Below are positions 1-64,000 of a stretch of 64,000 nucleotides of DNA, piece by piece. The translations under genes and the position numbers were made by a program. Each line of letters opens with the position of its first letter. The first letter of the stretch is position 1. Source of the DNA: Promethearchaeota archaeon (GTDB taxonomy: Archaea > Asgardarchaeota > Lokiarchaeia > Sigyniarchaeales > SOKP01). The notes under the pieces were generated by a model. It made no database searches and was not told the origin of the DNA. It worked only from the letters and a program-made list of their open reading frames with translations. The stretch spans positions 67,320 to 131,319 of the forward strand of contig JAUWGH010000007.1 of assembly GCA_030606485.1 (NCBI GenBank), in the 5' to 3' direction.

Positions 1-416
1 TATTCTAATGGTTCTAAAAAAAATTCACTAGCACAATGATACTTGAAGATTGTAACTTTTTCAGGAGGTTCTAATATATAAATTTCATTTTTTTCTGTAC
101 CTGGAGCATTTCCTTGTGGTATTGCTCCAGAAAATATAATTAATCCATTTTCAGGAACTTCTTTAAAATTTTTTAACTGCCCTTGCAAACTTGCAATGCT
201 ATCTAAAACATTCTTTCGAGTTAATTTTGATTTGATATTTTGACTTTCAGCAACCTCATTTTTAAGATAATTAGTAACATCAGAAAGTTTTTTATCATGA
301 GGAATATACAAACTTATTAATTCGGTATGAAATCCTTTCTTTTTACGCAAAAAATCTAATAATTTTTTTGTCTTAAATTTTTTTAAGTCTTGACTCTTTT
401 TTGATCTTTCTGACAT
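1..416 (-). CDS. prf1: Peptide chain release factor aRF1 (eRF1 homolog), N-terminal ~138 aa; gene continues beyond the left window edge
   Basis: Absent from the ORF track because it is truncated by the window edge. My translation of the minus strand from the ATG at 416-414 reads MSERSKKSQDLKKFKTKKLLDFLRKKKGFHTELISLYIPHDKK...AESQNIKSKLTRKNVLDSI...IFKYHCASEFFLEPLE. It carries the NIKS stop-codon-recognition motif and the YxCxxxF motif of eRF1/aRF1. Confidence 0.85.
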   Translation of the reverse strand, partial: MSERSKKSQDLKKFKTKKLLDFLRKKKGFHTELISLYIPHDKKLSDVTNYLKNEVAESQNIKSKLTRKNVLDSIASLQGQLKNFKEVPENGLIIFSGAIPQGNAPGTEKNEIYILEPPEKVTIFKYHCASEFFLEPLE

Positions 417-482
417 TTAATTCTCTTACCTAAAAAAATCTGTAATAAAATTAATATTTTTTTATATTTTTTTATATTTAAG

Positions 483-1274
483 ATGAACCAACCGAATGAA
501 AATATTGACCTCATCCCAGACTCACATCCGCGTGCAAAATCTCTTAGAGAAAGACACAAATTAATAATAGGAATGAAAAACTTAGTAGTTGCAGAAGCGG
601 GATTAATTGCTCATGGTAGAGGTGAAGCTTTTGATTACATTCTTGGAGAAAAAACAAATCCACCGGCGATAAAAGCAATGAATGCTGCTGTAGCTATGTT
701 AATGCTTGCTAAACATCCAATAATAAGTGTAAATGGAAATACAGCTGCCTTGGTTTCTAAAGAATTAGTTAAATTATCCAAAATACTCAATTCTAAATTA
801 GAAATAAATTTATTTTATAGAAAAGAAGGACGAGTTGAAGCAATTAAAAATATGTTAGTAAAGGCAGGTGCAGAAGAAATTTTAGGAATAAACGAAATAG
901 AAATGGTTGAGATTGAAGAATTGACCAGTAATCGTAGAAGAGTTGCCCCTAATGGAATAAAAATAGCAGATGTGGTATTTGTTCCCTTGGAAGATGGTGA
1001 TAGAACAGAAGCATTGAAGAAATTAGGAAAAAAAGTGATTGCAGTTGATCTTAATCCATTAAGTCGAACATCCATTAATGCTGATATTACCATTGTAGAT
1101 AACATAATCCGAGTAGTACCTAAAATGATTGAGATCGCCAAGAAATTAAAGGAATATACCAAAAAAAGATTAAATGAAATAATATTGAAATTTAATAATA
1201 AAAAAAATATTTGCACTATGTTAAATTTAATAAAAGAATATATAGAAACACAAAAAGAAGTCTCTTTTAGATAA
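483..1274 (+). CDS. 4-phosphopantoate--beta-alanine ligase (archaeal phosphopantothenate synthetase, COG1701/DUF137 family)
   Basis: 263-aa ORF. The blocks HGRGEAFDYILGE, SVNGNTAAL and AVDLNPLSRTS match my recollection of the archaeal PPS family. A ketopantoate reductase lies two genes downstream. Confidence 0.7.
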   Translation: MNQPNENIDLIPDSHPRAKSLRERHKLIIGMKNLVVAEAGLIAHGRGEAFDYILGEKTNPPAIKAMNAAVAMLMLAKHPIISVNGNTAALVSKELVKLSKILNSKLEINLFYRKEGRVEAIKNMLVKAGAEEILGINEIEMVEIEELTSNRRRVAPNGIKIADVVFVPLEDGDRTEALKKLGKKVIAVDLNPLSRTSINADITIVDNIIRVVPKMIEIAKKLKEYTKKRLNEIILKFNNKKNICTMLNLIKEYIETQKEVSFR

Positions 1275-1371
1275 TAGAATTATTGCCTAATATTATGTAA
1301 ATAAAAAAAAAATAATTATTTAAATTAAAAAAAAATTTTATATCTAGTAAATCTTTAAATATATTAAGAAT

Positions 1372-1920
1372 ATGGTTATTGATAATAAATTTTATTTACA
1401 CACATTATATCACGATAAAGAAGATAACTTCTTTAAAGTAGTTCCATGTCAAATAAATGATATACATGAAGTAGAAAAAATAAATAAGGAGACATTACCT
1501 GAAAACTATCCTTATTTCTTCTATAAAAGTATATTAGACTCATTTTCTGATTCCTTTTTAGTAGCTAAGTTAAAAGGAGAAACAAATAAAATTATTGGAT
1601 ATATTATGTGGCGTATCGAAAAGGGAATTTCTAATTTTGGGCTTAAGGTTGTAAGTAAAGGGCATTTAGTTTCTATAGCAGTTAACAAAAAATTTCAAAG
1701 AAGAGGAGTCGGAACGATATTATTAGCAAAAAGTTTACTTCAAGTAAAAAAATTTAATGTTCAAGAATTTGTTCTTGAAGTGAGATTATCTAACTTTAAA
1801 GCCATAAATCTTTATCAGAGTAAATTGCATTTTGAAAAACAAAAAATATTAAAAAATTATTACAAAGATGGGGAAAATGCATATTTTATGGCTCTTCAAG
1901 CAGATTTAATTGAGGAATAA
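1372..1920 (+). CDS. GNAT N-acetyltransferase (RimI / Ard1-Naa10-like protein N-terminal acetyltransferase)
   Basis: 182 aa. The acetyl-CoA-binding motif QRRGVGTILL is followed by the typical LEVRLSNxxAINLY block. Confidence 0.7.
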   Translation: MVIDNKFYLHTLYHDKEDNFFKVVPCQINDIHEVEKINKETLPENYPYFFYKSILDSFSDSFLVAKLKGETNKIIGYIMWRIEKGISNFGLKVVSKGHLVSIAVNKKFQRRGVGTILLAKSLLQVKKFNVQEFVLEVRLSNFKAINLYQSKLHFEKQKILKNYYKDGENAYFMALQADLIEE

Positions 1921-1928
1921 ATTAATAG

Positions 1929-2954
1929 CTAGTTATTAGCTTTTTCTAATCCATGAATCAAATATGATACAACTTCATTAATACTAACATCTACACCTAA
2001 TTGCTTTCCATAAGATACTATTTTTTCATTAATAAAAGAGATTTCAGTTTTATTCTTACCACTTAAAATATCCTGAAGCATAGAATTTTTATTCATTGAT
2101 GTTTTTTTAGCAACCTCTAACATAATTTTAACATAATTTTTTGCCTTAAGCTCAATCCCCTTTTTCTTAGCGACTTTCACTGCTTCTATAACGGCTCGTT
2201 TCATAATATCCCTTAACCCTTTAATTTTAAGCAATTCTCCATTTCTTAAACCAGTTAAAGCTCCAAATGAATTAATTCCAACATTGATAAAAATCTTTTC
2301 CCAACAGACACTTTCTATATTATCAACAATTTCTGTTTCTAAATTAGCTAAATTTAGAATTGTTTTCAAGGTTTCAAGATTTTTCTTGTCTTCTTTATTT
2401 ATTTTAACCGTTTCTTTTTCTGAATTCTCTGTTTTTATGAAGCCAATTTTGGTAATACCTTCCCCCGTACGAATTATATAACCATCTCTTTCCATTAATG
2501 CACCATTACTTGTGACTGCCCTCAAAATTTTAAAATGTGAGATTTTTTTTTTAACTATTTCGACGTTTCCTATCCCATTTTGAAGTATTATAAAATATTT
2601 GGAATTTTTTATAAGCTCACAATATTCATCTATTGCAGATTCAAGATCATAAGTTTTAGTTGTTAAAAAGAGATACTGAAATGGAAATTTATCATTAATA
2701 TTTGGACGATTTGGATATTTTGGTTCAGTAAAAACATTTAGGTTTAATAGGTTCTCTTTTTTACCGTTTTGTTCAAGTATTAAACCATTATCTCTAATTG
2801 CTTTTTTATGTCTTTCTCGAGTGTATAAAGTTACATTTATTGTGATATTATTATATTTTACCTTGGAAATATTCCCTCCAAAAAGACATCCAATTGCTCC
2901 AGCTCCAATAATTCCAATATTAATAACATCTATCATAAAAAACAGTCTTACCAA
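1929..2954 (-). CDS. panE: 2-dehydropantoate 2-reductase (ketopantoate reductase, ApbA/PanE family)
   Basis: 341 aa. N-terminal Rossmann motif IGIIGAGAIGCLFGG; C-terminal NSMLQDILSGKNKTEISFINEKIV block characteristic of PanE/ApbA. Confidence 0.8.
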   Translation of the reverse strand: MVRLFFMIDVINIGIIGAGAIGCLFGGNISKVKYNNITINVTLYTRERHKKAIRDNGLILEQNGKKENLLNLNVFTEPKYPNRPNINDKFPFQYLFLTTKTYDLESAIDEYCELIKNSKYFIILQNGIGNVEIVKKKISHFKILRAVTSNGALMERDGYIIRTGEGITKIGFIKTENSEKETVKINKEDKKNLETLKTILNLANLETEIVDNIESVCWEKIFINVGINSFGALTGLRNGELLKIKGLRDIMKRAVIEAVKVAKKKGIELKAKNYVKIMLEVAKKTSMNKNSMLQDILSGKNKTEISFINEKIVSYGKQLGVDVSINEVVSYLIHGLEKANN

Positions 2955-2964
2955 CTTTAATAAT

Positions 2965-3831
2965 TTATTTTTTAAAAAATTTGTTTAAGTCTGTTTGATT
3001 TTTAGGAATAGCTCCAGATTTTTTTTTAATTTTAGTCAGTTTAATACTCCTAGGAGGATTTCTGGGATTAATTTTCAGCTCTTTCATAAGAACTAATGAG
3101 TTTTTAGCTGCATATCCTGAAAAATGGTTATTAAAATAAATACCAATTTTTTTAACTTTTCCATCTAATTTCTTAATTTCTTTAGCCCATTTTTCAATCT
3201 CTGCATTCGAAAAATTATAATTAAACCATGGTTTGGCCCCATATCCATGAAATCTAATATAAGACAAATTTGGATTCGTTATGTCCATTCTAGGAGGTAA
3301 AAGTGGTTCTATCACTCCACAATATGTTATTTGATTTTCTTTTAAAAATGAAAAAATTTCATCATCCATCCAAGATATATGTCTAAATTCGATTACTCGT
3401 TCATATTTTTCTGAACGATCCCAATACTCAATAAAATCTTTTAAATCTTTAAAATTATCATTTTTATTAAATGAAGGAGGCAATTGTAATAAAAGCGCCA
3501 AAAGTTTATTTGATTCAATTAAAGGTTCCATTACGTCTAAAAATTTTTTTAATATAGATGAACATTTATCTAAATTTAACTTAAATTGATGAGTGATGTC
3601 TTGGGGTATTTTTGCAGAAAAAATAAAATCTTTGGGTGTATTTTCAACCCATTTCTTGATTGTTTTTTGAAGGGGGATTTGATAAAATGTAGTATTAATT
3701 TCAGTTGTAAAATAAATTTCAGAATAATATAATAAATACTCATTTGGTTCTATTACACGAGGATAAAAAACCCCTTTCCATTCTGGGTAACCCCATCCTG
3801 AAGTTCCAACATATATTTTGTCCATAATCAT
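2965..3831 (-). CDS. DUF72 (YecE/UPF0759) family protein
   Basis: 288 aa. The N-terminal YVGTSGWGYPEWKGVFYP and later YIRFHG blocks are DUF72 signatures. Confidence 0.8.
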   Translation of the reverse strand: MIMDKIYVGTSGWGYPEWKGVFYPRVIEPNEYLLYYSEIYFTTEINTTFYQIPLQKTIKKWVENTPKDFIFSAKIPQDITHQFKLNLDKCSSILKKFLDVMEPLIESNKLLALLLQLPPSFNKNDNFKDLKDFIEYWDRSEKYERVIEFRHISWMDDEIFSFLKENQITYCGVIEPLLPPRMDITNPNLSYIRFHGYGAKPWFNYNFSNAEIEKWAKEIKKLDGKVKKIGIYFNNHFSGYAAKNSLVLMKELKINPRNPPRSIKLTKIKKKSGAIPKNQTDLNKFFKK

Positions 3832-4186
3832 TAAAACCTAAAAACTATTTATTTTATTTTTAATAATATTAAAAACATAAAATTTATAATTTCAATGATC
3901 TTTTAATACTATGTTGGTATTAAATTTGTAAGTTATTGGGAGCAAATTATTTCATCCTCGCCCCAAAACAGGATGCAATATCCTAATAACTAGCACAAAC
4001 ATTATGGAAGAAAATCAAAAATTTTGGGGCATTTGATTTTTCGGGAAATGATGTTTAAGCTAGGCACAAGAAATTTAAAATTTTTATAATTACATAATAA
4101 TTAACTTGGAAACACAATCCAGAATTTCAATAATTTCAAATTTCATTACATTTAAGCTTTCCATGTATCTCTTGATCTTGTGCTCA

Positions 4187-4285
4187 TAGGAATATATTTT
4201 TCCAAACAGGTAAACGTCTTAGGTATTTAAATATCTAAAAAATTAAAACAAACAAACTAATTCTAAATATAAGCACTCTAAATCT
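4187..4285 (+). other. 5' strand of the pre-23S rRNA processing stem, including the 5' half of a bulge-helix-bulge (BHB) motif
   Basis: 4187-4220 (TAGGAATATATTTTTCCAAACAGGTAAACGTCTT) is complementary to 7532-7564, allowing G-U pairs and 1-2 nt bulges. 4263-4270, 4271-4274 and 4278-4285 pair with 7509-7516, 7502-7505 and 7494-7501 respectively, leaving a 3-nt bulge ACT at 4275-4277. Confidence 0.8.
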
Positions 4286-4304
4286 TCCTCTGAGTAGTAT
4301 CCAA

Positions 4305-7478
<3,174 letters not shown>

Positions 7479-7493
7479 TGAAAAGTGGATTAT

Positions 7494-7564
7494 AGATTTA
7501 GGCTTAGAATATTTAGGATTGGAAATGGTTTAAAGACGTTTCTGTTGGGAGAATATATTCCTAA
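7494..7564 (+). other. 3' strand of the pre-23S rRNA processing stem, including the 3' half of the BHB motif
   Basis: Complement of 4187-4285 as described for the 5' strand. The 3-nt bulge AGA at 7506-7508 lies opposite to, and 4 bp away from, the 5' bulge. Confidence 0.8.
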
Positions 7565-7565
7565 A

Positions 7566-7590
7566 TTTTTTTTTTATTTCTATTTTTTTA
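7566..7590 (+). terminator. Oligo-T tract immediately after the rRNA processing stem (candidate archaeal terminator)
   Basis: A run of ten T (7566-7575) and a second T-rich run lie directly 3' of the stem. Archaeal RNAP terminates at oligo-T tracts. Confidence 0.35.
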
Positions 7591-7788
7591 ATTCAATTAT
7601 TATCAATTTTCCGAGAAATTTAATTAAAATCCTAAAATAAATTTTCTAAATAATAAATTTCAGGAAAACGTCAAAAATTTTTAAGTAATATCATAAATAC
7701 AAACCGACAAAATACTTTTACACTAATCTTTTGGGGACTTTTTAATAATATAATAATAAAAATAAGAAATAAATGAGGATTTTATTTT

Positions 7789-8553
7789 ATGACGGATATT
7801 CACAATAAAAGTTTTTTTGGTCAAAAAGTTGGAATGATATTATCTAGTAGATCAAAAACAGATCCATTTATATTTCTTAAGTTTCTGAAGAAAAAGGCTA
7901 ATAATGAATGGGAAAAACCATCAAGGGGAGAAGGAAAGACAATAAAAATCTCAATCGAAGAAATGATTACAATTCTAAGCGTACTTTATAGGAAACTTCC
8001 TAAATGGAGTGGTTTTCATTCATTTAAAGAAGAGAAAACTTCAATAAACCTGAATTGGGATGAAAAGAATGAATTATTATGGATTAGAGTTGATGAATAT
8101 GCAAAAAGTTTAAAATTTCCACAAACCGAATTTTTAAAGTTATTAATTGAACATTTAATAAAAGAAAAAATTTCATTTGCAACTTCTGGAAATACAACTT
8201 TTAACAAAAAAGAATCATCAGCTAAGAATTCTGAAAATTATCTTGAATCTTTTGAAAGCGAATCTTTTTTTGAAAATATTAATAATTTTAGTAATATCAA
8301 AGACAAGAAGGATATTATCGAACGATACACAAATAATGTTCAAAATAATAAAATAAAAAATAATTCTAAACAAATAATAAAAGCAAGAATTAAAAAATTG
8401 ACAGATAAAGCAGTCCTTCTTATATTTGGGAATGGTTCTGAAGTTTGGTTTCCTAAAAGTACAATTCACTGTGAGTTCGATCCCAAACAAAATTCATATC
8501 AACAGGAGTTCCTTCTAGATAGTTGGATTCTTGAAAAAAATCATATTTTATAA
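7789..8553 (+). CDS. Hypothetical protein (two conserved-looking domains joined by an N/S/K-rich linker)
   Basis: 254-aa ORF with no family I can name. The C-terminal segment IKARIKKLTDKAVLLIFGNGSEVWFPKSTIHCEF resembles small SH3-like or DNA-binding modules, but this is only an impression. Confidence 0.5.
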   Translation: MTDIHNKSFFGQKVGMILSSRSKTDPFIFLKFLKKKANNEWEKPSRGEGKTIKISIEEMITILSVLYRKLPKWSGFHSFKEEKTSINLNWDEKNELLWIRVDEYAKSLKFPQTEFLKLLIEHLIKEKISFATSGNTTFNKKESSAKNSENYLESFESESFFENINNFSNIKDKKDIIERYTNNVQNNKIKNNSKQIIKARIKKLTDKAVLLIFGNGSEVWFPKSTIHCEFDPKQNSYQQEFLLDSWILEKNHIL

Positions 8554-8599
8554 TACGTAAATCAAAATCTTTTTTTTTAAAATTAGCAATACTTTATTT

Positions 8600-9394
8600 A
8601 TGAAGAAATTAGTTTGTCTCAAACCTTCTCAAAGTAAAAGATTAATTGCGATATTAATAGCACGCCTTCCAATGATTCAAGAAAAAATGCAAAAGGGAAA
8701 TATTTTTATAACAAGAGGAACAACTCAAGGATACATTCTAGAGGAGTTAATAAAAATTTCAAAAAGTGAATATTCATTTAAAAAACCTAACTTTGTTGCA
8801 GGACAAATAATTCCAGCTCAAGATCATAATGGCATTGGATCACTTACTGTAAATACGATATCATGGCCAGAAATTTATTTTAAAGATGGGGAAATCAAAG
8901 AAGTTATAGATCGTGTAAAATGTGTTCAACGATTCAAAAAAGGAGATATTATCATCAAAGGTGGTAATGCATTAGATTATAATGGACAAGTTGGTGTGTT
9001 TTTAGGAAGTAAAACTGGAGGAACAATTGGAAGCCTATTAGGATCAATAAAAGCACTCGGACTCAAACTTTTAATTCCAATAACACTTGAAAAATTAATA
9101 GATGGTGATGTTGTTGAATTATCTGAAATTATGGGTATATGCGAGATTGATGATCCAGGAAAAAACAGTCTAAAAATTGGTATGATGCCAATATCTGGCA
9201 CAATAATGAATGAAGTCACTATTTTAGAGTCAATTTTTGATATTAATGTTTATCATATAGGGAGTGGCGGAGTAGGAGGAATGGAAGGCGCAATCACTTT
9301 ATTAATTGAAGGAAGTGAAAGTATAATAGAAGAAATTTCAAATCTTTTAGAAAAATTAGAGAATGAGCCAGATTTTAAACCAAATCGACCTTAA
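8600..9394 (+). CDS. Hypothetical protein
   Basis: 264-aa ORF with globular, non-repetitive composition and Gly-rich loops (GSKTGGTIGSLLGS, GSGGVGGMEGA). Family not recognised. Confidence 0.5.
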   Translation: MKKLVCLKPSQSKRLIAILIARLPMIQEKMQKGNIFITRGTTQGYILEELIKISKSEYSFKKPNFVAGQIIPAQDHNGIGSLTVNTISWPEIYFKDGEIKEVIDRVKCVQRFKKGDIIIKGGNALDYNGQVGVFLGSKTGGTIGSLLGSIKALGLKLLIPITLEKLIDGDVVELSEIMGICEIDDPGKNSLKIGMMPISGTIMNEVTILESIFDINVYHIGSGGVGGMEGAITLLIEGSESIIEEISNLLEKLENEPDFKPNRP

Positions 9395-9485
9395 ATAAAG
9401 GAAATATTTATTTCTTATTTTTTTAAAGTATGTTTCAACAACCATCTATTAAAAAAAAAAGGAGTTTATAATTGTAACTGTAGAT

Positions 9486-9992
9486 TTGATAATAATTTTG
9501 ACAATATCGGATAATTCAAATTGGGTTGAGGCTGTTTTTTTTAATCAAAAAGTAAACGTTAGAAGTATTATTAGAAATGAAGAAATAAAGTATATGAAAT
9601 TTTTTATGTCTAAAACTAATATATGTTGCGAAAATATAATTCATTATAAAAATTACATCTTTTTTTTTGTTAAGCCTTCTCTTTTTCAGAAAGCAAATAA
9701 ATATTTAGCACAATTAAGATATGCCCTGATCGGAAAAAAGATTCTTATTATTAAACAAAAGAGACGAATTATTGATTTAATTTATACTTTCTTTCCAAAT
9801 GTAAATATTCGAAAACTAGAATTATTAATAAAAAACAATACTGGAGATTTAGAATTGCTCATATTTATCCCCCACTTTAAAGAGAGAGGTATTGCTGTCG
9901 GCAAAGCAGGAAATTATATAAAAATTGTTAATGAGATATTTGAAGAATTTATATACCCGGTTAAAATCTCTTGTTTATATTTAAGGGACTAG
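9486..9992 (+). CDS. NusA-like KH-domain protein (divergent paralog; first KH GxxG degenerate)
   Basis: The layout resembles archaeal NusA. It has EEIKYMKFFMSKTN (compare EEIRYIxLFESLTG), then a KH-like unit without GxxG, then ...LIFIPHFKERGIAVGKAGNYIKIVNEIF with an intact GxxG-type KH motif. The TTG start in the track is uncertain. Confidence 0.45.
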   Translation: MIIILTISDNSNWVEAVFFNQKVNVRSIIRNEEIKYMKFFMSKTNICCENIIHYKNYIFFFVKPSLFQKANKYLAQLRYALIGKKILIIKQKRRIIDLIYTFFPNVNIRKLELLIKNNTGDLELLIFIPHFKERGIAVGKAGNYIKIVNEIFEEFIYPVKISCLYLRD

Positions 9993-10011
9993 AAATTTTT
10001 TTACAAAGCGC

Positions 10012-10800
10012 TTACCAAGGAACATTTTTTAAACCAATTAAATAAGCTATTGTATTGGCTAATATAGCTACAGATGGAGTTAAGATAAATAAAAAACTTA
10101 TTATTAAAATATCTAACGGCAAAAAAATTTCTGGCAAAATAAACGAAGGAATAGATGCCATAATCATAGCAAACATCGCGAAGTCAAGTTGGTCTATAAT
10201 CCACAATGGATTTCCTCTACTGACATTTAATCGTCTTTTAATAAAAGAACCGATTAAATCTCCAAAAGCTGCACCGTAAGCACACAAAAAAATTCTTATA
10301 ATTATTGTTAAATAACCAAAAATTAAATTATCATCAGGTCTGCCACCAATAAAATAATATCTAAAATAAATCATACTATTATAATATTTATATACACCAT
10401 TCATAATTCCTTCAGAAGGAATTGGCTCAATAACGCCCCATAAAAAAATAAAAAGAAGAGAAATTGCTGCAGAAATTGGAATTCCTATTAATAATGGACC
10501 TCTAATTAATCCCTTCCAAGTTTTTCCAGGTCCAAAAATTCGTCTTCCATCAATAAAATTTTTTCCTCCATCAACTGGCTTTCCTCCGCCTATTAAAACC
10601 ATACCTGCATTTGCTAAATAAGCGGGAACTATAAATAATAATGAAAAAATTAATAATGCAACCCAATCAGTCCATGAAAAAATTAATGAAATTATTAAAA
10701 AATCGATAAAAATTAAAAAAATGCACACTAAGGCAAGTATAAATGCGATTTTCTTGTTTATATTTTCCTTCTCATTTAGTTCATTTCTTATATTTCGCAT
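10012..10800 (-). CDS. carS: CDP-archaeol synthase (CDP-2,3-bis-O-geranylgeranyl-sn-glycerol synthase)
   Basis: Polytopic membrane protein. The blocks GGGKPVDGGKNFIDGRRIFGPGKTWKGLIRG and FGDLIGSFIKRRL, plus the C-terminal LKNVPW, match the CarS (DUF46) family. At 262 aa it is longer than the usual ~180 aa, with an N-terminal extension and an internal insertion. Confidence 0.85.
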   Translation of the reverse strand: MRNIRNELNEKENINKKIAFILALVCIFLIFIDFLIISLIFSWTDWVALLIFSLLFIVPAYLANAGMVLIGGGKPVDGGKNFIDGRRIFGPGKTWKGLIRGPLLIGIPISAAISLLFIFLWGVIEPIPSEGIMNGVYKYYNSMIYFRYYFIGGRPDDNLIFGYLTIIIRIFLCAYGAAFGDLIGSFIKRRLNVSRGNPLWIIDQLDFAMFAMIMASIPSFILPEIFLPLDILIISFLFILTPSVAILANTIAYLIGLKNVPW

Positions 10801-11180
10801 AAAATTACTTCTATGAGATGATTGATTAACTTTAATTTAATATTAATAAATGTTTTAATTAACATAAATTAATAAATTGTCTATATTAAAAAATATCAAA
10901 TAATTTTCGATTTAATATTTTTTTTATTAATTACACAATCGTTGTTTAATAATATCTCTTTATAACTAATTGCCGACAAAAATATAATTATTGTTTATTG
11001 ATAATTCTTACTTATAAAATATTTCCTTTGGAGTAAAAAACAAAAATAAAAATTTATTAAGATTTTTCGATTTTGGAAAATAATAATTAATTAATAAAAA
11101 ATATTAAAAACCTAATAAAAGATATTAATGAGTTCTTAATTTTCTTTTGATTAATAGGAAGATTTAAATATTCTCTCCAG
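10801..11180. other. Putative replication origin region (AT-rich intergenic spacer directly upstream of cdc6)
   Basis: A 380-bp non-coding, extremely AT-rich spacer lies between carS and cdc6. It has short repeated elements: TTTTCGATTT at 10904-10913 and 11064-11073, and dyad-like TTCCTTTGGAG at 11022-11032 next to TTTTGGAAAA at 11071-11080. No canonical ORB consensus could be confirmed by eye. Confidence 0.3.
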
Positions 11181-12575
11181 ATGAAATTTTTTATTGAGGT
11201 TAATTTCAACTGGAAAACAATCTTAGAATTTATATTAGCTAGGGAAAAAGTTTTGAAAGAAAATAATGAATTGAATTATAAATTTGATATTTCACAATTT
11301 TATACAGATTTTTTGAAAAGTCCTAAAATATTTAAAAATAGGGATGCGTTAAATCCAACTTACATTCCAAATAACCTACCTCATCGTGATATACAGATAA
11401 AAAAAATTGCTGAAATTACAGCTTGCCTGTTAAAAGATGGAGTTCCTTTTAATCTTTTAAGTTATGGAAAGACAGGAACAGGAAAAACTTCAGTCATAAG
11501 GTTTGTTAGCAGGAAACTTGATGAAAAATGTAACGAAATTCAAAGAAATAGACCTTGGTGGATTTATAACAATTGTCAGCAAGTTAATACTCCGTATAGA
11601 ATTTTAGCAAATATTTTTAATACTCTTTCCATAGAGGAAAAAATCCCGCCAACAGGTTTGCCAAAAGATATAATTTTTCAAAAGCTTTTAAATTTGTTAG
11701 ATGATGTTGTTGGCAACTCTGTATGTTTTATAGTTTTGGATGAGATCGATATTTTGATTAAAAAAAAAGGTGGAAATGAAATATTATATGATTTAACTAG
11801 ATTAAATGAGAAATATCAATTAAAAAAATGTAGGGTTTGTTTAATTGGAATATCAAATATCTTAAAATTTAAAAGTTTTCTTGATCCTCGAGTTTTGAGT
11901 AGTTTTGGTGGAGAAGAATTAGTTTTTCCCGCTTATAATGCTGAGGAATTGACAGATATTTTACAAGAAAGAGCTGAAATTGCTTTTTTTAAAAACGTGA
12001 TATTGGAAGAGACAATTCCATTATGTGCAGCGCTTGCGGCAAAAGAACATGGAGATGCTAGAAAAGCTCTACAATTACTTAGAAAAGCAGGTGAATTAGC
12101 AGAAAGAAGTCATAATAAAAAGGTGTCATCAAAATTTGTTTATAAAGCTCAAAAATCTTTAGAACAAGATAATACGGAACAATTCATAGAGAGCTTACCA
12201 AAGCAAATTCAATTAGTTTTATGTTCTATTTTTCTAATTACAAAACATCTTCCTAACTTAAAAATAATTACTGGTGATATTTATGATGTTTATCTTGAAA
12301 TTTATGATAAAATTCCTGGTGTTAAGAAATTAACACGAAGGAGAGTAAGTGATTTAATAAATGAGCTGGCATTAGCAGGTATCATAAAAGCTGAAGTAGT
12401 ATCGATGGGTTACTATGGTCGTTCAAAAATCGTAAAATTAGATATGCCATTAGATCAATTATTTAAAATTTTAGAAAAAATTGAAAATATAAAACACATC
12501 CTTAATTATAAACCCATTATTGCACAAAAAGGAAAAGCAAAATTAAATAAAAATACTTTTAAAAAATTATTTTAA
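11181..12575 (+). CDS. cdc6: Cdc6/Orc1 replication initiator (AAA+ with C-terminal winged helix)
   Basis: 464 aa. Contains YIPNNLPHRDIQIKKI (the archaeal Orc1 N-terminal motif), Walker A GKTGTGKTS, Walker B FIVLDEID, sensor region HGDARKALQLLRKAGE and a C-terminal wH. It has ~45 extra N-terminal residues. Confidence 0.9.
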   Translation: MKFFIEVNFNWKTILEFILAREKVLKENNELNYKFDISQFYTDFLKSPKIFKNRDALNPTYIPNNLPHRDIQIKKIAEITACLLKDGVPFNLLSYGKTGTGKTSVIRFVSRKLDEKCNEIQRNRPWWIYNNCQQVNTPYRILANIFNTLSIEEKIPPTGLPKDIIFQKLLNLLDDVVGNSVCFIVLDEIDILIKKKGGNEILYDLTRLNEKYQLKKCRVCLIGISNILKFKSFLDPRVLSSFGGEELVFPAYNAEELTDILQERAEIAFFKNVILEETIPLCAALAAKEHGDARKALQLLRKAGELAERSHNKKVSSKFVYKAQKSLEQDNTEQFIESLPKQIQLVLCSIFLITKHLPNLKIITGDIYDVYLEIYDKIPGVKKLTRRRVSDLINELALAGIIKAEVVSMGYYGRSKIVKLDMPLDQLFKILEKIENIKHILNYKPIIAQKGKAKLNKNTFKKLF

Positions 12576-13246
12576 ATAAATTCCCAATTATCAAGTTCTT
12601 CAATAATATTCGTTAATATCTTTTCAGTTTTTGATTCATTTTCTGATTTTAAAATTATAAATAATTTTACTAAATGTTTACATAACTTTTTTTGTCTACT
12701 CTTGCGAGTTAAATAATCATGGCAATCATGAATGATTTTTTTTTTATTTAATTCAACTTCAAATTTATAACGCTTTTCTTTAGTACCACTAACCTCTCCT
12801 CTTATTATTCCTTGATCAATATTAAGTTCGTGAAATGTAAAAGAATTTTTAGAAACTGATACTGACCTATTTAGAGTACTTTCATCTGATAATTCTTTTA
12901 AAAGCATATTAAAAGAACCTTTTCTTTCTTTAGAAAGATCATTCAGACTAATTGCTTTTAAACTAATATCTTCTAGCGCATTTTTCACTTTTTCATTCTC
13001 TTTTTTTTGCAAAGTAATGAAATCTTCTCGTAATTCTTTAGAAAGTAAAATTTTACCACTTTTTTCAACTAAAAAACCTTTTTTTATTAATTCATTGACT
13101 AATTGAACTGATTTATTTGGTTTTAAAAGAAATAATTCAAAAGAAATATAATAAATTAGCTCTTCCCTCCCAATTGAAGGAAGATCTAAGCTCCTCCAAA
13201 TATATATTATCAATTCCTTATGATTTGAAGGTGTTTTATTAATCAT
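12572..13246 (-). CDS. Hypothetical protein, N-terminal wH-like region plus C-terminal SWIM-like zinc-finger motif
   Basis: 224 aa. The C-terminal IHDCHDYLTRKSRQKKLCKHLVKL resembles a SWIM finger (CxC...CxH), with His replacing one ligand. The gene is sandwiched between cdc6 (4-nt convergent overlap) and the PolD small subunit. Confidence 0.55.
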   Translation of the reverse strand: MINKTPSNHKELIIYIWRSLDLPSIGREELIYYISFELFLLKPNKSVQLVNELIKKGFLVEKSGKILLSKELREDFITLQKKENEKVKNALEDISLKAISLNDLSKERKGSFNMLLKELSDESTLNRSVSVSKNSFTFHELNIDQGIIRGEVSGTKEKRYKFEVELNKKKIIHDCHDYLTRKSRQKKLCKHLVKLFIILKSENESKTEKILTNIIEELDNWEFI

Positions 13247-13279
13247 TTTTTTTACAAAAATTAGTTATTATTTAATAGA

Positions 13280-15148
13280 TTAACTATTTAAATTGATTTC
13301 TGTTATTTTCCTTTTATCTAGTTCAACAATACCAATCCTACCTGGAGTTGGATTGATTCCGAAAGATTCCATATATTTAGTTTTATTTTGAAAGCATCCA
13401 CTATTTACTAATAAAATATTACGATAATTCCCAAAACCACTTATATGAATATGACCGGTATGAAAAATATCAGGAATAGTATCAATTACTAACCAGTCTT
13501 TTCTCATTGGAGCAATTAGATTTTTTCCTCCGTATGAGGGCGCTAAATGTCTAAATCTCAATATTTCTTTCATTGATTTTGTGGGTTGTTCGTGAGATAA
13601 ACCTGGAATTGACATATTAAGATCAATTAAACTGTCACCATGAAATGATAATGTTTTTACGCCTTCAGTTTGAATTAAAACTGGATCTCCCACACAAATA
13701 ACACCCAAATCAAACAAACCATCAATATATTTTTTTGGAACAGCGGGTTGAGGCAATGCCTTATGCACGGGCTCATGAGATCCAGGTGAATAAAATATCT
13801 TTATATAAGATGGGATCTCTCTTAATAACTCTGCTGCTTTCTCATATTGTTTATAAATATCTGAAATTTCTAAATTTTCTTTTTGATTGGGATATATCCC
13901 AATTCCATCAATTAAATCTCCTGCTATCATAATATATTTAATTTTACCTGCAAAATCTCTTGTTTTTTGGTTTCCAAACTTTCCATTCAAAAATTTAATG
14001 AATCTTTTCCATAATTTTGGAATAAATTTTTTACTTCCAATATGCAAATCGGAAATTAATGCAATAGATAAAGGAGTATCAGAATATGCTGGGTTAAAAG
14101 AAACTGGTATATCTATTTCTGTAAGATTTCGAACAAAAATTATTCCAGGTCTATTATTTTCCCCAGGTCTATAAAAACCTTCGACGTAAATCATTATATC
14201 ATTTACTAAATAATTCGTTTTTTGGAACAACTCATAATTAATTGAGTCATTTTTTACTAAAAGATTTATTCGTCCAGTTAAATCCTCAATTTGTATCATT
14301 TTATTGTCAGATGATGTTGTTTTAATGCTTATGATTAATCCTATTACTTTTACCTCGCCTACTTGATTTAACCTTAATATATTTGCAATATTATTTGCCG
14401 CTGAAATATTTTCTCGTTTTCTCATTAATTTTTTAAATGAATAAAATCTGTCTTTAAAAAGTTCCATAAAATCTTCGTATGATCCCGAAGTATGCATCTT
14501 TCCGGTTGGATCTTTTAATATCTCATAGTTTGCATTATATTCTTTAGCTAACGGACAATATCTTTTTATACTAGAAGAAATTTGATTTATTTTTATTTTA
14601 TCAATTTCAACCTTACTATCTTGGCTATTATCAATTTTGGAAGAATTTTGAATTTTCGTCTCGTAAGCTGATTCAACATCATAATTTTCAGAAAATAAAT
14701 CGTCTTGATAAATTTCGGGAGGTGAAATTTTCTCGTTAATTTCATTATCTTCTTGCTCACGAATGGTTTCAGATTCAGCTTTAATGTCGTCACTTTCTTG
14801 TTTTTTAATTAAACCTTCTGAAATGTCTGAAATTTTCTCAATTTCAACAACTACATTTTTAGTTTTTATGATATTTTTAAATTTTTGATATTGATTAAGA
14901 TAATTCGTAAAAATGTTTGGTCTTTTATTATTTGGAATCTTTAGTATCTCATCTACTGTAATATGATTGTTAAAAGAAGGTAAGAAACTTGTTTCTTTTA
15001 TTAATATATCAATATTTATATTTGGATCATCTGACTCCAAAATTAAAGTAAATAGTTCTGGTGATATGTTAATACCAGATTTTAATAATTTCTTAATTAA
15101 AAACTTTCTGATCTCTATTTGATTATAACGTGAGTGATTTCTTTCCAT
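13280..15148 (-). CDS. polB: DNA polymerase II (PolD) small subunit DP1
   Basis: 622 aa. The C-terminal calcineurin-like phosphoesterase motifs are ALISDLHIGSK, MIAGDLIDGIGIYP, YSPGSHEP and FHTGHIH. They are preceded by an OB-fold region and an acidic linker, as in DP1. Confidence 0.9.
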   Translation of the reverse strand: MERNHSRYNQIEIRKFLIKKLLKSGINISPELFTLILESDDPNINIDILIKETSFLPSFNNHITVDEILKIPNNKRPNIFTNYLNQYQKFKNIIKTKNVVVEIEKISDISEGLIKKQESDDIKAESETIREQEDNEINEKISPPEIYQDDLFSENYDVESAYETKIQNSSKIDNSQDSKVEIDKIKINQISSSIKRYCPLAKEYNANYEILKDPTGKMHTSGSYEDFMELFKDRFYSFKKLMRKRENISAANNIANILRLNQVGEVKVIGLIISIKTTSSDNKMIQIEDLTGRINLLVKNDSINYELFQKTNYLVNDIMIYVEGFYRPGENNRPGIIFVRNLTEIDIPVSFNPAYSDTPLSIALISDLHIGSKKFIPKLWKRFIKFLNGKFGNQKTRDFAGKIKYIMIAGDLIDGIGIYPNQKENLEISDIYKQYEKAAELLREIPSYIKIFYSPGSHEPVHKALPQPAVPKKYIDGLFDLGVICVGDPVLIQTEGVKTLSFHGDSLIDLNMSIPGLSHEQPTKSMKEILRFRHLAPSYGGKNLIAPMRKDWLVIDTIPDIFHTGHIHISGFGNYRNILLVNSGCFQNKTKYMESFGINPTPGRIGIVELDKRKITEINLNS

Positions 15149-15482
15149 GCCCTATTAGCAAATTCCATAAATTTTTTAAATATTAACTTATAAAATCCAA
15201 CAATTTTAATTCTATTTGAATATTTTTTATATTTTTTTAATAACCTCTTAAGATATAAACAAAAGAAAATAATAAATGAAAACTCCATTTTACTTTATTA
15301 ATTTTTACAATTAATCAAAGTAATATAATAAATTTTTTATATTTTTATAAAAAATAATAGCACTGTATATCGCTTTAACAGATATTGAATATCTCCTTAA
15401 TAATAGGAATAAAATATAATATGGTACTATATAGTTTTACATTACAGATTTTACAACTATAAAAAAGAATATTTGGTTTAGT

Positions 15483-18400
15483 ATGGTAGTATTAAGTAAA
15501 CGGCAAGAAGAATATTTTAATGAGCTAGAACAACGAATAAATCAAATTTATGATATTGCAAAAGAAGCGAAAAGTAGGGGGTTAGATCCATCAACAGATG
15601 TAGAGTCTCCTATTGCTAAGGATCTTGCTGGGAGAGTAGAAACTTTAATTGGACCAAAAGGAATTGCTAAACGCATTAGAGAGTTAAAAGCGAATGGATT
15701 AAATGAAGATGAAATTGTATTTGAAATTGCAACAGAAATATTAGATAAAAAATTAGGTAACATTGAATCAAAGGATGAAAGAGTTGATAGAGCAATTAGA
15801 GCAGCATTAGCGATTAAAACACAAGGTGTTGTTTCAGCTCCATTGGAAGGAATTTCAAGAATTCTTATCCGAAAAGACAATTTAGGTAACTCTTATTTAT
15901 CTTTGTACTTTGCTGGACCTATACGAGCCGCTGGTGGAACAACGACTGCATTATGCATATTACTTGCTGATATGGTAAGAAAAAAAATAAATTTAGCTAA
16001 ATATAAGGCTACTGAGGGAGAAATTGGGCGAATGGTGGAAGAAATAAAACTTTATAATCGTATTTTAAATTTGCAATATCCTGCATCTAATGAGGAAATT
16101 AGATTTGCAGTTAAAAATTTACCTGTAGAAATTAATGGAGACCCAACAGAAAAAGAAGAGGTATCAGCTTTTCGGGATCTCCCTCGAATAGATACTAATA
16201 GAATTAGGGGTGGTGCATGTTTAGTTTTAAATGACGGAATCCTTTTAAAAAAAAGCAAACTTCAAAAGATTACCAAGGAAATGAATTTAAGTGGATGGGA
16301 ATGGCTGGATGAGTTAATAAAAGTATCTGAATCAGGTGAATCGAAATTAAATAAAGAGAATATAATATCTAAGCATCAAAAAATTGTGAAAAATGAAAAA
16401 TTCATTGCTGATATTATCGCTGGAAGACCAGTCTTTAGTTATCCTTCAGAAACTGGAGGTCATCGAATTCGCTACGGTAGGTCACGCAATAGTGGATTGG
16501 CTGCATGCGGGATGCATCCAGTAACAATGACTCTTTTAGATAATTTTGTAGCCATTGGCACTCAAGTTAAAATAGAAAGACCCGGAAAAAGTGCCTCTAT
16601 TGTTCCAGTTTCTAGTATTGAAACACCAATTGTTCTGTTAAAAAATGGAAACGTAGTAAAGATAAAAACCAAATCTATGGCTAATAAATTATACAAAGAT
16701 ATTGAAAAAATTCTCTTTTTGGGAGATATTCTTATTAGTTTTGGAGAATTTGTTGAAAATAATCATATTTTAGTCCCATCTGGATATTGTGAAGAATGGT
16801 GGGCTCTAGATTTAAAGAATTCATTGGAAAAGAATAAAGAAAAAATTAAAAAATTTCCCATTGAGGAAGAGAGATTAAAATCTTATCATACGGACTTCTT
16901 TAAAAAGATACCTTCTGCGGAAGAAGCAATTGCTATTAGTAAAATTCTAAATATTCCACTTCATCCGGTTTATACTGATTTTTGGAATAACTTAACATTA
17001 AAAGAAATCATCTCATTAAGAAAGTTCTTTATAGATAATTATAAAAATGGGATTTTAACTTTGGATATAATTCCAGAAATTAAATCTATCCTAGAGAAAG
17101 CTTTTATCCCGCATAGAATTATTGACAATAAAATTGTATTTAGCAAGGCAAAAAATAAAATCTATGAGGAAATTTTCGGTTTAAAATCTAAAAAAGATAT
17201 TGATCTCTCTAAAATATCAAATATCTTTGACTTATTCAATTCATTATCTGCCATGAAAATCAAAAATATGTGTTACCATTATATAGGATCCCGGATGGGG
17301 CGACCAGAAAAATCTGAAGAAAAGAAAATGAAACCTCCAATTCATGTATTATTTCCCTTAAGTAAAAAAGTAGGCAGCTCTCGTACTATTCAAAAAGCAA
17401 TTGAATTGGGTAAGATCAAAATTGATATTTGCAGAAAAAAATGCCCTAATTGCAATACGATTACTATTTTTAATAAATGCAACACATGTGGAACTCACAC
17501 AAATTTCCAAAAATTTTGCCCTAATTGCAAGAAATTCGTTGATGCAAAAAATGTATCTTGTCCATATTGTAACGGAATGCTGAAAAACTCAACTCCAGCA
17601 TTATTCAATTTTAAAAAATATGTTAATTCAATTATGAAAGAGATAAATCATTCTCTTCCCAATGTCAAGGGTGTATATGGGCTTACAAATTTAATGAAAG
17701 TTGCAGAACCACTCCAAAAAGGAATCTTGAGAGCATTACACGGAGTTTTTGTATATAAAGATGGCACAATTCGTTATGATGCAACTGATCTCCCATTGAC
17801 ACACTTCAAACCAAATGAAATTGGTACTTCTATAAAGAAACTAATTGAATTTGGTTATTTATATGACATTTATGGGAAACCTCTTGAAAACAATGAACAA
17901 ATTCTTGAATTAAAAGTACAAGATATTCTTTTATCTGAACATAGTGCAAAATATTTTGTAAAAGTTGCCAATTTTCTTGATGATGAATTGAAAACTTTCT
18001 ATAATATAAATCCATTTTATAATATTAAGAATACATCTGATTTAATAGGCCAAATCTTTATAGGCTTAGCACCCCATACTTCCGCAGGAATAATTGGGAG
18101 AGCTATTGGCTTTTCATCAGCTAGAGCTATTTACGCACACCCTTTCTGGCATGCTGCGAAACGTCGAAATTGTGATGGGGATGAAGATGGATTGATGCTA
18201 TTAATGGATTGTTTACTTAATTTTTCACTGCATTATCTTCCAAGTAAAATTGGAGGAAAAATGGATGAACCACTTGTTATATCAGTAAGGCTTGACCCAA
18301 ATGAAATTGATTCAGAGGCCCATAACATTGATACTCTTTATCAATATCCCTTAGAATTTTATGAAAGTACAGAGAAATATTTGGATCCTATTGAAATAAT

Positions 18401-18926
18401 AGATAAAATGGAATTGGAAAGCACACGTCTCGGATCTGAACTCCAATTTGAACAACTTGGATTCACTCATCCCACTGAATCAATTAATGCTGGCCCTCTT
18501 ACTACGGCTTATAAATTATATGAAACAATAGATGAAAAAATACATGCTCAATTATATTTGGCAAAAATCATAAAGTCTGTAAATGTCCAAGATGTTGCCA
18601 GAAGAATTTTAAAAACTCATTTTACTCCTGACATTCTTGGAAACCTGCGTTCATTCACCAATCAAAACTTTAGGTGTGTTAAATGTAATGAAAAATATAG
18701 AACCCCACCTTTATACACAGGAGGAATATGTAAGTGTGGTGGAAAAATCATCTTAACAGTGAATCGTGGTGGGATCGAAAAATATATACCCCGGTCATTA
18801 AAGATAATAAAAGAATTTGATTTAGATAATTATACTAAACAAAGAATGGAATTAATTGAGTCATACGTAAAATCCGTAGCTAACAATCCAAAAATAAGGC
18901 AACATCATTTATCAGACTTTTTCTAA
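15483..18926 (+). CDS. polC: DNA polymerase II (PolD) large subunit DP2
   Basis: 1147 aa. It has the N-terminal YFNELEQRINQIYDIAKEAKSRGLDPS pattern, several CxxC zinc clusters (CPNCNT...CNTCG, CPNCKK...CPYCNG, CVKCNE...CKCGG) and the catalytic-core block NCDGDEDG. Its length argues against an intein. Confidence 0.95.
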   Translation: MVVLSKRQEEYFNELEQRINQIYDIAKEAKSRGLDPSTDVESPIAKDLAGRVETLIGPKGIAKRIRELKANGLNEDEIVFEIATEILDKKLGNIESKDERVDRAIRAALAIKTQGVVSAPLEGISRILIRKDNLGNSYLSLYFAGPIRAAGGTTTALCILLADMVRKKINLAKYKATEGEIGRMVEEIKLYNRILNLQYPASNEEIRFAVKNLPVEINGDPTEKEEVSAFRDLPRIDTNRIRGGACLVLNDGILLKKSKLQKITKEMNLSGWEWLDELIKVSESGESKLNKENIISKHQKIVKNEKFIADIIAGRPVFSYPSETGGHRIRYGRSRNSGLAACGMHPVTMTLLDNFVAIGTQVKIERPGKSASIVPVSSIETPIVLLKNGNVVKIKTKSMANKLYKDIEKILFLGDILISFGEFVENNHILVPSGYCEEWWALDLKNSLEKNKEKIKKFPIEEERLKSYHTDFFKKIPSAEEAIAISKILNIPLHPVYTDFWNNLTLKEIISLRKFFIDNYKNGILTLDIIPEIKSILEKAFIPHRIIDNKIVFSKAKNKIYEEIFGLKSKKDIDLSKISNIFDLFNSLSAMKIKNMCYHYIGSRMGRPEKSEEKKMKPPIHVLFPLSKKVGSSRTIQKAIELGKIKIDICRKKCPNCNTITIFNKCNTCGTHTNFQKFCPNCKKFVDAKNVSCPYCNGMLKNSTPALFNFKKYVNSIMKEINHSLPNVKGVYGLTNLMKVAEPLQKGILRALHGVFVYKDGTIRYDATDLPLTHFKPNEIGTSIKKLIEFGYLYDIYGKPLENNEQILELKVQDILLSEHSAKYFVKVANFLDDELKTFYNINPFYNIKNTSDLIGQIFIGLAPHTSAGIIGRAIGFSSARAIYAHPFWHAAKRRNCDGDEDGLMLLMDCLLNFSLHYLPSKIGGKMDEPLVISVRLDPNEIDSEAHNIDTLYQYPLEFYESTEKYLDPIEIIDKMELESTRLGSELQFEQLGFTHPTESINAGPLTTAYKLYETIDEKIHAQLYLAKIIKSVNVQDVARRILKTHFTPDILGNLRSFTNQNFRCVKCNEKYRTPPLYTGGICKCGGKIILTVNRGGIEKYIPRSLKIIKEFDLDNYTKQRMELIESYVKSVANNPKIRQHHLSDFF

Positions 18927-19116
18927 TCCTATCCTAAATCAAATTTTTTACTCACTTCTATTAAAACGCGATTATAAAAAATCTAAATTAATATTACAAT
19001 TGATTTTTTAAATAAGCAAAATTATGTTAAAATTATAAGAAACAGTAAATGTAATTAATATTTTACTTAAGAATCCACAAAAAAAATAGTGTTTAAAGAA
19101 AGGTATTGGTTTTAGA

Positions 19117-21516
19117 TTGAGTACTGAAAACCCACTGCAAAGAACCATCAAGTTAAAAATGGATCTTCTTTCAAGTGATTATGATTTATGCATAGAACGT
19201 ATTAAATTCTTTACCGAAATATATAAAGAAAACAAAGAAGACCCTGAAATTTTGAAAAGAGCTAAGGCACTTGCACACACTTTAAAGAACATGACTATTT
19301 TTATTAGAAATGATGAATTGCTTGTCGGAAATGAAACGAGTAAAAATTTAGGTGAGAAAATCAATTTTGATTTACTTTCCTATGATGATAATTTTAGTAA
19401 ACGTAGTAGTATTTTAAAATTCGGAAAAAGAAAACTTCAACCTTTCCAAATTGAAGATCATGAAATTGATGATTTATTAGAGATTGTTCCATTTTGGAAG
19501 GGAAAAGCTTTATATAGTGAAATTATATATCAACGATTGGTTGATGAAAAGCTTATCAGTAGCTCTAGAAAGTTAGCTGCTGTTGTTCCTAATATCGCTA
19601 TCCAAATAGGAACTTCTGAAGGTCATTTATCTGCTGGTTATGAAAAATTACTAAAACTAGGTTATGCTGGAATAATTAAAGAAGCTGAATCATATCAAAA
19701 ACTACTAGATAAGAATGATCATAAATATCAGGAAAAAAAAGATTTTTATGAAGCTGTAAAGATATATTATAAAGCAGCCATTGATTTTTTATTACGTTAT
19801 TCAGATCTTGCTTATGTAAAAGCATATAATGAAAAAAATGACCAGCGAAAAAATGAACTCGAAACCATTGCAGAAATGATGAAAAAATTTGGTCAAAAGC
19901 CTCCTGATTCCTTCTATGAAGCGATTCAGTATATATGGTTTACTCAAAATATAATAAACATCATTTATAATAGAAGTGTTGTCGCTTTAGGAAGATTAGA
20001 TCAAATCTTATGGCCCTATTATCAAAAAGATTTAAAACAAAATAAGATTACTCACGAATTTGCTTTAGAATTAATAGAAGAATTAAATTTAAAATTAACT
20101 TGGAATGTTACAATATTACCAACAGATTATACAATGATTGCCAATGCACTAGGTCAAAACACTCAAACAATAACTATTTCTGGGATGGATAAAAATGGAG
20201 TTGATGCCACAAATGATCTTTCTTATCTCTTTCTTGAAGCTTATAGAAATCTAAAGATTTTTACTACGGACTTATCGGTAAGAATACACAAAAATACACC
20301 AAAAGAATTTTTTAAAGAAACAATAAAAGTTTTCAAATACACCTCAGGAATAGCATTTTATAATGATGATATAATAATCCCATCATTGGTTAAAGCAGGA
20401 TATTCTTTAGAAGATGCTCGAGATTATGTTTTAATTGGATGCGTTGAACCTACTGGGCAAGGTAACAGTTTTGAAGCAACTGCTCGAATGTTTCTGAATT
20501 TACCTGGTGTTTTAGAATTAACTTTGAATAATGGGTATAGTAATATGTCAAAAATTGTTGATGGATTACAGACTGGAGATCCAACAATCTTTAAGACTTT
20601 TGAAGATCTTTTAGTAGCATTTATTCATCAATTAAAATTTAATATAAATAAGTCAGTAAAAATAGCAGAAGTGGGTGATATTGAAGTAATGAAATACTTT
20701 CAAGATCCATTCATTTCAGCTACATTAAAAGGATGTATGGAGAGTGGTAAGGATTATGTTTGTGGAGGTGCAAAATATAACTTTTCTTCCATAACCGGGT
20801 ATGGTTTTGCAACATTAGTTGATTCATTATTTAACATTAAAAAAGTAGTATATGAAGAAAACCTAATATCGCTTCCTGAATTCATTCAAATTATGAATTC
20901 TAATTTTAAAGATAAAGAATTATTTCGACAAAAATTGATTAACAACTATGATAAATGGGGAAATGATAAAAAAAATATTGATTCCCTTGCAATAGAGTTA
21001 TGGGATTTATATAGTTCTGAAGTTGCTAAATATGTATCACTCAGAGGAGGTAGATATAATGCCGGAGCATATTCAATGGGTATACATGTTATGGAAGGTT
21101 TTTTTACCAGACCTACTGCTGATGGAAGAAAAGCAATGGAACCGATATCAAATAGTTTATCTCCCGTAAATAAAGTTGAAAAAAATGGAATTACAGCAAT
21201 TTTAAATTCTGTAGCAAAATTAAATTATGATTACGCTACAAATGGAGTTGCAGTTAACATTAGAATTCATCCGCAAAATCTTGAAAAGGAGGAAAACGTA
21301 GACAAATTTTATTTCTTATTAAAATCCTACTTTGATTCAGGGGGTATGCAAATTCAACTAAATGTAGTTTCAACAGAAACTCTTAAAGATGCTCAGAAAC
21401 ATCCTGAAAAATACATTGATTTAATCGTAAAAGTAGGTGGATATAATGCAACATTTATTGATCTTGGAACACCAATTCAAAATGACATAATTAACAGGTT
21501 AGAAAATATTTTTTAA
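19117..21516 (+). CDS. Glycyl radical enzyme, PFL2/dehydratase-type (pyruvate formate-lyase superfamily)
   Basis: 799 aa. The C-terminal glycyl-radical motif is VKVGGYNATFIDLGTPIQNDIINR (RVxGY type). The active site is the single-Cys LIGCVEPTGQG (GCVEP type, not the CC of true PFL). TTG start. Confidence 0.9.
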   Translation: MSTENPLQRTIKLKMDLLSSDYDLCIERIKFFTEIYKENKEDPEILKRAKALAHTLKNMTIFIRNDELLVGNETSKNLGEKINFDLLSYDDNFSKRSSILKFGKRKLQPFQIEDHEIDDLLEIVPFWKGKALYSEIIYQRLVDEKLISSSRKLAAVVPNIAIQIGTSEGHLSAGYEKLLKLGYAGIIKEAESYQKLLDKNDHKYQEKKDFYEAVKIYYKAAIDFLLRYSDLAYVKAYNEKNDQRKNELETIAEMMKKFGQKPPDSFYEAIQYIWFTQNIINIIYNRSVVALGRLDQILWPYYQKDLKQNKITHEFALELIEELNLKLTWNVTILPTDYTMIANALGQNTQTITISGMDKNGVDATNDLSYLFLEAYRNLKIFTTDLSVRIHKNTPKEFFKETIKVFKYTSGIAFYNDDIIIPSLVKAGYSLEDARDYVLIGCVEPTGQGNSFEATARMFLNLPGVLELTLNNGYSNMSKIVDGLQTGDPTIFKTFEDLLVAFIHQLKFNINKSVKIAEVGDIEVMKYFQDPFISATLKGCMESGKDYVCGGAKYNFSSITGYGFATLVDSLFNIKKVVYEENLISLPEFIQIMNSNFKDKELFRQKLINNYDKWGNDKKNIDSLAIELWDLYSSEVAKYVSLRGGRYNAGAYSMGIHVMEGFFTRPTADGRKAMEPISNSLSPVNKVEKNGITAILNSVAKLNYDYATNGVAVNIRIHPQNLEKEENVDKFYFLLKSYFDSGGMQIQLNVVSTETLKDAQKHPEKYIDLIVKVGGYNATFIDLGTPIQNDIINRLENIF

Positions 21517-21586
21517 TCAAACTTAAATTAAGAAAACACGAAATTTTGTTTCTTAATTATTTTTATCTAAAATTAAAAAATTTAAT

Positions 21587-21699
21587 TGGTGAAGGAGGGG
21601 GGATTTGAACCCCCGAAGGCCTACGCCAATGGAACCTCAGTCCATCACCTCTAATCTCTTGATCTATATCAAGATTTGACCATGCTTGGCGACTCCTTC
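21587..21699 (-). tRNA. tRNA-Leu (anticodon GAG) with a 25-nt intron in the D loop (21651-21675)
   Basis: Read on the minus strand. Acceptor GAAGGAG/CUCCUUC, T arm GGGGG-UUCAAAU-CCCCC, anticodon arm AUGGA-CUGAGGU-UCCAU, long variable arm GGC-GUAG-GCC, and discriminator A followed by a genomic CCA (21589-21587). The gene body is 110 nt, against ~85 nt expected for class II tRNA-Leu. Confidence 0.85.
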
Positions 21700-21911
21700 T
21701 CGATTTAGAATTTTTTAAAGAAATAAAGTCCAATTAATTATTTTAATAAAAAATTAAAAATTTTTCCAATTTAATTAGAAAAACAAATATTTAGATTATC
21801 ATCCGAATAAGTTATTAATTTTATCTAAAAAATTTTTATTAAAGTCTATTATATTTTACTTAATTCTTATATTATTTACAATTATAACTATAATTATATT
21901 AATTCCATGTC

Positions 21912-22919
21912 ATGTCAATAGATAGAAAAAAATTAGAAGCTTTATTAAGATGGTATTTTAATACTGTTGGAGAAGATCTTTTAGCCGCAATAATTGTAGA
22001 TAGAGAAGGATTGGTCCTAGCCTCACAATCTCGAGAAGATAAAATTGATGAGGAAATAATTGGTGGTTTATCTTCACTAATCGAGCCTGTATTGAAAAGA
22101 ATTACACAAGAATTTAGTTCAGGGAATTTTGGGACAGGAACATTTGATACTGAGGAATATAGACTAATTTTTTGCGAAGCCGGAGAGGATGCTGTTTTTA
22201 TCTCAATCTTGGATGGTATTGCAATGATTGATCCCATTTTTCCCTATGCTTATTTAGCTGCAGAAAAAATTGCAAGAATATTTGATGGCCGAGAGGTAAG
22301 TCCCGTTATACCAAATCTTTATAAAAAGGTTGGGTCAGAAATAATTACAAAAAAAGAAGGAAAACTTCAACAGATTGGCGTAAAATCGGAAGAGTATGCT
22401 TACAAATTAATTCTTGGCGGAGAAGGCGGTGTTGGTAAGACTTCTATGGTAATGAGATTTGTTCATGATAATTTCCAAGAAAGTTATAAAGCAACAATAG
22501 GCACAAACATTATGAAAAAAGAATGTGAATTTAAAGATTTGAATACAAAAGTTCGTTTCGTCGTATGGGATCTTGCAGGACAAGCTCAATTCGCTCGAGT
22601 TCGCCAAACCTATCTACGAAATTCTGAAGCAGGATTACTAGTATTTGATGTAACGAGAAGAGATACTTTTGATAAAATAAAGAAATGGCATGAAGAAATA
22701 TTAAAAGATTCGAAGAAAACATCTTTAATTTTAGTGGGAAATAAAATTGATTTGATAGACCAGAGGGATGTAACAAAAGAAGAAGCAGAAGCACTCGCAA
22801 AAGAATTATGTCTCTCATATTTTGAAACTTCTGCGAAAGATGGAACAGGAATAAATGATGCATTTGAAATGCTTGCATTCCAAATGATTGATAAATTTCT
22901 TACCGTTAAAGAAATATAA
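21912..22919 (+). CDS. Roadblock/LC7 (MglB-like) domain fused to a Rab/Ras-like small GTPase
   Basis: 335 aa. The N-terminal ~125 aa follow the Roadblock pattern (LLAAIIVDREGLVLASQ...EEIIGGLSSLIEPVLKRI...YRLIFCEAGEDAVFISIL). The C-terminal GTPase has G1 GGEGGVGKTS, G3 WDLAGQ, G4 GNKIDL and G5 ETSAKDG. Confidence 0.85.
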   Translation: MSIDRKKLEALLRWYFNTVGEDLLAAIIVDREGLVLASQSREDKIDEEIIGGLSSLIEPVLKRITQEFSSGNFGTGTFDTEEYRLIFCEAGEDAVFISILDGIAMIDPIFPYAYLAAEKIARIFDGREVSPVIPNLYKKVGSEIITKKEGKLQQIGVKSEEYAYKLILGGEGGVGKTSMVMRFVHDNFQESYKATIGTNIMKKECEFKDLNTKVRFVVWDLAGQAQFARVRQTYLRNSEAGLLVFDVTRRDTFDKIKKWHEEILKDSKKTSLILVGNKIDLIDQRDVTKEEAEALAKELCLSYFETSAKDGTGINDAFEMLAFQMIDKFLTVKEI

Positions 22920-22925
22920 CAATAA

Positions 22926-23022
22926 AGCCTCTGGAGGGAATTGAACCCTCGACCTTCTGATTACGACTTCTGTGCTTTAATACATATACATATCAGACGC
23001 TATACCACTAGGCTACAGAGGC
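22926..23022 (-). tRNA. tRNA-Thr (anticodon CGU preferred) with a 25-nt intron at position 32/33 (22967-22991)
   Basis: Read on the minus strand. Acceptor GCCUCUG/CAGAGGC, T arm GAGGG-UUCAAUU-CCCUC, anticodon stem UCUGA/UCAGA, variable AGGUC, discriminator U. 32 nt lie between the stem halves. Removing 22967-22991 leaves the loop UUCGUAA. The D stem is weak (GCCU/UAGC). The alternative canonical 37/38 reading gives UGU, which is also Thr. Confidence 0.8.
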
Positions 23023-23110
23023 ATTTTTATAAATACCTTTAAAAATTAAATAATAATAATTTTAAAGTAGTTATAAATTTTTTTTCAGAAAAGCATACTC
23101 AAGAAAAGCA

Positions 23111-24145
23111 ATGAAAAGATTAACTCTCAAAGAACTTGGGGAATCAAAAATCATTGAGATTATCGAACAATTAATTTTTGAAAAGACCGGTGAAAAAATA
23201 CAAAATGATGATGCTTTTTTTATGAATTTGAAAATTAAAGGTAATTTAAATCAAAATTACGTTGTTATTAATACCGATATGCTCGTTTCTACTTCAGATA
23301 TTCCCCAACAAATGACCCCCTTTCATATCGGACGAAAATCAATTATTATGAATATTAGTGATCTACTAGTAAAGGGAATCACACCGGTGGCAGTAATTAT
23401 CTCTTTAGGACTTCCAAATGATATGCTACTAACCGATTTCAAAGAACTTATGAAGGGAATAATTGAGACTTGTAAAAAATTTAATTTGAAGTATCTAGGA
23501 GGAGATCTTAATGAAACTAAAGAGGAGATAATTATAAACCCGACTGTATTTGGATTCGGACAAAAAAACAAAATAATCTACAGAAAAGGAATGAAAGTTG
23601 AGGATCTTTTATGCATAAATGGGTGTTTTGGTCTTACTGGAGTTGGTTTTAATATTATTTTAAATAAATTTGGAGATTTTTCTAATCTAAAGTATAAAAA
23701 AGCAATCGATTCTGTTCTTAATCCTTCGGTTAGCAAAATAGAAGGTAAAATTCTGGCAGAAAACAAATTAGCAACGTCAAGTATTGACTCTTCTGATGGA
23801 TTAGCAAAATCTCTAAAAGAACTTACTAAAGCAAATAATAATTTTGGTTTTGAAATTAACCTCAATGATGTTCCAACAGAAAACTTTGTTAAAGAATATT
23901 CTGAAAAATTTAATATCCCATTTGAAAAATTAATTTTTAATGGTGGGGAAGAATTTATCCACCTTTTCACTATTGATCCCAATAATTTTAACAAAGCCGC
24001 AAAATTAATTAAAGAAAAAAATGGTTATCTTATTCCAATAGGAAAAGTAATAGCAGAAAATAAAATTTATATTATAAAAGATGATAAAAGAAATGTCCTA
24101 AAAGATTTTGGATATGAGCACTTTATAACGGTGCATGATAAGTAA
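23111..24145 (+). CDS. thiL: Thiamine-monophosphate kinase (AIR synthase/PurM-like fold)
   Basis: 344 aa. It has the ThiL-like blocks GESKIIEIIEQL, NDDAFFM, VINTDMLVSTSDIP, IMNISDLLVKGITP, LGGDLNE and SSIDSSDGLAKSL. Other PurM-fold enzymes are not fully excluded. Confidence 0.65.
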   Translation: MKRLTLKELGESKIIEIIEQLIFEKTGEKIQNDDAFFMNLKIKGNLNQNYVVINTDMLVSTSDIPQQMTPFHIGRKSIIMNISDLLVKGITPVAVIISLGLPNDMLLTDFKELMKGIIETCKKFNLKYLGGDLNETKEEIIINPTVFGFGQKNKIIYRKGMKVEDLLCINGCFGLTGVGFNIILNKFGDFSNLKYKKAIDSVLNPSVSKIEGKILAENKLATSSIDSSDGLAKSLKELTKANNNFGFEINLNDVPTENFVKEYSEKFNIPFEKLIFNGGEEFIHLFTIDPNNFNKAAKLIKEKNGYLIPIGKVIAENKIYIIKDDKRNVLKDFGYEHFITVHDK

Positions 24146-24224
24146 AAGAATTAATAAAATTTTTATTTTATTTAATATTATATTGAAATCAAATCTATAA
24201 TTTTTAAAGAAAAAAATAATATAA

Positions 24225-24298
24225 GGGCTTGTGGCGCAGTCAGGTAGCGCAACGGGCTTTTAACCCGCAGGTCGGGGGTTCAACTCCCCTCAAGCCCG
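24225..24298 (+). tRNA. tRNA-Lys (anticodon UUU), no intron
   Basis: Acceptor GGGCUUG/CAAGCCC, D arm GCGC-AGUCAGGUA-GCGC, anticodon loop CUUUUAA, T arm GGGGG-UUCAACU-CCCCU, discriminator G. 74 nt. Confidence 0.95.
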
Positions 24299-24384
24299 TT
24301 TAAAATCATTCTTCTAATTTAATGAAAGGTTTTTACTAGGTTCATAAAATAATTAAATGTGTATAATTTAAACAATAATAAGGC

Positions 24385-25362
24385 ATGAAATTTCAAGATC
24401 AGCTCTTAATTAAATCGGAATCACCAATAAACGAAGATTATGGTTGTAGACCTGAAGATCGGGATATTGAAACATATATAAATTATGGAATTATCAATCT
24501 TGATAAACCAAAAGGACCCACAAGTCATGAAGTGGTAACTTGGGTACGAAAAATTTTAGGAGTACAAAAAACTGGGCATGGTGGGACTTTAGACCCAAAA
24601 GTAACCGGGATATTGCCTTGTGCCATAAATAAATCAACAAAAGCAGTTTCTTACTTATTAAATTCAAAAAAAGAATATGTTTGTGTCATTTTTTTTCATT
24701 CTCCCGTTTCAGAAAGACAAATAGGAAGTTTATTTTCATTATTCACAGGAAAATTATATCAAAGACCTCCCTTAAAGTCTTCTGTTGCGAGAAAATTACG
24801 GATTAGGGAGATTTATTATAATAATATTTTAGATATTCAAGGTCAATATGTTATATTTAGAGTTGGTTGCCAAGCTGGCACCTATATTAGAAAATTATGT
24901 TTTGATCTTGGAGAAGCATTATGTAGCGGAGCCCATATGGTTGAGTTAAGAAGGACCAAATCTAGTGTTTTCGAAGAAAATAAAACATTAATTACTCTAC
25001 AGAATTTAAAGGATGCAGTGACAATTTTTAGAGAGGAAGGAGATGAATATTATTTACGAAAAGTTATTCAACCTCTCGAGATAATCACTGAATCTTTTCC
25101 AAAAACAATCATTAGAGATAGTGCTGTTGATGCACTATGTCATGGAGCAAATTTAACATCTCCGGGTATCCTATATGTTGATGCCTCAATTCAAAAAGGT
25201 ACTGTAGTTGCTATCATGACCCAAAAAAAAGAATTGATTGCTTTTGGAACAGCCTTAAAAAGTGGTATGAAAATGTATAAAGCAAATTCAGGAATTATGG
25301 TAAAAATCAATAGAGTCTTTATGCAAAGAAGAACTTACCCACGATGGACGGAATTTAAATGA
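24385..25362 (+). CDS. cbf5: H/ACA RNP pseudouridine synthase Cbf5 (TruB family with C-terminal PUA domain)
   Basis: 325 aa. Contains GIINLDKPKGPTSHEVVTWVRKIL and the catalytic GHGGTLDPKVTGILP, and the C-terminal PUA region carries the SAVDALCHGANL pattern. Confidence 0.9.
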   Translation: MKFQDQLLIKSESPINEDYGCRPEDRDIETYINYGIINLDKPKGPTSHEVVTWVRKILGVQKTGHGGTLDPKVTGILPCAINKSTKAVSYLLNSKKEYVCVIFFHSPVSERQIGSLFSLFTGKLYQRPPLKSSVARKLRIREIYYNNILDIQGQYVIFRVGCQAGTYIRKLCFDLGEALCSGAHMVELRRTKSSVFEENKTLITLQNLKDAVTIFREEGDEYYLRKVIQPLEIITESFPKTIIRDSAVDALCHGANLTSPGILYVDASIQKGTVVAIMTQKKELIAFGTALKSGMKMYKANSGIMVKINRVFMQRRTYPRWTEFK

Positions 25363-25997
25363 AAGATAAAAATAATTCTCATTATTTCTCTAAATCCCCT
25401 CATTCAATCTTAAAAACTTATTCAATTTCAGAAAGTTTACGAGGACATTTGTATATATTTAAAACATCCTCGGGAATTTTTAGCCATCGAAAAATTGATC
25501 TTGGAACGAAAACATTTATAAGATACATGCAAATACCACCTAAAAATGCCTTACTTTTAGATATGGGTTGTGGATATGGACCAATAGGCATTGTATTAGC
25601 GAAAGAAAACCCAGATAGTACCATATACATGATCGATATAAACAGTAGGGCAATTTGGTGTGCTAGAGAAAATGTTAAAATTAATCGTGTTAAAAATGTC
25701 AAAATCTTTAATAATTCTTATTTTGACCTTATAAAATCTGAAAATTTAAAATTTGATGGGATTTATTCAAATCCTCCTTTAAAAAAAGGCAAAAAAGAGT
25801 TTTTAAATTTTTGTTATTTAGTCCCTAATTATTTAAAAAAAGGAGGTACTTTTCAATTTGTTATAAGGAGAACATTAGGCGCAAGTAATATATTTGAAAT
25901 TCTTTCAGATACACTTTCTAACATGGAAATAGAAATAAAATTTAAAAGAAGTGGTTATTGGATCTTTTTTTTAAAAAAAAGGTTAGGGAATGGATAA
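25359..25997 (+). CDS. Class I SAM-dependent methyltransferase (MJ0882 / RsmC-RsmD-like small-domain family)
   Basis: 212 aa. SAM motif I is LLDMGCGYGPIGI and the substrate-amine motif is YSNPPL. A 4-nt overlap with the cbf5 stop suggests co-transcription. Confidence 0.6.
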   Translation: MKDKNNSHYFSKSPHSILKTYSISESLRGHLYIFKTSSGIFSHRKIDLGTKTFIRYMQIPPKNALLLDMGCGYGPIGIVLAKENPDSTIYMIDINSRAIWCARENVKINRVKNVKIFNNSYFDLIKSENLKFDGIYSNPPLKKGKKEFLNFCYLVPNYLKKGGTFQFVIRRTLGASNIFEILSDTLSNMEIEIKFKRSGYWIFFLKKRLGNG

Positions 25998-26063
25998 TTT
26001 TTTTAGATAAGGATTATTTCATAAATTATAAGACTATTTCTCTATTAAATTGAGTGATATTTT

Positions 26064-26321
26064 TTGACTAAAAAAAAGCTAGACGTCCTAAGGCACAACC
26101 TAGTTCCTAAACACATTATTTTAACAAAAGAGCAAACTATTGATTTATTAAATAAGTATAAAATTAAAGTTATTGACTTACCTCGCATTTTAAACACAGA
26201 TCCTGTTATATTTTCAATCGGAGCTAAAGAGGGCGATGTGGTCAAAATTTTAAGAAAATCTCACACAACCTTAGATGAAATTAAATATTATAGGTATGTG
26301 ACAAAAGAAAAAGCTAGTTAA
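26064..26321 (+). CDS. rpoH: DNA-directed RNA polymerase subunit H (Rpb5 homolog)
   Basis: 85 aa. HNLVPKHIILTKEQTIDLLNKYKI...LPRILNTDPV...GAKEGDVVKILRKS is the conserved RpoH/Rpb5 C-domain pattern. It lies directly upstream of rpoB. TTG start. Confidence 0.9.
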   Translation: MTKKKLDVLRHNLVPKHIILTKEQTIDLLNKYKIKVIDLPRILNTDPVIFSIGAKEGDVVKILRKSHTTLDEIKYYRYVTKEKAS

Positions 26322-26379
26322 AATAGAAATTAAAAATCTTAAATTAAGATTATTATAAAATAAACCGCGTGAAGTAATA

Positions 26380-29300
26380 TTGAGTTTGGAAGAAAATTAT
26401 TTGGTAACCAATGAAGATGCTTGGTTAGTTTTAAAAAAATTATTTGAAGAAAAAGGGTTAGTCCGTCAGCATTTAGATTCTTATAATGATTTTATTGAGC
26501 ATCAAATGCAAGAGATTGTAGAAGAGAGCGCTCAAGTGATACCAGATATCCCTGGATATAAAATTAAATTCAATAAAATAATTATTAATCTCCCTATGAT
26601 TAGGGAAGCTGACGGTGCTACAAAAGAAATAACTCCTTTGGAAGCTAGAACTAGAGAATTAAGTTATGCTGGTGATATTCATCTTGATATGATTCCAATT
26701 ACTATTGATGAGAGAACTCAAAGAGAAGAAGCTCAAGAAACGATTAAAATTTATATAGGTAAGCTTCCTATTATGTTAAAAAGTTGTCGATGTCCTCTTC
26801 GAGATCTAACGGCTCAAGAACTTATAAACAGAGGTGAAGATCCACTTGATCCAGGAGGTTATTTTATTATAAATGGTACTGAAAGAGTATTAGTTACTCA
26901 AGAAGATCTTGCTCCAAACAGAATTTTAGCAGAAGAATCAAGTAAAAGTTCAAGCGCAACTCACCAAGCAAAAGTTTTCTCTACTAAAAATGGTTTTAGA
27001 GCACCTGTAACAATTGAACGTAAAAAAGATGGAAATTTAAGAGTTTCTTTCCCTTCTGTTCCGGGAAAAATCCCACTAGCAATTCTTATGCGTGCTTTAG
27101 GACTTAAATCGGATCGTGAAATTTTTGAAGCTATTTCTGATAATCCAGAAATACAAAAAGAATTAATTCCAGTAATAGATGTTGCATCAGAAATACAAGT
27201 TCATCAAGATCCAGAAAAATCTCTTCAAAATGCACTAGATTATATAGGAAAAAGAGTTGCGGTAGGACAAACAAAAGATTATCGTATTAAACGAGCTTGT
27301 CAAGTATTAGATAGATATTTACTGCCACATATTGGTAATGATGAAAGTGATCGAATTAAAAAGGCCTATTACCTTGGACAAATGAGTCAAAAAGTTATGG
27401 AACTATCACTAGGATTGAGAGAATCTGATGATAAAGATCATTATGCAAATAAACGCCTTAAACTAGCGGGAGAATTATTTACTTCTTTATTTAGGGTTGC
27501 GTTTTTAAACTTAGTTAAAGATATTAAATATCAATTAGAAAGAATTGCTGTTCGAGGAAGAGCACCCAATATTAAAACTGCTGTAAGAGCAGATGTGATT
27601 TCTGAAAGAATTAGACATGCGCTCGCTACAGGAAATTGGGTTGGTGGAAAAGCCGGAGTTAGCCAATTACTGAATCGAACTAATCATGTCGCTTCTCTTA
27701 GCCATCTTAGAAGAGTTGTTTCACCTTTAAGTCGAAGTCAACCCCATTTTGAAGCACGAGATTTACATCCTACACAATGGGGAAAAATATGTCCCAGCGA
27801 AACACCAGAAGGTCCTAATTGTGGCTTAGTTAAAAATTTAGCACTAGCATCAATAATTTCCGTAGGCTCAGATGAGGAGATTATAGAACATATTTTAATT
27901 GATTTAGGCGTTATCCCGATTAATGAGGTAAAAAACATAAAAGGAAATAAAACTAAAATATTTTTAAATGGAAGATTAATTGGAATTCATCAAAAACATA
28001 ATCCATTAACAAGACAAATACGAGAAAAGAGACGAAGGGGAGAAATTGACCAAAACGTTAATATTGCTTATTATTCAGATTCAAATGAAATCCAAATAAA
28101 TTGTGATGGCGGTAGAGCTACCCGACCATTATTTGTAGCAAAAAATGGTAAAGTATTGATAATTGACGAAGACATAGAAAAATTGAAGAATGGAAAATAT
28201 CAATGGTCCGATTTTATTGAGAAAGGTATAATTGAGTATTTAGATGCTGAAGAAGAGGAAAATGCATTTATTGCAATGTTTCAAGATGATCTAACTTTAG
28301 AACACACCCATTTAGAAATTTCCCCTGCTGCAATCTTAGGTATATGTGCTTCAATTATTCCATTTCCAGAACATAATCAATCACCAAGAAACACTTATGA
28401 AGCAGGAATGGTAAAACAAGCATTAGGCTTATTCTCAGCTAATCTTCACTTAAGGCTTGACACTAGAGGCCATACTCTACATTACCCCCAGATGCCATTA
28501 GTTAAAACTCATCCTATGGATATTATAGGTTTTGATAAACGTCCTGCTGGTCAAAACTTTCTAATTGCAATGATGTCATATGAAGGATTCAATATTGAAG
28601 ACGCTTTAATAATCAATAAAGCCTCTATTGAGAGAGGGCTCGCACGCAGTCATTTCTTTCGCACTTACGCGTCAGAAGAGAGAAAATACCCAGGAGGAGA
28701 AGTGGATAAATTTGAAATACCTGAGAGGGGAGTTAGGGGCTTTAAATCCACAGAATCATATAGATTTCTTTCAGAATTAGATGGAATTATCGAACCAGAG
28801 ACTCAAGTTGATGGAGGCGATGTATTAGTTGGGAGGACCTCTCCACCAAGATTCATAAAGTCTTATGGAGAGTTTGATTTGTCTCAACCTAATCGCAGAG
28901 AAACGTCAATTAATATGCGGCACAGTGAGAAGGGAATTGTGGACACCATCGTTATTTCTGAAACAGTTGATGGAAATAAACTCGTAAAAATTAAGGTTAG
29001 GGATCTACGGATTCCCGAATTGGGAGATAAATTCTCATCAAGGCACGGTCAGAAAGGTGTTATAGGGTTAGTTGCAGCTCAAGAAGATTTACCATTTTCA
29101 GCAGATGGTATAATCCCTGACATGATAATTAACCCTCATGCAATGCCAAGTAGAATGACATTAGGGCAACTTTTTGAAGGTATTAGTGGGAAAATCGCAT
29201 GTAATACTGGTGAAATCGGTGATGCGACAGCATTTGAGTGGAAAAATATTACCGAGTTGCAAGAGTTATTATTAAAAGCTGGATTTGAGTTTAATGGACG

Positions 29301-29760
29301 GGAGACATTATATAACGGTATCACAGGTGAAAAATATGATGTAGGAATTTATTGCGCACCTATTTATTATCAAAAATTGTATCATCTTGTTGCTGATAAA
29401 ATTCACGCAAGAGCTCGAGGACCCGTGCAAATTTTGACCAGACAGCCAACAGAAGGTCGTGCAAGAGAAGGAGGGCTAAGATTTGGCGAAATGGAGAGGG
29501 ATTGTCTTATTGGACATGGAAGTGCTCTACTTCTTAAAGAGAGATTATTAGATGAATCAGATAAAACAGTTGTATTAATATGTGAACGCTGTGGATTGCT
29601 TGCTACATATGACCGGAATCGTGACATAGCTTCTTGTCCTATTTGCGGGCAAGGTACTAAAATTTCAAAAGTAGTATGTAGTTATGCTTTTAAATTATTA
29701 ATGCAGGAAATGATGAGTCTTGGATTAGCTCCGCGATTAAAGTTAAGGGATAAAGTCTAA
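26380..29760 (+). CDS. rpoB: DNA-directed RNA polymerase subunit B, unsplit (Rpb2 homolog)
   Basis: 1126 aa. Conserved blocks include GYFIINGTERVLV, HPTQWGKICPSETPEGPNCGLVKNLA, SRHGQKGV and GGLRFGEMERDCLIGHG, and the C-terminal zinc ribbon is CERCG...CPICG. Confidence 0.97.
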   Translation: MSLEENYLVTNEDAWLVLKKLFEEKGLVRQHLDSYNDFIEHQMQEIVEESAQVIPDIPGYKIKFNKIIINLPMIREADGATKEITPLEARTRELSYAGDIHLDMIPITIDERTQREEAQETIKIYIGKLPIMLKSCRCPLRDLTAQELINRGEDPLDPGGYFIINGTERVLVTQEDLAPNRILAEESSKSSSATHQAKVFSTKNGFRAPVTIERKKDGNLRVSFPSVPGKIPLAILMRALGLKSDREIFEAISDNPEIQKELIPVIDVASEIQVHQDPEKSLQNALDYIGKRVAVGQTKDYRIKRACQVLDRYLLPHIGNDESDRIKKAYYLGQMSQKVMELSLGLRESDDKDHYANKRLKLAGELFTSLFRVAFLNLVKDIKYQLERIAVRGRAPNIKTAVRADVISERIRHALATGNWVGGKAGVSQLLNRTNHVASLSHLRRVVSPLSRSQPHFEARDLHPTQWGKICPSETPEGPNCGLVKNLALASIISVGSDEEIIEHILIDLGVIPINEVKNIKGNKTKIFLNGRLIGIHQKHNPLTRQIREKRRRGEIDQNVNIAYYSDSNEIQINCDGGRATRPLFVAKNGKVLIIDEDIEKLKNGKYQWSDFIEKGIIEYLDAEEEENAFIAMFQDDLTLEHTHLEISPAAILGICASIIPFPEHNQSPRNTYEAGMVKQALGLFSANLHLRLDTRGHTLHYPQMPLVKTHPMDIIGFDKRPAGQNFLIAMMSYEGFNIEDALIINKASIERGLARSHFFRTYASEERKYPGGEVDKFEIPERGVRGFKSTESYRFLSELDGIIEPETQVDGGDVLVGRTSPPRFIKSYGEFDLSQPNRRETSINMRHSEKGIVDTIVISETVDGNKLVKIKVRDLRIPELGDKFSSRHGQKGVIGLVAAQEDLPFSADGIIPDMIINPHAMPSRMTLGQLFEGISGKIACNTGEIGDATAFEWKNITELQELLLKAGFEFNGRETLYNGITGEKYDVGIYCAPIYYQKLYHLVADKIHARARGPVQILTRQPTEGRAREGGLRFGEMERDCLIGHGSALLLKERLLDESDKTVVLICERCGLLATYDRNRDIASCPICGQGTKISKVVCSYAFKLLMQEMMSLGLAPRLKLRDKV

Positions 29761-29981
29761 TAATTTTATCTTTACTTTATTTTTCTTAATATCTAATCTA
29801 AAAAAATGAAGATAGAAGACTGTTTTTTTTTAATTTTAAGTATTGAGGTTATTTTTTTAATAATATAAAATGAGAATGAGTTGTGATATAAATTAATAAA
29901 AAAAAAATATTTAGGCAACATGATTCTTTTCAAGAAACAAGAGTAAATGAAAATTATAAGAATCTTTTTTTTACAATAATT

Positions 29982-30746
29982 TTGGTGCAACCGGAACATT
30001 CTGGTAATATTGGAAGCGTTGCAAGGGTTATGCGTAATTTTGAATTTTTTAATTTAGTTGTTTTTAATCCCATTGAGCGTAAAGAACATATCTTTAGTTA
30101 TGAAACACGGGGCTTTGCCATGCATGGTAAAGAAATTCTTTTAAATTCTGAAATTGTTGAAATTGAGCCATCAAAATCTCATACATCTGAATTAAAAAAT
30201 TATTTAAAAAAATTTGATTTAATTATTGCGACAACTGCAAGTGGTATGCGCTATACAAATCTTAGAAGATTAACAATATTCCCTGAAGACTTTTCACTTC
30301 CTCTATCAAAGACCCCTCTCAATATTGCAATTTTATTTGGAAAAGAATCAAGGGGTCTGACAAATGATGAGATCAGTTTAGCTGATATTCTTTTAAGAAT
30401 TCCAGCCAGTAATACTTATTCTACTTTAAATATTTCTCATGCTGTAGGTATTATCTTATATGAATTATATAGAAAAATTAATATTATTAATATTGGAAGA
30501 GGAAATAAACCAGTATTATTAGCTAATAAGCAAGATCGCCTTATTATTTATAAAATCATAAGAAATCTAATAAAGCAACTTAGAATCAGAACTCATAAAA
30601 AAGAAAAGGTCTATTATGCATTTAAAAACGTATTTGAAAGAGCAGTCATGTCAAAAAAGGAATTAAGTTTCATTCTAGGACTTTTTTCCAAATTAAATTC
30701 TATTATGAATCACAATATAGAAAAAAAAAAGGAAATTTTGAAGTAA
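29982..30746 (+). CDS. trmJ: SpoU/TrmH-family RNA 2'-O-methyltransferase (TrmJ-like); true start probably upstream of the tracked TTG
   Basis: 254 aa. Contains PEHSGNIGSVARVMRNF (TrmJ motif 1), LFGKESRGLTNDE and the IP...YSTLNISHAVGIILYEL knot motifs. The same frame stays open upstream (..FFTIILVQPEH) without an ATG; see the finding on the T8 tract. Confidence 0.75.
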   Translation: MVQPEHSGNIGSVARVMRNFEFFNLVVFNPIERKEHIFSYETRGFAMHGKEILLNSEIVEIEPSKSHTSELKNYLKKFDLIIATTASGMRYTNLRRLTIFPEDFSLPLSKTPLNIAILFGKESRGLTNDEISLADILLRIPASNTYSTLNISHAVGIILYELYRKINIINIGRGNKPVLLANKQDRLIIYKIIRNLIKQLRIRTHKKEKVYYAFKNVFERAVMSKKELSFILGLFSKLNSIMNHNIEKKKEILK

Positions 30747-30750
30747 TATA

Positions 30751-31194
30751 TTACAATCCGACACCAGTATAGTTATATAATTCTGGGAGTACGCAGTATA
30801 TTAAAAACAAGAAGAAGAATGTTATTAGAGAGATCCATATTGAATGTTCCCAGGAATCAGTGATCAAGAATTTCACTAATAAAAATAAAAAGAGAAAAGC
30901 TATAACAGGTGCTAATTGTACTAGAAAATTTTGTCCTGATGGATATAATAAGGTTCTGAGCCCTGCCAATAAATCTCCAATCACGCCTAAGACCGCAGTA
31001 ATCGCCCCAACGATAAGTGGAATAATCAAAACCATAATAAATGCGATTAATAAAATCATCCACTTTTTATCTGACGCACGCAACTTAGAATCTACTAATC
31101 TTACAGCGATATACAAAATCAAAGCGACAATAATTGTTGCCAACACAAGCCAAATAATATACCATATAGTAGCTTCACCAAATTGAAACAGCAT
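30751..31194 (-). CDS. Hypothetical integral membrane protein (about 4 TM helices)
   Basis: 147 aa with hydrophobic helices separated by short charged loops. It is preferred over the low-complexity ORF on the opposite strand. Confidence 0.55.
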   Translation of the reverse strand: MLFQFGEATIWYIIWLVLATIIVALILYIAVRLVDSKLRASDKKWMILLIAFIMVLIIPLIVGAITAVLGVIGDLLAGLRTLLYPSGQNFLVQLAPVIAFLFLFLLVKFLITDSWEHSIWISLITFFFLFLIYCVLPELYNYTGVGL

Positions 31195-31323
31195 TTAAGT
31201 TCACTATTTTTTATTGAATATTTATATATACATACTATCCATGGAATCTTTAAATTTTATACTATTTTTAATAAATTAAAATAAATTTTGATTTATTATT
31301 TCTATATAAAAATAAATTTCACT

Positions 31324-31512
31324 TTATATACCAAAATTAGCTAGGAAGAAGTGAATCCCAAAACCCAAACTAATTGAAGAAACAACTATTGTAATAATAT
31401 AAAATTTAATAGAGACTTCTGTACTATATTTAACATATAAAACCAGAACACCCACAAAACCAAAACCAATTATAATTAAAATCCAAGCCCATACGTAAAT
31501 TTGAATTATCAT
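31324..31512 (-). CDS. Possible small membrane protein (2 TM)
   Basis: 62 aa with two clear hydrophobic helices (IYVWAWILIIIGFGFVGVLVLYV and IITIVVSSISLGFGIHFFL). Short, so uncertain. Confidence 0.35.
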   Translation of the reverse strand: MIIQIYVWAWILIIIGFGFVGVLVLYVKYSTEVSIKFYIITIVVSSISLGFGIHFFLANFGI

Positions 31513-31680
31513 TATATCATCATTGATTAAAAAAGATATGAAATAAATATTATATCTATTTTAAATTTATCAATATATTAATTTTTTTTTATTCTTAAAA
31601 AGTTCTATAAAGATAAAAATCAAATATTTTAAATTTTTATTTTATATTATTTCATAAGGAAAATTTGAGGATTAATTTAT

Positions 31681-32460
31681 ATGCATTTTCTTACTTATTT
31701 ACTTCAAAATTCAATGCTGAAAAATCCAGCAGAAGATTATCAAGAAATCCACAAACATTTCACAAGATATTCTAAAGGAGAGTTTACCGGACCAGTAATA
31801 AAAGTTAGATTCACAGCTAATAAAATAACATTATCTGGGAGTTTTGAATATGAGGATTTTATCCAAGAATATGTAGTTTCTGTAATGTCCGATAATGAAA
31901 TTGAAGTGAAATTAGACATCATTGCTGGGTTAGATTTAAAAATAGTTTTTCCAAAGTTAGGTTTAGATTGGCAATTGAAAAAATCAACAGGAAAAATTAA
32001 AAATTTTAAGGGTACATTTCAAGAAAAATTCTCTAAATCAAGATTCCTTGAGGTAATAAAAGAACTAAATAAATATAGTTATTATTTTATCAATTTTAAT
32101 GATCAACAAGGTTTTTCTGTAAAATCCAAAACAAAACCACCACAACCGTCTAAAAAAAAACTAACCCATGCAGAATTTGAAAAATTAACCAAATTTTGTG
32201 TTGGTACAGTAAAAAAAACAAAAAAAAATCAAAAGATTTTATATGAAAAATTAATTCCAGATTTTGAAGATAAAATTCCTGATACAATTAAAATATTTAA
32301 ATTAATTAATATATATAAAATCAATAATATAATCATTCCTAAAGGCTTAAAAAACACCAGCTTGATAAGACTTAAAGCTATAAGAGAAGGAAAATTAGTG
32401 AGAACTATTGAAATTAACAATGATATGGAATATGCGAATTCATTAACTTTCTCATTATAA
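31681..32460 (+). CDS. Hypothetical protein
   Basis: 259-aa ORF with two globular-looking halves separated by a basic KPPQPSKKK linker. No family recognised. Confidence 0.5.
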   Translation: MHFLTYLLQNSMLKNPAEDYQEIHKHFTRYSKGEFTGPVIKVRFTANKITLSGSFEYEDFIQEYVVSVMSDNEIEVKLDIIAGLDLKIVFPKLGLDWQLKKSTGKIKNFKGTFQEKFSKSRFLEVIKELNKYSYYFINFNDQQGFSVKSKTKPPQPSKKKLTHAEFEKLTKFCVGTVKKTKKNQKILYEKLIPDFEDKIPDTIKIFKLINIYKINNIIIPKGLKNTSLIRLKAIREGKLVRTIEINNDMEYANSLTFSL

Positions 32461-32624
32461 AAAATTTTTTAAAAAGCTCTCGATCAATATTGAAATTAAT
32501 TATAGATTGTTTATTTTAAAAAAATTTTAATTTTAGCAAATATTTTCAAATATATTATTTATTTCCTAGAAGTTAGTGATTTCTTATATCTGAACTTGAT
32601 TCCGTATTAAAATCATTTTTATTT

Positions 32625-33164
32625 GTGATCGGAGGCAATATTTGCATTGAAGTTGCAAAAGAGTTATTGAATTCAACAAATAAAGAAATAACCGATGATG
32701 TAATAACGGAAAACATAAAGAAAAGAATTCAAGATTTAAATATTGATTTTGAGCCAAATGATGAAGAAAAATTAAAATTAAATACAGTTCGAAAAACATT
32801 ATATAAATTATATTCAGCAAAATTAGCTCAATTTAGAAGAGTGAGGGATAAAAATACTGGCTGGTTTATCTATTATTGGTGGCATGATTTTGATAAGTTA
32901 AATGAGATTTTACTTGAAAAAGAGCAAAAAATAATAAATAAATTAAGGGATCGATTAAAATATGAGTTAAATAATTATTTTTTTATTTGTGAGAATTGTA
33001 GAAAACCTGAAACTAGATTTATTTTCGATGATGCTGTAGATTTAAATTTCAAATGCCCTGTTGATGGTTGCGGAGGTAATTTAATTGCAGATGAAAACAA
33101 AAAATTAATTGATTTCTTAAAGGAAAAAATAGTTTCGCTTCAAGATACGATTAAAAATTTTTAA
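32625..33164 (+). CDS. tfe: Transcription factor E (TFE-alpha, TFIIE-alpha homolog)
   Basis: 179 aa. The winged-helix block is VRKTLYKLYSAKLAQFRRVRDKNTGWFIYYWWHDF, and the zinc ribbon is CENCRK...(x21)...CPVDGCGGNL. GTG start. Confidence 0.8.
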   Translation: MIGGNICIEVAKELLNSTNKEITDDVITENIKKRIQDLNIDFEPNDEEKLKLNTVRKTLYKLYSAKLAQFRRVRDKNTGWFIYYWWHDFDKLNEILLEKEQKIINKLRDRLKYELNNYFFICENCRKPETRFIFDDAVDLNFKCPVDGCGGNLIADENKKLIDFLKEKIVSLQDTIKNF

Positions 33165-33170
33165 CTCATC

Positions 33171-33728
33171 TCAATTATCAGATTTCTTTTTCTTCCTTAT
33201 AACAATCATATCTCCCAATGTCGTAGGAGCCTTTTTTTGTTGAATATATCTTCTATAGTCACTCTCATCATCTTTTTTTATTTCAATGAGCTTTACATTG
33301 TACGTTTTTTCAATCTTCTTGGCTAATGATATTGTTGGGATTCTTTTTCCGTTTTCAAGGCTTCGGATTAATGATTCTTTCTCATGTAATTTTAAAGCGA
33401 ACTTTTCTTGAGTTAATTTATTTTTTTCTCTTGCTTTTTTAATTTTAACCGCGAAATCACTGACAATTTGTAGATCTGATTCATCATCTTTTTTTACTTT
33501 TGGTCTTGCTATATGAGGAGTAGATACTGATTTACGTCTTATTGGTTTTTTAAAAAAGATTTTTGATTGAGTTTTTGAAGAGGAAGTTATTGAAGTTTTT
33601 TGTCCTAACTTTGAACATGATTGACATACTGTTACTCTAACGCCCTCAACAATAATATGACTAGGGTTCCAAATTTTTCCGCCACATATTGGGCAGTCAT
33701 CGATATAATTTGAATTTTTGTTAAACAT
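33171..33728 (-). CDS. mbf1: Archaeal multiprotein bridging factor 1 (aMBF1): N-terminal zinc ribbon plus C-terminal HTH (XRE type)
   Basis: Contains CPICGGKIW...VCQSCSKLG and the HTH IKKAREKNKLTQEKFALKLHEKESLIRSLENGKRIPTISLAKKIEKTYNVKL. I moved the start to the internal ATG (MFNKNSNYIDDCPICGG, comp. 33728). The 35 codons upstream in the tracked ORF look like AT-rich read-through. Confidence 0.8.
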   Translation of the reverse strand: MFNKNSNYIDDCPICGGKIWNPSHIIVEGVRVTVCQSCSKLGQKTSITSSSKTQSKIFFKKPIRRKSVSTPHIARPKVKKDDESDLQIVSDFAVKIKKAREKNKLTQEKFALKLHEKESLIRSLENGKRIPTISLAKKIEKTYNVKLIEIKKDDESDYRRYIQQKKAPTTLGDMIVIRKKKKSDN

Positions 33729-33966
33729 CTCAATTTTTTTATATATTAGACATAAAAAAAATTTATGTATAAATCTGCTAAAAATATTTTCATTATAATA
33801 ATATTTCAAGATATTGAATTTCTTATCATCCAATAATTACAAGTAAATAAATTTTATATAACATTATTATCATTTTCTTATATCTGAAAAAATATTTTAT
33901 ATTATCATCAAATTTAAATTTTTTAAATATATATTTAGTTATAATAAAAAAGAATGATAAACATTA

Positions 33967-35181
33967 ATGCCCGCTATTAAAGAAAAAGAAAAAAAAGAGG
34001 ATCTTAAAGAAGGAGAGTATTTAGTCACTTATACACGACATCTTGAAAAACGACTTAGAAGCCTAGAGACTGAAAAGCAATTATTAGACGCAGAAAGATT
34101 AAGATTAGAACAAGAACTCCATAGTTTAAGAAATGAAATAGATAGACTTAGAGAACCTCCTTTAGTTACCGCTACTGTTATTGATGTACTTGATGAAAAA
34201 AAGGGAAGAGCGATAGTAAAAAGTTCAACAGGTCCAAGTTTTGTAGTTAATTCAAGTCGAAAAGTTAAAGGGCAAAAAATAGAATCGGGTGTGAGGGTTG
34301 CGCTGAATCAACGAACATTTGCAATTATGGAGATTTTGCCCACAAAATTAGATCCATTTGTTAAGGGTATGGAAGTAATTGATTCTATTCCAGATATTTC
34401 ATATGATGATGTTGGAGGTTTAGAAGAACAAATACAAGAAATTCGAGAAACCGTAGAATTACCATTAAAGAAGCCAGAATTATTTGAAAGAATTGGAATT
34501 GAGCCTCCAAGAGGGGTATTATTATTTGGAGCTCCTGGTACAGGTAAAACATTGGTTGCAAAAGCTGTAGCTCATGAAACACAAGCCAGATTTATCAGAA
34601 TTATTGGTTCTGAGTTAGTTCAAAAGTTTATTGGGGAAGGTGCACGTTTAGTTAGAGAGATATTTCAGTTGGCTAAAGAAAAGGCACCATCAATTATATT
34701 TATTGATGAATTAGATGCAATCGGATCAAGACGATTACAAATTGCCACTTCAGGAGATAGAGAGGTTCAACGAACATTAATGCAACTTCTCAGTGAGATG
34801 GATGGGTTTGACCAAAGAGGGGATGTTAAAATCATTGGCGCCACTAATAGACCTGATATACTAGATCCTGCTCTATTAAGACCTGGTAGGTTTGATAGAT
34901 TAATAGATTTTCCAATTCCTGGATGGCAAGAAAGAGAGAGTATTTTTAAGATTCATATGAGAGGCATGAATATTGACAAATCAAACTTTAATTTAAATAG
35001 ATTAGTGGATATGACAAAAGGAGCCACAGGAGCGGATATAAAAGGAATATGTACTGAAGCGGGTATGTTTGCGATTAGGAGAGAAGCAGAAAATATCTCC
35101 TTTAAGGACTTTTTAGAAGCTGCATCTAAAGTTCTAGCAAAAATGAAAGAAAAAAGTATAGAATCAAAACTTTACTCTTAA
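33967..35181 (+). CDS. pan: Proteasome-activating nucleotidase PAN (Rpt-like AAA+ ATPase)
   Basis: 404 aa. It has an N-terminal coiled coil, an OB domain, Walker [10 protein letters not shown] and Walker B IIFIDELD. The C-terminal L-Y-S fits the HbYX proteasome-docking motif. Confidence 0.95.
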
Positions 35182-35243
35182 CTTAAAAATTATTTCTTTT
35201 TTATGATAAATTTTATTTTGTTATTCATTTCTATTTTATTATA

Positions 35244-35741
35244 ATGCGTTTAGAAGATATTTCATCTAATACAAACATAATTGCATTTCGAAAAATTAAG
35301 TCATTATCAGATTTTATTTTCGGTAATGAAATTACCAATCTTTTTTTTAATGATAAAAGTAATTGTAAAATAGAAAGATCCAAGAAAACAAAAAAAATTA
35401 AATTTATTTATCACAACAATAATCTTTCATTTATTTTAAGACCAACTTCCGGGTATTTTGCTTTAACTTTATATTCCGCTCAAAAAATAATTGATCATAT
35501 ACCTCCTCCTAAATTAAGAGCGATTGTACAAAATGATGTTTCGGAATTTATTAAAAAGGGGAGGAGTGTTTTTTGCAAACATATAATAAAAATCGATGAA
35601 AATTTAAGACCGAATGATGAGGTTATTGTTGTTAATGAAAATGATGAATTATTAGGAATTGGAAAGTTAAAGCTGCCAGTTGATTATCTCTTATCATTTG
35701 ATAAAGGTGTCGGAATAAAAATTAGAAAAGGAAATAAATAA
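35244..35741 (+). CDS. PUA-domain RNA-binding protein (COG1370-like)
   Basis: 165 aa. The C-terminal PUA pattern is KGRSVFCKHIIKIDENLRPNDEVIVVNENDELLGIGKLKL. Confidence 0.6.
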   Translation: MRLEDISSNTNIIAFRKIKSLSDFIFGNEITNLFFNDKSNCKIERSKKTKKIKFIYHNNNLSFILRPTSGYFALTLYSAQKIIDHIPPPKLRAIVQNDVSEFIKKGRSVFCKHIIKIDENLRPNDEVIVVNENDELLGIGKLKLPVDYLLSFDKGVGIKIRKGNK

Positions 35742-35800
35742 AATAATATTTCTCATTAAATGTATTAATTAATATCATAATGAATTTTTGGTGAATTTTT

Positions 35801-36289
35801 TTGGTTAAAGTTCCAAAAGATCTTCAGAAAAAAAAAAAAGATGTCCCGAAACGACCACAACCTAAAGTTGCAAGAAAAGGTGAACAATCTTTTGGGTCAA
35901 GGGCCATGAGAAGAAAAATGCAGCAACAAGGAATCTCCATGGATCCAATTGATGTGAATAGAGTAATCTTTGAGACTGAAGATAAAACTATGGTAATAGA
36001 GCAACCAGAAGTCTTCTTAATGAAACAGATGGGGCAGGAAATATATCAAGTTATTGGAACGGCAGAAGAAAAAACAATTGGTATTTCAAGCGTAGAATCA
36101 GGTCAAATTGCAGATTCAACTGAAATGGAAGAAATTATTAATGAAGAATTAAAGCCAGAAATTACAGAAAATGACATACAACTCGTCGCCGCCCAAGCAA
36201 CTGTTTCATTAAAAGAAGCTGAAGCAGCATTAAAAGATTCTAATGGTAATATCGCTCAAGCAATTATTTTTTTAAAAAATAGACCGTAA
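35801..36289 (+). CDS. nac: Nascent polypeptide-associated complex protein (aNAC: NAC domain plus UBA)
   Basis: The NAC domain is VNRVIFETEDKTMVIEQPEVFLMKQMGQEIYQVIG, and the C-terminal UBA is ENDIQLVAAQATVSLKEAEAALKDSNGNIAQAIIFL. The tracked TTG start adds a ~35-aa basic extension. An alternative ATG at 35906 would give a conventional length. Confidence 0.85.
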   Translation: MVKVPKDLQKKKKDVPKRPQPKVARKGEQSFGSRAMRRKMQQQGISMDPIDVNRVIFETEDKTMVIEQPEVFLMKQMGQEIYQVIGTAEEKTIGISSVESGQIADSTEMEEIINEELKPEITENDIQLVAAQATVSLKEAEAALKDSNGNIAQAIIFLKNRP

Positions 36290-36357
36290 TTAATTACCAA
36301 AAATTAAAGTAAGATAATATATTTTTTATGATATAAATTTTCAATAAAACATATTAA

Positions 36358-36741
36358 TTGTTGAAAATGTCTAAAAAAGAAAAAAAGAAACCATCTGCGT
36401 TACCTGAGATACCCGATTTAGATAAAGAATTTTTAAGTATAATTCAATTTACAGGTTGGATCTCACTTCTAATTGGTGGAGCTCTGCTTGTTTTAAATCT
36501 ATATCTCGCTTTTATAGATGAAAACCATATAATAACAATAGGGGACATAGAGATAGGGATTACTAGAACATCTGTTATTACAATGATCTTTAGCATTACA
36601 ACAACGATTTTTTGTTTTGGCATGGTTGATTTAATAAAAAAGGATCTCTCAAAAAAGAAACAATATTTTATGTCTTGGTTAATTGGAGAATTCCTATTAG
36701 CTATGTTTGGAGTCTTTTCTTTAGCAGTATATCAATGGTAA
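36358..36741 (+). CDS. Hypothetical membrane protein (3-4 TM)
   Basis: 127 aa, with a basic N-terminus followed by hydrophobic helices. Confidence 0.5.
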   Translation: MLKMSKKEKKKPSALPEIPDLDKEFLSIIQFTGWISLLIGGALLVLNLYLAFIDENHIITIGDIEIGITRTSVITMIFSITTTIFCFGMVDLIKKDLSKKKQYFMSWLIGEFLLAMFGVFSLAVYQW

Positions 36742-36769
36742 CTCCGAGTTCTTAATCTAAATTTCTATT

Positions 36770-37126
36770 TTAGATATATTCTTCCCTATAAGGCACAAAT
36801 GCTTCAATTACTTCGGCCTCTTCTAATATGAATGCCCCATGTTTTTGATTAGAATTAAAAATGTAGGAATCTCCCTTTTTTGTTATAAATGTTTCCATTT
36901 TCCCCCCTACTTCTATCTCAAACCTTATCTTTCCTCTTAAAACAAAACCTGCTTGACTCGATATATGAGTATGAATAGGAATAGTAGCATTTTTCTCTAA
37001 TAAAAATTGACAAAGCATTAAATTTTCATTAAAAACTAATGTCTTTCTATATATTCCATCTAACATTTTAACAAATTTTATCTCTTCTAATCCAATTTTA
37101 AACTTCTCATTCAAAATATAAAGCAC
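36770..37126 (-). CDS. Cupin-domain protein
   Basis: 118 aa. Cupin motif 1-like IPIHTHISSQAGFVLRGK and motif 2-like GDSYIFNSNQKHGAF. Confidence 0.7.
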   Translation of the reverse strand: MLYILNEKFKIGLEEIKFVKMLDGIYRKTLVFNENLMLCQFLLEKNATIPIHTHISSQAGFVLRGKIRFEIEVGGKMETFITKKGDSYIFNSNQKHGAFILEEAEVIEAFVPYREEYI

Positions 37127-37630
37127 CTAAACAATACATACTTTTTTTACAATTAAATTAGAAATTTATTTCTTTAAATATGACAGTTTTATTTTTTCTA
37201 TTATTATAATTTTCTGAATTTCAAAATCAATTCTTTAAAAAAATTTAAAAATTAGAAAGTTAGCAAACTCTCTCAAAATAAACGACATAAAAAAATAATA
37301 AATAAAAATTTAAAATATTTAAAAAAATCTCAATTTAATATATCAAATCATAATATAATCAATCAATAAATATCTAAGCGCACATTAATAAATTTTCTTA
37401 TGGTGGTAATAATTTTTTTAAAAAATAAAAAAAACATTAGTTTTTTATATCTAAAAAATAAATTATTAATTCAATTGTATCAAATTATTCTAACAGAGGG
37501 AAACGGAGAGGTGCCGACAAAATACGACAAAAAGAATCACTTATTTCGAATAAAACTCTTTTCTTTTAGGAAAAAAATATCCAACCCTTAAATACAAGTA
37601 TTAAAAATAATTTTAAAAAAATGAATAATT

Positions 37631-39793
37631 ATGGTCATTACAATACAAGATAAAGATTTAAAAGATTCGAAAGAAAAAAATGCTAAACAAAATCAACATC
37701 ACATGTGGTATATCAAAAATCTTCTTCCAAAAGTCTTTCAATCTAAAGGAGATGTAGTTAATTTTGATCCCATTAAGATTGAAGAAAGTATTATCAAAGA
37801 AACTAACATGGACATAGAAGAAGCGAAAATAATAACCGAAAAAGTAGTTAGAAGAATCATATCATCAAATATAAAGTTTCTCTCGGGACCACATATTAGA
37901 GAATTAGTATGTTCCGTCTTGTCTGAACAAGGTTTTGAAAATGAAAGAAAACTTTATACAAGAATCGGTATGCCTCTAATGGATTATGAGCGACTCTTAT
38001 ATAAAGGAACTAAAGAAAATGCAAATCAATTTTCTAATCCAGAATCAATTCATAATTGGAGTGCTGATAGTTTAGCCGAAGAATACGCACTCTTAAGATT
38101 ACTTACCACAGAACAATCCCATGCACATTTATCTGGGGATATCCACGTTCATATGCTGAGATACTTCGATTTACGTCCGTTCTGCCAGGAATGGGACCTA
38201 AGATTAATATTAAAGTATGGACTTCCCCCAACAAAAACATGGAGCCACTCAGCATGCTCAGGACCCGCAAAATCTGCTATGGTAGCAATGCTACATGCAG
38301 CAAAATGGTTAGGAATAGTACAGGGAGAATTTAGTGGAGGTCAAGGCTATGACAACTTTACTACAATGATTTCACCATATATTTCAGGTTTAAATGAAAA
38401 AGATATAAAACAAGCAGCCCAATGTTTTATTTTTGAAACAAATCAAATATTTGCTGCACGAGGAGGTCAAGTTCCATTTACCTCTATATCATGCACACCC
38501 ACAGTACCTAAAATATTAGAAGAAATAGATGCCATTGGTAAAGGTGGAAAGGTTGTTGGTAAATATGGTGACTTCAAAGATGAAACCCTAAAATTATTCA
38601 ATGCTTTAACTGAAATCTATTACGAAGGAGATGGGTTTGGAAAACTCTTTGCATTTCCAAAGCATGAAATTAAATTGAAAAAAGAATGGATGATAAAATA
38701 TGAAGATGCCTATTTAAAATTAATGGAGGAAACTGCTAAATTTGGAACGCCATACTTTCTAAATACCTGCGCCGATTGGCTTCCCGATGAAGTACACAGC
38801 CAATGTTGTAGAATAATATTAACTCCCGATGGTATGAGAAAAACATGTGATGACCCTGATGCTTTTGATTGGACAAAATCATACATGAATATGGGCTCGC
38901 TTCAAAGTATTTCCGTTAATTTACCCAGAGTTGCATATCAAGCAAATGGCGATGATGATAAATTATTCGAAATATTGGGTGATCGTCTTAACATGATGAA
39001 AGACATAAATCTTATTAAACTTAATATTCTTAAACAAAGATTAAAGGATGGGCAATTACCGCTTTGTGCAAGCGTGGTTGATGGAAACCAATTACTTGAT
39101 ATGAGAAAACAAAGCCTCTCAATTGGTTTCACTGGATTGAACGAAATGGTCCAATATCATACCGGACAAGAATTACATGAATCAAACAATGCTTATAATT
39201 TTGGAAAAAAAGTTCTACAATTTCTGTCAGACAGAACGGAAGAATTTAAATACCATCCCGATAACACTCAAAAGATTAAGTTTAGCCTCTGGGAACAACC
39301 TGCGGAAAGCTCCTGTGAGAGATTTGCAAAGTTAGACCTAAAACATTATAAAAGTAAAGTTAACTATAGAGGAACAAAAGATTCTCCTTATTATACTAAT
39401 AGTGGTCATCTAAATTATGATGCTGACATTCCACTTTTCGAAAGAATATTAAAACAAGCAGAATTTCACCCTATTATTAAAGGTGGAGTAATTACTCATT
39501 TATGGATGGGCGAGCAAAAACCAGATCCAGAGGGTTTATGGCAAATGACGAAAAAAATCGCTTTTAACACCAATACAGCTTATTTTGCTTATACTTTTGA
39601 TTTTTCTTATTGCACAAAATGCGGACTTTTTATTCAAGGAGTTCATGATGAATGCAGTAATCCAAGATGTGATGGGAAGGGGAGAGATATTGAAATTTAT
39701 TCAAGGGTTACCGGGTATTATTCTCGTGTAGACCGTTGGAATAAAGGTAAGGCACAAGAATTTAAAGATAGAAAACGCTATGGCTTTATTTAA
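37631..39793 (+). CDS. nrdD: Anaerobic ribonucleoside-triphosphate reductase (class III, NrdD) with N-terminal ATP-cone
   Basis: 720 aa. It has an ATP-cone-like N-terminus (VVNFDPIKIEESIIKE...). The C-terminal zinc site is CTKCG...CSNPRC, followed by the glycyl-radical motif SRVTGYYSRV. Confidence 0.95.
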   Translation: MVITIQDKDLKDSKEKNAKQNQHHMWYIKNLLPKVFQSKGDVVNFDPIKIEESIIKETNMDIEEAKIITEKVVRRIISSNIKFLSGPHIRELVCSVLSEQGFENERKLYTRIGMPLMDYERLLYKGTKENANQFSNPESIHNWSADSLAEEYALLRLLTTEQSHAHLSGDIHVHMLRYFDLRPFCQEWDLRLILKYGLPPTKTWSHSACSGPAKSAMVAMLHAAKWLGIVQGEFSGGQGYDNFTTMISPYISGLNEKDIKQAAQCFIFETNQIFAARGGQVPFTSISCTPTVPKILEEIDAIGKGGKVVGKYGDFKDETLKLFNALTEIYYEGDGFGKLFAFPKHEIKLKKEWMIKYEDAYLKLMEETAKFGTPYFLNTCADWLPDEVHSQCCRIILTPDGMRKTCDDPDAFDWTKSYMNMGSLQSISVNLPRVAYQANGDDDKLFEILGDRLNMMKDINLIKLNILKQRLKDGQLPLCASVVDGNQLLDMRKQSLSIGFTGLNEMVQYHTGQELHESNNAYNFGKKVLQFLSDRTEEFKYHPDNTQKIKFSLWEQPAESSCERFAKLDLKHYKSKVNYRGTKDSPYYTNSGHLNYDADIPLFERILKQAEFHPIIKGGVITHLWMGEQKPDPEGLWQMTKKIAFNTNTAYFAYTFDFSYCTKCGLFIQGVHDECSNPRCDGKGRDIEIYSRVTGYYSRVDRWNKGKAQEFKDRKRYGFI

Positions 39794-39888
39794 TTTTTTT
39801 TATCTTTTTTCTCCAATTCTATTTATATTCTTAATAAAAAATTAAAAACTTAGCTAATTTTTTTAAAATTCCAATAACTTAATTATAT

Positions 39889-40224
39889 ATGAGCTCATTT
39901 TCCAAAGATTTAACTATTTTAAACCTTCAAAAAGAAATTGATAATTGGATTATCAATGAAGGTGGCGGATATTGGCCACCTCTCTCAATGTTGGCTGCCA
40001 TTCTTGAAGAGTTGGGTGAGGTTTCGCGTGAAATTAATATTATAGAAAAAATTAAACCCCCCAAATCTGATCAGGTTAAGGGAGATCTTGGCATGGAATT
40101 AGCAGATCTAGTTATCTCAATAATATGTACTGCTAATTATTATAAAATTGATCTAACTCAAAAACTGATCGAAAAAATTAAGCAAATAAAAATTAGAGAT
40201 AAAAATAGATTTATTAAATTATAA
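39889..40224 (+). CDS. MazG-like nucleoside triphosphate pyrophosphohydrolase
   Basis: 111 aa, with the EExGE-type motif LEELGEVSRE and a second acidic helix MELADLVISI, as in small all-alpha MazG proteins. Confidence 0.75.
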   Translation: MSSFSKDLTILNLQKEIDNWIINEGGGYWPPLSMLAAILEELGEVSREINIIEKIKPPKSDQVKGDLGMELADLVISIICTANYYKIDLTQKLIEKIKQIKIRDKNRFIKL

Positions 40225-40241
40225 AAAAATAATTGATTAAT

Positions 40242-41642
40242 TTATTCAATCATTTTGCAGATATTTTCTATTTTCGCTACAGTCTCATCAACTATTTCAT
40301 TTGTATGTTGCATACAAGTATAAAATCTACTCCCCGCAACTGAAATTATATTTTCACAAACTAACGCCGCACCTAAATGCTCCATAAATTCCTTACGTTC
40401 CCTTATTTGACCAAAATGTTTAGGGTTATCCATATCTAAGCTCATTACAGCAGATGTATGCATATGAACGGTGGCATTGAAATTATAAGAAATCCATGGT
40501 AAATTATATTTTTTAAATATTTCATTTAATCCATTTGCCAACCGGGATCCTATTTTTCCTGCCTTCTCAGAAGCATTAGTTTCCTCAACAAATTTTATTG
40601 CCCAGTATGCTGCTGCACACGTTAATGGGTTTGCAGCAAGAGTTCCACCACAATATGCTCTCTTTCTACCACCGCCTACTCCTGCAGCAATATATTGCAT
40701 AATTTCCGCTCGACCACCAATTGCGGCAGCAGATGGGTATCCATGACCTACAATTTTACCAAATATCGAAATATCAGGTTTATATCCAAAATAAGCTTGT
40801 CCCCCACCCATATGTAATCTAAAAGCGCAAACAACTTCGTCACTTATCATTAACGCCCCATTTTTATGACAAAGTTCTTCTACTTCTTTATTAAATCCGG
40901 GTCTTACGGGATTTGCTCCACTCTCTGGCCCCATAGGTTCGAGTAACACTGCCGCAATTTTCTTCTTCTCTTTAAATAATTGTCTTAACGCTTCAATATC
41001 ATTTGGCTTGACTGACTCTATAAATTTAAACACCGGTTTTGGAATTCCATGTGATTCTAAAGTTTTTGTACCAGGAATGTGCAAATCATAAACTAATTGA
41101 TCACTCCATCCATGATAACCTCCTCCTATCTTAATAATCCATTTCCTACCAGTAAAAATTCGAGCTACTCTTATTGCTAACATATCTGCCTCAGTACCTG
41201 ACTGAAGCCATCGTATGTTTTCACAGGAAGGAAAGTGTTTTTGTAGTTCTTCTGCAGCTAAAATCTCATATTCATTTGTAATTCCATGACAAGACCCAAT
41301 TTCCTTTATAACTTCTATTACTTTCTCTGTATGAGGTGGATAATTATGTCCTAAAATGGTTGGACCTCCATTCATGAGGAAATCTACTAATTTAATATCA
41401 TCAACGGTCCACATATAACACCCATCAACCCTTTTGGATGCTAAAGGAAATGGAAAATTAAATGCAAGATTATGCTCCACACCACCCGGAATGATCTTTC
41501 GGGCTCTATCATATAATTCCTTTGATTTCTTATGTGTTTCCGTATATTTTTTAACAATTTTTTTTAATTCATCTGGCTTAAATTTCCTTAAAGGATTATT
41601 AACTATACCTTTTATTCCTTCCATTATTTCATTATAATTCAT
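40242..41642 (-). CDS. Class III PLP-dependent aminotransferase/aminomutase (HemL-like fold; specificity unknown)
   Basis: 466 aa. Contains SGTEADMLAIRVAR, DEVVCAFRLHMGGGQAYFGYKPDISIFGKIVGHGYP (PLP lysine in FGK) and GTLAANP. It lacks the GGVNSPVRAF motif of bona fide GSA aminomutase. Confidence 0.75.
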   Translation of the reverse strand: MNYNEIMEGIKGIVNNPLRKFKPDELKKIVKKYTETHKKSKELYDRARKIIPGGVEHNLAFNFPFPLASKRVDGCYMWTVDDIKLVDFLMNGGPTILGHNYPPHTEKVIEVIKEIGSCHGITNEYEILAAEELQKHFPSCENIRWLQSGTEADMLAIRVARIFTGRKWIIKIGGGYHGWSDQLVYDLHIPGTKTLESHGIPKPVFKFIESVKPNDIEALRQLFKEKKKIAAVLLEPMGPESGANPVRPGFNKEVEELCHKNGALMISDEVVCAFRLHMGGGQAYFGYKPDISIFGKIVGHGYPSAAAIGGRAEIMQYIAAGVGGGRKRAYCGGTLAANPLTCAAAYWAIKFVEETNASEKAGKIGSRLANGLNEIFKKYNLPWISYNFNATVHMHTSAVMSLDMDNPKHFGQIRERKEFMEHLGAALVCENIISVAGSRFYTCMQHTNEIVDETVAKIENICKMIE

Positions 41643-41769
41643 ATTTCATTAATCACTTTCACTAATTTTGAAAAGTCTTTGACAATGTGCTTTTTTATTT
41701 AATAATATTTAAAAAATTAAAACAAAATATTAATTTAAGCAAAAAACATTTTTAATAAGAACTTAAAAT

Positions 41770-43359
41770 GTGCTAAGAATGAATGAAGAAAAATATATCC
41801 TTGCTCATGATCATGGGACTTCTGGGAGTAAAGCTGCAATAGTATCAACCCATGGAGAAGTTCTTGGTTTTGAATTCGAAGAAGTTCCATTATTTCTTCC
41901 TAGTGCAGGAGCTGCTGAACAGAATCCAGATGATTGGTGGAATGCAATGAAGAAATCTATTACAAGGGTGTTAGATAAAAATTTAGTCTCTATTGATGAT
42001 ATTATTGGTTTCTGTAATACAAGTCAATGGAGTGGAACTATTCCAGTTGATAAAGATGGAAATCATTTAATGAACGCAATTATATGGATGGATACAAGAG
42101 GAGCGCCTTATGTAGAAAAATTCTATAAAGGAATTTTAAAAGTGGGCGGGATGAATATAATAAAAGCATTAAAATGGATTAAAATAACTGCAGGTGCGCT
42201 AAGTACAACTGGGAAGGATCCCACTGCTCATATTTTGTTTTTAAAAAATGAGCACCCCGATATTTATAATAAAACCTTTAAATTCCTAGAACCTCAAGAT
42301 TACATTAATTTAAAACTTACAGGTAAAATCGCCGCTTCTACTTGTTCTATCCAAGTTCATTGGATTACAGATATAAGGGATATTAATAATGTTGTTTATC
42401 ATGATGGACTCATAAAAAAATTAAAACTAAATAGAGACCAATATCCAGATCTTAAATTAACAACAGATATTTTAGGTACTATTACTAAAGAAGTAGCGGA
42501 TGAGTTTGGTTTAAATAAAGATGTAAAAGTTATTATGGGTGCCCCAGACATCCCTTCAGCAGCAGTAGGTTCGGGAGCAGTTAGAGACTATGAGGGACAT
42601 ATCTACCTTGGAACATCATCATGGTGTGTATGTCATGTGCCATTTAAAAAGACAGATCTATTTCATGGTATGGCCAGCTTAGTCTCCGCAATTCCAGGAA
42701 GATATTTGTTTACAAACGAGCAAGAAATTGCTGGAGGATGCCTTTCATTTATGAGAGATAATATATTATATCATCAAGATGAGTTACTTCTTGAAGAGAA
42801 AGTTCCCGATGTTTATAAAATATTTGATAGAATTGTAGAGAAGGTGGAACCTGGAAGTAATAAACTAATTTTTACTCCATGGTTATATGGAGAGCGTGCT
42901 CCCGTTGATGATCATACAATTAGAGGGGGACTTTATAATCTCTCATTAGAAACGCATAGAGAGCATATGATAAGAGCAATATTTGAAGGAGTTGCTTATA
43001 ATTCCAGATGGATATCTCAATATGTCGAGAAAAATATTAAACGCCCCTTAAATCCAATAAATTTAATTGGAGGAGGCGCAAACAGCAATATATGGTGTCA
43101 AATTTATGCTGACATTCTTAACAGAAATATTAGACAGGTTGAGAACCCAATTGAAGCAAATGCACGAGGAGCTGCTTTTATTGGAGCAGTTGGACTAGGG
43201 TACATAACTTTTGATGACATTCCAAAATATATTAAATATTCAAACATCTATGAACCCAATCCTGCAAACAGAAAAATCTACGATGAGCTATTCCAAGAAT
43301 TTATTACTATTTATAAGAATAATAAGAAAATGTACAGACGTTTAAACAAATTTCATTAA
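41770..43359 (+). CDS. FGGY-family carbohydrate kinase (xylulokinase/glycerol-kinase-like)
   Basis: 529 aa. Shows the FGGY N- and C-domain patterns: ILAHDHGTSGSKAAIV, IIWMDTRG, GAPDIPSAAVGSG and IGGGANSNIWCQIYADIL. Confidence 0.85.
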   Translation: MLRMNEEKYILAHDHGTSGSKAAIVSTHGEVLGFEFEEVPLFLPSAGAAEQNPDDWWNAMKKSITRVLDKNLVSIDDIIGFCNTSQWSGTIPVDKDGNHLMNAIIWMDTRGAPYVEKFYKGILKVGGMNIIKALKWIKITAGALSTTGKDPTAHILFLKNEHPDIYNKTFKFLEPQDYINLKLTGKIAASTCSIQVHWITDIRDINNVVYHDGLIKKLKLNRDQYPDLKLTTDILGTITKEVADEFGLNKDVKVIMGAPDIPSAAVGSGAVRDYEGHIYLGTSSWCVCHVPFKKTDLFHGMASLVSAIPGRYLFTNEQEIAGGCLSFMRDNILYHQDELLLEEKVPDVYKIFDRIVEKVEPGSNKLIFTPWLYGERAPVDDHTIRGGLYNLSLETHREHMIRAIFEGVAYNSRWISQYVEKNIKRPLNPINLIGGGANSNIWCQIYADILNRNIRQVENPIEANARGAAFIGAVGLGYITFDDIPKYIKYSNIYEPNPANRKIYDELFQEFITIYKNNKKMYRRLNKFH

Positions 43360-43386
43360 TTTTATTTAAATCTTTATTATTAGACA

Positions 43387-44571
43387 TTGACATACATGAA
43401 AGATATAGAAAAATTAAAAGAAAAAATTATCGAAGAACTAGAAAAAAGACTGTCTAAAGATTTAACTTATGATTCTGGATTCATATTAGGCTCTATGTGC
43501 TCAGAACCACTGAAATTTGCAACTGAAATTTATTCAAAATATATTTCCAAAAATCTTGGAGATCCGGGTTTATTTCCAGGAACAATGGAACTTGAAAATG
43601 AAATAATTCAAGAATTGGGAGGTTTGTTCGGATGTCGAAATGTTGTAGGAACTATTACTACTGGGGGAACTGAATCTAATATTATTGCTATGAGAATCGC
43701 AAGAAACTTGTTCAAAAATAAAAAAAATCCAGAATTCATTGTTCCTGCATCGGCACATATTTCATTTGATAAAGGTGCAGAATTATTAGGAATTACCCTA
43801 AAAAAAGCAAAATTAACGAAAGATTTTTACTTGGATTTAAATCATCTTTCATCTCTTATATCCAAAAATACGATTGGTCTTGTAGGTGTAGCTGGAACAA
43901 CTTCATTAGGTTTAATTGATCCTATCGAAAAACTCGCAAAAATATCAGAAGAAAATAGTCTATTTCTACATGTGGATGCCGCATTTGGTGGCTTTATCCT
44001 TCCTTTTTTAAAAGAATTGGGATATAATATCCCGAGATGGGATTTTTCTATAAAAAATGTATTATCAATAACTGCAGATCCTCATAAAATGGGCTTAGCT
44101 CCTATTCCCAGTGGAGGCTTTTTATTAAAACCATCATCATTATATGAAGAATTTGGATATGAAATCCCTTATCTTGCTGGTGGGGGCTTTAAACATTTTA
44201 ATATTCTTGGAACTCGAATAGGAGCTTCAACAATCGCATTTTGGGCTTTATGGAACTATTTAGGTAAGGAAGGATATAAAAATATTGTGAAAGAATGTAT
44301 GGAAATTACATCTTATTTTGAGAAAAGAATCAATAAAATCCCCGGAATCAAGGTTGTTGTTAAACCAATTATGAATATTGTTGGAATAACTACTGAAAAT
44401 GGTGAGAAAGTTGAAATTATCGATGAAGAATTAAGGAAGAAAAAATGGAAGCTGGGATTATTTAATAATTTAAAAATATTGCGAGCAGTAATTATGCCAC
44501 ATGTAAAAAAAGAGCATATCGATAAATTTTGCATTGATTTAGAACTAATCACGAAAAAATTATTCAATTAA
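43387..44571 (+). CDS. mfnA: L-tyrosine/L-aspartate decarboxylase MfnA (group II PLP decarboxylase)
   Basis: 394 aa. Contains GSMCSEP, NLGDPGLFPGTMELENE, TTGGTESNIIAMRIAR, HVDAAFGGF and the PLP-lysine block ADPHKMGLAPIPSGG. Confidence 0.85.
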   Translation: MTYMKDIEKLKEKIIEELEKRLSKDLTYDSGFILGSMCSEPLKFATEIYSKYISKNLGDPGLFPGTMELENEIIQELGGLFGCRNVVGTITTGGTESNIIAMRIARNLFKNKKNPEFIVPASAHISFDKGAELLGITLKKAKLTKDFYLDLNHLSSLISKNTIGLVGVAGTTSLGLIDPIEKLAKISEENSLFLHVDAAFGGFILPFLKELGYNIPRWDFSIKNVLSITADPHKMGLAPIPSGGFLLKPSSLYEEFGYEIPYLAGGGFKHFNILGTRIGASTIAFWALWNYLGKEGYKNIVKECMEITSYFEKRINKIPGIKVVVKPIMNIVGITTENGEKVEIIDEELRKKKWKLGLFNNLKILRAVIMPHVKKEHIDKFCIDLELITKKLFN

Positions 44572-44827
44572 CTTAATTCTTTTCAAGAGTCAATATGAGT
44601 ATTTTCTTTCTTACTTTCCAGATACTTCAGAAATTATATTTAATCTTTTTAAAAATAAGATGATCTGATTTATTTTCTTTTTCAAAAACAAATATTTAAT
44701 CTTACTTATTCCAATTTAAATTATTTTTTTAATAATATCTTTTTGAAATTTATCATATATAAATACAAAATTTTATTTATAAGAATTACAAATTTATTTT
44801 CATTGAACTACCAATGAAAAATTAAAA

Positions 44828-45808
44828 ATGGCTAAAAAAAAAGAAAAACTTACTGCAAAGATAAAAACTTCACGGTATTGGACAAAGACATGTTCTAATC
44901 CAAAATGTAATTTTGAATACCCTAATTGGTTTACTAGCTGTCCAAAATGCCATACATCATGGACCCAATCAACATCCGCAGTTTTTGATAAAATGGACAA
45001 AATTCCCTCTAAAAAAACAATTAAAATTGTAGTAAAAATTACTGATGAATCTCCAGAAAATCCTATTATTGATGTAAGACTTAGATTTACAGCTGATGGG
45101 GGAAATTCTTGGTTTCAAGTACCTATGGAAAAACACCAAGATTTTTATCTTTCAGAAATCGAAGAAATGCCTTTAGGATCAAAAGTAATTTATTATATTG
45201 AAGCAGAAGATGCTTCAGGTGAAATTTACATTGAAAATAATGACGGAAAATATTTTGCTTATTATGTTGAAACTCAACCAACAGTGAAACAAAGCGCAAT
45301 TAAAGCTCAGAAAAAAACTAGACAACAACAACGCGAAGGGGATGTCTCGGATAAACCATTTCTCTATGAAAGTCAAAATTTTAAGAAAACTGTTAATGAA
45401 CTCGAAAAAAAAACTCAACAAATAGTTTCACAAATACAAACACAAAGCAAACCACCTCAAGAAGAAGTGATTTTTCAAGATAAATCTCAACCTCAACCTG
45501 TAAAAAAAGGAAGCCCCCTTCATCCCGTAAAGGTTCCACAAAAAGGTAGTCCCATAAAAAAAAGCCAAGTTCAACCTGTAAAGATTCCTCAAAAAAGTAA
45601 TTCGGTTCTAACTCAACCTCGACAAAAAATCACAAAACAAAAAGTACAAGAGTCACAACAACCAAAGATTCAAGATAATGAATTAACTATATTCGGGAAA
45701 CCTCAACGAAAAATTGATGAAAATCTTAAAGTGTGTCCGAATTGCCAAAGTAAGATAAAATCTGTTTGGACTTCATGTCCAATATGTGGATATAGAGAAA
45801 CTAGTTAA
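44828..45808 (+). CDS. Hypothetical protein with zinc ribbons at both termini, a central beta-rich domain and a Q/P/K-rich repeat linker
   Basis: 326 aa. N-terminal CSNPKC...CPKCH; C-terminal CPNCQS...CPICGY. The middle region has the repeats QPVKKGSPLHPVKVPQKGSPIKKSQVQPVKIPQK. Confidence 0.6.
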   Translation: MAKKKEKLTAKIKTSRYWTKTCSNPKCNFEYPNWFTSCPKCHTSWTQSTSAVFDKMDKIPSKKTIKIVVKITDESPENPIIDVRLRFTADGGNSWFQVPMEKHQDFYLSEIEEMPLGSKVIYYIEAEDASGEIYIENNDGKYFAYYVETQPTVKQSAIKAQKKTRQQQREGDVSDKPFLYESQNFKKTVNELEKKTQQIVSQIQTQSKPPQEEVIFQDKSQPQPVKKGSPLHPVKVPQKGSPIKKSQVQPVKIPQKSNSVLTQPRQKITKQKVQESQQPKIQDNELTIFGKPQRKIDENLKVCPNCQSKIKSVWTSCPICGYRETS

Positions 45809-45880
45809 ATATGGAGAAAAGAGTCTAATATAATCTTGTTTATCGCGAAGGCCGATTTAACGCCGTTATGAGCCAATTGA

Positions 45881-47212
45881 TTAAAGTTTTGCTCCGCAAC
45901 GATTGCAAAATTTATATTCTTTAGATAAAATGACCCCACAATGCCTACAAATGATCATATCTTTTTTTTTCTTTTCACTCTTTTTTTGTTTCACTTTAGA
46001 TTTTTTCTTTTCCTGTTTTTTCTTAATTTCTTCTGCATTGGGAATTATTCTTAATGATGATTCTGAAACAGGTGAAGATGGTTCGGTTTTTTTAGATACA
46101 AATGGAATAAAACTCTTAATTGACTCAGGAACTTTCTCTGTTTCCCCTCTCTTTTTGCTAGCTTCACTTATCGACTGAAAAAAATTCCCTTTAGAAGAAT
46201 TTTCTTGAGGTAAATACTGTGTTAAGGAAGGACTTTTAGATTTTTCTAATTCTGAAAATAAAATTGGTTGAGAATCTTCTGTAGGACTTTCTGCTTTTGG
46301 TGGTTCTGACTTAGGAAATACTTGCTTAGGTGGTTTTGGTGCAGGAGATATTGGTTGGAAACCAAGAGGTGGTGGAACAGGTTTTGGAGTTTTTTCTGAA
46401 AACAGTACACCTTTGGGAGTAAAAGTTTCTTGTCCAGAAACAGCTGGAGTAATACCATCTTTTGGTACTTCTTGAGTTGGAGGCATCTCGATTGCAGGTT
46501 CAGGTTCGGGTTCAGGAACAGGGGGTGCAGAAAATGCTGACTCAGGTTCGGGTTCAGGAACAGGGGGTGCAGAAAATGCTGGCTCAGGTTCTGGTGTGGG
46601 TTCAGGAATAGAGCTTGGGTGCATTGGTACCATCCCTGGTTTTAATAATTCTTTTTTTCCTAGCAATTCTTGTGGAACTTCAAGTCCCATCATTAAATAA
46701 CCTAAAATAGCAAAACAATCACTAACATTTTCTCCCGATTTTGCACTTGTCTCTAAATAATAAAACTTAAACTTTTTTGAAAATAATTCTATATCGCTTT
46801 CACTAACTGTTCTTTCATTAATTAAATCACTTTTATTACCAATAAGTAACATGGGAATATCGGCTTTAGAATTTGATTTAATCTCTTCAATCCAATTTGG
46901 TAAATGTTCGAAACTTTCAAAATTGGTTAGATCAAAAACTAATAACGCACCTAATGCTCCTCGATAATACATTGGTCGTACAGAAGAAAAACGTTCCTGA
47001 CCTCCAGTATCCCATAATTGAAGTTTACATTTTTTAATACCCTCTAAAGTCTGAATATCTATAGTTTTTATGTGAAAGTCGACGCCTATCGTCAATTTAT
47101 AATCCTGTTCAAAGAAACCTTTAGTAAAACGGATTGTAAGTGCAGTTTTTCCTACGCCTCCATCTCCGCAGACGATAGCCTTGAAAAGAAAGTCATATTC
47201 AGTAACTGACAT
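45881..47212 (-). CDS. Rab-like small GTPase with a ~230-aa proline-rich disordered tail, a lysine patch and a C-terminal zinc ribbon
   Basis: 443 aa. G1 is GDGGVGKTA; G3 and switch II are WDTGGQERFSSVRPMYYRGALGALLVFD (very Rab-like); G4 is GNKSDL; G5 is ETSAKSG. The tail contains PEPTPEPEPAFSAPPVPEPEPESAFSAPPVPEPEPEP and ends KKSEKKKKDMIICRHCG...CNRCGAKL. Confidence 0.9.
   Translation of the reverse strand: MSVTEYDFLFKAIVCGDGGVGKTALTIRFTKGFFEQDYKLTIGVDFHIKTIDIQTLEGIKKCKLQLWDTGGQERFSSVRPMYYRGALGALLVFDLTNFESFEHLPNWIEEIKSNSKADIPMLLIGNKSDLINERTVSESDIELFSKKFKFYYLETSAKSGENVSDCFAILGYLMMGLEVPQELLGKKELLKPGMVPMHPSSIPEPTPEPEPAFSAPPVPEPEPESAFSAPPVPEPEPEPAIEMPPTQEVPKDGITPAVSGQETFTPKGVLFSEKTPKPVPPPLGFQPISPAPKPPKQVFPKSEPPKAESPTEDSQPILFSELEKSKSPSLTQYLPQENSSKGNFFQSISEASKKRGETEKVPESIKSFIPFVSKKTEPSSPVSESSLRIIPNAEEIKKKQEKKKSKVKQKKSEKKKKDMIICRHCGVILSKEYKFCNRCGAKL
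46501..46584. repeat. Tandem direct repeat, 2 x 42 nt (one A/G difference), inside the GTPase tail
   Basis: 46501-46542 and 46543-46584 both read caggttcgggttcaggaacagggggtgcagaaaatgctg[a/g]ct. Degenerate partial copies flank both sides. The unit encodes the 14-aa repeat AFSAPPVPEPEPE(S/P). Confidence 0.9.
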
Positions 47213-47785
47213 TTTATTATTCTACCTCTAAAAAAATATAATATTCTTTATAAAACAAATCATTATTTTAATCTTACATAAATTATCATCATTAAAAACG
47301 ACAATTTCGAAAACCTTATCGTAATTTTTATTAGACATATATATTCTTACTCTAAGTTATAATCAAAATTTTGTAATTTATAAGATATTTAAATCAATCT
47401 AACGATAAAATTATTTACTATGTTACTTATCACGTGTATGAATTTATATTTTAATATTCTTTTTATTACAAAAAAAAAAGAAATGTTATACACAACTCAT
47501 ATCTCTTTATATTAAATTTTAATTTTAATAAAACCAAAGAAAAAAATACTCCTTTTATTTGATTTAATAAAATTTTTTCTTTTCTACCCCCTCCTTAATT
47601 TTTAATTCTTTTTGGTTATTTTCCAAAATAAAAGTATTTTAAAGTTGGGATTAAATTACTAAAATCAAAATATTTGATTTTTTAAAAATCATAAAATTGA
47701 AAATGATAAAACTATTAATTAGAAATGATAAAATTTTATTGTCAACTTTATTTTTTAATTGGAATGAAATGGTTTTTTATTAAAA

Positions 47786-49123
47786 ATGATAAAAAAAAAT
47801 AATGCACCAGTATTACAAATAGCTCTTGACTTAGTAAATTTACATAGAGCTTTACAAATAGCAGAAGAAGCTATCAAAGGAGGAGTAAATTGGATTGAAG
47901 CTGGAACTCCACTTATCAAATCCGAAGGCATGAATGCTGTAAGAAAATTAAAAGAGAAGTTTCCTAACCATACAATTGTAGCAGATATGAAAACGGTAGA
48001 TGGAGGCTCTGCAGAAATAGAAATAGCTGCAAAGGCAGGAGCTGGAGTTGTCCTCATGTTGGGAGTAAGTGATAATACATCAATACGTGAAGCAATACTT
48101 GCCGCTAAGAAATATGGCGTTAAACTTGGATGTGATTTAATCGATGTAGTTGAAGAAAAATTTATAGAAAGAGCGTTAGAATTAGAAGAAATGGGCGTGG
48201 ATATTATTTGTGTGCATGTGGGCGTTGACCAGCAAATGATCTATGGTGGCGAAAAAACGGTAGAATTAACAAGAAAAGTTGCGGAAAGATTAAAACCAAC
48301 AACTCTTATTGCAACAGCTGGAGGATTAAATAGTGAAACTGCTTATAAAGCAAGAGAAGCTGGAGCGGATATAATAATTGTTGGAGGTGCTTTATATAAA
48401 GCAAAAAATCCCGAAGAATCCGCAAAAACAATTTGGAAATCAATCAATGAAGCAAAATCTATCAAAACTGATTTATTTAAAAAATATAGTGAAGAAGAAT
48501 TATATGACGTTTTTATGAAAGTATCCACACCAAATATTTCAGATGCGATGCATAGAGAAGGAGAAATGCAAGGCTTATACCCTATTTGGATTGGAACTGA
48601 TAAAGAACCATTAAAATTTGCTGGTAAGGCTGTTACAGTTCGAGCATATAATGGAGATTGGTCCAAACCCGTGGAATCTATTGATGTTGCACAAGAAGGA
48701 GAAGTTATTGTTATTGATGCTTGTGAAGGAAAAGATGCAGTTTGGGGTGAACTTGCATCATGGAGTTGTATACAAAAAGGAATCGCTGCAGTAGTTATTG
48801 ATGGTGCAATAAGAGATGTTGATGATATAAGAGAAATAAGATTCCCCGCATTTGCCAGATTTATAACACCGACCGCTGGAGAACCACGAGGTATGGGAGA
48901 AATTAACACACCAATTGAATGTGGAAACCAAAAAATTGAGGCTGGAGATTGGATAATTGGTGATCAATCCGGAGTTGTAGTAGTTCCAAAATATAAAGCA
49001 AAGGAAATTGCAAATAGAGCTATTGATGTATTAGAAAAAGAAAACAGAATAAGAGAAGAAATTCAGCGAGGTTCCACTTTATCTAAAGTATTAAAACTTA
49101 AAAAATGGGAAAAATTCGGCTGA
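47786..49123 (+). CDS. Bifunctional 3-hexulose-6-phosphate synthase (N-terminal) / RraA-like (C-terminal) fusion protein
   Basis: 445 aa. The N-terminal half has the HPS/OMPDC-fold blocks LQIALDL, WIEAGTPLIK, IVADMKTVDGG and GGALYKA. The C-terminal half has the RraA/HMG-aldolase-like blocks ISDAMHREG, GKAVTV, AVWGELASW and AAVVIDGAIRDVDDI. Confidence 0.8.
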   Translation: MIKKNNAPVLQIALDLVNLHRALQIAEEAIKGGVNWIEAGTPLIKSEGMNAVRKLKEKFPNHTIVADMKTVDGGSAEIEIAAKAGAGVVLMLGVSDNTSIREAILAAKKYGVKLGCDLIDVVEEKFIERALELEEMGVDIICVHVGVDQQMIYGGEKTVELTRKVAERLKPTTLIATAGGLNSETAYKAREAGADIIIVGGALYKAKNPEESAKTIWKSINEAKSIKTDLFKKYSEEELYDVFMKVSTPNISDAMHREGEMQGLYPIWIGTDKEPLKFAGKAVTVRAYNGDWSKPVESIDVAQEGEVIVIDACEGKDAVWGELASWSCIQKGIAAVVIDGAIRDVDDIREIRFPAFARFITPTAGEPRGMGEINTPIECGNQKIEAGDWIIGDQSGVVVVPKYKAKEIANRAIDVLEKENRIREEIQRGSTLSKVLKLKKWEKFG

Positions 49124-49144
49124 AAACATCTTTAAATAATTAGA

Positions 49145-50101
49145 TTAAAAGATTATCTCTTTTACCTCTTCTAAAAGAGTTGATACATTAGATTTAATTA
49201 AATCGACATTTCCTTCTTCCCTAGTTGATTTTAAACTTAAAAATAAACGTATTGGTTTTTTCTCACCTTCTGTCGTAAGAATTAACAAGGTTTTAACATA
49301 TGTGAAATTGCCCTCGAAAAAATCTAACTTCTCATCAATTTTAACCTTATTATCTATTAACGCTTGAAAAAATTCGAGATCTTCATTTAGTTTTGGTATA
49401 ATTTTTGTATCATACTCTTTTAAATCAATTACATCCTTAAAATAATCGGAAATAATCAACCCTTTATTGGAGAATAATAAAATATAATCACAAGAGAAAT
49501 TTTCTGCGAATTCTTTTAATTTATTATCCGCACTTTCTAAAAAAAGAATCTTATTCAAAGAAGAGGATAATGCTCTTGTGAGCGAGTAAATATTATAAAT
49601 AGATGTATCGAAAAATCGAAAAGTCATCTTGGGATTTGATTTTTGAATTAAATCTACCAACATTCTCTTCCTCTCGTTAAATTCCTCAAGATTTTTATAT
49701 TCAGGATCAAACTTATGAAAACAAATATTTATCTCATTATTATACTCCAAATCTCGATAAATGTCCAATAACTCATGTAAATAATCAATTGATTCCTCAA
49801 ATCGTATTTCATCTTGAATATCAATCAAATATAATATTGCATCAGTATCCTCGAAATATATAGGACGATTTACGTAAATATTTCTAAATTTTTCTTGGCC
49901 TCCCATATCCCACAAATTTAATTGATGTTTTCTTAAAATTGTGCAAGTAGAATAATCTATCTTAATGGTTGGTTTTAAATCTTCAACCTTCTCCCAAAAA
50001 TTATATTTTTTTCTTATCGCAATTAAATAACTGGACTTTCCTGCATTATCTAGACCCGAAAGAATGATCTTATATACCTTTAAATCACTTTGTTGCACCA
50101 T
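49145..50101 (-). CDS. Arf/Rag-type small GTPase with C-terminal roadblock-like domain (Rag/Gtr-like architecture)
   Basis: 318 aa. G1 is SGLDNAGKSS (Arf-like GLDxAGK), G3 is LWDMGGQEKF, and G4 is the non-canonical FHKFD (the HKxD variant used by Rag/Gtr GTPases). The C-terminal ~140 aa (…CDYILLFSNKGLIISDYF…IRLFLSLKS…) look roadblock-like. Confidence 0.8.
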   Translation of the reverse strand: MVQQSDLKVYKIILSGLDNAGKSSYLIAIRKKYNFWEKVEDLKPTIKIDYSTCTILRKHQLNLWDMGGQEKFRNIYVNRPIYFEDTDAILYLIDIQDEIRFEESIDYLHELLDIYRDLEYNNEINICFHKFDPEYKNLEEFNERKRMLVDLIQKSNPKMTFRFFDTSIYNIYSLTRALSSSLNKILFLESADNKLKEFAENFSCDYILLFSNKGLIISDYFKDVIDLKEYDTKIIPKLNEDLEFFQALIDNKVKIDEKLDFFEGNFTYVKTLLILTTEGEKKPIRLFLSLKSTREEGNVDLIKSNVSTLLEEVKEIIF

Positions 50102-50191
50102 TTTTTAGAACATCTCGAATTATTCATAATATGTTTTTATAATACAATTAAGTATAATGAAATAAATAATGATATATATTTTATTATTTAA

Positions 50192-51172
50192 ATGGCTGAT
50201 TTTATTGGCATTTTATTAACAATCGACGCAATTTTTACATGGGCTTTTGCCAGTTTAGTATATAAATTCGGCTTACAAAAAATAGAAGCTCCACAAGCTC
50301 TTTTACCTAGGTTATTATTAGTTACCCTCTTTACTTTTGTTATATCCTTATTCTTTGGAAATTATTTAATATTCACTGGATTGAATTTTCAACAATTGAT
50401 CGATTATGATATCGCTTGTATTATTTCTGGAGTTACTGTTACAATTGGAGATCTTCTATATTTTCATTCATTAAAAAAAATTGATGCTTCTCGAGCCTAT
50501 CCCCTAAGTTCATTATCTTTAATTTTTGTTTATCCATTCGCAGCAATCTTTTTTGGAGAAATAATCACTTTTTCAATTTTGATAGGAGGCACTATTATTT
50601 TAATAGGTGGTTTTTTTTTAAGTTCAAAAGATAAACCTAAGAATGAAATATCAAGCTCAAATAATGTAAATGAAAACTCTAATAACCAAGAAAAAAAAAT
50701 TAAAGTTAAGCAAAAATCATCTGAAGATGTATTCATAGGAGTAATACTAGCTCTAGGTACGGCATTCTTCTGGGCTTTAGCAATTGTTTCATTCAATCAA
50801 GCCAGAATTCTCGCAAATGGAGAAGTTTTTGTTACAAATTTTATTCGAATCATAAGCGCAACAATATTCATTTCCATATTTGGAATGTTTAAACATAAAT
50901 ATTATAAAGGATTTAAAAAAGAAAATAGAATCCACTTAAAATATTACATTTATATTGGTATTGCTGGTTCCTTGTCCTTGGGTTTTGCAGATTCATTATT
51001 CTATAAAGCAGCTGAAATAAATGGATTAATATTTACTTCTACAATAACTGCAAGCACACCTTTAATTCAACAACTTGCCTCTGTTTTAATATTAAAAGAA
51101 AAATTTCGTAAGAGATTTTTAATTGCCGTAATATTAATTATTTTAGGAAATTATATTATAATTTTCTTATAA
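50192..51172 (+). CDS. EamA/DMT-superfamily transporter (10 TM, two EamA halves)
   Basis: 326 aa. Two five-helix hydrophobic halves are separated by a polar N/S/K-rich loop. Confidence 0.65.
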   Translation: MADFIGILLTIDAIFTWAFASLVYKFGLQKIEAPQALLPRLLLVTLFTFVISLFFGNYLIFTGLNFQQLIDYDIACIISGVTVTIGDLLYFHSLKKIDASRAYPLSSLSLIFVYPFAAIFFGEIITFSILIGGTIILIGGFFLSSKDKPKNEISSSNNVNENSNNQEKKIKVKQKSSEDVFIGVILALGTAFFWALAIVSFNQARILANGEVFVTNFIRIISATIFISIFGMFKHKYYKGFKKENRIHLKYYIYIGIAGSLSLGFADSLFYKAAEINGLIFTSTITASTPLIQQLASVLILKEKFRKRFLIAVILIILGNYIIIFL

Positions 51173-51196
51173 AAGATTGATAATATAGGGTTAATT

Positions 51197-51631
51197 ATGA
51201 GTGAAAAAGGTTATGAATTTCTCGACCATATCTCAGACGTCCAAGCTAGATGCTGGGGTTTAAATCTTAAAGAAGCGTTTTCACAAGCAGCACTAAGTTT
51301 GTTTGATACGATTACAGACATCAGAAAAATTGATAAGAAAATCTCAAAATCGATTCAAATTGCAGCAGAGGATAAAGAATCCCTACTATTTGATTTCTTA
51401 AGTGAATTTTTATATATTTTTGATACTAAAAATCTGATTTTTTCTGAGATTAAAGTGAATAATATTGATGAAAGTCAAGATGGATATATGCTAAATGCCC
51501 AAGTAATAGGAGATTTTTTCGATTCGGAAAAGCATTCAGGTGGAATAGAAGTAAAAGCAATCACTTATTCATATATGAAAATTGAAGAAAAAAAAAATAA
51601 AGTAATAATTGAAGTAATTTTTGATATCTAA
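51197..51631 (+). CDS. Archease (RtcB cofactor)
   Basis: 144 aa. Contains YEFLDHISDVQARCWG, the archease N-terminal signature with the metal-binding Asp, and the C-terminal GGIEVKAITYSYMKIE. It is convergent with rtcB and overlaps its 3' end by 4 nt. Confidence 0.85.
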   Translation: MSEKGYEFLDHISDVQARCWGLNLKEAFSQAALSLFDTITDIRKIDKKISKSIQIAAEDKESLLFDFLSEFLYIFDTKNLIFSEIKVNNIDESQDGYMLNAQVIGDFFDSEKHSGGIEVKAITYSYMKIEEKKNKVIIEVIFDI

Positions 51632-53100
51632 CCTTTAACTACGCCTTTAGGAATTAATCGCACAATCTTTTTGACTATTCCAAGATCATGGCTAACTTGA
51701 ACAACCTGATCGATATTCTTATAAGCTCCGGGTGCTTCTTCTGCTAAAACTTTCATTGAAGCTGCTTCAACTGTAATTCCATGCCTAGCCAGATCATCCT
51801 TGATTTTTCCGCCCCAGAATTTTTTCTTCGCTTTTGTTCTAGATAATTTCCGACCAGCTCCATGTGCAGTTGATCCAAAAGATAATTCCATAGCCTTTGG
51901 TCCTCCAACACATAAATAACTTGCTGAACCCATAGTGCCTGGTATCAAAACTGGTTGCCCAACTGCTTTATATTTTTCGGGAATTTGGGGATGACCGGGA
52001 GGAAAGGCTCTTGTTGCACCTTTTCGGTGAATATTAAGTTTCATCCTTTTTCCATCCACCATATGTTCTTCAATTTTTAAAATATTATGACAAACATCGT
52101 ATACTAGATTTAAGCCAAGTTCTATTGAGTCTTTTTTTAAAATTTCCTTAAACGATTCCCTAACCCAATGTGTAATTAATTGACGATTATTCCACGCAAA
52201 ATTGGCAGCACAAGCCATCGCACTTAAATAATCTTTTGCTTCTGGTGTGTCTGCCTTAAGATAAGCAAGCTCCCTATCAGGAACTACAATTCCATATTTC
52301 TGCATAGCCTTATCAAATATTCTTAAATAATCTGTTGCAATTTGATGCCCCATTGCTCTAGAACCAGTATGCACCATCACTGTGACTTGCCCTTTTTCTT
52401 CTATGCCTAAAGTTTTTGCTATAGATTCATCATAGATTTCATTTACTTCCTGAATTTCTATAAAATGATTTCCAGATCCCAATGAGCCGATTTGGCGGAT
52501 TCCTCTCTCCTTAGCTCTTCTTGAAACCTTGCTAGAATCGGCTCCCTTCATACATCCATTTTCTTCACAAAATTTTTCATCCTCTGGATATCCATATCCA
52601 TTTTCTATCGCCCAGTTCACACCATTTTCTAAAGCTTTATCCAGATCATTATAATTGATATTTAACTTACCTTTAGAACCCAATCCACTCGGAACATTTT
52701 TGAAAAGGGATTTAACCAAACGTGATAATGCATGTTTTATTTCCTCCCCTTTTAGACCTGTGCGGAGGAGTCTGACCCCGCAATTAATGTCATACCCAAC
52801 GCCACCAGGTGAAACCGCCCCCGTTTCTGCGTCTGTTCCAGCAACACCACCGATACAGAAGCCATAACCTTGATGTGCATCACTTAGAGCAATAACATGT
52901 TTTACTATTCCATCTAAACAGGCGACATTAGTTATTTGATCAAGAGTTTTATCTCTTCTTATACTTTCCATTAAAAAATCATTTGCATAAACTATCGCTG
53001 GCACTTTCATTTGAAATTTCTTTGTCTCTCCATAAATTCTCTGAAATTTTGTTTGCGGAGATATTTCCCATATATTCTCTGAAATTTTTTTTATGTCCAT
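51628..53100 (-). CDS. rtcB: RNA 3'-phosphate ligase RtcB (tRNA-splicing ligase)
   Basis: 490 aa. Conserved blocks include LSDAHQGYGFCIGGVAG, GGVGYDINCGVR, GSGNHFIEIQ, HTGSRAMGHQ and STAHGAGR. No intein. Confidence 0.97.
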   Translation of the reverse strand: MDIKKISENIWEISPQTKFQRIYGETKKFQMKVPAIVYANDFLMESIRRDKTLDQITNVACLDGIVKHVIALSDAHQGYGFCIGGVAGTDAETGAVSPGGVGYDINCGVRLLRTGLKGEEIKHALSRLVKSLFKNVPSGLGSKGKLNINYNDLDKALENGVNWAIENGYGYPEDEKFCEENGCMKGADSSKVSRRAKERGIRQIGSLGSGNHFIEIQEVNEIYDESIAKTLGIEEKGQVTVMVHTGSRAMGHQIATDYLRIFDKAMQKYGIVVPDRELAYLKADTPEAKDYLSAMACAANFAWNNRQLITHWVRESFKEILKKDSIELGLNLVYDVCHNILKIEEHMVDGKRMKLNIHRKGATRAFPPGHPQIPEKYKAVGQPVLIPGTMGSASYLCVGGPKAMELSFGSTAHGAGRKLSRTKAKKKFWGGKIKDDLARHGITVEAASMKVLAEEAPGAYKNIDQVVQVSHDLGIVKKIVRLIPKGVVKG

Positions 53101-53277
53101 AATAAGTTTATAAGATTAAAAAACATAAAAAAATTCTTTTTAAAATTTTTTTAAATACAATTATAAATACAATTTTTTACTAATTATTTAAAACTAAATG
53201 AAGTTATTTTCTAATTTATAGGTGCATCTAACATAATTCATAGTTTCTATTTAATCCATCAACTTACAGGAATTTGC

Positions 53278-53970
53278 ATGATTTATAGAAAATATGGAGT
53301 GATTGAATTAAATCAAGATCTAGTTTCGGGATTTCTAACTGCCCTAAAGGACTTCGCGAGCGAAATAAGCAAAGGTAAAGGCCAACTCAAGATTGTAGAT
53401 ATGCGACTCTTCAATTTAATCCTTGTTTTTAAAGCGGGCGTTTTAGTGGTGGTTGCAGCTGATAAAAACGATTCTAGAGAAATCGCCCAAGCGAGACTTG
53501 GAGACATAGTGGATGTTTTTATGGAAAAATATTCTGAATACATTGGTGAAGATAATTGGACAGGAGATATTCGTATATTTCAAGGATTTGAAACAATTAT
53601 TGATAGGATTCTCGAATATGGGAAAGCATCGGAAGTACCTATAAGGATACCTATCTTGAAAATCTATAAAAAGGACTTTGAGAAGTCACAAAAAAAGATA
53701 GCCAAAAAAGGGTTGATTCTTGAAGAAATAGATTTTAGATCAAATATTGAAGAAACTCAAAAACCTGAATGGACCTTAAAGAGATTACCTAAACAAGTTG
53801 TAAGTCAAGGAATGCTTTCAGAACAGGAATATGAGATTTCCCATCTTTGTGACGGATTTCATACTTTAGAAAAAATTGCAGAAGAAGTGGGTATTCCAGA
53901 AAGCAATATAGGAATAATTATTGATGAATTAGATGAGCTTGGATTGCTTGAATTTATAACAATTCAGTAA
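53278..53970 (+). CDS. Longin/roadblock-like N-terminal domain protein with C-terminal winged-helix (HTH) domain
   Basis: 230 aa. The N-terminal pattern is YRKYGVIELNQDLVSGFLTALKDFASEI...LKIVDMRLFNLILVFKAGVLVVVAADKN. The C-terminal wH-like block is EISHLCDGFHTLEKIAEEVGIPESNIGIIIDELDELGLLEF. The frame stays open upstream to 53215 (..IHSFYLIHQLTGIC-M), so the true start may be non-ATG and earlier. Confidence 0.5.
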   Translation: MIYRKYGVIELNQDLVSGFLTALKDFASEISKGKGQLKIVDMRLFNLILVFKAGVLVVVAADKNDSREIAQARLGDIVDVFMEKYSEYIGEDNWTGDIRIFQGFETIIDRILEYGKASEVPIRIPILKIYKKDFEKSQKKIAKKGLILEEIDFRSNIEETQKPEWTLKRLPKQVVSQGMLSEQEYEISHLCDGFHTLEKIAEEVGIPESNIGIIIDELDELGLLEFITIQ

Positions 53971-54078
53971 TTATTAATAGATTTTCAAATTTTAAAATAG
54001 ATCTATTTTTATCCTAAAATTTTTAAACTTCATTCTTCTTAAATTATTTAAAACTTATATTAAGAAGAGATTATAAAA

Positions 54079-54396
54079 ATGACATATATGATTTTCATCT
54101 CAACCGTGCCTAATCTTGAAGAAGGAAAGAAAATTGCACGTCTTCTAGTAGAACAAAAAATTATTGCATGCTGTAATATCATTCCTAATGTGATTTCAAT
54201 ATATGAATGGGAGGAAAAAATTGAGGAAGACAATGAACTTTTATTAATCATTAAAACCAAAAAAGAAAACAGTAAAAAATTAATTGAGATTATAAATAGC
54301 ATACATAGCTATGAAGTTTCTGAATGTATAGGTTTTGATATTACAGAAGGATCAAAGAAATATTTAGATTGGATGGATAAAATAATAAAGATTTAA
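54079..54396 (+). CDS. cutA: Divalent-cation tolerance protein CutA
   Basis: 105 aa. VEQKIIACCNIIPNVISIYEWEEKIEEDNELLLIIKT and SIHSYEVSE are classic CutA1 blocks. Confidence 0.85.
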   Translation: MTYMIFISTVPNLEEGKKIARLLVEQKIIACCNIIPNVISIYEWEEKIEEDNELLLIIKTKKENSKKLIEIINSIHSYEVSECIGFDITEGSKKYLDWMDKIIKI

Positions 54397-54404
54397 TATA
54401 TCTT

Positions 54405-55244
54405 ATGCAAGTTCCTTGGATTTTTCAAATTGATTGGATTTTTTGGGATACGATTATTATTTTCTTATTAATTATTTTCCTAATCTCAGTTAAAATTTTT
54501 AAGAATACACATCGTTGGAGAAATTTTTTATCGAATCCTTTAATTATGGAAAATAAAACCAAGAATTTTGAAATTCAATGTGGGGAAAAAGAAATTTTTA
54601 GAATTTCCTTCACATTGTTCGAATCTAAAATCAACGATATCGCTGAAAATAATAACAACAAGACTTCAAATCTTCTGATCATTTTCAAAAAGAGGAGATA
54701 TAATACATATCCATATGCAGAAGCTCTTGCTTCAATCGATCTTAAGGTTGTTTTTATAGATTTCAAAAAAGTTAGGAAAGTTGAAGGTAAAAAACTAGTT
54801 AAGATAAAAATTAGTGGAGGATTAATTGATAAAATTTCAAAAGCGATTTATATTCATTTTATTGATATAGGAGATGGTCCCGAGTACCAAAAAATTGTCT
54901 TTCTCTTTCCTAATCTTACTATTCAATTTTTAAAAATCTCTACACTAACAAATTTTTTTGACAAATTTTTTCTAATATTAAGTAATTTTTCAGAAAATTA
55001 TGAGATTTTAAAGAACTTTTTAAATCAAGACATAATTGACATAAAGAAACTTTATTTTATTATCCCATTAAAGAGATTATTAAAACTTGATGAAGATCAA
55101 TTGAATAAAATCAATAGATTAAAAGATAATTATAAAATACATGAAAAAAATATATTAATTCTTGAAAAATCTTTTAAATCGTTAAAGAATTTTGAAACAA
55201 TTATTATTGGCTTTATTTTAAATAATATTTTTAATAAAAAATAA
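54405..55244 (+). CDS. Hypothetical protein with N-terminal transmembrane anchor
   Basis: 279 aa with a single N-terminal TM (IFWDTIIIFLLIIFLISV). The remainder is not recognised. Confidence 0.45.
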   Translation: MQVPWIFQIDWIFWDTIIIFLLIIFLISVKIFKNTHRWRNFLSNPLIMENKTKNFEIQCGEKEIFRISFTLFESKINDIAENNNNKTSNLLIIFKKRRYNTYPYAEALASIDLKVVFIDFKKVRKVEGKKLVKIKISGGLIDKISKAIYIHFIDIGDGPEYQKIVFLFPNLTIQFLKISTLTNFFDKFFLILSNFSENYEILKNFLNQDIIDIKKLYFIIPLKRLLKLDEDQLNKINRLKDNYKIHEKNILILEKSFKSLKNFETIIIGFILNNIFNKK

Positions 55245-55268
55245 TAAATATTAACTGAAAAGCGTTCA

Positions 55269-55976
55269 ATGACAAGAGATAAAATTTCCATAGAATATTC
55301 AAATAAGGTTATTTATGATAAAAACCACTGGGGTATATTAGCTCATAAACGAGATAGAGCAAAAAAGATTTTACATATGTTTTATAAAGAAGGTTTAAAC
55401 CCTTTAGTGTTTGGGAGTTTAGCACGAGGAGATGTGAAAAAGAGTAGTGATATTGATATAATTTTTCCCGATAAAATTCCTACATACAAATTAGAGGTTA
55501 TTATTGATAAGAATGGAGAATATCTTTTTGCAAAGGATATAATTCAGGCAACTCCGGGAGATACAATTAAGGCAAATATTTACTTATCCGAGCAAGAATG
55601 TTTAACAGTTCCTTTAACGAAGTTTATGAAAAAGTCTTTTCAATTCTATCAATTTGGCGGTTGTCTTGATTTAGATAAGCTTTCAAAAAATGAAAGGGTT
55701 CCAGGCACAGATAAAAATTTAATATTAAAGATACCAACTAAATACGGTCATAATGAGCTTGAACTTAAAAATAATGAATTATATGCTTCGAAATTGTTGA
55801 ATATTGATCTAGAATTTATACTTCAAAGAATACGCGTTTTAACTAGAAGGGATAAAGTTGGCAGAACTGGAGTTTTCCTGCATAAAAATCTAAATTTAGA
55901 GGATAATTTTGAAAAAGTGTTAAAGGATATTAGTGATCGAAATTCTTTTGTGAGAAGGATACTTATGAAGGGCTGA
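55269..55976 (+). CDS. Pol-beta-superfamily nucleotidyltransferase-domain protein
   Basis: 235 aa. The minimal NTase motif is VFGSLARGDVKKSSDIDIIF (GS...D.D). Confidence 0.65.
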   Translation: MTRDKISIEYSNKVIYDKNHWGILAHKRDRAKKILHMFYKEGLNPLVFGSLARGDVKKSSDIDIIFPDKIPTYKLEVIIDKNGEYLFAKDIIQATPGDTIKANIYLSEQECLTVPLTKFMKKSFQFYQFGGCLDLDKLSKNERVPGTDKNLILKIPTKYGHNELELKNNELYASKLLNIDLEFILQRIRVLTRRDKVGRTGVFLHKNLNLEDNFEKVLKDISDRNSFVRRILMKG

Positions 55977-55988
55977 GGTTAAATAAGA

Positions 55989-57119
55989 TTGACACGAGCA
56001 GAATTATTAAAAACTAAAGGTGAATCTTATTCTATTCGTGGGATTCCTAAAGGATGTAAATATTGTATAAAGGGACAAAAAGTCGTTCTATTCCTTAATG
56101 GAATTTGTCAGAAACCTGATCATTGTTCTTGGTATTGTCCTATCTCAAAAGAAAGGAAAAATAAAGAAATAACATACGCTGATGAAATTCAGGTTAAAGA
56201 TTATAAAGAAATATTAAAAGAAATTAGTCTTGTAAAAGCCAAGGGTGTTTCAATAACTGGTGGAGAACCTCTTGCCCCTAATAATACAAATAAGACCTTG
56301 GATTACATAATTTTTTTAAAAAAAGAAATGGGATCTGATTTTCATATACATCTATATACGAATGGAGTTAATTTTAATGAACAATTAGCGCAAAAATTAT
56401 CCTTGGCAGGATTAGATGAGATAAGATTTCATCCTTCTAAGGAGAATTGGATTAAAATTAAATATGCGTTAAATAAAAGTATGTCTGTGGGTGCAGAAGT
56501 TCCGGTAATTCCTGATAAAAAGAATTTGAAAACTCTAAAAGAATTTATCTTTTATTTAGATAAAATTAATTGTGATTTTATCAATTTAGATGAATTTGAA
56601 ATGTGTTTTCCAAATAGTGAATCTCTTAAATCTAAAGGATTTTTATTGAAAGAAGGAACAATTGCATCTGTTAAAAACAGCGAAGAATCAGCTCTCAAAC
56701 TAATTAAAAGTGTAGCAAAAAAAACAAAGTTAAATCTTCACTATTGTCCCATTATTTTAAAGGATCATTATCAATTAAAAAATCGATATAAACGAAGAGC
56801 AAGAAGTATTAAGGCGCCCTATGAAGTAGTTAATAATGCAGGTCTTCTTATTTATGCACAAATTGAAGGTACAGCCGTATCTCTGAGGAAGTTTCGCGAT
56901 AATGTCATATCAAAATTAAACTTACCTAAGGGTTTCTATTCTTTTAAAGAATTTAAAATTAATTTACCATGGTATATTCCAGTTTACCAAAAATTTGTTG
57001 AAGAATTAAAAAAATACGAATTAGAGTGCTATATTATTGAAGGAATACCATTTCGCGATAAATATTTTCAAATAACTGAGAAAACACCAATAAACTTAAT
57101 TAATATTATTAAAGAATGA
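55989..57119 (+). CDS. Radical-SAM-like Fe-S protein with a non-canonical cysteine motif (COG2108-like, PFL-activase-related)
   Basis: 376 aa. Has CKYC, then CQKPDHCSWYCP (Cx6Cx3C) instead of CxxxCxxC, followed by the radical-SAM-like blocks VSITGGEPL, IHLYTNG and EIRFHP. TTG start. Confidence 0.5.
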   Translation: MTRAELLKTKGESYSIRGIPKGCKYCIKGQKVVLFLNGICQKPDHCSWYCPISKERKNKEITYADEIQVKDYKEILKEISLVKAKGVSITGGEPLAPNNTNKTLDYIIFLKKEMGSDFHIHLYTNGVNFNEQLAQKLSLAGLDEIRFHPSKENWIKIKYALNKSMSVGAEVPVIPDKKNLKTLKEFIFYLDKINCDFINLDEFEMCFPNSESLKSKGFLLKEGTIASVKNSEESALKLIKSVAKKTKLNLHYCPIILKDHYQLKNRYKRRARSIKAPYEVVNNAGLLIYAQIEGTAVSLRKFRDNVISKLNLPKGFYSFKEFKINLPWYIPVYQKFVEELKKYELECYIIEGIPFRDKYFQITEKTPINLINIIKE

Positions 57120-57601
57120 TATATTTATTAGTAAAGTTACTCATGAAATTGCCATTATCAATGATTATAAAAGATGTTACAAATAAAGATATAGAGGAGA
57201 TCTCTTCTTTAGAAGAAAAAATATTCGGAATAGATGCTTTTTCTACGGATCTTCTAAAAAAAATACTTAAAAATAAATTATTGTTCATAAAATTAGTAGA
57301 TGAAACTGAAAAAATCCTTGGATTTTCTATTTCAATTGAGGGTGTAAAAAATAGGGCAAATATTATAAATCTTTTAATAAGAGAAGAGTACCAACATCAA
57401 GGATTAGGCTCCTTTCTATTAAAAAGGACATTAAAAGAAATAAAAAATAAAAATAAATTTAAATCAATTATTCTAAATGTAAAAACTGACAATGATATCG
57501 CAATTCATTTATATCAAAAGTATGGTTTTAAAGTAATCAAAATAATTGAGAACTATTATGAATCTGGAGCCTCAGCAAATTTGATGAAACTCAAGTTGTA
57601 G
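57116..57601 (+). CDS. GNAT N-acetyltransferase (RimI-like)
   Basis: 161 aa, with acetyl-CoA motif QHQGLGSFLLKRTL and NVKTDNDIAIHLYQKYGF. Overlaps the upstream stop by 4 nt. Confidence 0.75.
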   Translation: MIYLLVKLLMKLPLSMIIKDVTNKDIEEISSLEEKIFGIDAFSTDLLKKILKNKLLFIKLVDETEKILGFSISIEGVKNRANIINLLIREEYQHQGLGSFLLKRTLKEIKNKNKFKSIILNVKTDNDIAIHLYQKYGFKVIKIIENYYESGASANLMKLKL

Positions 57602-57686
57602 TTGATTTAAAAATACCTAGATAATTATAAATATACCGATTTTGTATTATCATAATATATAAAAAATAGATATAGGGATAAGGAAA

Positions 57687-57839
57687 ATGCCACAACTTGA
57701 TGATGAGTTAAAGAAAGCTATTAAAGATGGTAAAACTTTAAGTCCTGTTGACCAAACAGAAGTAGACAGAATAAAAGCCGAACGTGAAAAAAGAAAGGAA
57801 GAATTGGAAAAAGTAAAAGAGGCTTTAGAAAAGCAATAA
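57687..57839 (+). CDS. Possible small helical protein (50 aa), below the ORF-track length cut-off
   Basis: My translation: MPQLDDELKKAIKDGKTLSPVDQTEVDRIKAEREKRKEELEKVKEALEKQ*. The purine-rich GGGATAAGGAAA lies just upstream of the ATG, and the composition is non-random and charged, unlike the surrounding AT-rich spacer. Confidence 0.3.
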   Translation: MPQLDDELKKAIKDGKTLSPVDQTEVDRIKAEREKRKEELEKVKEALEKQ

Positions 57840-57927
57840 TTATTTTTTCCTTACTTTTTTTTTAAAATATTCACTATATTTATTCCTAGATGAATAAATT
57901 AAACCTTTATGAGCTTGAGAAATTCTT

Positions 57928-58995
57928 TTGAAAATTAAGTATTTCGACGATAAGAAAGGAGAATTAAAAGTTCTAATAGAATGTTTAAATGATCTTTGGG
58001 TCTTATTTAATGTAATTTACAAGGATGATAAAGCTATATCGAGAACTACAAGACGTATTGTCTTTAGGGAAGGTGATTCTGGAGATCGCAAACCTATGAT
58101 CTTAACCCTTGAAGTAAAAGATGTAGCATTTCATGAATATTCAAATCGTCTGAGGATTAAAGGAATTATTTTATCTGGACCTGAAGATTTAATTTCTTTT
58201 GGCTCTTATCACACTTTCAATGTTTCTGTTGGCTCCATAATCACTATTATTAAAAAGAAATGGATGAAACAGGATTTAAGTCGAATAGAAAAAAGTTCAA
58301 AGGTTCAAAGTTTTCGAATCCTTGTTATCGCAATTGAATCAGGATTAGCAACGGTTGCAATTATTTCGGATTATAGTCAAAAAATAATAACCAGCATTAG
58401 GCATAATATCCCCGGAAAAAGATATGAAAAAACACAAAGAAATAAAGAAATTGGGGATTTTTTTGGAAAAATTGACACAATTATTGCAGATAATTTAGAG
58501 CGGATTGATATAAACTTAATTATTATTACTGGTTCTGGAGGCTTTAAAGAAAAATATGCAGATATATTAAAAAAAAGTCGTCCAAATTTGGCTCAAAAAA
58601 TTAAAATCATTAATTCTAGTTCCGCAACCTCCAGCGCAATAAAAGAAGTTATAAAATCAAAAAAATTAGAAAAAATTAAAAAAACTTCACGGATAGTTTA
58701 TGAAACTAATCTAATGGAAAAATTTATCGAACAATTAGGGAAAGATACTAGATTGGTATCCTATGGTTGGGATCAGATAAAAAATGCAGCGAAAATGGGG
58801 GCGATTGATACACTACTAATTTCTGACAAATTATTAAGAGGCCTTTCATTTGATAAACGATCAGAACTTGAAGATACATTAAATATAATTGAAAAAAAAA
58901 ACGGGAAAATAGAAATTTTTAGTAGTGAGCATTCTGCTGGAGAACAATTAATCAGTTTCGGAAGTATTGCTGCTATATTAAGATATAAGATTTAA
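57928..58995 (+). CDS. pelA: mRNA surveillance protein Pelota (Dom34 homolog)
   Basis: 355 aa. The N-terminal Sm-like domain is GELKVLIECLNDLWVLFNVI, and the central and C-terminal eRF1-like domains include GAIDTLLISDKL. TTG start. Confidence 0.9.
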   Translation: MKIKYFDDKKGELKVLIECLNDLWVLFNVIYKDDKAISRTTRRIVFREGDSGDRKPMILTLEVKDVAFHEYSNRLRIKGIILSGPEDLISFGSYHTFNVSVGSIITIIKKKWMKQDLSRIEKSSKVQSFRILVIAIESGLATVAIISDYSQKIITSIRHNIPGKRYEKTQRNKEIGDFFGKIDTIIADNLERIDINLIIITGSGGFKEKYADILKKSRPNLAQKIKIINSSSATSSAIKEVIKSKKLEKIKKTSRIVYETNLMEKFIEQLGKDTRLVSYGWDQIKNAAKMGAIDTLLISDKLLRGLSFDKRSELEDTLNIIEKKNGKIEIFSSEHSAGEQLISFGSIAAILRYKI

Positions 58996-59023
58996 ATTCA
59001 GTTTAGAAATAAAATTATTTATT

Positions 59024-60052
59024 ATGCCTTCTGAGATAATTTATGTAGATAGGAACTCTGAAATTCCCCTATATGGTTTAGATTTTATTGGAATAATAGA
59101 TCGTGGGACAAATATTTTAGAAATCAAACCTCTAACTCAGTGTAATCTAATCTGCAAATATTGTTTTGTAAGTGCTGGAGATTATATCACTAATTTTATA
59201 GTCGATGTTAATTATTTAATTGAAAATATTGTCCCTCTAATCGAAATCAAGGGAAAACACGATATAGAAATACATATCGCCCCATACGGAGAAATTTTAC
59301 TATATAAGGATTTAATTAAGCTAATTAAAAAATTAAAATTAATAGATGGAATATACAAAATTTCTATGCAAACTAATGGACTATTACTGAGTAAAGAAAG
59401 TATCATTGAGCTTGAAAAAGCTGGATTATCTCAAATTAATATCAGTCTAAATACACTTGATCAAGATAAAGCAGAATATTTAAGTGATTATAAAGGATAT
59501 CAACTCCAACACCTTTTGGCCATGATTGATTTTCTTATGGAATCCAAAATTGATCTTGTTATTGCCCCCGTTTGGATTCCTAAGGTAAATGATCAAGATA
59601 TCGAAGAATTAATTCGGTTTGTAAAGAATTACCAGGATAAAGTAGATACTCCAAATAAAATTCGAATTGGCATTCAAAAATACTTAATTTATAAAACTGG
59701 AAGGAGAATAAAAAAAATTAGACCTAAAAGTTGGGGGTTTTTTTATAAACAGTTGAATACTTTAGAAAAGAAGTATAACATGAAATTAAAATTAGGACCT
59801 AGAGATTTTGGAATTCATAAACGAAAAAGCTTATCTCTTTCAATTCAGAAGGGAAATTTTGTTAAAAGCCAAATAATTTCTATAGGTAGATGGGATTCTG
59901 AATGCATTGCAAAAATCGATGATGATTGGGGTATTAAAATTCTACTAAATAAAACCCAAAAAAATATTCCACTAATTGGAAAGAAAATTAATGTAAAGAT
60001 CATTAAATCAAAACAAAAAGAAAATTTACTAACGGGAATTATTGAAAATTAG
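59024..60052 (+). CDS. Radical SAM protein (COG2100-like; specificity unknown)
   Basis: 342 aa. It has the canonical CNLICKYC (CxxxCxxC), followed by MQTNGLLL and INISLNTLD blocks. The C-terminal ~80 aa look like a small beta-barrel (TRAM/PUA-like). Confidence 0.8.
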   Translation: MPSEIIYVDRNSEIPLYGLDFIGIIDRGTNILEIKPLTQCNLICKYCFVSAGDYITNFIVDVNYLIENIVPLIEIKGKHDIEIHIAPYGEILLYKDLIKLIKKLKLIDGIYKISMQTNGLLLSKESIIELEKAGLSQINISLNTLDQDKAEYLSDYKGYQLQHLLAMIDFLMESKIDLVIAPVWIPKVNDQDIEELIRFVKNYQDKVDTPNKIRIGIQKYLIYKTGRRIKKIRPKSWGFFYKQLNTLEKKYNMKLKLGPRDFGIHKRKSLSLSIQKGNFVKSQIISIGRWDSECIAKIDDDWGIKILLNKTQKNIPLIGKKINVKIIKSKQKENLLTGIIEN

Positions 60053-60126
60053 CCTAATATTAGTAAATTTTTAAAAAATATTATAAACATATATAAAATA
60101 AAATAATAAAAAAAAGGTAAATCAAA

Positions 60127-60747
60127 TTGCCGATATTAACACCAGAGGATGAGATAGATTTAGCAAAATTTGAAGTAGAACTCGTAAAGAATTGGAATAA
60201 AATGATTGGTTCTCAAAAGAGTGTCACAGCAACGCATATGAAATTATCTGACCTTATAATCAAAGAAAATTCTGCAAGAGAAGTTTTTTTAAGAACTGCT
60301 AGAGATGTGTATAAACAGATGAAAGTACTAGCAAGAGAAAAAATGTCTAATATCGATGAGAACGATGGGAAAATAATTCAAAAAATAATTCATGATAATG
60401 AAACAATATATGAAAATAATAAAAAATTTCTTAACGCCATAAAAGATCTAGGATTACAAAGAGAATATCTACATAAAGAATTTCAAGAATTAACTGAAGC
60501 ATTAAAGGATGTATCTTCAAAAAGAAAAGCAGTTGTTCATAAAGCTTTAAAAATCGAAATATCAAAGAATAAATTAATTGAAGGAGAGAAACTAGAAATG
60601 TTGGACCAAGAATTTAAAAACATACAAAAGGAGTTTGACAGATCTAAAGGACGTTATTTGAAAAAAGTTGAACATATTGAATCTACGAGGAATGAAGTTA
60701 ATTCTTTATGGAATAAATTAAAAGATTCTACTATGGGATTTGACTGA
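60127..60747 (+). CDS. Hypothetical all-helical/coiled-coil protein
   Basis: 206 aa with heptad-like K/E/L-rich sequence throughout and no recognisable family. TTG start. Confidence 0.5.
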   Translation: MPILTPEDEIDLAKFEVELVKNWNKMIGSQKSVTATHMKLSDLIIKENSAREVFLRTARDVYKQMKVLAREKMSNIDENDGKIIQKIIHDNETIYENNKKFLNAIKDLGLQREYLHKEFQELTEALKDVSSKRKAVVHKALKIEISKNKLIEGEKLEMLDQEFKNIQKEFDRSKGRYLKKVEHIESTRNEVNSLWNKLKDSTMGFD

Positions 60748-60861
60748 ATTTAAAAAAATTTGAAATATTGGTTTAGAATCATTGAAAAATAAAAAGGTAA
60801 ATAATTAAAAATAAATATTTAATCGATTATAATTACATAGAAAAAATTTTTTTCCTAGGGG

Positions 60862-61278
60862 ATGATAAAAATAGCCGAAGAATTTAATTCAATGTTAGCT
60901 GCAACCCGGAAAGCACCACTAGATGAAAAACTCAAAGGACTTGCAGATATCATTGAAAGTATAATGCAAATTGTGTTAAAAATTCCTAATTTGGTAGATC
61001 AAAGCTTAACTATTATAAATTCAAGAATTTCTTCAATTGAAGGAAGGCTCACTTCACTGGAAACAAGAACTGCTCAAGGAGCTACGGCTGTATCAGCAGG
61101 AGCTGGAAGTCTGCCTCGCTCCCCAGGAGCTCCACCACCTCCGCCAGGAGCGCCTCCACCACCTCCGGGACGTCCACCCGCTGGTCCTGAACCAGCGAGT
61201 GCAGCTAATCCAGTTTCTTTAAGAGGGGCCATCATGGGCGAATTGAAGGAATTATTCTCAAAAAGAAAAAAGATATAA
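60862..61278 (+). CDS. Hypothetical protein: N-terminal coiled coil, A/G/S linker, (GAPPPPP)x2 polyproline tract, C-terminal WH2-like amphipathic helix with a basic tail
   Basis: 138 aa. Residues 85-111 read PRSPGAPPPPPGAPPPPPGRPPAGPEP (nt 61114-61194). Residues 117-138 read PVSLRGAIMGELKELFSKRKKI (nt 61210-61275). This is a local GC spike in an AT-rich genome, and the frame is supported by clean helical sequence on both sides. Confidence 0.6.
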   Translation: MIKIAEEFNSMLAATRKAPLDEKLKGLADIIESIMQIVLKIPNLVDQSLTIINSRISSIEGRLTSLETRTAQGATAVSAGAGSLPRSPGAPPPPPGAPPPPPGRPPAGPEPASAANPVSLRGAIMGELKELFSKRKKI

Positions 61279-61558
61279 TAATTTTATATGTTTCAACCTC
61301 AACAAAATACCTAATTCATTCAATTTGATTTTCAATTAATAAAATTTAATATTTATTTCTCTCTCGTTTTTTTAATAAAATAAAATTAAAAATATAATTT
61401 TCTCTCCTTCAAATTGCGAATTAATTACTTATTTCATAGTATTTTGTTTAAACATTAAAAAATGATTAATTTAAAATAGTTTTAATATCTTAAATATGAT
61501 TTTTGTTATCATTAATGTTTTAAATTAGATTTTCATTAATATTTTAACTAAATTTATT

Positions 61559-63334
61559 ATGCAGAATATGACTGAAAATACAAAAACAGTAAAAGTAATA
61601 CATGATTCTCAGAGGAAAGTTCTAGAAATTATATCCTTATTACGAGTGATGAATAATTACTATGGGAAAAAGAAGGATATTCAAAAGAAAATGAAACCAA
61701 TTGTTTTAAAAAGATTTAAAAAGAGTATAAAAGAATTAGAAGAAAATTCCGATTGGTTATTTTCTGTTCCGAGCACACTGGACTCTTTAAATTTAGAATT
61801 TATGAAAAAAAATGATGCTTTTCGATTTCCCGATGCAATACATTTATTTGAGGCATGGATGAATCTTGGGATGGATGCTGTTTTTCCACGAGTTGCATTT
61901 AACTTTGATTTTCCAGGTGTATTACCAAATGAAAAAAAAAGGTCTGTATTTCAGTTTATTTATAATTTTTCTCGTGGATTTGGTTTTCCAATCATTTTTA
62001 ATCCCACATTTTATGAACATGATATTGGTTTATTGAGATTTCTTAATCCATTATTAAAATGGGGCTATACTGTTTTTCACAAAGTAAATCAAGCGAATTC
62101 TCTTGTTGAAAGACGTTTTAATTTAAATAGACATCATCCTGGAGAATTTGAATTTGTTATAATTTCAGAATTTAAAGATGGATTTAAAGGAGTTGACACA
62201 CTTTTACATGGATATAAAATAAAAAAACCAAAATTAATCGGAAATTATGATAATTTAAATCAAGCCTTAGAAGATATTGTATTTTCTTATTCAATAGGAG
62301 ATCATGCAATGAGTATTTTGAAATATAAAGGGCAAAGATTTAAGGAAATCCCCCTTATCGATAATCATTTTATTAAAAAAAAATATGATATTGATTTTTA
62401 CTCTTATATTAAAAAATTAATCTCGACTAATAACGCTATTACTCAAAGAATTAAAGAATTAAGAAAGGAAATCACACAAAAATTAAAGGAATTTTCACTT
62501 ATTGATAAAATAAGATTTAGATTAAGGAAAGGTAAAGTTATTCCTTTATCTAAAGACTTACAAAAAGTTAAAGATATTGAGTTTAAAAAAAATATCTTAG
62601 ATAAAATTAGACAAAAATTATGGACTACTCCATTATATACTCATACAGTTCATTCACCTAAACAATATAAGCTCAGTTATACTCAAGAGGAAAATGATTT
62701 AGATGAATTAGGACAAGAAGAATCTGATTCAATCTTGTTAAAATTAGTAAGGAAATATGGAAAAAAATATAAAATCGAGTTCAATGAAGAAAAAATCATC
62801 AAAAAGCTTGAGGAATTAAGAGATGATATGGCAAAGATGTGGTTATATTTTAAAGAAAGACATCTTAATTATGCAAAAAGAAAAATGATGAAAATTACTA
62901 CAATGTCTGTTAATGATCCTAATTATAGAGAAAAAATATTAAAATTAGTAGATGAATTGATACCAATTATAACAATTCATGAGATTTTTATACGACCTTT
63001 ATCAGATTCTGTTTATCCAGAATCTATACCACAAACTCAAAAAATGTGGTCTTATCTCGCAACATTCTTAAGTTCTAAGTATAATCCAATGGGTGTTAGC
63101 TTAATTAAAACCTTCAATCGAATAGCATACCATAGATGGGCTTATTTTTTCAAAAAGAAAAATATAAAATTTAATCATTATTTCGATTATTTTATAAAAT
63201 TACCAATTTGGGAAAATATCCCAGATGAAATTATGAATTGTTTTAAATCTTATCCAAATGAAAAGATTATTTTCGTCAAAAACCCAAAACAATCAATAAG
63301 AAATAGAGTTTCCAAATTAAAAGAGAAATTTTAA
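61559..63334 (+). CDS. Hypothetical protein (591 aa)
   Basis: A long uninterrupted ORF. The N-terminal half is aromatic-rich (FNFDFPGVLP, FGFPIIFNPTFYEHD), the middle is K/E-rich and helical, and the C-terminal region is hydrophobic and aromatic. No family recognised. Confidence 0.55.
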   Translation: MQNMTENTKTVKVIHDSQRKVLEIISLLRVMNNYYGKKKDIQKKMKPIVLKRFKKSIKELEENSDWLFSVPSTLDSLNLEFMKKNDAFRFPDAIHLFEAWMNLGMDAVFPRVAFNFDFPGVLPNEKKRSVFQFIYNFSRGFGFPIIFNPTFYEHDIGLLRFLNPLLKWGYTVFHKVNQANSLVERRFNLNRHHPGEFEFVIISEFKDGFKGVDTLLHGYKIKKPKLIGNYDNLNQALEDIVFSYSIGDHAMSILKYKGQRFKEIPLIDNHFIKKKYDIDFYSYIKKLISTNNAITQRIKELRKEITQKLKEFSLIDKIRFRLRKGKVIPLSKDLQKVKDIEFKKNILDKIRQKLWTTPLYTHTVHSPKQYKLSYTQEENDLDELGQEESDSILLKLVRKYGKKYKIEFNEEKIIKKLEELRDDMAKMWLYFKERHLNYAKRKMMKITTMSVNDPNYREKILKLVDELIPIITIHEIFIRPLSDSVYPESIPQTQKMWSYLATFLSSKYNPMGVSLIKTFNRIAYHRWAYFFKKKNIKFNHYFDYFIKLPIWENIPDEIMNCFKSYPNEKIIFVKNPKQSIRNRVSKLKEKF

Positions 63335-63338
63335 AAGA

Positions 63339-64000
63339 TTACCACTCTAGGAATCCTGGGTCATCAAAAACCTCTTCAAGCGTTTTATCTTTTGCTAATT
63401 TTTCTTCTACTTCTATTTCTTCCTCAAGATCAACGCCAATATCTTCTTGTTTTATTTTTTCACGTAATTCTCTTTCTAATAATTTATAGTTTGCTGCTTC
63501 ATCTCTCCATTTATTAGATTCTTCTAGTAATTCTTCTTCTCCTGTTGAAATATATTCTTTAGATAATTCTGAGGCTTTCATTTTTGTAATATCTGATAGA
63601 AGCGAATAAGTTAAAGCTAATTCACTCCAATTTTTCTCTTTTTCATGTTCTTTTATATTTCCTTTTAAACGATGATATTCTTGATCTTTAAAATATAAAT
63701 CAATAAATGACCCATAAAAATCTACAGCAGCTTCAATAGAACGGGCTAAAACCTCTTTTTGTAATCCGCAAGTTCCACATTTAACTTCAACCAAATTGAC
63801 AATTTTATCCTTTAATTCTGTTTTTTTTAATTTTCCGCCACAAATAGAGCAGTTTTTTACATTTTCTCCGTTTATATCATATAAATCATTTGCTGAGCGT
63901 AAATTTGCATCCCATTCTAGCCCACAATCAATACATTTTATAGAATATGCAATTAATTTGATCTTCTTCTCTATTTTAACTGATTTAGCCCCGCACTCAG
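63339..64000 (-). CDS. Multi-zinc-ribbon protein with helical acidic C-terminus; 5' end lies beyond the right window edge
   Basis: The track starts this ORF at 63794 (TTG), but the frame stays open to the window edge. My translation upstream reads ..ECGAKSVKIEKKIKLIAYSIKCIDCGLEWDANLRSANDLYDINGENVKNCSICGGKLKKTELKDKIVNLVEVKCGTCGLQ.. That gives at least three complete CxxC pairs, plus a lone Cys at the window edge that may belong to a fourth. Confidence 0.55.
   Translation of the reverse strand, partial: ECGAKSVKIEKKIKLIAYSIKCIDCGLEWDANLRSANDLYDINGENVKNCSICGGKLKKTELKDKIVNLVEVKCGTCGLQKEVLARSIEAAVDFYGSFIDLYFKDQEYHRLKGNIKEHEKEKNWSELALTYSLLSDITKMKASELSKEYISTGEEELLEESNKWRDEAANYKLLERELREKIKQEDIGVDLEEEIEVEEKLAKDKTLEEVFDDPGFLEW

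Follow-up and report, generated by a model that had tools for sequence, protein, structure and literature searches.

The gene described here encodes, in a single polypeptide, a predicted MglB-like Roadblock domain followed by a complete Rab/Ras-like small GTPase; its orthologue is near-universal in the order to which the genome belongs, and across that order it stays linked to a gene pair encoding the pseudouridine synthase Cbf5 and an MTS-type methyltransferase. The gene lies in a window of 64,000 nucleotides, this being the whole stretch of DNA that was analysed, with a G+C content of about 28% and an archaeal 23S rRNA gene. Its open reading frame starts with ATG, codes for 335 residues and contains no internal stop codon (Table 1). 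The protein is referred to below as RG, the label used for Asgard proteins that have, encoded by one ORF, a Roadblock domain ahead of the G domain and no insert in switch II, all of which is found here. Among the NCBIfam models only TIGR00231 (small_GTP domain) matches it, and no specific model does, while relatives in UniRef carry the title "Roadblock/LAMTOR2 domain-containing protein".

The architecture as such is already known. Fusions of Roadblock domains to Ras-like GTPases in Lokiarchaeum are mentioned in a passage of Dey et al. (PMC4917890) that goes back to Klinger et al. 2016, and MK-D1 possesses 74 small GTPases, 26 of which also contain a Roadblock or longin domain (Tran et al. 2024, PMC10933270). 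In the latter study both domain orders are labelled, "RG" and "GR", with the switch-II insert occurring only in GR, and the MK-D1 proteins of RG type are listed as WP_147664993, WP_162306515, WP_147663391 and WP_147662074 (PMC10933270). The tacit suggestion of novelty in the sequence-only reading, i.e. the earlier note on this DNA, is thus unsupported, since earlier publications already describe the architecture (PMC4917890, PMC10933270), and the protein is one well-conserved orthologue of a catalogued class. It shares with the RG proteins of Lokiarchaeum and MK-D1 the domain order, the lack of a switch-II insert, of a switch-I Arg and of a prenylation motif, and the Loki-type Asgard lineage, with no difference in kind. 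What is added beyond the RG literature is the order-wide conservation, the signature motifs, the invariant start of the linker and the synteny with tRNA genes and cbf5.

Table 1. Position, strand and basis of assignment of the features discussed in the text (numbering of the window)
Feature	Position	Strand	Basis
RG gene (Roadblock-linker-Rab/Ras-like GTPase)	21912..22919, stop codon included	+	ORF, Pfam, full-length orthologues, indel-free assemblies
Roadblock/MglB-like domain (predicted), residues 1-125, α1-β1-β2-α2-β3-β4-β5-α3	21912..22286	+	Profile search, fold comparison, models
Inter-domain linker, residues 126-157	22287..22382	+	Alignment A1; pLDDT
Rab/Ras-like G domain, residues 158-335	22383..22916	+	Pfam Ras, Thor-Rab 7ezb match, Rab folds
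P-loop	22416-22445	+	Motif
DLAGQ	22569-22583	+	Motif
NKID	22740-22751	+	Motif
SAK	22830-22838	+	Motif
tRNA-Leu(GAG), CCA encoded, 25-nt D-loop insert at 21651-21675	21587..21699	-	Alignment, splicing then ARAGORN
tRNA-Thr(CGU), 25-nt intron at 32/33	22926..23022	-	Rfam tRNA 54.1 bits; ARAGORN -i
thiL (thiamine-phosphate kinase), conserved neighbour in f1	23111..24145	+	TIGR01379 196.6 bits, over cut-off
tRNA-Lys(UUU), conserved neighbour	24225..24298	+	tRNA searches, synteny
cbf5 (H/ACA pseudouridine synthase; DKCLD+TruB+PUA)	24385..25362	+	Pfam; synteny
MTS-type methyltransferase, 4-nt overlap with cbf5 stop	25359..25997	+	Synteny
Rag-like GTPase, G domain first, C-terminal extension	49145..50101	-	Gtr1_RagA Pfam match

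The GTPase half of the protein was certain from the outset, and it was the Roadblock half that needed proof, because the match of the whole protein to Pfam Robl_LC7 (PF03259; 20.9 bits at residues 25-96) falls under the cut-off of 23 bits. The N-terminal domain on its own scores 23.2 bits (cut-off 23), and an orthologue from another family of the same order (f2) reaches 25.0 bits. With residues 1-158 as query, a whole-library search recovered 135 cluster representatives, in which the domain is mostly N-terminal within proteins of 310-680 aa; 68 relatives from this search form alignment A2, 23 of which match Robl_LC7 individually, the best at 5e-20. A profile built from A2 matched, over the full domain, the PDB sequences 9jue_D (E 1.4e-14) and 7f8m_A (2e-13) as well as MglB (about 1e-4). 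An AlphaFold2 model of the domain alone, computed from the same alignment, has a pLDDT of 88.5, a pTM of 0.84 and the topology α-β-β-α-β-β-β-α, and its top Foldseek match is Thermus thermophilus MglB (1j3w_C; E 2e-8, probability 1.0, TM 0.68/0.71), followed by Roadblock3 of MK-D1 and a Roadblock protein of Thorarchaeota. Taken from the full-length model, residues 5-126 superpose on 9jue_D with a Z of 16.7 and an rmsd of 2.0 Å over 117 aa, and residues 1-129 on MglB 3t1r_A with a Z of 16.1. Two Roadblock signatures, F73-GTGTFDT80 and I86-FCEAG91, are invariant in 38 orthologues. Profile matches, fold superposition and the domain model thus agree in assigning the N-terminal 125 residues to the Roadblock fold, as the sequence-only reading had proposed. 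The closest solved relatives of the domain, the "Roadblock3 homodimer" 9jue and MglB, are homodimers.

As for the C-terminal half, Pfam Ras (PF00071) matches residues 165-325 at E 4e-50, with 169.9 bits (cut-off 21.6), and Gtr1_RagA matches at E 7e-9, within the G domain only. The closest sequence match is a Thorarchaeota Rab (7ezb, E 1.6e-39), and residues 158-331 of the full-length model superpose on Rab3C, Rab6 and Rab23 with Z values of 21-22, as against 14.6 for MglA (5ymx). All the motifs named in advance for a complete small GTPase could be located, i.e. GVGKTS within G169-S178 (GGEGGVGKTS), D220-LAGQ224, N277-KID280 and S307-AK309, so that everything that defines a Ras-superfamily small GTPase (G1, switch-I Thr, G3, G4, G5 and the fold) is present, including the catalytic Gln (Q224). 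In switch I the sequence reads YKATIG here (with A194) and YKSTIG in most orthologues, where the Thorarchaeota Rab has YKRTIG, and the switch-I Arg is therefore absent; in switch II the alignment to this Rab is free of gaps, with no insert. The Thorarchaeota Rab and the eukaryotic Rab6, Rab23 and Rab3, nearest to the G domain of RG in sequence and structure, differ from it in being single-domain proteins, the eukaryotic Rabs also in their prenylated C-terminal Cys and the Thorarchaeota Rab in its switch-I Arg. No Cys occurs among the last 30 residues of RG, which ends in ...FLTVKEI, nor in those of its orthologues, which excludes prenylation of the Rab type; the protein thus lacks the prenylatable C-terminal Cys (CC/CXC/CAAX) of the Rab family sensu stricto. 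Five motifs, RabF1-F5, are reportedly the signature of the Rab family according to Pereira-Leal and Seabra; when the orthologue alignment was inspected by eye, LVFDVT resembled RabF5, and IGTNI, RFVVW and QFARVR resembled RabF1-3 only in part.

The two halves are joined by a linker whose start, D125-G-R-x-V-S-P-V-I-P134, is invariant across the orthologues, the remainder being variable and of low pLDDT, with values below 50 at residues 131-141 of the full-length model. In alignment A1, which comprises 38 orthologues of 64-87% identity with a mean column identity of 79%, the invariant positions also include the P-loop (G169...K176-T-S), T195, D220-LAGQ224, N277-K-x-D280 and S307-AK309. Purifying conservation is strong in both domains and in the linker. 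The N-terminal domain and the linker are conserved to the same degree as the G domain, which speaks for a fusion that functions as a unit. The full-length AlphaFold2 model, obtained from a shallow alignment of orthologues, is of moderate confidence (pLDDT 70.7, pTM 0.57), and neither contacts between the domains nor their relative orientation can be read from it.

The protein, an orthologue of the RG class from a Loki-type Asgard archaeon (Promethearchaeia, the NCBI class of the Loki-type orders), is on present evidence rather probably a soluble GTPase switch dimerised through its Roadblock domain. Its Roadblock domains would pair as they do in solved Roadblock proteins, producing a dimeric platform that carries two G domains, and cycling between GTP and GDP would shift each G domain on or off this platform and thereby change the partners bound. 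Rag GTPases likewise dimerise via a fused Roadblock domain, and the platform would resemble the Rag dimer with the domain order reversed. This precedent, the dimeric solved relatives, the co-conservation of both halves and a catalytic Gln that is not accompanied by an arginine finger are what favour the Roadblock-dimerised switch. Lacking an intrinsic arginine, the protein would probably need assistance for fast hydrolysis, either from the platform or from a factor acting in trans, and since there is no lipid anchor, targeting to membranes or complexes would have to go via protein partners. Dimers mediated by the Roadblock domain have also been predicted by AF2 for MK-D1 proteins, and the same point about the switch-I Arg was made for the Roadblock-containing GTPases of MK-D1, which may need GAPs (PMC10933270). 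In a complex prediction with two Roadblock domains, the linker and G domain, GTP and Mg, the ipSAE values were 0.01 and 0.00 (mark 0.32), a result that counts neither for nor against docking. The comparison with Rag/Gtr proteins (RagA-RagC, Gtr1-Gtr2) and with the Asgard GR class is apt insofar as they too link a small GTPase covalently to a dimerising Roadblock domain; however, in these the G domain comes first and the Roadblock domain is C-terminal, the reverse of the order in RG, whose G domain is of Rab/Ras type and not of Rag/Arf type. It is plausible, as the sequence-only reading suggested, that the fusion is a switch which regulates itself or depends on dimerisation.

Self-regulation in its strictest form would mean that the Roadblock domain is a built-in GAP, acting on its own G domain as MglB acts on MglA, in cis or across the dimer, so that the switch would be self-timing and need no separate GAP. 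The best structural matches of the N-terminal domain are indeed MglB, including the MglB of the MglA complex 3t12; the co-conservation of the linker start with both domains is what would be expected if these touch each other, and in bacteria mglB adjoins mglA, Roadblock proteins being general regulators of NTPases (PMC4316618). Like RG, the MglB-MglA system of Thermus and Myxococcus (PDB 1j3w, 3t12, 6izw) brings together a Roadblock partner and a GTPase of the Ras superfamily, but RG is a covalent 1:1 fusion with a Rab/Ras-like G domain, whereas MglB is a separate dimer on one MglA. MglB contributes no catalytic residue and instead positions the switch-I Arg and the Gln of MglA itself, its dimer binding one MglA in a 2:1 geometry. 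The Gln is present in RG as Q224, but the Arg used by MglA is missing (A194, and Ser in most orthologues), and a 1:1 fusion cannot exactly copy the 2:1 arrangement. A strict MglB-like GAP acting in cis is therefore the weaker rival of the Roadblock-dimerised switch, and we regard it as unlikely.

The distribution of the orthologue was followed in a census based on GTDB sampling, in which a match at E <= 1e-90 was called an orthologue. It is found in 98 of 101 genomes of the window's own order, spread over its three families (88 of 91, 9 of 9 and 1 of 1), and is mostly single-copy; no match at this threshold occurred in about 200 genomes outside the order. Identity to the query is 94-98% within the genus, 60-67% in the rest of the family, 52-54% in family f2 and 48% in family f3. 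In other orders of the same class, three genomes hold full-length RG proteins with 34-41% identity, which is the level of paralogues, and when two further Asgard classes were sampled with 41 and 31 genomes of at least 85% completeness, every match at E <= 1e-30 covered the G domain only, a two-domain negative that rests on this query and is not proof of absence. The orthologue is thus near-universal in its own order and only paralogue-like proteins are seen elsewhere in the class, which is new. It is also present in the family that holds closed genomes. Some metagenome-assembled genomes whose titles name Hermod-, Thor-, Odin- and Hod-archaeota carry proteins of 62-66% identity and could give the impression of an Asgard-wide orthologue; these titles disagree with kinship based on GTDB and are for that reason unfit to support such a claim, and the GTDB-based census contradicts it.

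Such a distribution is of interest because Asgard small GTPases and Roadblock/longin proteins, central as they are to the debates on the origin of eukaryotic membrane trafficking and of Rag/Ragulator-type signalling, almost all lack an assigned function and are for the most part patchily distributed. The Asgard-specific core genes include three Roadblock/longin and two small-GTPase families, the distribution of Asgard GTPases being mostly patchy, and most ESP architectures have arisen by domain shuffling and are confined to Asgard archaea (Liu et al., 10.1101/2020.10.19.343400). The present analysis changes nothing as to the existence of the fusion and singles out one RG orthologue that is near-universal in a whole order. 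This near-universality, together with the constraint on both domains and the linker and with a stable genomic context, recommends it as a protein with which biochemical work on cultured Loki-type strains could sensibly begin.

Regarding the genomic context, the sequence-only reading had placed the gene between two intron-containing tRNA genes; both are real and have introns of 25 nt, with the correction that each is encoded on the minus strand. The 3' end of tRNA-Thr is 6 nt from the stop codon of RG, in convergent orientation. The insert in the D-loop of tRNA-Leu is missing from the syntenic orthologues, the tRNA-Leu(GAG) gene that relatives have at this point of the locus being intron-less, and once spliced the sequence folds as a class II tRNA-Leu. 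ARAGORN at its default settings gave tRNA-Lys only, and Rfam at the gathering threshold missed tRNA-Leu, both intron-bearing genes requiring special handling. In 80 related loci of the window's own family (f1) the order tRNA-Leu(GAG)(-), RG(+), tRNA(-), thiL(+), tRNA-Lys(UUU)(+), cbf5(+), MTS(+) is strongly kept: ThiL is found in 76, Cbf5 in 68 and MTS in 64 of the 80, counts that are limited by contig ends, and in at least 60 the RG stop codon has a T-arm and acceptor end of tRNA-Thr type at a distance of 0-6 nt. The earlier reading had refrained from claiming mobility, rightly so, since the tRNA-flanked arrangement is a stable synteny in 80 related genomes, by which a mobile-element reading of the bracketing tRNAs is ruled out.

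In f1, RG, cbf5 and MTS lie within 3.5 kb, with tRNA-Thr, thiL and tRNA-Lys between them. In family f2 the tRNA genes and thiL are missing, and in seven of nine loci RG is immediately followed, on its own strand, by cbf5-MTS, the gaps in one of them (locus L088) being 25 nt and 1 nt. That f2 keeps the three genes together without the tRNA genes and thiL marks their linkage as the deeper conserved feature. This linkage of the RG orthologue to the cbf5-methyltransferase pair across the order is likewise new, and it may go back to inherited gene order or else carry a hint of function. Were it the latter, the protein could be an order-wide housekeeping switch for RNA modification or ribosome biogenesis that operates with Cbf5 and the MTS methyltransferase, and not in membrane or cytoskeleton signalling; its Roadblock domain would be a docking platform, and the close convergent tRNA-Thr would be part of a conserved transcription-termination arrangement. 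Beyond the linkage itself, such a role would suit an orthologue that is near-universal and mostly single-copy in its order, as opposed to the patchy GTPases of other Asgard archaea (10.1101/2020.10.19.343400). However, the linkage may be mere inheritance of gene order within one order, it is not seen in the f3 locus nor in two of the nine f2 loci, and in f1 the opposite-strand tRNA genes that bracket RG mean that there it cannot be co-transcribed with cbf5; moreover, no RNA-binding feature was detected. We consider this housekeeping role quite improbable, and clearly more so than the built-in GAP. The linkage to cbf5 and the methyltransferase is the sole contextual clue to the process controlled, and it does not point to membrane traffic.

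Since roadblock and GTPase genes are frequently adjacent in prokaryotes (PMC4316618), the fusion was also checked for being an artefact, in which two neighbouring genes had been joined by an assembly or frameshift error; no support for this was found, and it is already refuted, its probability being negligible, by relatives of full coverage, by loci and genomes free of stop codons, by independent assemblies without gaps and by the conserved linker. The best 120 of 753 homologues all measure 335-340 aa at a coverage of 98-100%, and internal stop codons are absent from the gene in the 80 genomic loci and in 98 sampled genomes. In an independent metagenome assembly (X16), a single contig spans 21500-23200 with six substitutions and no gaps, and a second one (X5) contains the RG gene, again without gaps; within the gene, the differences in these assemblies amount to two synonymous changes plus H260Y and C300G, and nothing else. 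Two runs of doubtful RNA status, probably DNA, gave short contigs only, over 22713-22965, and do not bear on expression. The possibility that had been set out as damaging to the sequence-only reading, i.e. two ORFs separated by a stop codon or frameshift, is hence disposed of, and its central statement, a Roadblock domain followed by a complete small GTPase in one polypeptide, holds, both folds and all named motifs having been found.

RG is not the only protein of its kind in this genome. The assembly (3.75 Mb, 13 contigs) contains about 64 Ras-family and 17 Roadblock matches, and seven ORFs show the RG order with 36-39% identity to the query; two of these paralogues, of about 545 aa, stand in tandem and are extended at the C-terminus. 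On a tree built for this genome from 41 Rab-like G domains, the backbone of which is unresolved, the RG label changes twice, against a mean of 6.6 changes when labels were shuffled, and none of 500 shuffles gave a value as low. Constraining the RG proteins to be monophyletic costs 0.02 lnL and is not rejected (p-AU 0.446). The G-domain sequences are thus consistent with one fusion in an ancestor and later duplication.

Both architectures had been said to occur within this one window, the reverse order being attributed to a second protein (Table 1). A Rag-like protein with the G domain first is present there, on the minus strand, and this part of the statement stands; its C-terminal extension is a putative Roadblock domain, which would make the protein an example of the GR class. 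Gtr1_RagA matches it at residues 11-217 (E 4.5e-27), and it also matches RagA/Gtr1 and two solved "GTP-binding proteins", up to about residue 242.

When considered from the point of view of gene order, RG (the 335-aa Roadblock-linker-Rab/Ras-like GTPase) keeps the same partners in two families of the order Sigyniarchaeales, with one marked difference in what lies between them. In family f2 (loci L087, L088, L091-L094 and L096), RG, cbf5 and the MTS methyltransferase gene form a tight cluster on a single strand, with gaps of only 25 nt and 1 nt in L088, whereas in the window's own family (window 21912-25997) RG and cbf5 are separated by tRNA-Thr, thiL and tRNA-Lys. Since this block of three genes is present in the window's family and is not found between RG and cbf5 in f2, the comparison points to its insertion or deletion inside a conserved RG-cbf5-MTS neighbourhood. 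The glycyl-radical enzyme gene upstream of RG is outside the conserved block; it adjoins RG only in L001 and L002, the two closest relatives.

The tRNA-Lys(UUU) gene varies as well. It is intron-less in the window, as in the closest relatives, and in most other family members ARAGORN reads about 19-22 nt as an insert near position 38-40; thus, an intron has been gained or lost within one family. At the other edge of the block, the RG stop codon lies 3-6 nt from the end of the convergent tRNA-Thr gene in at least 60 of the 80 related genomes. On the minus strand this tRNA is followed directly on its 3' side by a T-rich stretch that is antisense to the final RG codons (K-E-I-stop), and a read-through RG transcript would include the antisense tRNA.

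Coordinates of RG-associated features and of other small-GTPase genes
Feature	Location	Strand	Remark
Glycyl-radical enzyme gene, upstream of RG	window 19117-21516	+	PFL-like, E 4e-169, plus Gly_radical
RG stop/tRNA-Thr junction	window 22917-23022; ~5011-5120 in loci L001-L080	tRNA on -	
tRNA-Lys(UUU)	window 24225-24298; ~6340 in L010-L068		insert in most family members other than the closest relatives
Third small-GTPase gene of the window	window 45881-47212	-	443 aa; N-terminal Ras domain, E 9e-53
Two tandem RG paralogues	G000 (window's genome):C4:134525-138035, outside the window	+	547 and 545 aa
Third long RG copy	G000:C5:75190-76788		532 aa

Records titled Hermod-, Thor-, Odin- or Hod-archaeota (loci L008, L010, L014, L018, L024, L027, L028, L030, L045, L053, L070, L073, L076 and L079) carry RG orthologues 62-66% identical, with unchanged synteny. 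Because GTDB-based kinship confines orthologues of such identity to the window's own order, the titles of these MAG records are probably out of step with phylogeny.

Many genomes of the same family (e.g., G280:C177, G272:C207 and G187:C22) encode one or two extra close RG copies, which come in two sizes: ORFs of ~680-695 aa (54-60% identity) and of ~399 aa (50-53% identity). The window's genome has neither, its next-best copy after RG being 39% identical. Each of its tandem paralogues bears a C-terminal extension of about 200 aa, and in the window's third small GTPase a middle region of ~250 aa, which has no domain assignment, separates the Ras domain from a zinc ribbon at the C terminus.

Finally, two population variants of RG occur in other metagenomes, H260Y in one run and C300G in three (window 22689 and 22809, respectively); residue 300 is usually Gly or Asn in orthologues.

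Follow-up and report, generated by a model that had tools for sequence, protein, structure and literature searches.

The gene family described here may bear on how the small GTPases and the actin cytoskeleton of Asgard archaea are wired. The closest described proteins are the Asgard RagA/Arf-like GTPases, of which about 100 clusters, drawn from Loki, Thor, Odin and Promethearchaeota, carry a C-terminal tail that the Asgard Arf papers we examined do not describe (hereafter GTPase fusions; they are annotated as "ADP-ribosylation factor-like protein"). Pfam confirms that they are GTPases (Gtr1_RagA, 1e-24; Arf, 6e-24), and the structure closest to their G domain is LokiRagO (8yl2), followed by RagA/Gtr1 and Arl/Arf. 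LokiRagO as solved lacks the tail, and our literature search found no paper on it.

On the cytoskeletal side, the Ena/VASP and WASP/WAVE proteins resemble the protein studied here in combining an oligomerising coiled coil, predicted in our case, with a short conserved helix and units of (G/A)PPPPP, and the WH2 motif (PF02205; the V region of WASP, WAVE and WIP) is likewise a short amphipathic helix placed right after a Pro-rich tract. [quoted passage not shown]

An Asgard gene family in a conserved syntenic block

We analysed a 64,000-nt stretch of DNA (the window); all positions are given within it, and residue numbers refer to the 138-aa protein encoded by the target gene (Table 1). The reading frame reported in the preliminary description was recovered at the same coordinates, with exactly the sequence quoted there. 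It is a real gene, encoding a strongly conserved small protein that is restricted to Asgard archaea: sequence searches returned 50 full-length homologs (E 1e-12 to 6e-35) and 131 matches in species-representative genomes, and a search of 1.84 billion proteins gave 88 cluster representatives with E<=1e-3. The best 80 of the matches in species-representative Asgard genomes, which include the cultured Promethearchaeum syntrophicum MK-D1, are all syntenic orthologs (80/80), and counts out of 80 below refer to this set. This distribution of homologs also confirms the Asgard origin that had been suspected from the look of the remaining genome content.

The family is new to annotation and to the literature. 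Neither Pfam nor NCBIfam gave a significant match for the protein, the best match in a fold search with its AF2 model was no better than E = 4, and its peptide was absent from all searchable papers in our literature search. Two further reading frames overlap the gene, at 61037-61222 on the plus strand and at 61074-61235 on the minus strand (poly-Gly); they are by-products of its CCN-rich stretch.

Table 1. Features of the target gene and of two of its neighbours in the 64,000-nt window
Feature	Position	Strand	Basis or remark
Conserved 206-aa all-helical protein	60127..60747	+	Immediately upstream of the target gene in 74/80 loci
Target gene, Asgard-specific family without annotation	60862..61278	+	Complete ORF, 138 aa + stop, ATG start
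Short N-terminal helix, residues 2-16, conserved EEFxxFL...TRKAP	60865..60909	+	AF2
Long helix, residues 20-77, heptad-patterned, predicted coiled-coil stalk	60919..61092	+	AF2
Disordered Pro/Gly/Ala-rich linker, residues 78-116	61093..61209	+	AF2 pLDDT <50
Tandem repeat, 21 nt x2, encoding two GAPPPPP units	61119..61160	+	TRF: period 21, 2.0 copies, 86% match
C-terminal basic amphipathic helix PVSLRGAIMGELKELFSKRKKI, residues 117-138	61210..61275	+	Conservation; AF2 helix 117-137
Elf1-like zinc-ribbon protein with acidic C-terminal tail	63339..63794	-	Pfam Zn_ribbon_Elf1

The gene sits in an extremely syntenic housekeeping block that runs from Pelota through a radical SAM protein, the 206-aa protein and the target gene (sometimes followed by a gene for a 550-590-aa protein) to the Elf1-like gene, four unknown genes and an AAA ATPase. 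The Elf1-like gene lies about 0.5-2.7 kb from the target gene in 72/80 loci and still adjoins it after a rearrangement in the MK-D1 lineage; its copy in the window falls below the Pfam Zn_ribbon_Elf1 threshold (22.7 vs 29.8 bits), and the L001 ortholog matches at 4e-19. The 206-aa protein upstream gave nothing informative in Pfam, NCBIfam or PDB. We considered that it might be a degenerate N-terminal or GTPase part of a split gene and rejected the idea, as hhalign finds it unrelated to the target protein or the GTPase fusions (0.1-0.3%). Neighbours being housekeeping or unannotated, the window and the 80 loci hold no functional hint for the target gene; there is no actin, profilin, GTPase or roadblock gene inside the 64-kb window.

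Relation to the tails of RagA/Arf-like GTPases

The preliminary description divided the protein into a coiled coil, a tract rich in Pro and an amphipathic basic helix at the C-terminus; this division is correct, and the three-part layout is kept in all 80 orthologs. A single-chain AF2 model built on a 34-sequence alignment has three helices (Table 1), the last with pLDDT 70-79. In the family alignment, E7, F8 and P19 at the N-terminus are near-invariant, and so is P42 in the stalk helix, where M35, L39, I41 and D46 are invariant. Mean pLDDT in blocks of ten residues is 86-94 over residues 21-70 of the stalk and 59 for residues 71-80. The only PDB matches of the family profile are oligomeric coiled coils, namely the SadA stalk (E 3e-6), reovirus sigma-1 and Lpp; from this weak sequence similarity we infer that residues 2-77 form an oligomerising coiled coil.

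Profile comparison places the protein, at the level of sequence, as a homolog and free-standing copy of the tail found at the C-terminus of RagA/Arf-like GTPases from Asgard archaea. The alignment of the two families by hhalign (98.8% probability, E 7e-17, 109 columns) runs from residue 5 of the target protein to its C-terminus and covers the last ~120 residues of the fusions, pairing the N-terminal helix of the target with a conserved KFSKYLK motif that lies at the end of the GTPase region or just after it. In both families a helix is followed by a coiled coil, then by a disordered linker and the terminal helix, and AF2 models of the target and of one fusion agree in showing a helix, a disordered linker and the terminal helix. 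The two families also share the terminal motif R-x-x-phi-phi-x-E-L-K-x-L-F-x-K-[KR], found by a strict pattern in 74 of 106 fusions, with the E and the L invariant. Standalone gene and fusion paralogs occur in the same phyla.

The target lacks both the GTPase domain and the N-terminal helical domain: neither Pfam nor AF2 detects a G domain (G1 GxxxxGKT, G3 DxxGQ, G4 HKxD) in it, so it is not a GTPase. The linker of the standalone protein is Pro-rich in every case, whereas that of most fusions contains 2-6% Pro, and the standalone gene occupies a fixed syntenic position, whereas the fusions occur in varied contexts. Beside several fusions lie genes for an Rce1-like protease, BacA, PAP2, inositol-1-P synthase or kinases. 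The Rce1-like protease was considered as a conserved partner of the tail and dropped, being adjacent at one locus and not at three others.

Baculovirus P10 and polyhedron envelope protein (PEP) offer an analogy for the layout. Both are small proteins that begin with a coiled coil, are rich in Pro in the middle and end in a basic C-terminus, the same three parts as in the target. P10 builds fibrillar structures, and a self-assembling structural protein of this kind would use the terminal helix for higher-order self-association. Weak Pfam matches point the same way: Baculo_PEP_C in 28/34 members (best 4.7e-5) and NPV_P10 in 9/34 (best 2e-3). The Baculo_PEP_C matches, however, reach about 21 bits where the gathering score is 38 and do not extend beyond the coiled coil (residues 23-71), and the tail has nothing in common with P10; we rejected membership of these families (PF04513, PF05531), whose scores are sub-threshold and confined to the coiled coil. 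Since P10 and PEP are insect-virus proteins, the likeness is an analogy at most, and the fact that soluble GTPases carry this tail too favours docking over filament building. We regard a P10-like filament protein as very improbable.

The terminal helix and its linker

Linker and helix evolve in sharply different ways. Across the 80 orthologs the linker measures 44-71 aa, with 29-42% Pro and about 80% P+G+A+S, and its pN/pS against close relatives is 0.7-1.4, so that composition is conserved and sequence is not. The native linker peptide of the target is SPGAPPPPPGAPPPPPGRPP, and two XPPPPP units (X = G/A/L/S) lie inside the low-confidence segment of the model. Such [GALS]PPPPP units number at least one in 53/80 orthologs and at least two in 10/80, a PPP run is absent in 6/80, and the units are mostly missing from paralogs that retain the terminal helix. 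The GC spike of the tract noted in the preliminary description is real (59-70% GC at 61050-61250, vs about 25% in the background) and is fully explained by its Pro/Gly/Ala codons, which keep the A/T-ending synonyms preferred by the genome (CCA/CCT in 13/16 Pro, GGA in 5/6 Gly). A collagen-like triple helix following a trimeric coil was ruled out from the Gly spacing of the tract, which is 7, 7, 5 and not every third residue.

The helix, by contrast, has a pN/pS of 0-0.04, indicating very strong purifying selection. Synonymous changes are locally in excess in the DNA that encodes it, and gene conversion between the standalone gene and its fusion paralogs is one candidate cause. Its consensus LRGAIMGELKxLFxKR is almost invariant in the 80 orthologs, its core R-x-x-[IL]-[MQ]-x-E-L-K-x-[LI]-F-x-[KR]-[KR] is present in 80/80 of them, in distant members and in the GTPase-fusion tails, and all 34 sequences of the alignment share L120, R121, G122, I124, M125, E127, L128, K129, L131, F132 and R135. 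By hand placement, the conserved positions cover roughly 220 degrees of the helical wheel, R121, E127 and K129 included. The C-terminal motif and the Pro tract singled out in the preliminary description are thus both conserved among orthologs, the helix being essentially invariant and the linker Pro-rich in 80/80. A near-invariant helix behind a linker free to vary is a pattern typical of linear docking motifs, and we read the sequence data as suggesting one here. Consensus patterns for three further linear motifs, RPEL, MIM1 (the Vps4-MIT ligand) and the PIP-box (the PCNA ligand), matched 0/108 members and were set aside.

The preliminary description likened the helix to a WH2 motif and the tract before it to a profilin-binding site. 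The protein would then be an actin-assembly factor: its PPPPP units would recruit profilin-actin, its helix would bind the hydrophobic cleft of actin in the way of WH2, RPEL or WASP C-region helices, and its coil would cluster these sites, for elongation or nucleation in the manner of Ena/VASP or WASP. Several observations speak in its favour, among them the two canonical XPPPPP units of the window protein, the presence of the family wherever Lokiactin-type cytoskeletons occur, and a stretch of 9-10 residues (RGAIMGELK) that aligns with RGALLDQIR of WASP-type WH2 helices. The WH2 assignment, however, found no support in the tests that we ran, and the likeness is no better than chance. The phi-phi-x-x-phi pattern of a WH2 helix is present, as I124, M125 and L128; hhalign against WH2 peptides gave 20% probability over only 10 columns (RGAIMGELKE against RGALLDQIRQ), and so short a match is within chance. 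Pfam WH2 does not match the window protein at E<=10, and it is outside the 25 most frequently matched of 56 families across 34 members; a PDB search with a profile of the C-terminus only returned no WH2 or VCA chain at E<=10. Scored with the WH2 HMM, the family has a median of 0.1 bit against about 45 for real WH2 peptides, and 15% to 22% of shuffled or unrelated C-termini score as high as the family does. All profile comparisons with WH2 are thus at background. The LKK[TV] element that defines WH2, expected 4-7 residues after the helix, is missing: its general form (L[KR][KRH][TV], in the last 40 residues) occurs in 0/108 members, as does the ELM LIG_Actin_WH2 pattern, and the hydrophobic stripe of the target instead runs on as a longer helix ending LFxKRK.

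Pfam detects no EVH1/WH1, VASP_tetra, GBD, F-actin-binding site or other domain of actin regulators, and the domain order is the reverse of that in Ena/VASP, the coiled coil of the target lying N-terminal to the Pro tract and that of VASP C-terminal to it. In a divergent subclade (P0046-P0049, P0052) the helix is followed by a poly-Asp tail that recalls the central and acidic regions of WASP VCA; this tail has no Trp, and an acidic or Trp-containing tail of the WASP/WAVE VCA type is found in 0/80 orthologs. No cytoskeletal gene lies inside the window or the conserved block. As for profilin, two points favour the reading: nucleation machineries that would use it through polyproline are yet to be found in Asgard archaea (PMC9433394), and Thor and Heimdall profilins bind polyproline weakly. 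Against it, the polyproline of VASP was reportedly not bound by the profilins of Loki and Odin (PMC8410842). Profilin binding by the tract is unsupported, with XPPPPP units in only 53/80 orthologs and polyproline lost from most paralogs that keep the helix. We consider an actin-assembly factor distinctly unlikely.

In a bolder version of the same idea, the family would supply Asgard archaea with the native polyproline ligand that they are missing and with a factor that delivers actin monomers. Since RagA/Arf-like GTPases have this module as their tail, it would also be a prokaryotic forerunner of GTPase-controlled factors for actin nucleation or elongation. If true, it would carry the logic of WASP/WAVE, formins and Ena/VASP, in which a small-GTPase switch acts through a polyproline arm and a cleft-binding helix, over to Lokiactin; we give it only a slender chance.

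Alternatively, the terminal helix could be a membrane-targeting sequence, with the coil multiplying avidity and the linker acting as a spacer, and it would then anchor the GTPase fusions as well. The analogues are the C-terminal helices of MinD and FtsA and the linker-plus-polybasic anchors in the hypervariable region of Ras/Rho, where a nucleotide-binding protein likewise ends in a flexible linker and a basic amphipathic segment. The helix of the target stands at the extreme C-terminus after a flexible linker, has a net charge of +3 to +4 and a HeliQuest-type lipid-discrimination factor D of 1.3-1.7, which equals or exceeds the value of about 1.34 commonly taken to indicate lipid binding; it is attached to small GTPases without the N-terminal amphipathic helix of true Arfs, and several fusion genes adjoin the membrane and lipid enzymes named above, though these neighbours are not conserved between loci. 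Yet its hydrophobicity <H> of 0.17-0.22 is well below the 0.40-0.45 of the MinD/FtsA membrane-targeting helices, and its moment muH of 0.33-0.38 is at best comparable, lying at the low end of their 0.30-0.61. Lipid-binding helices tend to conserve periodicity and not residue identity. In the Asgard helix, which has no lipidation motif, paralogs with only about 30% identity all keep the acidic E127 and specific basic residues, an unusual pattern for a helix that binds lipid. A membrane tether is, in our view, an unlikely though credible alternative.

A proposed docking helix on a predicted oligomeric stalk

The reading that we favour, tentatively and with a probability of about 0.45, is that the target protein is a free-standing GTPase tail, an oligomeric stalk presenting a docking helix on flexible arms to a partner shared with the GTPase tails. 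The N-terminal helices (residues 2-77) would form the oligomerising coiled-coil stalk, and the disordered Pro/Gly-rich spacer of 44-71 residues would keep the last segment away from it. The docking peptide would be the invariant basic amphipathic helix of 16-18 residues at the C-terminus, whose I124/M125/L128/L131/F132 stripe may insert into a groove of a conserved partner, while R121, E127 and K129 would form salt bridges on its flanks. Stalk, spacer and docking helix together would give multivalent presentation: the oligomer could serve as an adaptor or tether with several copies of the helix on flexible arms.

This helix also terminates about 100 clusters of GTPases, so the receptor of the standalone protein is most likely that of the GTPase tails. 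It may act as a scaffold for these tails or compete with them, and it may co-oligomerise with them through the homologous stalk. We infer that the helix docks to a protein and not to lipid, that its receptor is shared with the GTPase tails and that the standalone protein co-assembles with them; docking to a protein is consistent with a terminal helix that is only moderately hydrophobic and amphipathic by comparison with MinD and FtsA.

The terminal helix offers a new and easily testable interaction motif, and the linker offers a second handle: no native (G/A)PPPPP tracts seen to date in genomes of the Loki type are cleaner than those of the target orthologs, and their PPPPP peptides are the obvious material for re-examining whether Loki profilins lack polyproline binding. 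The receptor of the helix would show to what these GTPases dock, be it the membrane, the cytoskeleton or partners of the roadblock/longin type. Were the receptor actin, the consequences for eukaryogenesis would be major; were it a lipid or another protein, it would still fill an undescribed part of Asgard GTPase systems.

A conserved Asgard protein and its genomic setting

The 138-aa protein of the preliminary description is the exact translation of its ORF. Using a 34-sequence alignment, AF2 predicts a short helix (residues 2-16), a long helix (residues 20-77; 10-residue block means of 86-94 over 21-70), a disordered Pro-rich linker (residues 78-116, pLDDT <50) and a terminal helix (residues 117-137, pLDDT 70-79). 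The coiled coil is similar to oligomeric stalks, and a fold search with the model returned nothing informative. Both GAPPPPP units reported earlier are present, encoded by a tandem repeat (table below). The GC spike once read as a sign of selection on the peptide is real (59-70% at the tract vs ~25% in the background) but merely reflects the Pro/Gly/Ala codons, which keep the genome's A/T-ending synonyms; small overlapping ORFs on both strands are by-products of this CCN-rich stretch.

Word-indexed searching across 5.8 billion proteins turned up 50 homologs that match over the full length; none is annotated, and every one comes from a Loki, Thor or Promethearchaeia MAG. HMMER, run exhaustively over 1.84 billion cluster representatives, found 88 matches at E<=1e-3, and scanning a single genome per GTDB species found 131. 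The best 80 of these 131 are all orthologs of 133-161 aa, from Promethearchaeota/Promethearchaeia, Thor-, Hermod-, Hod- and Odinarchaeota; cultured Promethearchaeum syntrophicum MK-D1 is among the sources. The window itself is near-identical to MAG 2R3_4 (96%) and close to ABR01 (90%). No Pfam or NCBIfam family matches the protein and its peptide is absent from the searchable literature. The gene is real, conserved and Asgard-specific. Two records labelled otherwise, locus L075 (DATKTW010000134.1, 'Candidatus Nanopelagicaceae bacterium'), which bears the complete Asgard syntenic block, and the GTPase-fusion protein P0159 ('Desulfobacterales bacterium'), are probably mis-binned Asgard contigs.

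That block is exceptionally stable, among the most stable, and runs CutA, two unannotated genes, radical SAM, GNAT, Pelota, radical SAM, a 206-aa helical protein and the target, then sometimes a 550-590-aa protein, an Elf1-like gene on the opposite strand, four unknown genes and an AAA ATPase. In 74/80 loci the gene directly upstream of the target is the 206-aa one, whose product is related neither to the target nor to the GTPase fusions described below, and in 72/80 the Elf1-like gene lies within ~0.5-2.7 kb; a rearrangement in the MK-D1 lineage removed the former and left the latter adjacent. These neighbors are uninformative as to function. The 591-aa ORF is a recurrent presence/absence gene within the otherwise rigid block (41/80 orthologous loci), and its ortholog's sole match is a weak NCBIfam anti-phage phospholipase (E 2.6e-4, far below cut-off). 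At ~80 residues, the Elf1 core is far shorter than the Elf1-like protein, whose extension ends ...EEVFDDPGFLEW. Downstream of the Elf1-like gene, immediately outside the window on its right, is a further conserved series (L001:9424-16407 in another Asgard locus, with equivalents in most loci). It comprises four Pfam-less genes of ~366, 320, 380 and 435 aa, the 320-aa one with a double zinc ribbon, then an AAA ATPase of 406 aa, whose best NCBIfam matches, to IteA-like and CdvC-like families, fall far short of the cut-offs, and a gene of 346 aa; each occurs in 43-64 of the 80 loci.

The window as a whole is given over to core information processing (23S rRNA, Orc1/Cdc6, PolD, RpoB, NrdD, RtcB, archease, NAC, TFE, Pelota), with neither 16S nor 5S genes detected in its 64 kb. 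Since Orc1/Cdc6 adjoins the PolD subunits, a replication origin may lie nearby.

Features of the window (nucleotide positions) and predicted layout of the GTPase fusion P0083 (residues, AF2)
Feature	Position	Strand	Remarks
23S rRNA gene	4298-7479		
Orc1/Cdc6 and both DNA polymerase D subunits	11181-18926		adjoining
tRNA	22926-23022	-	97 nt; Rfam, 54 bits; missed by ARAGORN; probably contains an intron
Target ORF	60862-61278	+	138 aa
Tandem repeat, 21 nt x2	61119-61160		encodes both GAPPPPP units
591-aa ORF	61559-63334		between target and Elf1-like gene; no family match
Elf1-like zinc-ribbon protein	63339-63794	-	long acidic coiled C-terminal extension
P0083 helical N-terminal domain	1-112		
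P0083 G domain	121-300		
P0083 long helix	313-357		
P0083 disordered linker	358-406		
P0083 terminal helix	408-425		

Constraint on the terminal helix and linker

The terminal helix reads [VIMQ]-[ST]-LRGAIMGELKxLF in all 80 of the best 80 species-level orthologs. L120, R121, G122, I124, M125, E127, L128, K129, L131, F132 and R135 are invariant in 34 aligned sequences, and a core R-x-x-[IL]-[MQ]-x-E-L-K-x-[LI]-F-x-[KR]-[KR] is kept in a set of 90 distinct C-termini that are more distant. In comparisons with the three closest relatives, the helix's 22 codons show 10-13 synonymous and only 0-2 nonsynonymous differences (pN/pS 0-0.04), whereas the linker, at pN/pS 0.7-1.4, is almost neutral at the residue level. 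Linker makeup is nonetheless constant in 80/80 orthologs (44-71 aa, 29-42% Pro, P+G+A+S ~80%). Conservation covers the helix and a Pro-rich linker but not the canonical repeats: no more than 53/80 orthologs contain a [GALS]PPPPP unit, 10/80 contain at least two, and six lack any PPP run; in distant standalone members the Pro content is often 7-20%, with runs absent. Two endings seen elsewhere, a run of 8-11 Asp/Glu after the helix in a divergent standalone subclade (P0046-P0049, P0052) and ...KKRRAWENE in another (P0013, P0023, P0035), are found in none of the 80 syntenic orthologs.

The helix had been compared to WH2, and its likeness to WASP GRGALLDQIRQG is real but short and does not hold up: 0/108 members carry an LKK[TV]-type element and 0/108 match a WH2 pattern. 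Pfam WH2 does not match the window protein at E<=10 and is not among the 25 families most frequently matched by 34 members, and a C-terminus-only profile found no WH2 or VCA chain in the PDB at E<=10. Alignment by hhalign to eight WH2 peptides reached 20% probability over 10 columns, and a WH2 HMM gave a family median of 0.1 bit vs ~45 for WH2 peptides, a score equalled by 15-22% of shuffled or unrelated Asgard C-termini. The WH2 assignment is rejected, and RPEL, MIM1 and PIP-box patterns fail as well.

An actin-assembly factor, as first proposed, is improbable. The window protein does contain a profilin-type XPPPPP tract, and Asgard nucleation machineries relying on profilin-polyproline contacts still await discovery (PMC9433394), but the tract is not universal among orthologs, no cytoskeletal gene lies in the gene's surroundings and the window holds no actin gene. 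Profilins of Loki and Odin reportedly showed no binding to VASP polyproline, and those of Heimdall and Thor weak polyproline binding (PMC8410842). More remote still is a P10-like self-assembling protein, a reading that draws on Pfam matches below threshold and confined to the coiled coil. The target belongs to none of four families: WH2, Ena/VASP, WASP and P10.

A tail shared with RagA/Arf-like GTPases

Six longer matches in the exhaustive HMMER search carry the whole module (helix, coiled coil, linker and terminal helix) at the C-terminus of a small GTPase (Pfam Gtr1_RagA down to 1e-24, Arf down to 6e-24). With one of them, P0083, as query, we recovered ~100 clusters of proteins 400-430 aa long, which carry the annotation 'ADP-ribosylation factor-like protein' and come from Loki, Thor, Odin and Promethearchaeota. 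By a strict pattern the terminal motif ends 74 of 106 fusions examined, with relaxed variants in most others; its E and L are invariant among the 106, and most linkers hold only 2-6% Pro. In a profile-profile comparison, the standalone protein proved homologous over its whole length to the last ~120 fusion residues (98.8% probability, E 7e-17, 109 columns), the match starting in a conserved KFSKYLK motif at or just past the end of the GTPase region. The solved structure nearest P0083 is LokiRagO (8yl2, 'homo-tetrameric RagA-like small GTPase from Asgard Lokiarchaeota'), and next come RagA/Gtr1 and Arl/Arf proteins; LokiRagO aligns no further than the first post-G-domain helix and has no such tail. 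Two published Asgard Arf studies do not describe the tail, and one of them took off N- and C-terminal extensions ahead of classification. Judged by sequence homology, the RagA/Arf-like GTPase family is the nearest known relative, of which the target is a G-domain-less derivative; standalone family and tail module are undescribed so far.

The P0083 gene (L086:4483-6335) overlaps by 4 nt a downstream gene for an Rce1-like (CAAX protease/CPBP, PF02517) intramembrane protease; eukaryotic Rce1 acts in processing of small-GTPase C-termini. The pairing is missing at three other fusion loci, which adjoin BacA with inositol-phosphate enzymes, PAP2 or an M20 peptidase instead. In another protein, P0132 (335 aa), the N-terminal region is a winged helix (HTH_24/FaeA-like), fused to no more than the module's first half, the conserved helix and coiled coil, without Pro linker or terminal helix. 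Within the target gene, the ~50 nt encoding the terminal helix (61213-61262; cf. L006:10352-10401, L007 and L008 in other Asgard genomes) show a local synonymous excess: 13 synonymous differences in 22 codons (pS ~0.9) vs 95-96%-identical relatives, against pS 0-0.11 in the rest of the gene and merely scattered differences in the aligned 3' flank. Since the SLRGAIMGELK codons match P0083 better (29/33 nt) than L006 or L007 (24/33), the excess suggests gene conversion between paralogous helix-coding segments.

A proposed docking peptide on flexible arms

By our own helical-wheel placement of the 34-sequence invariants, the conserved face of the terminal helix spans ~220 degrees, invariant charged residues included. 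Together with the constrained spacer and the coiled coil, such a face is characteristic of a docking peptide, and we favor, at roughly 45%, a multivalent adaptor sharing the receptor of the RagA/Arf-like GTPase tails. An oligomeric coiled coil, of whatever order, would form the base, and a disordered spacer of constrained composition would connect it to the very strongly constrained helix, borne as a docking peptide on flexible arms. The helix could instead anchor the protein in a membrane, as its position, charge and attachment to GTPases might suggest; its hydrophobicity is, however, below that of reference membrane-targeting sequences, its amphipathicity falls near the bottom of their range, and it contains an invariant Glu, making such a tether unlikely, if less so than an actin-assembly role. 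The Glu and lower hydrophobicity argue for a protein groove rather than lipid as the partner of the putative adaptor. Were that receptor actin or profilin, interest would be high, because a link between a GTPase tail and the cytoskeleton would then exist in eukaryotes' archaeal relatives.
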